NCBI GenBank assembly: GCA_045604775.1
Contig: JAZUOQ010000147.1
Coordinates: forward strand, 1-29,585
From: Eubacteriales bacterium
Lineage (GTDB): Bacteria; Bacillota; Clostridia; Oscillospirales; QAKW01
Reading direction: 5' to 3'
DNA length: 29,585 bases
The translations under genes and the position numbers were made by a program. Below are positions 1 through 29,585 of this stretch, piece after piece (the stretch's first letter is position 1; every line of letters starts with the position of its first letter). The notes beneath the pieces are model-generated. The model was not told where the DNA came from and searched no databases. It saw only the letters and a list, made by a program, of their open reading frames with translations.

Positions 1-66
1 TTAATTTTAAAAAAATGTATAAATAATCTTCCTATGTCTAAAATAGATGTAACGGAGGTTTTAATT

Positions 67-774
67 ATGGATAATAAAAATAATATATTTGAAAATCAGT
101 CGCCTAAAAAGAAAATTACTTATTATGTTATATTGGGAATATGTATTGCTGCAATCGGTGTAATTAGTTTTATTTCTTATAAGTCAGTACAAAATTCAAT
201 TAGCAATGATACAATAGATAATGAGATCGAAATAACCGATACTGTAGACAACAAAAAAGATGATGTAACGGAATCAGAAATTGAAAAAGATACGACAGCC
301 GAAGATAAAAAAACTGATACAGTAACAGAACCAAACGTTAAAGAAGAAAGTACCCCTATTGTGAAAGCAAAGTCATATATTATGCCAATTGATTCTGAAA
401 TAACAACAGGTTTTTCTCTTGATCAACCCGTATATTCTAACACGCTTAAAGACTGGCGCATACACGACGGTATTGATATAGGTGCCCAACTTGGTACAAA
501 CGCAGTATGTGTAAACGACGGAGTAGTTGAAGAAGTGCGTTCAGATGATTTATTTGGAATAACAGTTGTTATTAAGCATACAGACGGAAAAAAATCAACT
601 TACAGCAATCTTGAGGACAGCGTTGAACTCGAACAAGGTCAGATAATAAATCAAGGTGATATTGTCGGCAAAGTTGGCCAAACTGCTATTTATGAGATAT
701 CAGACGGACCTCACTTGCATTTTGAAATATCAGAAAACGGAATCAAAATAGACCCATTATCAGTAATAAAATAA
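67..774 (+). CDS. M23/LytM family metallopeptidase with N-terminal TM helix; clostridial SpoIIQ-like
   Basis: Hydrophobic segment YYVILGICIAAIGVISFISY, acidic/Thr-rich linker, then M23 Zn motifs HxxxD (WRIHDGIDI) and HxH (PHLHFEI). GGAGG at 55-59 favours ATG 67 over 34. Confidence 0.85.
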   Translation: MDNKNNIFENQSPKKKITYYVILGICIAAIGVISFISYKSVQNSISNDTIDNEIEITDTVDNKKDDVTESEIEKDTTAEDKKTDTVTEPNVKEESTPIVKAKSYIMPIDSEITTGFSLDQPVYSNTLKDWRIHDGIDIGAQLGTNAVCVNDGVVEEVRSDDLFGITVVIKHTDGKKSTYSNLEDSVELEQGQIINQGDIVGKVGQTAIYEISDGPHLHFEISENGIKIDPLSVIK

Positions 775-800
775 AACGGCTCAAAGCCGTCTTTTTATTT
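773..800 (+). terminator. Rho-independent terminator after the M23 gene
   Basis: ACGGC-tcaaa-GCCGT (776-790) followed by cTTTTTATTTTT. Confidence 0.75.
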
Positions 801-854
801 TTGTTGCAACATTTTCTTTTACATATTTGTAATATATATAAAGAGGTGAATTTA

Positions 855-2549
855 ATGAAAAATGAAATAATTAAAATAATATCACTAATAACAATTGCTT
901 GTACTATCATTTCAACAACAGGCTGTGCATTAAAAGCCAATGCTTCAGATCTTATGGAAGGAATAACCGCTAAAGAAGTTGATAGCATTAAAAATTTATC
1001 TGAACGCACAGAAATGACAGATTTTGCTGTAAATATTTTTAAACAAATTGCGCAAGATGGCAAAAATACGCTTATTTCTCCCCTATCTATCATAAGTGCA
1101 TTAGCAATGACGATGAATGGCGCGGACGGTGAAACACTCAACCAGATGGAAAGTTTGTTTGGTTTGACAAAAGATGAACTTAACTCATACATTTACACTT
1201 ATTTGACAAAGCTTGCACAGGGAGATAAATACAAACTTAGTCTGGCAAATTCTATTTGGTTCAGAAACGATTTCAATGCGGAAAAACATTTTTTACAGAC
1301 TAATGCAGACTATTACAGTGCAGATGTTTATAAAACAGAATTCAATAATTTGGCATCTAAAAATATTAACAGCTGGGTAAAAAGCGCCACAGACGGTATG
1401 ATAGATAATATTATCAGCGATTTAAATGAAGATGCCGTTATGTATCTTATAAACGCGCTTGCTTTTGATGCTGAGTGGGAGGCCATATACAGTGAAACTC
1501 AAATAAGAAAAGCTGATTTTACAGCTGAAAATTCAGCAAAACAGAATGTGGATTTTATGTATGGCACAGACGAATTATATCTTGATAGTTATAATGCAAG
1601 TGGATTTATAAAATATTACGCCGATCGCAAATATGCTTTTGCCGCTTTACTTCCTGATGAAGAAATTGATATAAACGACTATATCTCAACACTTACCGGT
1701 GAAAAAATTTCAAAAATAATCAACAACGCTGAAAATGTCACTGTAAACACAGCAATACCAAAATTTAAAACTGAATATTTCGCCGAATTATCAGATACAC
1801 TTCAAGATCTGGGAGTAACCAATGCATTTGATGTAAATATTGCAGATTTTTCAAAACTCGGAACATCAGAATCCGGCAATATTTTTATCAGTAATGTATT
1901 TCACAAAGCATTTATTTCTATTGATGAAAGCGGCACCAAAGCAGGTGCTGCTACAAATGAAGAGTATGTAGCATTAGGCATACCTACAGAATACAAAACT
2001 GTTTATCTTAATAGACCGTTTGTATATATGATTATCGATTGCGAAACCAATACCCCGTTTTTTATCGGATGTATGAAAGATATACTAGGTACTGACGAAA
2101 AAGAAAGTACACAGAATGATGTTGAATTTTCAGCAGAATATATTAGAACAGATAAATTTACTGAGAACACCAAATACCCATACATAGATGTAATACGTAC
2201 AAAATCAGAACTTGATAAATATGTTGACAGTCATAATAAGTACAACGACGAATACTTTAAAAAAAATATACTTTTAATAGCCGTATACGAAGAACCAAGC
2301 GGTTCCATTAGACACACTGTCAAAAAAGTAACAACAAATGAAAAAGGAGAAGCATATGTTGATATAGAGCGTATAACTCCTCAAGAAGTAACAGATGATA
2401 TGGCACTATGGCATATCCTTATTGAGCCGAAGAGCAAAAATAATATTACTGTCGCACGGCTTAATTATGAAAATTTAAGAATAGAAAACTGCTATAAATA
2501 TGCAAATATGTCACTTGAAAAGTTTGCAGGTTGGAATTATGAAAAATAG
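855..2549 (+). CDS. Lipoprotein serpin (I4) with C-terminal PrcB-like domain; frame ends prematurely at a probable frameshift
   Basis: SD GAGGTG at 843-848; lipobox TTGC; serpin motifs NTLISPLSI, ANSIW, YLINALAFDAEW, hinge ESGTKAGAAT, LNRPF. The extension contains EEPSGSIRH...ITPQEVTDDMALWHILIE, which resembles PrcB C-terminal domains. Confidence 0.88.
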   Translation: MKNEIIKIISLITIACTIISTTGCALKANASDLMEGITAKEVDSIKNLSERTEMTDFAVNIFKQIAQDGKNTLISPLSIISALAMTMNGADGETLNQMESLFGLTKDELNSYIYTYLTKLAQGDKYKLSLANSIWFRNDFNAEKHFLQTNADYYSADVYKTEFNNLASKNINSWVKSATDGMIDNIISDLNEDAVMYLINALAFDAEWEAIYSETQIRKADFTAENSAKQNVDFMYGTDELYLDSYNASGFIKYYADRKYAFAALLPDEEIDINDYISTLTGEKISKIINNAENVTVNTAIPKFKTEYFAELSDTLQDLGVTNAFDVNIADFSKLGTSESGNIFISNVFHKAFISIDESGTKAGAATNEEYVALGIPTEYKTVYLNRPFVYMIIDCETNTPFFIGCMKDILGTDEKESTQNDVEFSAEYIRTDKFTENTKYPYIDVIRTKSELDKYVDSHNKYNDEYFKKNILLIAVYEEPSGSIRHTVKKVTTNEKGEAYVDIERITPQEVTDDMALWHILIEPKSKNNITVARLNYENLRIENCYKYANMSLEKFAGWNYEK

Positions 2550-3034
2550 AGTACGACAACGATACTTTTGGTATAAGATTCTGGACTGAGGGTGAGACCG
2601 AGGGTAAAATAGCACTTACATGGCAGAATTTTTTGGGGCTTTGCGGAACAGGCCTTGAAACTTTTCCTACTGTTATTGCAGGAAAAGACGCAACGAAATA
2701 TGTTTACGACAATAAAGAACTGTGGGATTTTATAATTTTTAACGATATGCCGGGATGCTATACTGTTTATAATGAGGGTGCAAGTGTATGGTGGGACGAA
2801 TACGGTGAAGAAGCTATGTCAATACTTTCAACCGCCGAACTTGCTAAAGATATTTTAACTTATGATGATGCACTTAGAAAAATCAACGGTCAATTATCTG
2901 ACGATTATAAAAATTGCGAGTTTATAAATACAAATTTTGATATAGACAGTGGTATATGGACATTCACTTTTATTTCTGAAAACACAAATCGATTATCAGT
3001 TAAAATTGACCAAAGCAAAAATATAATCGAATAA
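2543..3034 (+). pseudogene. Frameshifted C-terminal continuation of the serpin gene (unknown domain plus PepSY-like domain)
   Basis: The frame of ORF 2633..3034 is open from 2543 (KIEYDNDTFGIRFWTEGETEGKIALTWQNFLGLCGTG), so it starts inside the A5 run just before the serpin TAG. The TTG at 2633 has no convincing SD. Confidence 0.7.
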
Positions 3035-3036
3035 CT

Positions 3037-3071
3037 AAAAAGGCTTGAAATTAAAAATTTCAAGCCTTTTT
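3037..3071. terminator. Bidirectional terminator between convergent genes
   Basis: AAAAAGGCTTGAAAT-taaaa-ATTTCAAGCCTTTTT perfect inverted repeat with A/T tails. Confidence 0.9.
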
Positions 3072-3130
3072 AAGTTATTCACAGTTGATGAAAACACCTA
3101 TAATTATTATATAGCCAACATAGCTCATAC

Positions 3131-4063
3131 TTAATTTGTAACAAATTGAGTTTCAACACATTTAACACAATTTGATGGCGAGTATTTCCAGGTATCTATC
3201 CTTTCTTCAGAATACATATATACAAGAGGTTCAGGTTCAACAAGCTCATTCGACGAATCAACTATAGCAAGTTTAATTTTCATTTTATCTGGAATTATAC
3301 TTTTAATAAAAACACTTACTCTCATACCTACCATTACATTTGGTGTTACCTCGGCAAGACCGGCGAGGTTGGGGGTAAGTTCAATAAAAACGCCATAACT
3401 TTCAACACTTCGCACAATACCGGAAACTGTTTCACCCGCTTTAAAAAGCAACGCATTTTGTTCCCAGGTTCCAAGTAACTCCTTGTGCGATAAGTTAATT
3501 CTATTTGAAGTATAATCTATACTTTTTACAATAGCTTTTATATCCATACCGATACTAAATCTATTTTTAGGATGCTCAATACGAGATACTGAAATATTAT
3601 CGATGGACAACAGAGAAATTATACCACAACCTATATCTGCAAAAGCACCAAATTGCTCCATATGAGTTATTCTGGCATCTATAATATCACCAACACCGAC
3701 ATTTTCAAATATGTATTTTTCGCACTCTTCTTGCGCTGCACGCCTTGATAGATATGCTATTGTATCACCGTCTTTCTGGGAAATTTTTGTAACTTTAAAG
3801 CACACCATTTTATTAACACGTGTAATTATTGCTACGTCTTTTACAGTGTTTTCTATTATACCAAGTGCTGCTTCCTCTCTGGGAATAATTGCTTTTATAT
3901 CACCTAGTTTAAGATGTAAATTATGATCGGAATCACACATAAGACATTTAGCTTGAAGAATTTTACCCTCACTTAAAGCACGCGATAATCCTTTAATTCC
4001 ACTGAAGTATACATTATCGTTTACATCGAGGATACCCTCCGGTCTGTATTCCTGTTTTTTCAT
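3131..4063 (-). CDS. Multi-S1-domain RNA-binding protein (S1-like, conserved in Clostridia)
   Basis: S1 repeats such as VGDIIDARITHMEQFGAFADIGCGIISLL and GETVSGIVRSVESYGVFIELTPNLAGL; SD GGAGGG upstream. Confidence 0.85.
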   Translation of the reverse strand: MKKQEYRPEGILDVNDNVYFSGIKGLSRALSEGKILQAKCLMCDSDHNLHLKLGDIKAIIPREEAALGIIENTVKDVAIITRVNKMVCFKVTKISQKDGDTIAYLSRRAAQEECEKYIFENVGVGDIIDARITHMEQFGAFADIGCGIISLLSIDNISVSRIEHPKNRFSIGMDIKAIVKSIDYTSNRINLSHKELLGTWEQNALLFKAGETVSGIVRSVESYGVFIELTPNLAGLAEVTPNVMVGMRVSVFIKSIIPDKMKIKLAIVDSSNELVEPEPLVYMYSEERIDTWKYSPSNCVKCVETQFVTN

Positions 4064-4093
4064 AGTCAGCCCTCCAATAAATTGTCCTATAAA

Positions 4094-4123
4094 ATGTATA
4101 TGAGCACAAATTATTTTAATGAC
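4094..4123 (-). promoter_or_regulatory. Possible sigmaE-type promoter for the S1-domain gene
   Basis: Minus strand reads GTCATT-aaaataatttgtgct-CATATACAT, similar to the sigmaE consensus ATa-(16-18)-CATAcanT; the spacer is one base short. Confidence 0.35.
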
Positions 4124-4141
4124 GGAAATTTCAATTAATAC

Positions 4142-4170
4142 TTTTAATTTAACTATGAATATGCTATAAT
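4142..4170 (+). promoter_or_regulatory. sigmaA extended -10 promoter for the DUF951-prfA operon
   Basis: TGcTATAAT at 4162-4170; weak -35 (TTTTAA) 17 bp upstream. Confidence 0.55.
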
Positions 4171-4197
4171 ATATAAATAAATTTCAAGGAGACGACT

Positions 4198-4380
4198 ATG
4201 GATATAAAAGTAAATGATATTTTACTTATGAAAAAGCAGCATCCATGTGGCGAAAAACGTTTTTTAGTCCTTCGCATTGGTATGGATTTTAAAATCAGAT
4301 GTCTTAATTGCGGAAGAGAAGTCATGGTCGCAAGAAGTAAAATCGAAAAAAACATAAAGGCAATTGAAAGTAGAATTTAG
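4198..4380 (+). CDS. DUF951 (YyzM-like) small protein
   Basis: MKKQHPCG...RIGMDFKIRCLNCGREVM family pattern with CxxC; SD AAGGAG. Confidence 0.9.
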   Translation: MDIKVNDILLMKKQHPCGEKRFLVLRIGMDFKIRCLNCGREVMVARSKIEKNIKAIESRI

Positions 4381-4422
4381 TATTTAGTTTTACATAATAC
4401 ATTATGAATATGGAGATATAAA

Positions 4423-5493
4423 ATGATAGATAAGATAAAAGAAATACACAAACATTATACCGAAGTCGGCGAAAAATTATCAGATCCTGAAATTATTTCA
4501 GATCAAGTTGCATATACCAAACTTATGCGTGAGCACAAGCATTTGACACCTATTATTGATAAATACAATGAATACGTTGAATTTGAAAGAAATTACAATG
4601 AGAGTGTTGAGTTATTATCCCAGCAACTTGACCCTGAAATGCGCGAACTTGCAGAGGAAGAAATGCTTGCATCAAAAGAAGGACTTTCAAAATGCGCTGA
4701 AGAAATGAAAATCCTGTTGTTGCCACGTGACGAAAACGATGATAAAAACGTAATTATTGAAATACGCGGCGGTGCCGGTGGTGAAGAGGCTGCTTTATTT
4801 GCTGCATCATTATATAGAATGTATACAATGTATGCGGAAACAAAAGGTTTTAAATACGAAATATTAAACCTATACGATACAGAACTTGGCGGCATTAAAG
4901 AAATCTCATTTTCTATAAGTGGCGAAGGTGCATATTCGAGATATAAATTTGAAAGCGGTGTTCACCGTGTGCAACGTGTGCCTGAAACAGAAAGCGGCGG
5001 AAGAATTCACACATCAACTGTAACTGTTGCAGTTCTGCCCGAGGCAGAAGAAGTTGATTTTGAAATCAACAACGCCGACTTACAAATCGACACCTTCCGT
5101 TCATCAGGCGCAGGCGGTCAGCATGTTAACAAAACAGAAAGTGCTATTCGCATAACTCACTTACCTACAGGGCTGGTAGTTGAGTGTCAAGACGAGCGCT
5201 CACAACATAAAAACAAAGAACGTGCACTTAAAATTCTACGTTCGCGTCTTGTTGAAATGGATAGGGAAAAGAAAAATGCCGAGATTGCGAGTGAACGAAA
5301 ATCACAAGTTGGTACCGGTGACAGAAGTGAGCGTATAAGAACGTATAATTATCCTCAAGGTCGTGTCACTGACCATAGAATAGGTCTTACTCTCTACAAA
5401 CTTGAACAAATACTCAACGGAACTTTAGACGAGATCATTGATGCACTTATCACCAATGATCAAGCTGAAAAACTTAAGACTTCACAGGAATAA
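4423..5493 (+). CDS. prfA: Peptide chain release factor 1
   Basis: GGQ motif ([15 protein letters not shown]), RF1-type PxT motif ([13 protein letters not shown]), [18 protein letters not shown]. Confidence 0.98.
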
Positions 5494-5494
5494 A

Positions 5495-6541
5495 ATGATA
5501 ACGAAAACTGATTATATCAATCCGGATAATATTGACATAAATAAACTTTTACCGTATGCTGAAATGATTAAAAGCGGAGAGCTTGCAGCATTTCCGACAG
5601 AAACTGTTTACGGACTTGGGGCTAATGCTTTAAACGACAATGCTGTCAAAAGAATATTTCATGTAAAAAACAGACCTTCCAATAATCCGCTTATAGCACA
5701 CATAAGTGATTTGTCAATGATAGACACTGTTGCACAGAATATTCCTTCGGATTTCGAGGTGCTATTCCGTTCGTTTTGGCCGGGTGCACTAACTGTCGTA
5801 CTTAATAAAACAATTGCTGTTCCCGATTCAGTTTGCGCCGGAGGCAAAACAGTTGCTGTGCGATGTCCTTCGCATCCTGTTGCTAATATGCTTATTAAAT
5901 TAGCAGGTGTTCCGATAGTTGCGCCAAGTGCGAATTTATCCGGTAAACCATCGCCCACCTGTTTTAAACATGTATACGCTGACCTCAACGGAAAAGTCAG
6001 CGGCATAATTGACGGAGGAGAATGCGACATTGGCATCGAAAGTACTGTTATAACACGCATAGGCGATGCCGCACTTAAGATACTCAGACCCGGTGCCGTA
6101 ACAAAAGATATGCTTGAATCAAAAGGTTTTACTGTGACTGTTGATGAACATATCCTTCTACCTGTTACTGATAACAGTACAGTAGCCTCCCCTGGTATGT
6201 TATATAAGCATTACGCTCCAAAAGCCAATATGGAGCTTGTTCGTGGTGATGATGATAAGGCAATTAAGTATATACAAAACAAAATTTTGAATTCCGATAT
6301 AAAATGCGGAGTACTATGCTTTGATAACGAATCTGTACTGTTCAAAAGCGCTATATGCAAGGAATATGGTAATAAAAATGACCACCTTACATTATCAAAA
6401 TATTTATTCAGCGCTCTCAGGGAATTTGATGAGACTAACGTGCAATACATATATGCAAGGACAGTAGAGCCAAACGGCGTAGGGCTTGGGATATATAACA
6501 GAATGTTACGTGCGGCAAGTTTTAATGTGACCGCATTATAA
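5495..6541 (+). CDS. sua5: Threonylcarbamoyl-AMP synthase, Sua5 (TsaC2) type with C-terminal SUA5 domain
   Basis: AFPTETVYGLGA, KNRPSNNPLI, APSANLSGKPS, ASPGMLYKHYAP; ATG 5495 directly after the prfA stop is the likely start. Confidence 0.95.
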   Translation: MITKTDYINPDNIDINKLLPYAEMIKSGELAAFPTETVYGLGANALNDNAVKRIFHVKNRPSNNPLIAHISDLSMIDTVAQNIPSDFEVLFRSFWPGALTVVLNKTIAVPDSVCAGGKTVAVRCPSHPVANMLIKLAGVPIVAPSANLSGKPSPTCFKHVYADLNGKVSGIIDGGECDIGIESTVITRIGDAALKILRPGAVTKDMLESKGFTVTVDEHILLPVTDNSTVASPGMLYKHYAPKANMELVRGDDDKAIKYIQNKILNSDIKCGVLCFDNESVLFKSAICKEYGNKNDHLTLSKYLFSALREFDETNVQYIYARTVEPNGVGLGIYNRMLRAASFNVTAL

Positions 6542-6552
6542 ATGGAGTTTAT

Positions 6553-7134
6553 ATGAACATTATTATAGGTTTAACAGGACAAAGCGGAAGCGGTAAAACG
6601 ACTGTTGCAAATATTTTGGCAAAAAAAGGTTTTCATCATATTAATTGTGATAAACTTGTGCATGAAAAAATATATACAGACCACTCTATATTAAATGAAA
6701 TAAGTACAAACTTTGGTGCAAAATACATACAAAACGGTACTTTAAACAGAAAAAGCTTTGGAACGCTGATTTTTAATGATAAAACAGCTTACAATAAACT
6801 TATGGAAATTCTATACCCACACATTGTTCATAAAATAAAAAAAGAAATTGAAACAGCAAAATCCGAATTTATTTTATTAGATGCACCTACTCTGTTTGAG
6901 TTTGGTCTGGAAAAAATGTGTAACAAGGTTATCGGTGTGGTTTCTGATAATGTTATAGATCGTATATGCATACGCGATGGCATAAGTAAACAGCAGGCAG
7001 TACAACGCCTTTCTAACCAAAAAGATACCTCATTTTTTAAAGAAAAATGTGATTATATAATTGAAAATAATTATGAATTTAATGATTTGATTAATATTAC
7101 TGCATCGATTGCAAACAGTATAATGGAGAAATAA
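6553..7134 (+). CDS. coaE: Dephospho-CoA kinase
   Basis: IIGLTGQSGSGKTTV P-loop, LNRKSFG...IF, HPHI-like YPHI, DAPTLFE. Confidence 0.92.
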   Translation: MNIIIGLTGQSGSGKTTVANILAKKGFHHINCDKLVHEKIYTDHSILNEISTNFGAKYIQNGTLNRKSFGTLIFNDKTAYNKLMEILYPHIVHKIKKEIETAKSEFILLDAPTLFEFGLEKMCNKVIGVVSDNVIDRICIRDGISKQQAVQRLSNQKDTSFFKEKCDYIIENNYEFNDLINITASIANSIMEK

Positions 7135-7135
7135 T

Positions 7136-7669
7136 TTGAAACGAAGATACATTATTACGTATATCGCGATAATATTTAGTATTACAATTTTAGCAAACGG
7201 TCTGCTTAAATATCTGTATCCACAAAAATATAGTGAACAGGTACAGAAATACGCATATGAATACGGTATTGAAGAAAGCCTAGTTTATGCAATAATTAAA
7301 TGTGAAAGTAATTTCAACATAAATGCCGTATCATCAGCAGGTGCTATTGGTTTAATGCAAATCACCCCTGAGACTTTTGAATGGGCAAAACAAAAATTAA
7401 ACGATACTACCTCTAAAATTACACTTAATGATGCCAATTTAAATATCAAGTACGGATGCTATATATACTCTTTGTTTATTAAAGAGTTTACTGTCAAAGA
7501 AACTGCACTTGCAAGCTACAACGCAGGCAGAGGCAGAGTGTTATCATGGTTGAAAGATAAATCATATTCAGATGACGGTATTTTATTAAAAACTATTCCG
7601 TATAAAGAAACTGACAATTACGTAAAAAAAGTTATATATACTCAAAAAATATATGAATTAATTTATTAA
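7136..7669 (+). CDS. Lytic transglycosylase (SLT domain) with N-terminal membrane anchor
   Basis: Catalytic IKCESNFN, GAIGLMQI, ALASYNAG, IPYKETDNYV; TTG start; the coaE-slt adjacency is common in Clostridia. Confidence 0.92.
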   Translation: MKRRYIITYIAIIFSITILANGLLKYLYPQKYSEQVQKYAYEYGIEESLVYAIIKCESNFNINAVSSAGAIGLMQITPETFEWAKQKLNDTTSKITLNDANLNIKYGCYIYSLFIKEFTVKETALASYNAGRGRVLSWLKDKSYSDDGILLKTIPYKETDNYVKKVIYTQKIYELIY

Positions 7670-7678
7670 GGAGATAAA

Positions 7679-9028
7679 ATGGCTGATACACTTACCTACA
7701 AAAAGAAAAATATATTTGAAGAAAAAGATAACTACAATGATATTTTTTCTACTTGCGACAAGTACATCGACTTTTTAAACACTTGCAAAACTGAACGCAA
7801 GTGTACAGACTATTTTAAAATCAAAGCGGAAGAAAACGGATTCAAACCGCTCAATTTCGATGAAAAATTAATCCCCGGTGACAAGTTTTATATCATAAAC
7901 AGAAATAAATCTATATTTCTAGGTATTATGGGAGAAAGTCCTGAAACAAACGGTATACACATTTGTGCGGCTCATATCGATTCACCCAGACTTGACTTAA
8001 AGCCACAGCCGTTATGTGAAGATAATGGTCTTGCGCTTCTAAAAACACATTACTACGGTGGAATAAAGAAGTATCAATGGACAGCAATACCGCTGGAAAT
8101 GGAAGGTATCGCTGTTACAACTGATGGTTTAACTATTGATTTTACAGATAATGGATACACTTTCTGTATTACAGACTTACTCCCCCACTTAGCCTCAGAG
8201 CAGACAACAAAGACACTTGGGAAGGCAATTGAAGGCGAAGATTTAAAAATCTTATGTGGTACAATGCCCTGTAAAGAAGATGACATAAACGAAAAAGTAA
8301 AATACACTGTATTAAAAATACTAAATGAAAAATATTCAATAACTGAAAGAGATTTAATATCTGCAGAAATCAGTTTTGTTCCAAAACTAAAAGCAGAAAG
8401 TTTAGGTTTTGATAAAAGTGTTATAGGTGCTTATGGTCACGATGACAGGATATGTGCTTGGACCGCCTTTGAAGCGTTAATGAATACTGAATCGAACAAA
8501 CACACGGTGCTTTTAGCATTAGTTGATAAAGAGGAAACAGGTTCGGACGGCGTTACAGGTATGCAGAGCCAATTTTTTGATATGATTATTGATAAAATAT
8601 GTGACGGAAATAACTCTCGGCTTGCATTATATAACAGCAAATGTTTATCAGCAGATGTCAATGCTGCTTATGATCCTATATATCCATCAGTACTAGATAA
8701 ACAAAATGCCAGCATATTAGGTTGTGGCCCTACAGTAACAAAATACACAGGTGCGCGAGGAAAATCAGGAACATCGGATGCATCTGCTGAAACCATGGCA
8801 TACTTTACTAACTTATTTGATAAAAATAATATCATATGGCAGTCAGGTCTTTTAGGTAAAGTCGATGCCGGCGGTGGCGGAACAGTTGCAAAATATGCCG
8901 CTAACCGAAATATTGATACAGTTGATATCGGAATTGGCCTGTTATCAATGCATGCTCCTTATGAAGTAGCATCCAAAGCAGACATATATGAAACTATAAA
9001 AGCATTTAAATTGTTTATGGAGAATTAA
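7679..9028 (+). CDS. M18 family aminopeptidase (ApeA-like)
   Basis: AHIDSPRLDLK, HYYGGIKKYQW, GHDDR, DKEE, SADV, SMHAP metal-binding motifs. Confidence 0.93.
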   Translation: MADTLTYKKKNIFEEKDNYNDIFSTCDKYIDFLNTCKTERKCTDYFKIKAEENGFKPLNFDEKLIPGDKFYIINRNKSIFLGIMGESPETNGIHICAAHIDSPRLDLKPQPLCEDNGLALLKTHYYGGIKKYQWTAIPLEMEGIAVTTDGLTIDFTDNGYTFCITDLLPHLASEQTTKTLGKAIEGEDLKILCGTMPCKEDDINEKVKYTVLKILNEKYSITERDLISAEISFVPKLKAESLGFDKSVIGAYGHDDRICAWTAFEALMNTESNKHTVLLALVDKEETGSDGVTGMQSQFFDMIIDKICDGNNSRLALYNSKCLSADVNAAYDPIYPSVLDKQNASILGCGPTVTKYTGARGKSGTSDASAETMAYFTNLFDKNNIIWQSGLLGKVDAGGGGTVAKYAANRNIDTVDIGIGLLSMHAPYEVASKADIYETIKAFKLFMEN

Positions 9029-9032
9029 ATTT

Positions 9033-10268
9033 ATGAAAAACAATGGCTTTTTACCTACTAATATACTAATTCCTAAAGTTACTAATATGAATAAATGGAG
9101 TTGCGTAGCTTGCGATCAATATACAAGCGAGCCGGAATATTGGAAAGATGTTGAAGATTATATCGGTGACGATATATCTACACTTTCACTTATGCTTCCG
9201 GAAATCTACCTTAATGAAATAGAAGAAAGAGCAGCAAAGATTACAGAAAATATGAAAAAATACGTTCAAACAGGCGTATTTAAAGAACTAAAAAACTGCT
9301 TTATATATGTAGAAAGAACATTGCTAAACGGTAAGATCAGAAAAGGTTTAGTTGGCGCTATTGACCTTGAGGTTTATGATTTTTCAAAAAACACCATTTC
9401 ATTATGTAGACCTACAGAGGCAACAGTTGTTGAGCGACTGCCGGCACGTGTTGAAGTGAGAAAAAAAGCGGTCATCGAAATGCCGCATATTATGATGTTG
9501 ATTGATGATAAAAACTTCAATGTTATTCAACCTTATGAAAATATCAAAAGTGAACTAGATGTGATCTATGATTTTGAATTAATGAAAAACAGTGGTCATA
9601 TAAAAGGTTACAAAGTTGATTCCGACTATGCAAATATAGCACTGGATGGTATTGAAATGCTTATTAAGAACAGCAAAGATAAAAATCCAATGATATATGC
9701 TATGGGAGATGGTAATCATTCACTAGCAGCCGCAAAACAATATTATGAATACATGAAAAACAAACTCGGTGCTGATGCTGAAAATCATCCGTCAAGATAT
9801 GCTCTGGTTGAACTGGTAAACCTACATGACAACGCACTTGAATTTGAGCCGATACATAGAATCGTATTTAATGTCAACACAGAAAAATTTATATCAGAAC
9901 TTAAAAATTATTGTGGATTTACGCAAAATCAAAAAGATGGTCAAAATTTTAATATGATTATTGACGGTTCACAACTAAAATGTACTTTCACCAATCCAAA
10001 TACATCACTAACAATAGGAACATTACAAAACTTTATTGATGATTATATAAGTCGAAATGGCGGTGAAACTGATTACATACATGGTGACGATGTAGTATTA
10101 AAACTTAGCAAAAACAAAAACACTATTGGATTTACAGTCAATGGTATTGACAAAAACAGTTTCTTTGACGTAATAAAAAAAGATGGCATTTTGCCAAGAA
10201 AGACGTTTTCTATGGGTAATGCCTGTGATAAAAGATTTTATCTTGAATGTAGAATAATTAATAACTAA
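9033..10268 (+). CDS. DUF1015 family protein
   Basis: WSCVACDQYTS, RPTEATVVERLPARV, MGDGNHSLAAAK, LPRKTFSMG family patterns. Confidence 0.85.
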   Translation: MKNNGFLPTNILIPKVTNMNKWSCVACDQYTSEPEYWKDVEDYIGDDISTLSLMLPEIYLNEIEERAAKITENMKKYVQTGVFKELKNCFIYVERTLLNGKIRKGLVGAIDLEVYDFSKNTISLCRPTEATVVERLPARVEVRKKAVIEMPHIMMLIDDKNFNVIQPYENIKSELDVIYDFELMKNSGHIKGYKVDSDYANIALDGIEMLIKNSKDKNPMIYAMGDGNHSLAAAKQYYEYMKNKLGADAENHPSRYALVELVNLHDNALEFEPIHRIVFNVNTEKFISELKNYCGFTQNQKDGQNFNMIIDGSQLKCTFTNPNTSLTIGTLQNFIDDYISRNGGETDYIHGDDVVLKLSKNKNTIGFTVNGIDKNSFFDVIKKDGILPRKTFSMGNACDKRFYLECRIINN

Positions 10269-10305
10269 GAATTGATTATCAACAATAACCAATTCTTTGA
10301 AATTT

Positions 10306-10338
10306 TAAATGCCGACTATCATAGATAGTCGGCATTTA
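10306..10338. terminator. Strong hairpin / probable bidirectional terminator between DUF1015 and the SLH protein gene
   Basis: TAAATGCCGACTATC-ata-GATAGTCGGCATTTA, a 15-bp perfect inverted repeat. Confidence 0.85.
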
Positions 10339-10342
10339 TTAT

Positions 10343-13300
10343 TTAGTTTGCTTTATAACCGTTATAGTTTGCAAGAATAATTGCAACTTCCTGTCTTGAA
10401 ATATCGTTTTTAGGATTGATATTAAGTTTACCATTATCAGCAGAACCGGAAAGAACACCATATTTAGCAACAGCAAGTCTTACATAAGGTTTAGCCCAAT
10501 TAGATACTTTGTCATTATCAGCAAAACCTTTTGCATTATAAACTGCATCTATATCTGCTTGGTTATTAGCGTAAATAGTAACAGCATTTTCAGTTTCGCC
10601 GGTTAATATGGAAATCGTTGATACAATAATCTTACAGAATTCCTCTCTAGTTGTTGCAGCTTGACCGTCAAACAATGTCTGAGATTTACCATTTACTATA
10701 TTAAGCTTATAACAAGCCTTTACATAATTTGATGCCCAATTAGGAATATCATCATTAAACGGAAGTATAACAGACTTATACAGTTGCTCATTTATACCAA
10801 GAAGTCTGACCGCTACTGCTGCAACCTCAAATCTGGATATATTATTTGTAGGATTGAAATTGCCATTTGTATCACCAATAAAATATCCATAACCTTGCTC
10901 ATTCAAATACTGTATCTGCTTAATTGACCAAGACGGCATTTTATTTGTATCTTTATAAGTAACAACAGGACGTTTTGAATTAATTATTACCTTTACATTA
11001 TCTGACTGTAGATTAACGCTACCACTCTTAACATATATTCTATAATATACAGTTGTAGTTTTAGCTACAATATCAACAGTTAACTGCTGCGTATTGTTAA
11101 CTTCATCTGTAAGATTCATAGTATGTGATGCGTCTGTAAATGCCTTATATGTTGTATTTGCATTAGCATTATTAAGCATTTTCAATTTCAAAACATACTC
11201 TGAAAGATTATCTGCTGCGTCTATGTAATACACACCATCTTCAATTAGAGTAGCATTTTCAAATGTGTAATATTTTTCGGCAAGTTCATCTCCTGCAGTT
11301 AGATCTGGTGTAGTTGTTACAAATTTAAGAGTATATACCTTTGAAACTGATTTATCTGCTGAAGTAACTTTGAGATATGCCGTGAAATTGTAGTCTTTAA
11401 TTGAAACTATATTATTCTTACATACTGAAGTACAGGCTTTATCATAATAAACTGCATATGAAGCATTGTTATTTTCAAGATTTGCAATCACTTCAAAAGT
11501 AGATGTATTTAATTTTGTTTCAAAAACGGAAGTGTCATCACCATTATTATACATATTAAATATTGAGGAAACTTCACAGGACATAGCATCTTTAGAAATT
11601 GTCAAATAATACGTATTAACAACCGATTTTGAACCTGATGTTACAATTATTTTTACAGTTTTTGAAGACAGAATATTGTCAATTACGTAGCCACCTTGAG
11701 AATTTGCAGCAACTGTAAGATTAGAATCAATAACCTTAATGCTAGCATTTTCTGAATACACGGGATAGAGTGTAAAGGAAGAAATATTTGAAGGAATTGT
11801 TACTGAATAACTGGTTGCTGATACACGATTAGCACCTTGAACATAAGTCAATACAGCTTGATCACTTACTGCCTGTGCAACACTAAGCGAATATACTTTG
11901 CTTGCCTTTCCATCTTCAGAAACAACTTTTATATACTTAATTGTAGGTACAGTTGAAATACCTTTTATTGTACCTTCAAGTTCTGACGTACAAGCAGCAT
12001 TATTATAAATTCCATAAGTTGCACCAGGGGAAACTTCAATTTCCGGAATATCAAATACTGTTGTACCTATCGGAACACAAGCATTAACAGCTGTATCAGT
12101 AACCTGCCAATTATCAAATCTTAAAATATTAGCTTCAGTACCAAAAGGCTTTGTAATTGTTGCGGTATATTTTACTGATTTAGAGCCATCATATGATGAC
12201 AATTGAATGTAAAATACATTTTTACCACCTACAAGTGCAACAGGTTCTTGCACAGCCTTTGTACAAGCCGCATCAGAATAAATGCCGTATTTAGCCTGTC
12301 TTGTTTCTAATTTAATACCAAAATCATATGTTTGTGTGTCTATACTTACTGTATCTGTATATGTAAGTGCCTTTTCATTAAGTTTGCCGGGACCGGTAAT
12401 TGAATACGCAAGTTCTTTAGCAAATTTATCATCAGCATCATTAAGAGTAGTGAGATTCCAGTCTTTATAATAATAATCACATACCGCGTGTTCTGCTTGT
12501 CTGCCACCGCGTTTTGAAACTGCAACGCCTGTTGCACCTTTAGAATATGATGAAGAGAAATAGTTATAACTGTAATCAAAAAGAGTACCGTCTTTACAAG
12601 TTGTTGTATCAATAGCAGTAGTGCACTTGACAAATCGATTAAATCTTAATACTACATCACTTACAATCTCACAATCATCTAAATTGGTAACTTTATCAGT
12701 ACCTGATTTACCTAAAAACCAGTTTGAATTACCGGGGATAATTGAAGTTGCAGTTTGTGTTATGAATATATTGTTAACAAACTTAAGACTGTCTTTTTTG
12801 CCTTGGAATCTAACACCAAAAATACCGTTTACGTTTGTAGAAGTGTTATAGAATATATTATTATCAAGCACAACTCGACTGCTCGTTCTTTGTGCTGTAT
12901 TTGTTGTACTATTATTTATAAGTAAATAATATGCTGATGTGATATTTTGATAAAAGCAGGAATTTCTTATCTCAAGATAAAAATTCTGTGACGGTGATGA
13001 TGTCCACTCATTTTTATGAAGTGTACAAGTATTACCTTCGGTATATACACCATCAAGAAGAAGTGACTCATAATAGTCACCAATGAGATAATGAGTACCC
13101 TGACCGGTCATTCTTAAATTAATAAGACGTACGTCTTTGTGGTTTTCACGATAAAGTGTGCTACTGCCGCCGAACGATAAAATAGTATTAAGATTTTCAT
13201 TTTTAGTATCTTCTGCCCAAGAAGCACCACCGGCACCATCAATTATTATATTCTTAAGTGTGGTTGTATTATATGTAACATTTCCTTCACCTTTGTCACA

Positions 13301-15391
13301 GAAAGCACTACCTGTACCAAAAGTAAAACCATCAATAACAACTGTTGGATTAATACAATACATTGAAACTGAAACAACGCAACCCTCAAAAACCGATTCT
13401 TCTTCAGAGTTACTTCTCAATGGATTAAGTTCCCAACCATCTTCAGGGTTTTCAAACTGAGGAAGATTAGGATTAATACCATGTTTTGCGCCAAGAAGAA
13501 TAGCTGAATCCGTAAGTACAATATTTTCGGTATATATTCCTGCAGGTAAAATTATTGTAGGAATATTATCACAAGCATCAATTATTTCAGCGGCAGTAGC
13601 AAATGCATTTTTACCTACAGTAAATTTATATGCCATGCCGTCCCAAGTTTTATAAACAACAGAACCAACTGAAAGTTTTGCAGCTTCTGGTGAATATAAA
13701 TATGTATCTTTCATATTGAATTCAGCAACATATTTAGGATTATATGTTGTAACAACTATCGTATAAGTATATTTATATGAAGGATTTTTGTTTGAAACAC
13801 CAACTGCATAGAAAATATTTTTATCTTCACCGGAAACAAGAGATGTTGTATCTATTGTTTTAACAACATTATTTTTTGTAGAATCATAAAGAGTGTATTT
13901 AACACTGCTGTCAGATGCAGTAATATTTAAATTTGTTGTAGTTCCGTAATCAAGTGTAACTTTTATAATTCTCTCAGCATGACTGGTTTTAGCGTTTGTA
14001 AAGCCTGTAGACTTAATCTTATAATCAGCACTTGAATGAGTCATTGACTCATTAATCCAAAAATAATCTAAATTGATATGATTATATGATGCGGAAGCAG
14101 GATAAATAGGATCATGTTGCTTTCCATCAGTTGTTGCAAAATAGTTACCTGTATAATCGAAACGCGAAGAACTTGACAAACCAGTTGTATCAGGTAAATA
14201 TGAAAAACCATATAACTTGTTTTTATTGAATTTTATATTATCTTTAAGAGAAGCAGAGAATGCTGCCAAATTATAGTTGAGTTTAAGTGCAGGAACTGTA
14301 TACTCTGTTGAACCTATAAATATATTATTATGAACATTAATTACATTTTTAACATCGACAACAGTAAAAACTATAGGTGATATTGTATTATCAATATCAT
14401 TTACAGACGGTCCATCTAAAAATACGCAGTTCGAAACCTCGGCATATGATGCAGATCTAGCTGCAGAATCGTTACGCGAAGGGTTGATGTTCAAAACTCC
14501 ATCTATTGCAGTGTTATCATAGAACATTGAATTTGTAACAGTATAATTGGGAGATATGCCTACTGCAGCATCCGCTGAATTCAAAGCAGGTTTTTGAGAA
14601 TTGGTATAGAACATACCATCAATTGTAAGCTCAGTTACATTTGTTTCAACAATGCTAGTTGAATTCATATCTGTTACATAAATATCTTTAATCTTAACTA
14701 TATTTGTTGATGTTGCAGACTTTGCAAAATAGAAAACACTTGTGATACCGTTAACATTTGTTGCAGAAGCATTTCCTGCGCCCTCTACTATAGAATTCTT
14801 AACTACCACAGTTGAATCTTTCTCGTTAACGTTAATATCAACATAAGCAAAATTGATGCTAAGTTTTACACCATCGATGGTTGTTTCAAAATCAGCTACC
14901 ACAGTTTTATCAACTTCAATAGCTGCATTAAGAATAGTCTCTTCACATCTTTCAGAAAGAGTCCAAGGTGACTTAACATTACTTGCGTTTTTAACATTAG
15001 GGTTAACGCCGGCATTTGCGCCAAGGATAACAACGTTTGTTTTAATCTTAAGATTATCGGTATATGTACCCGGAGCCACAATTATTATAGGCTGCTGACT
15101 ACCCATTTTAACACAATAATCATAAGCATCCTGAATACTCGAGAAATGTATGTTTGAATCGTAATCCTCGGAAATTATTTTACCTCTAAAAACGTAGGAA
15201 ACTTCTACTTCGTCTCCCTCTTTTAGACCTGCCCAATCTTCGTTGACAACAACGGCAGATTTAGTTATTTTATCGTAATACTCATCATCCGGAACATAAT
15301 TGCTTGCTGCAAAAGTAAATACAGACAGCAATGAAACCAATATAAGCAACGATAAAACCATAGATAAAATGCGCTTGGTTATTTGCTTCAT
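10343..15391 (-). CDS. Large secreted SLH-anchored surface protein: two beta-helix-like modules, several cadherin-like beta-sandwich repeats, three C-terminal SLH domains
   Basis: Signal peptide MKQITKRILSMVLSLLILVSLLSVFTFA; duplicated pGtY-e-l---v-lGA motif; repeats such as VVSEDGKASKVYSL; SLH motifs FNPTNNISRFE, ATTREEF, NPKNDISRQE; SD GAGAGG. Confidence 0.85.
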   Translation of the reverse strand: MKQITKRILSMVLSLLILVSLLSVFTFAASNYVPDDEYYDKITKSAVVVNEDWAGLKEGDEVEVSYVFRGKIISEDYDSNIHFSSIQDAYDYCVKMGSQQPIIIVAPGTYTDNLKIKTNVVILGANAGVNPNVKNASNVKSPWTLSERCEETILNAAIEVDKTVVADFETTIDGVKLSINFAYVDINVNEKDSTVVVKNSIVEGAGNASATNVNGITSVFYFAKSATSTNIVKIKDIYVTDMNSTSIVETNVTELTIDGMFYTNSQKPALNSADAAVGISPNYTVTNSMFYDNTAIDGVLNINPSRNDSAARSASYAEVSNCVFLDGPSVNDIDNTISPIVFTVVDVKNVINVHNNIFIGSTEYTVPALKLNYNLAAFSASLKDNIKFNKNKLYGFSYLPDTTGLSSSSRFDYTGNYFATTDGKQHDPIYPASASYNHINLDYFWINESMTHSSADYKIKSTGFTNAKTSHAERIIKVTLDYGTTTNLNITASDSSVKYTLYDSTKNNVVKTIDTTSLVSGEDKNIFYAVGVSNKNPSYKYTYTIVVTTYNPKYVAEFNMKDTYLYSPEAAKLSVGSVVYKTWDGMAYKFTVGKNAFATAAEIIDACDNIPTIILPAGIYTENIVLTDSAILLGAKHGINPNLPQFENPEDGWELNPLRSNSEEESVFEGCVVSVSMYCINPTVVIDGFTFGTGSAFCDKGEGNVTYNTTTLKNIIIDGAGGASWAEDTKNENLNTILSFGGSSTLYRENHKDVRLINLRMTGQGTHYLIGDYYESLLLDGVYTEGNTCTLHKNEWTSSPSQNFYLEIRNSCFYQNITSAYYLLINNSTTNTAQRTSSRVVLDNNIFYNTSTNVNGIFGVRFQGKKDSLKFVNNIFITQTATSIIPGNSNWFLGKSGTDKVTNLDDCEIVSDVVLRFNRFVKCTTAIDTTTCKDGTLFDYSYNYFSSSYSKGATGVAVSKRGGRQAEHAVCDYYYKDWNLTTLNDADDKFAKELAYSITGPGKLNEKALTYTDTVSIDTQTYDFGIKLETRQAKYGIYSDAACTKAVQEPVALVGGKNVFYIQLSSYDGSKSVKYTATITKPFGTEANILRFDNWQVTDTAVNACVPIGTTVFDIPEIEVSPGATYGIYNNAACTSELEGTIKGISTVPTIKYIKVVSEDGKASKVYSLSVAQAVSDQAVLTYVQGANRVSATSYSVTIPSNISSFTLYPVYSENASIKVIDSNLTVAANSQGGYVIDNILSSKTVKIIVTSGSKSVVNTYYLTISKDAMSCEVSSIFNMYNNGDDTSVFETKLNTSTFEVIANLENNNASYAVYYDKACTSVCKNNIVSIKDYNFTAYLKVTSADKSVSKVYTLKFVTTTPDLTAGDELAEKYYTFENATLIEDGVYYIDAADNLSEYVLKLKMLNNANANTTYKAFTDASHTMNLTDEVNNTQQLTVDIVAKTTTVYYRIYVKSGSVNLQSDNVKVIINSKRPVVTYKDTNKMPSWSIKQIQYLNEQGYGYFIGDTNGNFNPTNNISRFEVAAVAVRLLGINEQLYKSVILPFNDDIPNWASNYVKACYKLNIVNGKSQTLFDGQAATTREEFCKIIVSTISILTGETENAVTIYANNQADIDAVYNAKGFADNDKVSNWAKPYVRLAVAKYGVLSGSADNGKLNINPKNDISRQEVAIILANYNGYKAN

Positions 15392-15447
15392 AACTTTCTA
15401 CCTCTCTAAATAAAAACTTGTTTATTAATATATAATAATACAAGTAC

Positions 15448-15476
15448 ATTATAGCAAACAGCACTCTCAAAAGGCA
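15448..15476 (-). promoter_or_regulatory. Extended -10 promoter for the SLH protein gene, with a poor -35
   Basis: Minus strand TGcTATAAT at 15456-15448; the -35 position reads TGCCTT. Confidence 0.5.
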
Positions 15477-15482
15477 TATCTT

Positions 15483-15512
15483 AATGTTGCATATATACCA
15501 CCCAATGTTGCA
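15483..15512. repeat. Perfect 9-bp direct repeat with 12-bp spacer; candidate transcription-factor site
   Basis: AATGTTGCA (15483-15491), tatataccaccc, AATGTTGCA (15504-15512). Confidence 0.75.
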
Positions 15513-15617
15513 CAAACAAATAATATTTAGACTAAATTCATAGCACACTTCAAATGGATTGCATTTAATACACAGCCACAACATATATAATATAAATTTG
15601 ATTTAAGGAGTACATAT

Positions 15618-16748
15618 ATGAAAAAGTTGATCGGTCTAATTACGGCTTTGGTAATTATTGTTACAACAACAGTGTACAGTAGTGCACAAGCTGATATAAA
15701 CATCCAGGCACCTAGTGCAATACTAGTTGAAAAAACAACCGGAACAGTACTTTATGAAAAAGAAGCAGATACAAGAATGAAACCTGCTTCCGTAACCAAA
15801 ATTATGACCTTGCTCTTGATTATGGAAGCAATCGAATCTGGTCAAATATCATATGATGACATCATAACTGCATCAGCACACGCAACATCAATGGGAGGTT
15901 CACAAGTTTATTTAAAAGAAGGCGAAACCATGACCGTAAATGAAATGCTTAAATGCATCGTCATCGCCTCCGCAAATGATTGTTGTGTTGCAATGGCGGA
16001 ATTTATATCAGGCTCTACAGATGCGTTTGTTGCAGCAATGAATGACAAAGCATTAAAATTAAAAATGACAAATACTAACTTTGAAAACTGCACAGGGCTT
16101 GATTCTGACAACCATTACACTACCGCAAGAGATATTTCGAAAATGTCACAAGAACTTTTAAAACATTCTGATATAAAAAACTACACAACAATTTGGATGG
16201 ATAGTATTAGAAACGGTGAATTCGGGCTAACAAATACCAATAAACTTATAAGATTTTATCAAAATGCCACAGGATTAAAAACCGGATACACTAGCGAGTC
16301 AAAATATTGCATTTCTGCAACTGCCGAAAAAGACGGAATGGAGCTAATAGCAGTTATTATGGCATCAGAAAGTTCTGATAAACGTAATGCCGAAGCAAAA
16401 ACTCTTCTCGAATACGGTTTTTCAAATTATACTTTATATAAAAAAAGTGTAGGAATACTGCCAAACATTGAAGTTATCAAAGGAAAGTCAGATTTTGTAA
16501 CACCCATACTTTCAAGTGAAACTCCATTAGTGATTAGCAAATCAAAAATAGATTCAATAACAACCGAAATAGTTATGCCTAAAAACGTATCCGCACCTGT
16601 CGAGCAAGGACAAAAATTAGGCTCAGTAAAATATATGCTTGACGGAAAAGTATTATCAGAAACAGATATAATATCCACAAATTTTGTAGAAAAGTCTGAT
16701 ATATTTGACATTTTTTTAGATTTAATTAACTATTTTTTATTTCTTTAG
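15618..16748 (+). CDS. dacF: D-alanyl-D-alanine carboxypeptidase (S11), DacF-like
   Basis: SxxK (PASVTKIM), SxN (IASAND), KTG (LKTGYT), MGGSQVYL, signal peptide, C-terminal amphipathic helix. Confidence 0.85.
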   Translation: MKKLIGLITALVIIVTTTVYSSAQADINIQAPSAILVEKTTGTVLYEKEADTRMKPASVTKIMTLLLIMEAIESGQISYDDIITASAHATSMGGSQVYLKEGETMTVNEMLKCIVIASANDCCVAMAEFISGSTDAFVAAMNDKALKLKMTNTNFENCTGLDSDNHYTTARDISKMSQELLKHSDIKNYTTIWMDSIRNGEFGLTNTNKLIRFYQNATGLKTGYTSESKYCISATAEKDGMELIAVIMASESSDKRNAEAKTLLEYGFSNYTLYKKSVGILPNIEVIKGKSDFVTPILSSETPLVISKSKIDSITTEIVMPKNVSAPVEQGQKLGSVKYMLDGKVLSETDIISTNFVEKSDIFDIFLDLINYFLFL

Positions 16749-16750
16749 AC

Positions 16751-16779
16751 TTGAATATGTTTTTTTTATGTGATATTAT
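16751..16779 (+). promoter_or_regulatory. sigmaA promoter for pgi
   Basis: TTGAAT-N17-TATTAT with TG at the extended -10 position. Confidence 0.7.
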
Positions 16780-16815
16780 ACAAACAAGAAGTATAAAAAG
16801 GAGAACTTTCAAACT

Positions 16816-18147
16816 ATGTCTGTATCAGTAAACAGAAAATATGTGGATTTGTTTATCAACAACCATGAACGTGAATATCTTAAACCTTATTTAGAAATAG
16901 CCCATAATCAGCTACATTCAAAAAAAGGTGCAGGAAATGACTTCCTCGGTTGGCTTGATTTACCTCTTAATTATGATAAAGATGAATTTGAACGTATTAA
17001 ACAAGCTGCAAAGAAAATTCAAAACAATTCTGATGTACTTATTGTAATCGGTATAGGTGGATCATATCTTGGTGCACGTGCAGCAATCGAATTTGTCCAT
17101 TCCTCGCTTTATAATAATCTTAAAAAAGAAACACCCGAAATTTATTTTGCAGGTAACAACATTAGTGCAACATACTTAAATGAAATTATAGACTTATGCA
17201 AAGATAGAGATTTTTCAATCAATGTAATTTCTAAGTCCGGAACAACTACTGAACCCGCAATAGCATTCAGAATATTTAAGGAACTAGCAGAAAGCAAATA
17301 CGGTATTGAAGGTTCTAAAGACCATATTTTTGTAACTACCGATAAAGCTCGTGGTACTCTCAAAGCGTTGGCAACAGAACAGGGTTACGAAACATTTGTT
17401 GTTCCTGACGATGTAGGCGGCAGATTCTCTGTCCTTACAGCAGTAGGTCTTCTCCCGATTGCAGTATCAGGTGCTAACATTGATGAGATGATGCGCGGTG
17501 CTGCTGAAGCGAGATGTGATTTCCTAACTGACGATAATGAATGTTATAAATACGCAATTGACAGAAACATCCTTCTAAGAAAGAATAAAACTACTGAAAT
17601 GCTTATCACTTATGATCCATGCGCAGTTTACTTCGGTGAGTGGTTCAAACAATTAATGGGTGAAAGTGAAGGCAAAGATAACAAAGGTATTTTCCCTGCT
17701 TCAGCAACATTTTCTACAGATCTTCACTCACTGGGTCAGTATATTCAAGAAGGCAGCCGCACAATTTTCGAAACTGTACTCAAAGTTAAAAATGTTAAGA
17801 GAAATATAACAATTGGAGAAGTCGATGGGGATATTGACGGGCTTAACTTCCTGGCAGGACAGACTGTTCAATATGTAAATGACAATGCTTTTCTTGGAAC
17901 AGTGCTCGCACATACTGATGGCGGAGTACCTAATATAATTCTAGAATTTGATAACTATGATGAATACAATTTTGGTTATCTTGTATATTTCTTTGAAAAA
18001 GCTTGTGCAATTTCAGGATACCTTCTTGGCGTAAACCCATTTGACCAACCCGGTGTTGAAGCATATAAGAAAAATATGTTTGCACTTCTCGGCAAACCCG
18101 GTTACGAAAAAGAAACAGAAGAAATTAATAAAAAGATCAACAAGTAA
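16816..18147 (+). CDS. pgi: Glucose-6-phosphate isomerase
   Basis: [50 protein letters not shown]. Confidence 0.98.
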
Positions 18148-18151
18148 TACT

Positions 18152-18195
18152 GACATTGGAAACAATGTCTTAATATTAACAGCCGTGAAAACGGC
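18152..18195 (+). other. Two tandem GAAA-tetraloop hairpins in the intergenic leader
   Basis: GACATTG-GAAA-CAATGTC (18152-18169) and GCCGT-GAAA-ACGGC (18182-18195); no U-tract; the second directly abuts the SD. Confidence 0.6.
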
Positions 18196-18210
18196 GAAAG
18201 GAGATTCAAT

Positions 18211-18615
18211 ATGATTAAAGTAATTATTGGTACAAAGGGCACTGGCAAAACAAAAAAACTTATTGAAATGGTTAACTCAGCCGCGGCAGTTGACAACGGA
18301 CACATTGTTTGTTTGGAATATGGCGACGGTCTTAAATATGATATATCATCTTCTGTTAGATTAATAAATACAAAAGAATACAACATAAGCGGTTTTGATG
18401 CCTTTGGTGGCTTCATCAAGGGCTTATTTGCAAGTAACTATGACATTTCGACTGTTTTTGTTGACGGCGCACTTAAGATCACGGGTAACGATCTTGATAA
18501 ACTCGGCGAAACACTTGCAGACATCGACAAAATCGCAGGCGAAGCAACAGTTGTTGTACTAGTATCTGCCGATGCAACTAATGCTCCCGAATCAGTTAAA
18601 AAATACGTAATTTAA
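18211..18615 (+). CDS. Small conserved clostridial P-loop-containing hypothetical protein
   Basis: N-terminal Walker A-like GTKGTGKT and later VFVDG (Walker B-like); SD AAAGGAG. Confidence 0.75.
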   Translation: MIKVIIGTKGTGKTKKLIEMVNSAAAVDNGHIVCLEYGDGLKYDISSSVRLINTKEYNISGFDAFGGFIKGLFASNYDISTVFVDGALKITGNDLDKLGETLADIDKIAGEATVVVLVSADATNAPESVKKYVI

Positions 18616-18623
18616 TTTACCTA

Positions 18624-18654
18624 TAAAAACGGAATTCAGTGGATTCCGTTTTTA
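18624..18654 (+). terminator. Rho-independent terminator
   Basis: TAAAAACGGAAT...ATTCCGTTTTTA inverted repeat with T tail. Confidence 0.85.
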
Positions 18655-18675
18655 TTTATTCCCCAAATTTTACTA

Positions 18676-18704
18676 TTGACAAATAATAAAAAATATAGTA
18701 TACT
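18676..18704 (+). promoter_or_regulatory. sigmaA promoter of the ylxM-ffh operon
   Basis: TTGACA (18676-18681), N17, TATACT (18699-18704). Confidence 0.85.
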
Positions 18705-18735
18705 GTGTAAAGTTTATTACTTTACACAGTATACT
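18697..18735. repeat. 17-bp perfect inverted repeat overlapping the -10 and start site; candidate operator
   Basis: AGTATACTGTGTAAAGT-ttatt-ACTTTACACAGTATACT. Confidence 0.85.
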
Positions 18736-18751
18736 GCTTTAAGGAATGTTT

Positions 18752-19132
18752 ATGAAAGATTTAAAAATTTCACTTCTACTTGATTTTTACAGAGGAATAC
18801 TTACAGATAAGCAGATTGATGCACTTGAACTGTATTATAACGAAGATTTATCATTGGCCGAGATCGCACAACATACTAAAATTACAAGACAAGGTGTGCG
18901 CGATTCAATCAAGCGTGGAGAAGCAATACTTTTGGACACAGAGCAGAAACTTGGCTTCTATGAAAAGTATCATAACCTTGATGAAAAAGTTAATACCGTT
19001 TTAAATTTAGTCGACAATATTAAAGATTTAAATACACGTCACTGCTACTCAAAGGATATATCAGAGTTTTGCGAAGACATACATAAAGTACTGGCGTGTT
19101 ATATTGATAACGAAACAGAATCACAGGAGTAA
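18752..19132 (+). CDS. ylxM: YlxM/p13 family putative DNA-binding protein (UPF0122)
   Basis: LLLDFYRGILTDKQ...YNEDLSLAEIA...ITRQGVRDSIKR HTH pattern, upstream of ffh; AAGGA spacing favours ATG 18752. Confidence 0.93.
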   Translation: MKDLKISLLLDFYRGILTDKQIDALELYYNEDLSLAEIAQHTKITRQGVRDSIKRGEAILLDTEQKLGFYEKYHNLDEKVNTVLNLVDNIKDLNTRHCYSKDISEFCEDIHKVLACYIDNETESQE

Positions 19133-19135
19133 GAT

Positions 19136-20464
19136 ATGGCATTTGAAGGACTTGCAGATAAGTTATCGCAGGCTTTTAAAAATTTAAAGAAAAAAGGCAG
19201 ACTATCTGAAAGCGATGTAAAGATAGCAATGCGTGAAATTAAGCTTGCACTTTTAGAAGCTGATGTAAGTTATAAGGTTGTCAAAGAATTTGTCAACAAT
19301 GTTTCTGCCAGATGTGTCGGCAATGATGTACTAGAGAGTCTTACACCGTCACAACAAGTAATTAAAATAGTAAATGAAGAACTCACCTCTCTTATGGGGT
19401 CTGAAGTTTCCAAAATTAAAATTTCATCAGCGCCGCCTACTGTTGTTATGATGGTAGGTCTTCAAGGCACTGGTAAAACAACCCACTGCGGCAAACTTGC
19501 AGCACATTTTAAAAAGCAAAACAAACGCCCACTTCTTGTCGCCTGTGACGTGTACAGACCTGCAGCTATAAGTCAATTATGTATTGTCGGCGAATCGGTC
19601 GATGTACCGGTTTTTAAAATTGACGGTGAAAAAAATCCTGTTAAAATTGCAAAAGCAGGTATTGAACATGCAAAAAAATTCGGCAACGATATTGTTTTTA
19701 TTGATACTGCAGGACGACTTCATATTGATGACATACTTATGAACGAGCTTTGCGAAATTAAAAATGAAGTTTTACCAACTGAAATTTTACTGGTTGTTGA
19801 CTCAATGACAGGTCAAGATGCAGTAAATGTAGCCGAAAAATTTAATGATCTTTTAAATATTGACGGTGTTGTTTTAACTAAGTTAGATGGCGACACCAGG
19901 GGCGGTGCCGCACTTTCAGTTAAACATATTACAGGAAAACCCATTAAATTTGCAGGTATCGGTGAGAAAATGGACGATATTGAACCATTTTATCCCGATA
20001 GAATGGCATCACGAATTTTAGGTATGGGTGATGTGCTTACACTTATTGATAAAGCACAAGCAGCGTTTGATGAAAAGCAAGCGGCCCAACTTGAAAAAAA
20101 GATGCGTGAAAACAACTTTACTCTATCAGATTTTCTTAACCAAATGAAACAAATAAAACAAATGGGACCTATTGAAAATCTAATAGGAATGATTCCTGGT
20201 GCAAATAATGCTTTAAAAGGTGCAACTGTTGATGAAAAACAAATGGCAAGAACAGAAGCAATAATACTTTCTATGACGCTTGAGGAACGTGAAAAACCAT
20301 CGGTTATAAATGCTTCAAGAAGAAAAAGAATTGCTGCGGGAAGCGGCACCTCGGTAGAAGAAGTAAACAGACTGTTAAGACAGTTTGAACAAATGAACAA
20401 ATTATTTAAACAGTTCAATTCCAAAAAGAAAAATAAAAATTTTCTTCGCGGATTTGGTCTATAA
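19136..20464 (+). CDS. ffh: Signal recognition particle protein
   Basis: GLQGTGKTT, DTAGR, TKLDGD, M-domain SRRKRIAAGSG. Confidence 0.98.
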   Translation: MAFEGLADKLSQAFKNLKKKGRLSESDVKIAMREIKLALLEADVSYKVVKEFVNNVSARCVGNDVLESLTPSQQVIKIVNEELTSLMGSEVSKIKISSAPPTVVMMVGLQGTGKTTHCGKLAAHFKKQNKRPLLVACDVYRPAAISQLCIVGESVDVPVFKIDGEKNPVKIAKAGIEHAKKFGNDIVFIDTAGRLHIDDILMNELCEIKNEVLPTEILLVVDSMTGQDAVNVAEKFNDLLNIDGVVLTKLDGDTRGGAALSVKHITGKPIKFAGIGEKMDDIEPFYPDRMASRILGMGDVLTLIDKAQAAFDEKQAAQLEKKMRENNFTLSDFLNQMKQIKQMGPIENLIGMIPGANNALKGATVDEKQMARTEAIILSMTLEEREKPSVINASRRKRIAAGSGTSVEEVNRLLRQFEQMNKLFKQFNSKKKNKNFLRGFGL

Positions 20465-20488
20465 ACATTAGGAAAGGAGAAATAAATA

Positions 20489-20731
20489 ATGGCAGTAAAA
20501 ATCAGACTAAGAAGACTTGGTGCTAAGAAGGCTCCGACATACAGAATTGTTGTTGCTGATTCAAGATACCCCCGTGATGGTAGATTTATCGAAGAAATCG
20601 GTACTTACAATCCGTGCACAGAACCCTCTACTGTAACCGTTGATGCTGAAAAAGCTAAGAATTGGATCAAAAACGGCGCTCAGCCCACAGATACCGTTAA
20701 GGCTTTGCTTAAAAAGCAAGGTGTTCTTTAA
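20489..20731 (+). CDS. rpsP: 30S ribosomal protein S16
   Basis: [35 protein letters not shown]. Confidence 0.98.
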
Positions 20732-20775
20732 TTTCAAAACACTAAATAATATGTACACAGAAACGGATTGAAATT

Positions 20776-21003
20776 ATGAAAGAACTTATTACCTACCTTG
20801 CAAAGTCACTGGTTGACGATCCTGATGCAGTAACAGTCGAAGAACACGAATCTGAGGATTCCGTTGTTATCACATTAAGTGTTGCACCGGATGACATGGG
20901 AAGAGTAATCGGCAGAAATGGTAAAATTGCAAAGTCAATTAGAGCTATTGTTAAATCTGCATCATACAAATTACCAAAAAAAGTTGTTGTTGAAATCAAA
21001 TAA
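20776..21003 (+). CDS. khpA: KH-domain RNA-binding protein KhpA (YlqC)
   Basis: DDMGRVIGRNG GxxG loop, located between rpsP and rimM. Confidence 0.93.
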   Translation: MKELITYLAKSLVDDPDAVTVEEHESEDSVVITLSVAPDDMGRVIGRNGKIAKSIRAIVKSASYKLPKKVVVEIK

Positions 21004-21017
21004 TTACTTTTTTGCGG

Positions 21018-21047
21018 GGAAGGTTTTTGGACCTTCCTTTATTTTTT
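21018..21047 (+). terminator. Internal terminator-like hairpin between khpA and rimM
   Basis: GGAAGGT-ttttgg-ACCTTCC followed by TTTATTTTTT. Confidence 0.55.
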
Positions 21048-21059
21048 ATAGAGGTACTT

Positions 21060-21557
21060 ATGAAAAACAAATTGTTACAAGCGGGCAAAATCGTAAACAC
21101 TCACTCACTGCGAGGTGAAGTACGCGTATACCCATACTGTGATAGTGCAGAATTTATATGTGAGTTTGATCGGCTATTTATAAACAATACTGAGATAGAG
21201 GTTGTTAATGCGAGAGTTCATAAAGGTCAAGCTCTGATAAAATTCAAAGGTATAAATGATATTAATCAAGCTGAAAAACTGATAGGACAAATGATTTATT
21301 TTAATAGAGATGATATTGAACTTGATGAAGGACAATATTTCATTGAAGACATTAAAGGTATGGAAGTATACGACATAGACACCGATGAGTATTACGGCAA
21401 AGTAGTAAATATCATTGAAACAGGAGCTAATGATGTATTCGAATTAAAGTTAAATGATAAAACTTTGCTTGTTCCCAAAATTGATGATGTTATTAAAGAA
21501 ATAAATATTGACACCGGAAAAATACTAATAAAGCCGTTAAAGGGGTTATTCGAATGA
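21060..21557 (+). CDS. rimM: Ribosome maturation factor RimM
   Basis: GKIVNTHSLRGEVRV, GQYFIEDIKG, ETGANDV, LLVP; SD GAGG before ATG 21060. Confidence 0.93.
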   Translation: MKNKLLQAGKIVNTHSLRGEVRVYPYCDSAEFICEFDRLFINNTEIEVVNARVHKGQALIKFKGINDINQAEKLIGQMIYFNRDDIELDEGQYFIEDIKGMEVYDIDTDEYYGKVVNIIETGANDVFELKLNDKTLLVPKIDDVIKEINIDTGKILIKPLKGLFE

Positions 21558-22246
21558 TTTTTGATGTAATGACACTATTCCCGACCCTTATACAATCGGT
21601 CTGTAATGAAAGCATAATAGGACGCGCAATGCAGAAAGGTCTAATATCATTAAATGCGGTTGACATACGTAATTATGCAAACAATAAACACAACAGTGTC
21701 GACGACTATCCATACGGTGGCGGTTGCGGAATGGTTATGCAGTGCCAACCAATATATGATTGTTATTTAGATCTTATTAAAAATTGTAAAAATAAGCCGC
21801 ATACTGTTTATATGTCACCTAAAGGTAAAGTACTTACACAAAAAAAAGCTCTTGAACTTTCAAAACTTGACAGATTGGTAATACTGTGCGGTCATTACGA
21901 AGGCGTTGACCAAAGAGTGCTGGATGAAATAATCGATGAAGAAATATCTATTGGAGATTATGTATTAACAGGTGGTGAATTGCCTGCTTGTGTACTTATA
22001 GACAGCATAAGCAGAATGATTTCCGGCGTGCTTTCAGAATCAGCAGGTTTTGAAAATGAAAGCCATTTTTCAGGCCTTCTTGAACACCCACAATATACAC
22101 GCCCTGAACAATGGCACGAGAAGCGTGTACCGGAGGTACTTTTATCAGGCCATCATGCAAACATCGAAAAATGGAAACTAGAACAAAGTATTGCAATTAC
22201 AAAAAAATACCGTCCCGATTTGCTAAAAAACTCCGAAGAAAATTAA
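21554..22246 (+). CDS. trmD: tRNA (guanine37-N1)-methyltransferase
   Basis: DDYPYGGGCGMVM, CGHYEGVDQR, SIGDYVLTGGE, VPEVLLSGHH. Confidence 0.98.
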   Translation: MIFDVMTLFPTLIQSVCNESIIGRAMQKGLISLNAVDIRNYANNKHNSVDDYPYGGGCGMVMQCQPIYDCYLDLIKNCKNKPHTVYMSPKGKVLTQKKALELSKLDRLVILCGHYEGVDQRVLDEIIDEEISIGDYVLTGGELPACVLIDSISRMISGVLSESAGFENESHFSGLLEHPQYTRPEQWHEKRVPEVLLSGHHANIEKWKLEQSIAITKKYRPDLLKNSEEN

Positions 22247-22263
22247 TTTCTTCGGAGTTTTTT
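22225..22263. terminator. Bidirectional terminator overlapping the trmD stop and abutting the DUF1624 stop
   Basis: AAAAAACTCCGAAGAAA-attaa-TTTCTTCGGAGTTTTTT. Confidence 0.9.
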
Positions 22264-22985
22264 TAAATCGTTATAATATTAAACAATAAAAATACCACAG
22301 GTTGATGAAGTATATAAATCCACAGTGAATACCTGCCTACACATTCAAGAGGTTTACATCGTAAATCATAAAACCAATCAGGAAATCTACCATTTTTGAT
22401 ATATTTACCAATATAGGTTCCGGAAATAAACAGGAAAAAGTATGGTAAAAGCGGATAATAATCACCATACGACACAACATTATTTGGTAAAACACCAAAT
22501 ATCATAAGTAAATAAGAATTGCTTGTTGGCTCAGTAATATAAAACAAATAATATGCAATAAAAAGTAAAGCGAATAATATCACACCTAACATTGTATGAA
22601 TTTTATCAAACATCTTTTTAAAAAGAGCATAAAGAATCATAGATAGGCCGAACATATGAAGTATGCCAAAATAGATATTAAGACCATGCATATCAAAAGC
22701 AGGCAGCACAACACAAGTGACAAATGAAACTAACAGAGCTGCCATAAAAACTATACTACCACGCTTTAAGGTATTTCTGCTGTAATTGGTACAAATACCC
22801 GAAACAAGTAAAAATACACTGACAAAAATCAACTGCAAGGTATAAAACAAATCAGTATATAGAAATTCAACACGCTGTGAGAAAAATATTTCATAGGATA
22901 CAAGACTATGATGAATCACCATACCTATAACTGCAATACCGCGCAGTAAATCAAGGATGTATATTCTGTTATTACTATGTTGCAT
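22263..22985 (-). CDS. DUF1624 / heparan-alpha-glucosaminide N-acetyltransferase-domain membrane protein
   Basis: RIYILDLLRGIAVIGMV, FLLVSG, IYFGILH, DYYPLLPY, GRYSLWIYILHQP; many TM segments; TAATG coupling to the upstream gene. Confidence 0.85.
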   Translation of the reverse strand: MQHSNNRIYILDLLRGIAVIGMVIHHSLVSYEIFFSQRVEFLYTDLFYTLQLIFVSVFLLVSGICTNYSRNTLKRGSIVFMAALLVSFVTCVVLPAFDMHGLNIYFGILHMFGLSMILYALFKKMFDKIHTMLGVILFALLFIAYYLFYITEPTSNSYLLMIFGVLPNNVVSYGDYYPLLPYFFLFISGTYIGKYIKNGRFPDWFYDLRCKPLECVGRYSLWIYILHQPVVFLLFNIITI

Positions 22986-23437
22986 TACTTTTCAGACTTT
23001 TTAAGGTTCTTTCTTGTCTCAGAAACGCTATCAAAACCTTTTTTAAGAGTTTCCTCTGCCCTTTTAAGAACATTATCGCAGTACTCAACAGATGCAGCAC
23101 GAAGTTCTTTAGCTGCGCTCTGTGCATTAGCAACTATCTCATTCGCCTTTATTTGTGCAGATTTATAAATTTCCTCTTGAGAAACCAAATGCTTTGCTTG
23201 CATTTGAGCAGCAGTTATAATGCTGTCAGAATCAATTTTAGCACGCGCAATAATATCATCGCGCTCTTTAATTATTCTTTTAGAACGTTTCATTTCCTCA
23301 GGAAGATTTAAACGCATTTCCTTTACAAACTCAAGTATCTGTGAACTATCAACCACAGTACGTCCGCCTGACATTGGAAGCGTCCAAGAGTTCTCCACTA
23401 AATCTTCTAGCGCATTGAGTATTTCTTCAAAATCCAT
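22985..23437 (-). CDS. Coiled-coil hypothetical protein, SepIVA/DivIVA-like (often mislabelled ATPase subunit)
   Basis: LEDLVENSWTLPMSGGRTVVD...LPEEM, Ala/Glu/Lys-rich helical repeats, directly downstream of coaD. Confidence 0.7.
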   Translation of the reverse strand: MDFEEILNALEDLVENSWTLPMSGGRTVVDSSQILEFVKEMRLNLPEEMKRSKRIIKERDDIIARAKIDSDSIITAAQMQAKHLVSQEEIYKSAQIKANEIVANAQSAAKELRAASVEYCDNVLKRAEETLKKGFDSVSETRKNLKKSEK

Positions 23438-23442
23438 TTTAA

Positions 23443-23937
23443 TTAATCCTTTCTTAATTTAAGTCTGTTTTCTATATCTTGAAGTACCAGTGCGGGCACA
23501 AAATCAGTTATATCTCCATCGTTGCGCGCAATTTCCTTCACAATACTTGACGATAGATACATATATTTTGAATTAGTAGTCAAAAATATCGTTTCAAGTT
23601 CTTTATTAATTTTTTTATTTGTAAGTGCCATTTGAAATTCATATTCAAAATCAGTAACAGCTCGTAAACCTCTGACAATAGCAATTGCACCAATTTCTTT
23701 AGCATATTCTGCAAGTAATCCCTCAAAAGTACAAACAACTATATTTTGAATATCCGCAGTACACTTTCGTATCATATCCATACGTTCTTCTGTTGTAAAA
23801 CTTGTTGTTTTCTTTGCCGAATTATTAGCCACCGCAATATACAACGTGTCAAACATTTTAGAAGATCGTTTAATAATATCCATATGACCTTTTGTAATCG
23901 GGTCAAAAGATCCCGGACAAATTGCAATTTTTTCCAT
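23443..23937 (-). CDS. coaD: Phosphopantetheine adenylyltransferase
   Basis: PGSFDPITKGH, IVRGLRAVTDFEYE, LSSSIVKE. Confidence 0.97.
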   Translation of the reverse strand: MEKIAICPGSFDPITKGHMDIIKRSSKMFDTLYIAVANNSAKKTTSFTTEERMDMIRKCTADIQNIVVCTFEGLLAEYAKEIGAIAIVRGLRAVTDFEYEFQMALTNKKINKELETIFLTTNSKYMYLSSSIVKEIARNDGDITDFVPALVLQDIENRLKLRKD

Positions 23938-23938
23938 T

Positions 23939-24490
23939 CTATTTCTCTTTCATTTCAAGTATAGTTATTTTAATATCAGAGTATTGATACTCTTTCCTAA
24001 GTAAATATCCACTTATATCTATTTCCTCATCAGAAGCACTTTCACATATTATTATAGCATTGCTATCAAGTGTATCTGTCTGCAAAAAAAGCTTTAATGT
24101 ATCATTTATCATACCTTTGTAATAAGGCGGATCAAGAAATACAAGGGATGGCATAAAATTATTATTTTTTATTATTTTAACACACTCAGTATATGATTTG
24201 CAAGTAAGTTTAGATATTTGTGTAAAACTACATAACGAAATATTTTTTTCAATAATATGACACGCTTCCCGAGAACTATCATTAAACCAGCATCTTTTTG
24301 CACCTCTCGACAGTGCTTCAAGTCCTAATTGACCACTGCCCGAAAATAAATCAAGTACTTCCCTGTCTGCAATTTCAAACTGAATCGCATTAAAAAACGC
24401 TTGTTTAACGCGCTCAAGTGTGGGTCGTGTATTTTCACCTGAAAGTGTTAAAAGCTTTTTTCCACGTCGTATACCGGACACAATTCTCAT
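23939..24490 (-). CDS. rsmD: 16S rRNA m2G966 methyltransferase
   Basis: MRIVSG...TRPT, LDLFSGSGQLGLEALSRGA, FLDPPY; TGATG overlap with the uvrC stop. Confidence 0.95.
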   Translation of the reverse strand: MRIVSGIRRGKKLLTLSGENTRPTLERVKQAFFNAIQFEIADREVLDLFSGSGQLGLEALSRGAKRCWFNDSSREACHIIEKNISLCSFTQISKLTCKSYTECVKIIKNNNFMPSLVFLDPPYYKGMINDTLKLFLQTDTLDSNAIIICESASDEEIDISGYLLRKEYQYSDIKITILEMKEK

Positions 24491-26298
24491 CAAATCATTT
24501 CACCATCCAAATATTTTTTCACGCGCAAAGCAAGAGTATGAGATATCCCAGGTATCTTTTCGAGTTCTTCTATATCGCAATTTCTTACTGCATCAATTGT
24601 ACCGAATTTACTCATTATATCATTATATTTGCCTTTTCCTATTCCCTCTACTGACATAAGTCCCGATTTAAGCATTGTTTTGCCTTTTCTATCATGCATA
24701 TGTTTTATAGCAAACCGATGTACTTCATCTTGAAGTTCAGTAAAGAACTTAAAAACTGACGGATTAGTACGTATATCAACTTCACCGTGAACACTTATAA
24801 TACCTCTTGTCTTATGCGATTTATCCTTAACAAGACCAAAAACTTCAATACCTCGTGACGATATAAGTTCATACACGCTGTTTAGATGACCAAGACCGCC
24901 GTCAATAAAAATGACATCAGGCTTTGCACCAAAATCAGTATCTCTATCATCTAAATGCTTTAGCCTGCGCTTTATCATCTCATACGTGTACTTATAGTCA
25001 TTTTGTTGATAAACTTCATCAAAATTAAATTTACGGTAATCACTGCGTCTGAATCTTCCTTCTTGATAAACTATCATACCACCAACTGTACTGTCGGTGC
25101 CGAAGTTAGAAATATCATACATCTCAATTCTAGAAGGCATATCGTTTAATCCCAACATTTGTGAGATCTGGCCCATCAGTTTATTAACTTTAATTCCATT
25201 TGATTTCTTTTCTGCAAGCTTTTCAAGTGCATTCTTTTTACACATTTCTATAAGACGTACATTCTCGCCCCTTTTAGCCTCGAATATTTTGACATTATTT
25301 CCTCTTTGCTTTGACAACCATTCACAAATAAGATCATTAGAGCGAGGTAATTCGATAACGCATATTTCTTTAGGTATGATATCACTTTTTTGATAATACT
25401 GTTCAATAAAGGAACCTGTTAAATCATCTGTTACACCATTTAGGAAAACAGTATCCTGAAATAAAAGTTTGCCACGTCTTATATGCATAACCGAAAAACA
25501 GACATCTTCTTCAAGAGTGGAGTATGCAATTATATCTCTATTAATATCAGGGGAAAGCACTATAACTTGCTTTGCTTCAAGACGTTCAATACTTCGGATT
25601 TTATCACGATATTTTGAAGCTTTTTCAAATTCAAGGTTCATTGAATAATACGACATCATTTCTTTGAACTGTGCAATGTATTTTTTATAATCACCCGTAA
25701 GAAAACTGATTGCCCTCTCAATTCTCTTTTTATACTCTTCAGAGGAAACAGTACCCAAACAAATACCTGAGCATTTGCCGATATGATAATTTAGACACGG
25801 TCTTGCCTTTTTGAATTCTTTTGGAAAAACGTGCTTACAAGTATAGAGTTCAAAAACACTGTTAAGCGTACTTATTATTTCACATACCACTTTTGTCGAC
25901 TGAAATGGGCCAAAATATCTGTAGTCATTACTCGTTCTGCGTCTTGCAATATCAAAATGCGGATAAGCTGAATTTTTATCAACAACTATATATGGGTAAT
26001 TTTTATCATCTTTAAGAAGAATGTTATACTTCGGCTGATGCTGTTTGATCAAATTATTTTCAAGTATAAGCGATTCGATTTCAGATTCAGTTACAATATA
26101 CTCAAAATCTTCAATATTCGAAATCATTTTTAACACTTTTAGTGAGTGTTGCGAATTGTTTACAAAATACTGGCTGACTCGATTCTTAAGATTCTTAGCT
26201 TTGCCAACATAAATTATAACACCAGCTGAATTTTTCATTAAATAAACTCCGGGACTTGAAGTAAGTACCGTAAGCTTATCTTGTATTTTTTTATTCAT
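24490..26298 (-). CDS. uvrC: Excinuclease ABC subunit C
   Basis: GIY-YIG (PGVYLM...IYVGKAKNL), PCLNYHIGKC, UVR domain (LEFEKASKYRD), RIEMYDIS, PDVIFIDGG, C-terminal HhH. Confidence 0.97.
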   Translation of the reverse strand: MNKKIQDKLTVLTSSPGVYLMKNSAGVIIYVGKAKNLKNRVSQYFVNNSQHSLKVLKMISNIEDFEYIVTESEIESLILENNLIKQHQPKYNILLKDDKNYPYIVVDKNSAYPHFDIARRRTSNDYRYFGPFQSTKVVCEIISTLNSVFELYTCKHVFPKEFKKARPCLNYHIGKCSGICLGTVSSEEYKKRIERAISFLTGDYKKYIAQFKEMMSYYSMNLEFEKASKYRDKIRSIERLEAKQVIVLSPDINRDIIAYSTLEEDVCFSVMHIRRGKLLFQDTVFLNGVTDDLTGSFIEQYYQKSDIIPKEICVIELPRSNDLICEWLSKQRGNNVKIFEAKRGENVRLIEMCKKNALEKLAEKKSNGIKVNKLMGQISQMLGLNDMPSRIEMYDISNFGTDSTVGGMIVYQEGRFRRSDYRKFNFDEVYQQNDYKYTYEMIKRRLKHLDDRDTDFGAKPDVIFIDGGLGHLNSVYELISSRGIEVFGLVKDKSHKTRGIISVHGEVDIRTNPSVFKFFTELQDEVHRFAIKHMHDRKGKTMLKSGLMSVEGIGKGKYNDIMSKFGTIDAVRNCDIEELEKIPGISHTLALRVKKYLDGEMI

Positions 26299-26320
26299 CT
26301 ATATCTCCGAATGTATGTTA

Positions 26321-27076
26321 CTATTTGTAGAATGACTTTTCAGTACCGTTTTCTAAATAATCTATTCTCCGAACATTAAATAAATCTTCTAGTATACCAC
26401 TTTGTATACACTCTGAAGAGGTACCAAAAAACACCTTTTTACCATTATCAATTATTAAAATATCATCTGCATATTCAACTGCATCTGTAATATCATGTAA
26501 TACAACAATAATTGTTTTGCCAAACTCGGATTTAAGCCGCATTAGCAACGACATAAATGCCGATGAGTACTGAGCATCCATGAATGATGTAGGCTCATCA
26601 AGTATTATCAGATCAGTATCTTGCGCCAAAATCATCGCAATATATGCTTTTTGTCGTTCTCCACCCGATAATCTATCTACATAACTTTGCGATAATTCGC
26701 TTATCCCCAAATCAGACATAGCTCTATCAACTTTTGATTTATCATTATCGCTTAAACGTTTACTAATTCCGATATATGGATTTCTTCCAAGTGTGACAAG
26801 TTCTTTTACAGTAAAAGATGTATCATTAAGTTTTTGAGGCAAAACCGACATAACTTTTGCACGATTATTATCAGTCATATGAGATATATCTTTGCCGTTT
26901 AAAAAAACATCACCGCTATATTTAATCTGATTTGACACAGCACAAATAAGTGATGATTTTCCACTTCCGTTTTTACCTATAACTGCGGTTAATGTACCCT
27001 TCTTAATTTCGAATGAAACATTATTTAAAACCTTTCTATTATGATATGATACTGATAGGTTATTAACTGACAGCAT
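26321..27076 (-). CDS. ABC transporter ATP-binding protein, iron-siderophore/heme/B12 (FepC/BtuD) class
   Basis: GKNGSGKS, LSGGERQ, ILDEPT, VLHD; SD AAGGAG before ATG 27076. Confidence 0.92.
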   Translation of the reverse strand: MLSVNNLSVSYHNRKVLNNVSFEIKKGTLTAVIGKNGSGKSSLICAVSNQIKYSGDVFLNGKDISHMTDNNRAKVMSVLPQKLNDTSFTVKELVTLGRNPYIGISKRLSDNDKSKVDRAMSDLGISELSQSYVDRLSGGERQKAYIAMILAQDTDLIILDEPTSFMDAQYSSAFMSLLMRLKSEFGKTIIVVLHDITDAVEYADDILIIDNGKKVFFGTSSECIQSGILEDLFNVRRIDYLENGTEKSFYK

Positions 27077-28067
27077 AATTTCTCCTTTTAAAAAGCAACC
27101 AAAAAAAGAAAGGTGCACCTGTTAATGCCATTATTATGCCAACCGGTAATTCGGTAGGTGCAAACAAAAATCTACCAAGCATATCAGCAACCACTACAAT
27201 TATCGCACCAATAATAGCAGAAACTATAATAGACATACGCATAGAACGACCAACAAGTTGCTTTGCAATATGAGGTACAATCAACCCAACAAAACCCAGC
27301 AGACCTGCAAAACTTACAACAGCAGCTGCAAGCGCACTTGCTAAAATTAAACAAATCATCCTAAAACCAACAACATTGATTCCCAGTGAATAAGCAAGAG
27401 AGTCACCAAGGCACAACACATCTATCTGACGAGAAAACAAAACGCTTATAGTCAAGCACAAAAAAATTATAATTGCAGGTACAAAAAGAGAGTTAAGTTG
27501 AACTCCAGATAAGCCTCCAATGGAAAAATAATTATACGATGTAAGAATATCAGGTTCTATTAACGATATAAATGATATACCTGCATTTAAAATTGAAGTC
27601 AAAGCAATACCTACAAGTATTACAGTTGATTTTAATTTATTAACTTTTGATGATATAAGTACTATTAAAAGTGTAGTTAAAAACGCGCCCACAAATGCTA
27701 CAAACGGCATAATAACAGCACTTATATTAAAGAAGCACATTGAAAATATAACCGCAAACCCAGCACCTGCATTGATACCTATTATATTCGGTCCGGCAAG
27801 ATCATTACCGGTCACACCCTGAAGAAGTACGCCGGAGACTGAAAGACCCACCCCTGCCAGTACAGCGCCCACAACACGCGGCAAGCGTATATTATAAATT
27901 ATCACTGATTCAGCATTATACCCTTCAGACATAATAAGAGCATTAAGAAAACTATTTAAATCAATTTTTACACTACCAAGCAATAATGAAAAAATCACTG
28001 AAATAACAAGAATTGCCAGAAGCAATACAATTCCATATACACTTTTAATAGTAAAGTTTTTATTCAT
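27063..28067 (-). CDS. FecCD/BtuC family ABC permease
   Basis: IRLPRVVGAVLAGVGLSVSG, NDLAGPNIIGINAGA, GLLGFVGLIVPH, ELPVGII...GAPFF. Confidence 0.93.
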   Translation of the reverse strand: MNKNFTIKSVYGIVLLLAILVISVIFSLLLGSVKIDLNSFLNALIMSEGYNAESVIIYNIRLPRVVGAVLAGVGLSVSGVLLQGVTGNDLAGPNIIGINAGAGFAVIFSMCFFNISAVIMPFVAFVGAFLTTLLIVLISSKVNKLKSTVILVGIALTSILNAGISFISLIEPDILTSYNYFSIGGLSGVQLNSLFVPAIIIFLCLTISVLFSRQIDVLCLGDSLAYSLGINVVGFRMICLILASALAAAVVSFAGLLGFVGLIVPHIAKQLVGRSMRMSIIVSAIIGAIIVVVADMLGRFLFAPTELPVGIIMALTGAPFFFWLLFKRRNYAVS

Positions 28068-29025
28068 CAGCAAAATGCTCCGGATATAAACGTTTGGCTA
28101 AATACTCATATGCATCTGCCCATCTTGCATTAGGTTTAAAGTGAAACATATCTTTAGGCAGATATTCAAAGTTTTCGTTTTGAACTGCAGTAAGTTGTTG
28201 CCACACATTATGCGACAAAACACTGTTCATATAATTCTTTGCAGCGTCCTCATCACCCATTGTACTTATAAATATATAAGACGGATCTTCTTCAATTATC
28301 TCTTCAATACTAAGCCCGTCAAGAAGTATAGGTACATTATCTGCAATATTTTTCGCGCCTAATTGTTCAAGCATTGCAGCTGCAAAATGTTCCTTGGAAG
28401 TTTTCGCCTTTGCCGAACTTGAAGTGGAACCAGAACGAATAAACAAAATATTTTTTTGTTGTTTAATGTCTTTTACTTTTTCAATAATCTTATCTATTTG
28501 ATCTTTCACATTTATGCCATAAGTTTGATATGCTATGCTATCTTCGGTTATATCTGTACAAATCTTTAACATTTCAAGATAATCTTCAAAACAATCCACA
28601 CAGAAAATTGCACATGGTATATTTGCTCGAGTCAATAATGCAGCAGTATCAATATGGGAAGGAATATCTGCAGAACAAATAACAAAATCGGGTTTTAATG
28701 AGATAAGTAATTCATTGTTTATTATTTTACCTGCTGATGAATCAACGAGCGCTGTGTCCTCATCTACAAAACCGCGTTCAATACTTTCCCCAACTGTTAC
28801 AGAAACCATACCGCCTGAAAGAGTCCAAACCTCAGCAAAAGATGAAAAGAGAACAGCAACCTTTTGAGGTTTTTGGGTGAGTACTACATCATTGCCAACA
28901 CTATCAGTAAATGAATAATAAAAATTACTGCTCAAGTGTGAATTCGAATAAGAACATCCCGAAAGAGTAACACAAAAAATAGCAATTATTAAAATAAATT
29001 TAATAAAACAATTCCTTTTCAACAT
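28060..29025 (-). CDS. ABC substrate-binding lipoprotein (iron/heme/B12-type periplasmic binding protein family)
   Basis: Lipobox LSGC, FTDSVG...QKPQKVAVL, ELLISLKPDFVI, EEIIEEDPSYIF, WQQLTAVQN. Confidence 0.88.
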   Translation of the reverse strand: MLKRNCFIKFILIIAIFCVTLSGCSYSNSHLSSNFYYSFTDSVGNDVVLTQKPQKVAVLFSSFAEVWTLSGGMVSVTVGESIERGFVDEDTALVDSSAGKIINNELLISLKPDFVICSADIPSHIDTAALLTRANIPCAIFCVDCFEDYLEMLKICTDITEDSIAYQTYGINVKDQIDKIIEKVKDIKQQKNILFIRSGSTSSSAKAKTSKEHFAAAMLEQLGAKNIADNVPILLDGLSIEEIIEEDPSYIFISTMGDEDAAKNYMNSVLSHNVWQQLTAVQNENFEYLPKDMFHFKPNARWADAYEYLAKRLYPEHFADE

Positions 29026-29585
29026 TATCAAAACCAATTCTTTCAATCGTATCAGAGAAACGCTCACCAGCAACGCCTTTATCTTTAAACAGTAAAATAA
29101 TCTTTTCTATCATATCAAGTACTTCGTTCTCAGATGTAAACAATTTATCAAGACACTTACCGCGTGCGACACGTTTACCCCAGCGACCTCCAATATAAAT
29201 ACGATATCCCAAAACAGATTGATCAATCACTTTAAAAGGACATTTTCCTATGCATCTGCCACAATGATTACACATATTATCATCTAATATAATCTTTCCG
29301 CTTGTAAAGTTTAAAACATTTACAGGACACGCTTTTTCCAATTGACAGACCTTACAGGAACGACATTTATCAGAGTCAATTACTGGAATGCATTGGCCAA
29401 TAACACCAAGATCATTTATATCGGGTTTAACACAATTGTTCGGACAGCCGCCTACTGCAATTTTAAATTTATGAGGCAACTTCACATCGTGATACCCTTT
29501 ATAAAATCGATTATGAATTTGCTCTGATAGAGAAAATGTATCAATAAGACCAAAGTGACAGGTTGTCCCCTTACAAGAAACGATT
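29000..29585 (-). CDS. Nitrite/sulfite reductase-like (Dsr-like/AsrC-like) protein with inserted 2x[4Fe-4S] ferredoxin; 5' end outside the window
   Basis: The frame stays open to the window edge (IVSCKGTTCHFGLIDT...LPHKFKIAVGGCPNNCVKPDINDLG), with CRSCKVC and CNHCGRCIGKCP ferredoxin motifs. Confidence 0.85.
   Translation of the reverse strand, partial: IVSCKGTTCHFGLIDTFSLSEQIHNRFYKGYHDVKLPHKFKIAVGGCPNNCVKPDINDLGVIGQCIPVIDSDKCRSCKVCQLEKACPVNVLNFTSGKIILDDNMCNHCGRCIGKCPFKVIDQSVLGYRIYIGGRWGKRVARGKCLDKLFTSENEVLDMIEKIILLFKDKGVAGERFSDTIERIGFDNVEKELFY

Follow-up and report, generated by a model that had tools for sequence, protein, structure and literature searches.

A serpin lipoprotein gene of a draft Eubacteriales genome split by a one-base frameshift, probably through a common truncating mutation or an assembly error

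The window analysed here, i.e. the whole stretch of 29,585 nt, carries on its forward strand a gene whose product is predicted to be a lipoprotein made of an inhibitory-type serpin followed by two uncharacterised extracytoplasmic domains, referred to below as X and Y. Its reading frame is interrupted within domain Y. The features of the locus are the following:

855 to 2549, forward strand: truncated ORF, the called protein P0002 of 564 aa, which runs from the lipoprotein signal through the serpin and domain X into the first 25 residues of domain Y and is ended by TAG
855 to 926, forward strand: putative signal peptide with a lipobox-like ...STTG-C (Cys24), predicted from the translation; the homologue P0138 has FSGC at the aligned place
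1014 to 2072, forward strand: serpin domain (PF00079; Pfam E 1.3e-89), with the hinge GTKAGAAT and the end LNRPF
2073 to 2471, forward strand: domain X, uncharacterised, with the motifs EEPSGSIRH...DDMALWHI and no Pfam match
2472 to 2546, forward strand: start of domain Y in the serpin frame, about 25 residues (NLRIENCYKYANMSLEKFAGWNYEK), corresponding to strands E151-185 of the AlphaFold2 model of a homologue
2528 to 2531, forward strand: AGGT, a Shine-Dalgarno (SD)-like element, a 4-nt match of no demonstrable significance
2542 to 2546, forward strand: A5 run, whose ancestral state would be A6 (GAA AAA ATA, coding for E K I) judging from the gapless junction
2547 to 2549, forward strand: premature TAG of the serpin frame, read in the sequence
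2543 to 3034, forward strand: remainder of domain Y, read in the -1 frame over 163 codons and closed by TAA, with the family-invariant CGTGL motif and a PepSY-like C-terminal end
2633 to 3034, forward strand: ORF of 133 aa with a TTG start, the gene-caller product P0122, an artefact of the break

The serpin ORF begins with the ATG at 855, in a stop-to-stop frame that extends from 801, and within 2520-2560 reads GCA GGT TGG AAT TAT GAA AAA TAG, the last three codons occupying 2541-2549. The -1 frame is closed by a TGA at 2540-2542, then stays open from 2543 to the TAA at 3032-3034 and reads KIEYDNDTFGIRFW... The TGA of the Y frame on one side and the TAG of the serpin frame on the other leave 2543-2546 as the only stretch where both frames are open, and the frame switch is confined to these four positions. 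Adding one A to the A5 run joins both frames into a fused reading of 726 aa, built by script (...NYEKIEYDN...), with NYEKIEYDNDTFGIR as its junction peptide. The sequence thus confirms the description given by the first-pass annotation of a one-base frameshift at GAA AAA TAG, with a -1 frame open from 2543 and both ORFs fused by one extra A, and the AGGT that it had reported is present. The first ATG, GTG or TTG of the -1 frame after 2543 is the TTG at 2633, none occurring in 2543-2632, and the downstream ORF lacks a start of its own, as in frameshift-disrupted genes. A promoter and terminator scan revealed nothing specific at the junction.

The gene belongs to the serpin family PF00079, the model being matched over nearly its full length (positions 3-366 of 370) by residues 72-424 of the translation P0001, with 301 bits for a gathering cut-off of 27. 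The protein resembles inhibitory serpins of gut Clostridia annotated as “serpin family protein” (P0010 and P0091) by its PF00079 domain, at 45-57% identity, its lipoprotein or secreted context and its inhibitory-type hinge, but unlike them it bears X and Y as two additional uncharacterised C-terminal domains. Domain X is the natural C-terminal domain of serpin-X proteins of 563-575 aa. The label “PrcB” initially proposed for this middle domain finds no support in Pfam, the PrcB_C model giving no match at E ≤ 10 for X, L002 or P0003 and none at E ≤ 0.01 in 43 family members. More generally, no Pfam family name was found for X or Y in searches with X, L002, P0003 and the 43 family members, neither domain had a match among PDB sequences and a search of the ESM Atlas gave no name. 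The X-Y region of P0138 (residues 405-751) was modelled by AlphaFold2 from a 43-sequence alignment with a mean pLDDT of 92. A fold search of this X-Y model in the PDB returned no match at E ≤ 0.001; a weak PepSY-like fold match (2gu3, YpmB, probability 0.84) would fit the C-terminal alpha/beta part of Y.

Domain Y (2472-3034 of the window; P0138:560-751; alignment A2) is about 190 aa long, with the invariant CGTGL and conserved Trp residues. A search among 1.84 billion representatives retrieved 497 proteins, i.e. about 500 representatives of a family that Pfam lacks and that matches no solved structure significantly. The domain follows serpins or domain X in some proteins, forms the C-terminus of BlaR1/M56 sensors in others, and was also encountered beside Big_14 or DUF3221 and with Ig-like domains.

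Comparison with homologues strongly supports the view that the serpin ORF and the -1-frame ORF derive from one ancestral gene for a serpin-X-Y surface lipoprotein, in agreement with the earlier suggestion that they belong together, which is borne out by their colinear homology to single-ORF proteins across the site. The fused reading of 726 aa aligns with P0138, a single-ORF serpin-X-Y protein of 751 aa, from residue 8 to the very end with 40% identity, and the alignment has no gap at the junction (GWNYEKIEYD--NDTFGIRFWT vs DWEYELIEYDEERDLFGIRFCP; YEKIEYD faces YELIEYD, within DWEYELIEYD of P0138). This colinearity of both ORFs with one uninterrupted homologue, together with a gapless junction, is what would be expected of a gene disrupted by a frameshift. 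P0138 is the only protein found to join a serpin to the X-Y pair; single-ORF serpin-Y proteins are represented by L007 (587 aa) and P0186 (522 aa). The closest database proteins to the serpin ORF are serpin-X proteins of 563-575 aa (45-49% identity) which end right after X, whereas the protein of the window extends 25 residues past this end (NLRIENCYKYANMSLEKFAGWNYEK). Moreover, every Y-domain match in 49 genomes of the family lies in an uninterrupted frame. In the related genera these frames of 303-415 aa encode lipoproteins of the signal-X-Y type in which the X and Y matches abut colinearly, and the X-Y lipoproteins of relatives align straight across the break site. Among the 150 Y matches listed of the 497, nearly all start at query residues 2-13, upstream of TTG 2633, and the others begin within query residues 1-21, bar one exception matching a local stretch and P0122, the window's own call. 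Among these same 150, Y is never N-terminal, except in P0122 and in one probably partial protein.

The P0138 gene (L011, 1932-5256) is immediately preceded by an ECF-type sigma factor gene and an overlapping 171-aa ORF, possibly an anti-sigma factor. Genes for SpoIID and an M23 peptidase are found upstream of it, and in the window an M23 peptidase gene likewise directly precedes the serpin.

The simplest ancestral state would be GAA AAA ATA, i.e. an A6 run from which one A was lost; inserting two bases (A3 to A5) is another way to account for the frame, at the cost of a one-residue gap. That there is one gene with one missing A, mutation and error being taken together, is in our opinion very probable. 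Since every relative found keeps the frame, the outcome is either a simple truncation or an error, as the first-pass annotation had itself reasoned for such a case; of the three options it had left open, error and truncation are retained from this comparison of orthologues and slippage is not.

A genuine and recent one-base deletion, in the organism or in its population, is the explanation that we favour, with modest confidence. One A would have been lost from the A6 run (GAA AAA ATA becoming GAA AAA TAG..., 2542-2546), shifting the frame inside domain Y. Ribosomes would halt at the TAG at 2547-2549 and release a serpin-X lipoprotein of 564 aa that carries a stub of 25 residues from Y, and the other 163 codons of Y would receive no translation beyond background slippage and would not yet have decayed. 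The break corresponds to residue 181 of the P0138:405-751 model. This residue belongs to strand E177-185, in the beta-rich part of Y, and not to a linker, and the truncated protein would retain only the first few strands of this domain according to this model. The truncated product mimics the common natural serpin-X architecture and probably still inhibits proteases, since this form is the commonest architecture of the group.

Several observations speak for a deletion in the DNA itself. The codons flanking the site are clean and conserved residues are kept, Y retaining 24 of the 31 columns conserved at ≥ 80%. The reading frame is kept through about 24 A/T runs of 7-8 bases in ORFs of the contig, including an A8 run at 2259-2266 of the serpin gene itself, which makes a platform error dependent on homopolymer length unlikely. 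The earlier remark that A7-A8 runs remain in frame elsewhere accordingly holds, for A7-A8 or T7 runs in other ORFs of the window as well as for this A8. Six congeners (L027-L032) lack the gene (855-3034) at their syntenic RF1-S1 locus, and serpins are present in only 5 of the 12 genomes of the genus; given this distribution the gene is accessory, of a kind that tolerates inactivating mutations. In these six relatives the RF1-S1 synteny is kept, with no serpin, Y or M23 gene beside it.

The closest homologues reach 48% identity for serpin-X and 42% for Y, a distance which makes a dN/dS or allele comparison impossible. An exact-pattern scan of JGI metagenome contigs for the A5 or the A6 allele found neither, and look-ups of sequencing runs with 1.5 kb and 341 nt of sequence listed no runs. 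An intrinsic hexamer-based scan of the whole genome for frameshifts placed the serpin site among the two strongest of 1268 ORF pairs; the same scan missed a frameshift in polC (see below), which points to its limited sensitivity.

The locus has the main traits of bacterial genes truncated, whether pseudogenised or deprived of a domain, by single-base indels in short homopolymers: adjacent ORFs in different frames that are colinear with single-ORF homologues, a break in a mononucleotide run and a downstream part devoid of a start codon or ribosome binding site. It differs from typical cases in that its upstream product corresponds to a natural and widespread serpin-X, with the loss of a domain and not a full inactivation, and in that its downstream part is undecayed.

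An assembly or sequencing error, by which the draft would have dropped one A from a serpin-X-Y gene of 726 aa that is intact, with A6, in the organism itself, is a realistic possibility that we nevertheless regard as less than probable. The genome concerned (G000) is a draft assembly totalling 1.47 Mb over 244 contigs, estimated to be 83% complete. Its error rate was evaluated by running tblastn against G000 with 345 coding-like ORFs that came from 558 kb of another genome of the genus (about 75% protein identity): the 200 orthologue-like matches, covering 68,679 aligned residues, contained one frameshift, in a polC-like gene of contig C181. A first version of this reference-based scan had given 11 “frameshift” pairs, all of which except polC were gene boundaries or antisense shadows, and a stricter version left this single case. 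The polC-like gene, which encodes 1422 aa in the same-genus genome G009, is split at about 4456-4502 of C181 by an extra A in CCAAAAAGCG, within the conserved KYMFPKAHAAAY motif. This A4 to A5 indel in the conserved FPKAHAAAY motif is followed by a cluster of changes to G (KARGAADVSSAM) and, in an essential gene, most likely reflects a local error of sequencing or assembly. In addition, within the first ~330 nt of the reverse complement of contig C95 (minus strand), a segment of about 100 nt encoding YWDVLRLWFEIKAGLVKAKEYGEYESIGIDTWG occurs twice, in two frames; this duplication stands at the contig end of a large ORF (about 460 codons) and resembles an assembly duplication artefact.

The reference-based check thus reveals local sequence errors in the draft genome, and the assembly is not error-free, yet indels are rare in it, at about 1 per 200 kb. 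An error at the serpin site would be in keeping with the demonstrable A-run indel in the essential polC and the contig-end duplication artefact, with the fragmentation of the draft (N50 of 7.6 kb), with the seamless fusion of the two ORFs and with the absence of decay in Y, whose 163 perfectly preserved downstream codons fit an error equally well. Conversely, the serpin site is clean, with no nearby odd substitutions like those of the polC patch, the longer A7-A8 runs of the same contig and gene are all in frame, and one frameshift per ~206 kb of conserved genes leaves only ~0.01 expected in a gene of 2.2 kb. We thus tend to place the deletion in the DNA and not in the assembly.

The first-pass annotation had also proposed that the locus yields a short and a long isoform by -1 slippage. 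A programmed or usefully leaky -1 shift, in which a P-site or A-site tRNA-Lys slips on A_AAA beside UAG to give a short serpin-X and a long serpin-X-Y, appears very unlikely, and we give slightly less credence still to its particular form in which A_AAA_UAG is used biologically without heptamer or RNA structure, the P-site tRNA-Lys slipping as the stop codon waits and one mRNA giving mostly serpin-X plus a minor fraction of serpin-X-Y. The arguments for it are that A_AAA is a recognised Z_ZZN tetramer with a stop codon next to it, that a 4-nt AGGU lies 11 nt upstream of the shift site and that the downstream frame is intact; in addition, frameshifting that “corrects” indels is described in general terms in a review (PMC5009743). 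The site, however, is U_GAA_AAA and provides only the weak A_AAA tetramer and no X_XXZ_ZZN heptamer, since GAA in the P site cannot re-pair on UGA. Without a stimulator, the frequency of shifting on Z_ZZN tetramers in E. coli is 0.147%, close to the background of 0.112%, and even with a strong pseudoknot none of the six active tetramers is weaker than A_AA.A (PMC4066793). No stimulatory hairpin or pseudoknot at 5-9 nt downstream was detected, with folding z-scores of -0.58 for 2547-2640 and -1.34 for 2500-2700. Moreover, none of the proposed signals is distinctive, because they recur genome-wide: A_AAA followed by a stop ends 95 of the 1062 confident ORFs, an SD-like 4-mer is found 7-16 nt upstream in 12 of these 95 gene ends, and 7469 in-frame A_AAA tetramers were counted. 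At the homologous site the DNA of P0138 reads GAG CTT ATA GAA, with neither an A-run nor a slippery site, all the Y-bearing homologues found are single ORFs, none being split, and the shift point falls inside a beta-strand of the AlphaFold2 model and not at a domain boundary. The locus shares with programmed -1 sites of the dnaX and IS3-IS911 types an A-rich shift site decoded by tRNA-Lys and an SD-like tetramer upstream, but departs from them by lacking the heptamer, the hairpin or pseudoknot and conservation among homologues, and by a shift located mid-strand within a domain. The recoding or isoform reading is not supported.

A contingency switch, in which slipped-strand mispairing in the A-run would toggle Y on and off in the population, is highly improbable as well. 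The indel does affect a homopolymer in a surface-protein gene, but A5 or A6 is far shorter than the tracts of contingency loci, which usually have 7-8 bases or more, and neither transcriptional slippage nor phase variation is to be expected to any appreciable extent on a run as short as A5; the A8 run of the serpin gene is in frame and P0138 has no tract at the homologous position. The least credible reading, which we practically discard, is that of two independent genes, a complete serpin-X followed by a small Y gene starting at TTG 2633, as gene callers do give the 133-aa ORF (P0122) and serpin-X proteins of ~565 aa do exist, whereas the known ones end 25 residues earlier, Y homology starts 25-29 codons upstream of this TTG and runs into the serpin frame, no SD precedes it, a stand-alone Y would be deprived of a signal peptide and of its first strands, and the colinear alignment contradicts it.

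The break in the serpin gene looks like a feature of an already known kind, an ordinary truncating mutation or an assembly error. The locus can serve as a negative example, in which an A-run beside a stop codon with an intact downstream frame does not amount to evidence for recoding. The frameshift itself matters little and is mostly an annotation issue, the 564-aa and 133-aa calls representing one frameshifted serpin-X-Y gene to be merged and flagged. The by-products of the analysis are more useful: X and Y are conserved extracytoplasmic domains without a Pfam family, which as a pair have no significant match to a solved structure but a confident predicted structure, and Y is a candidate new extracytoplasmic domain family.
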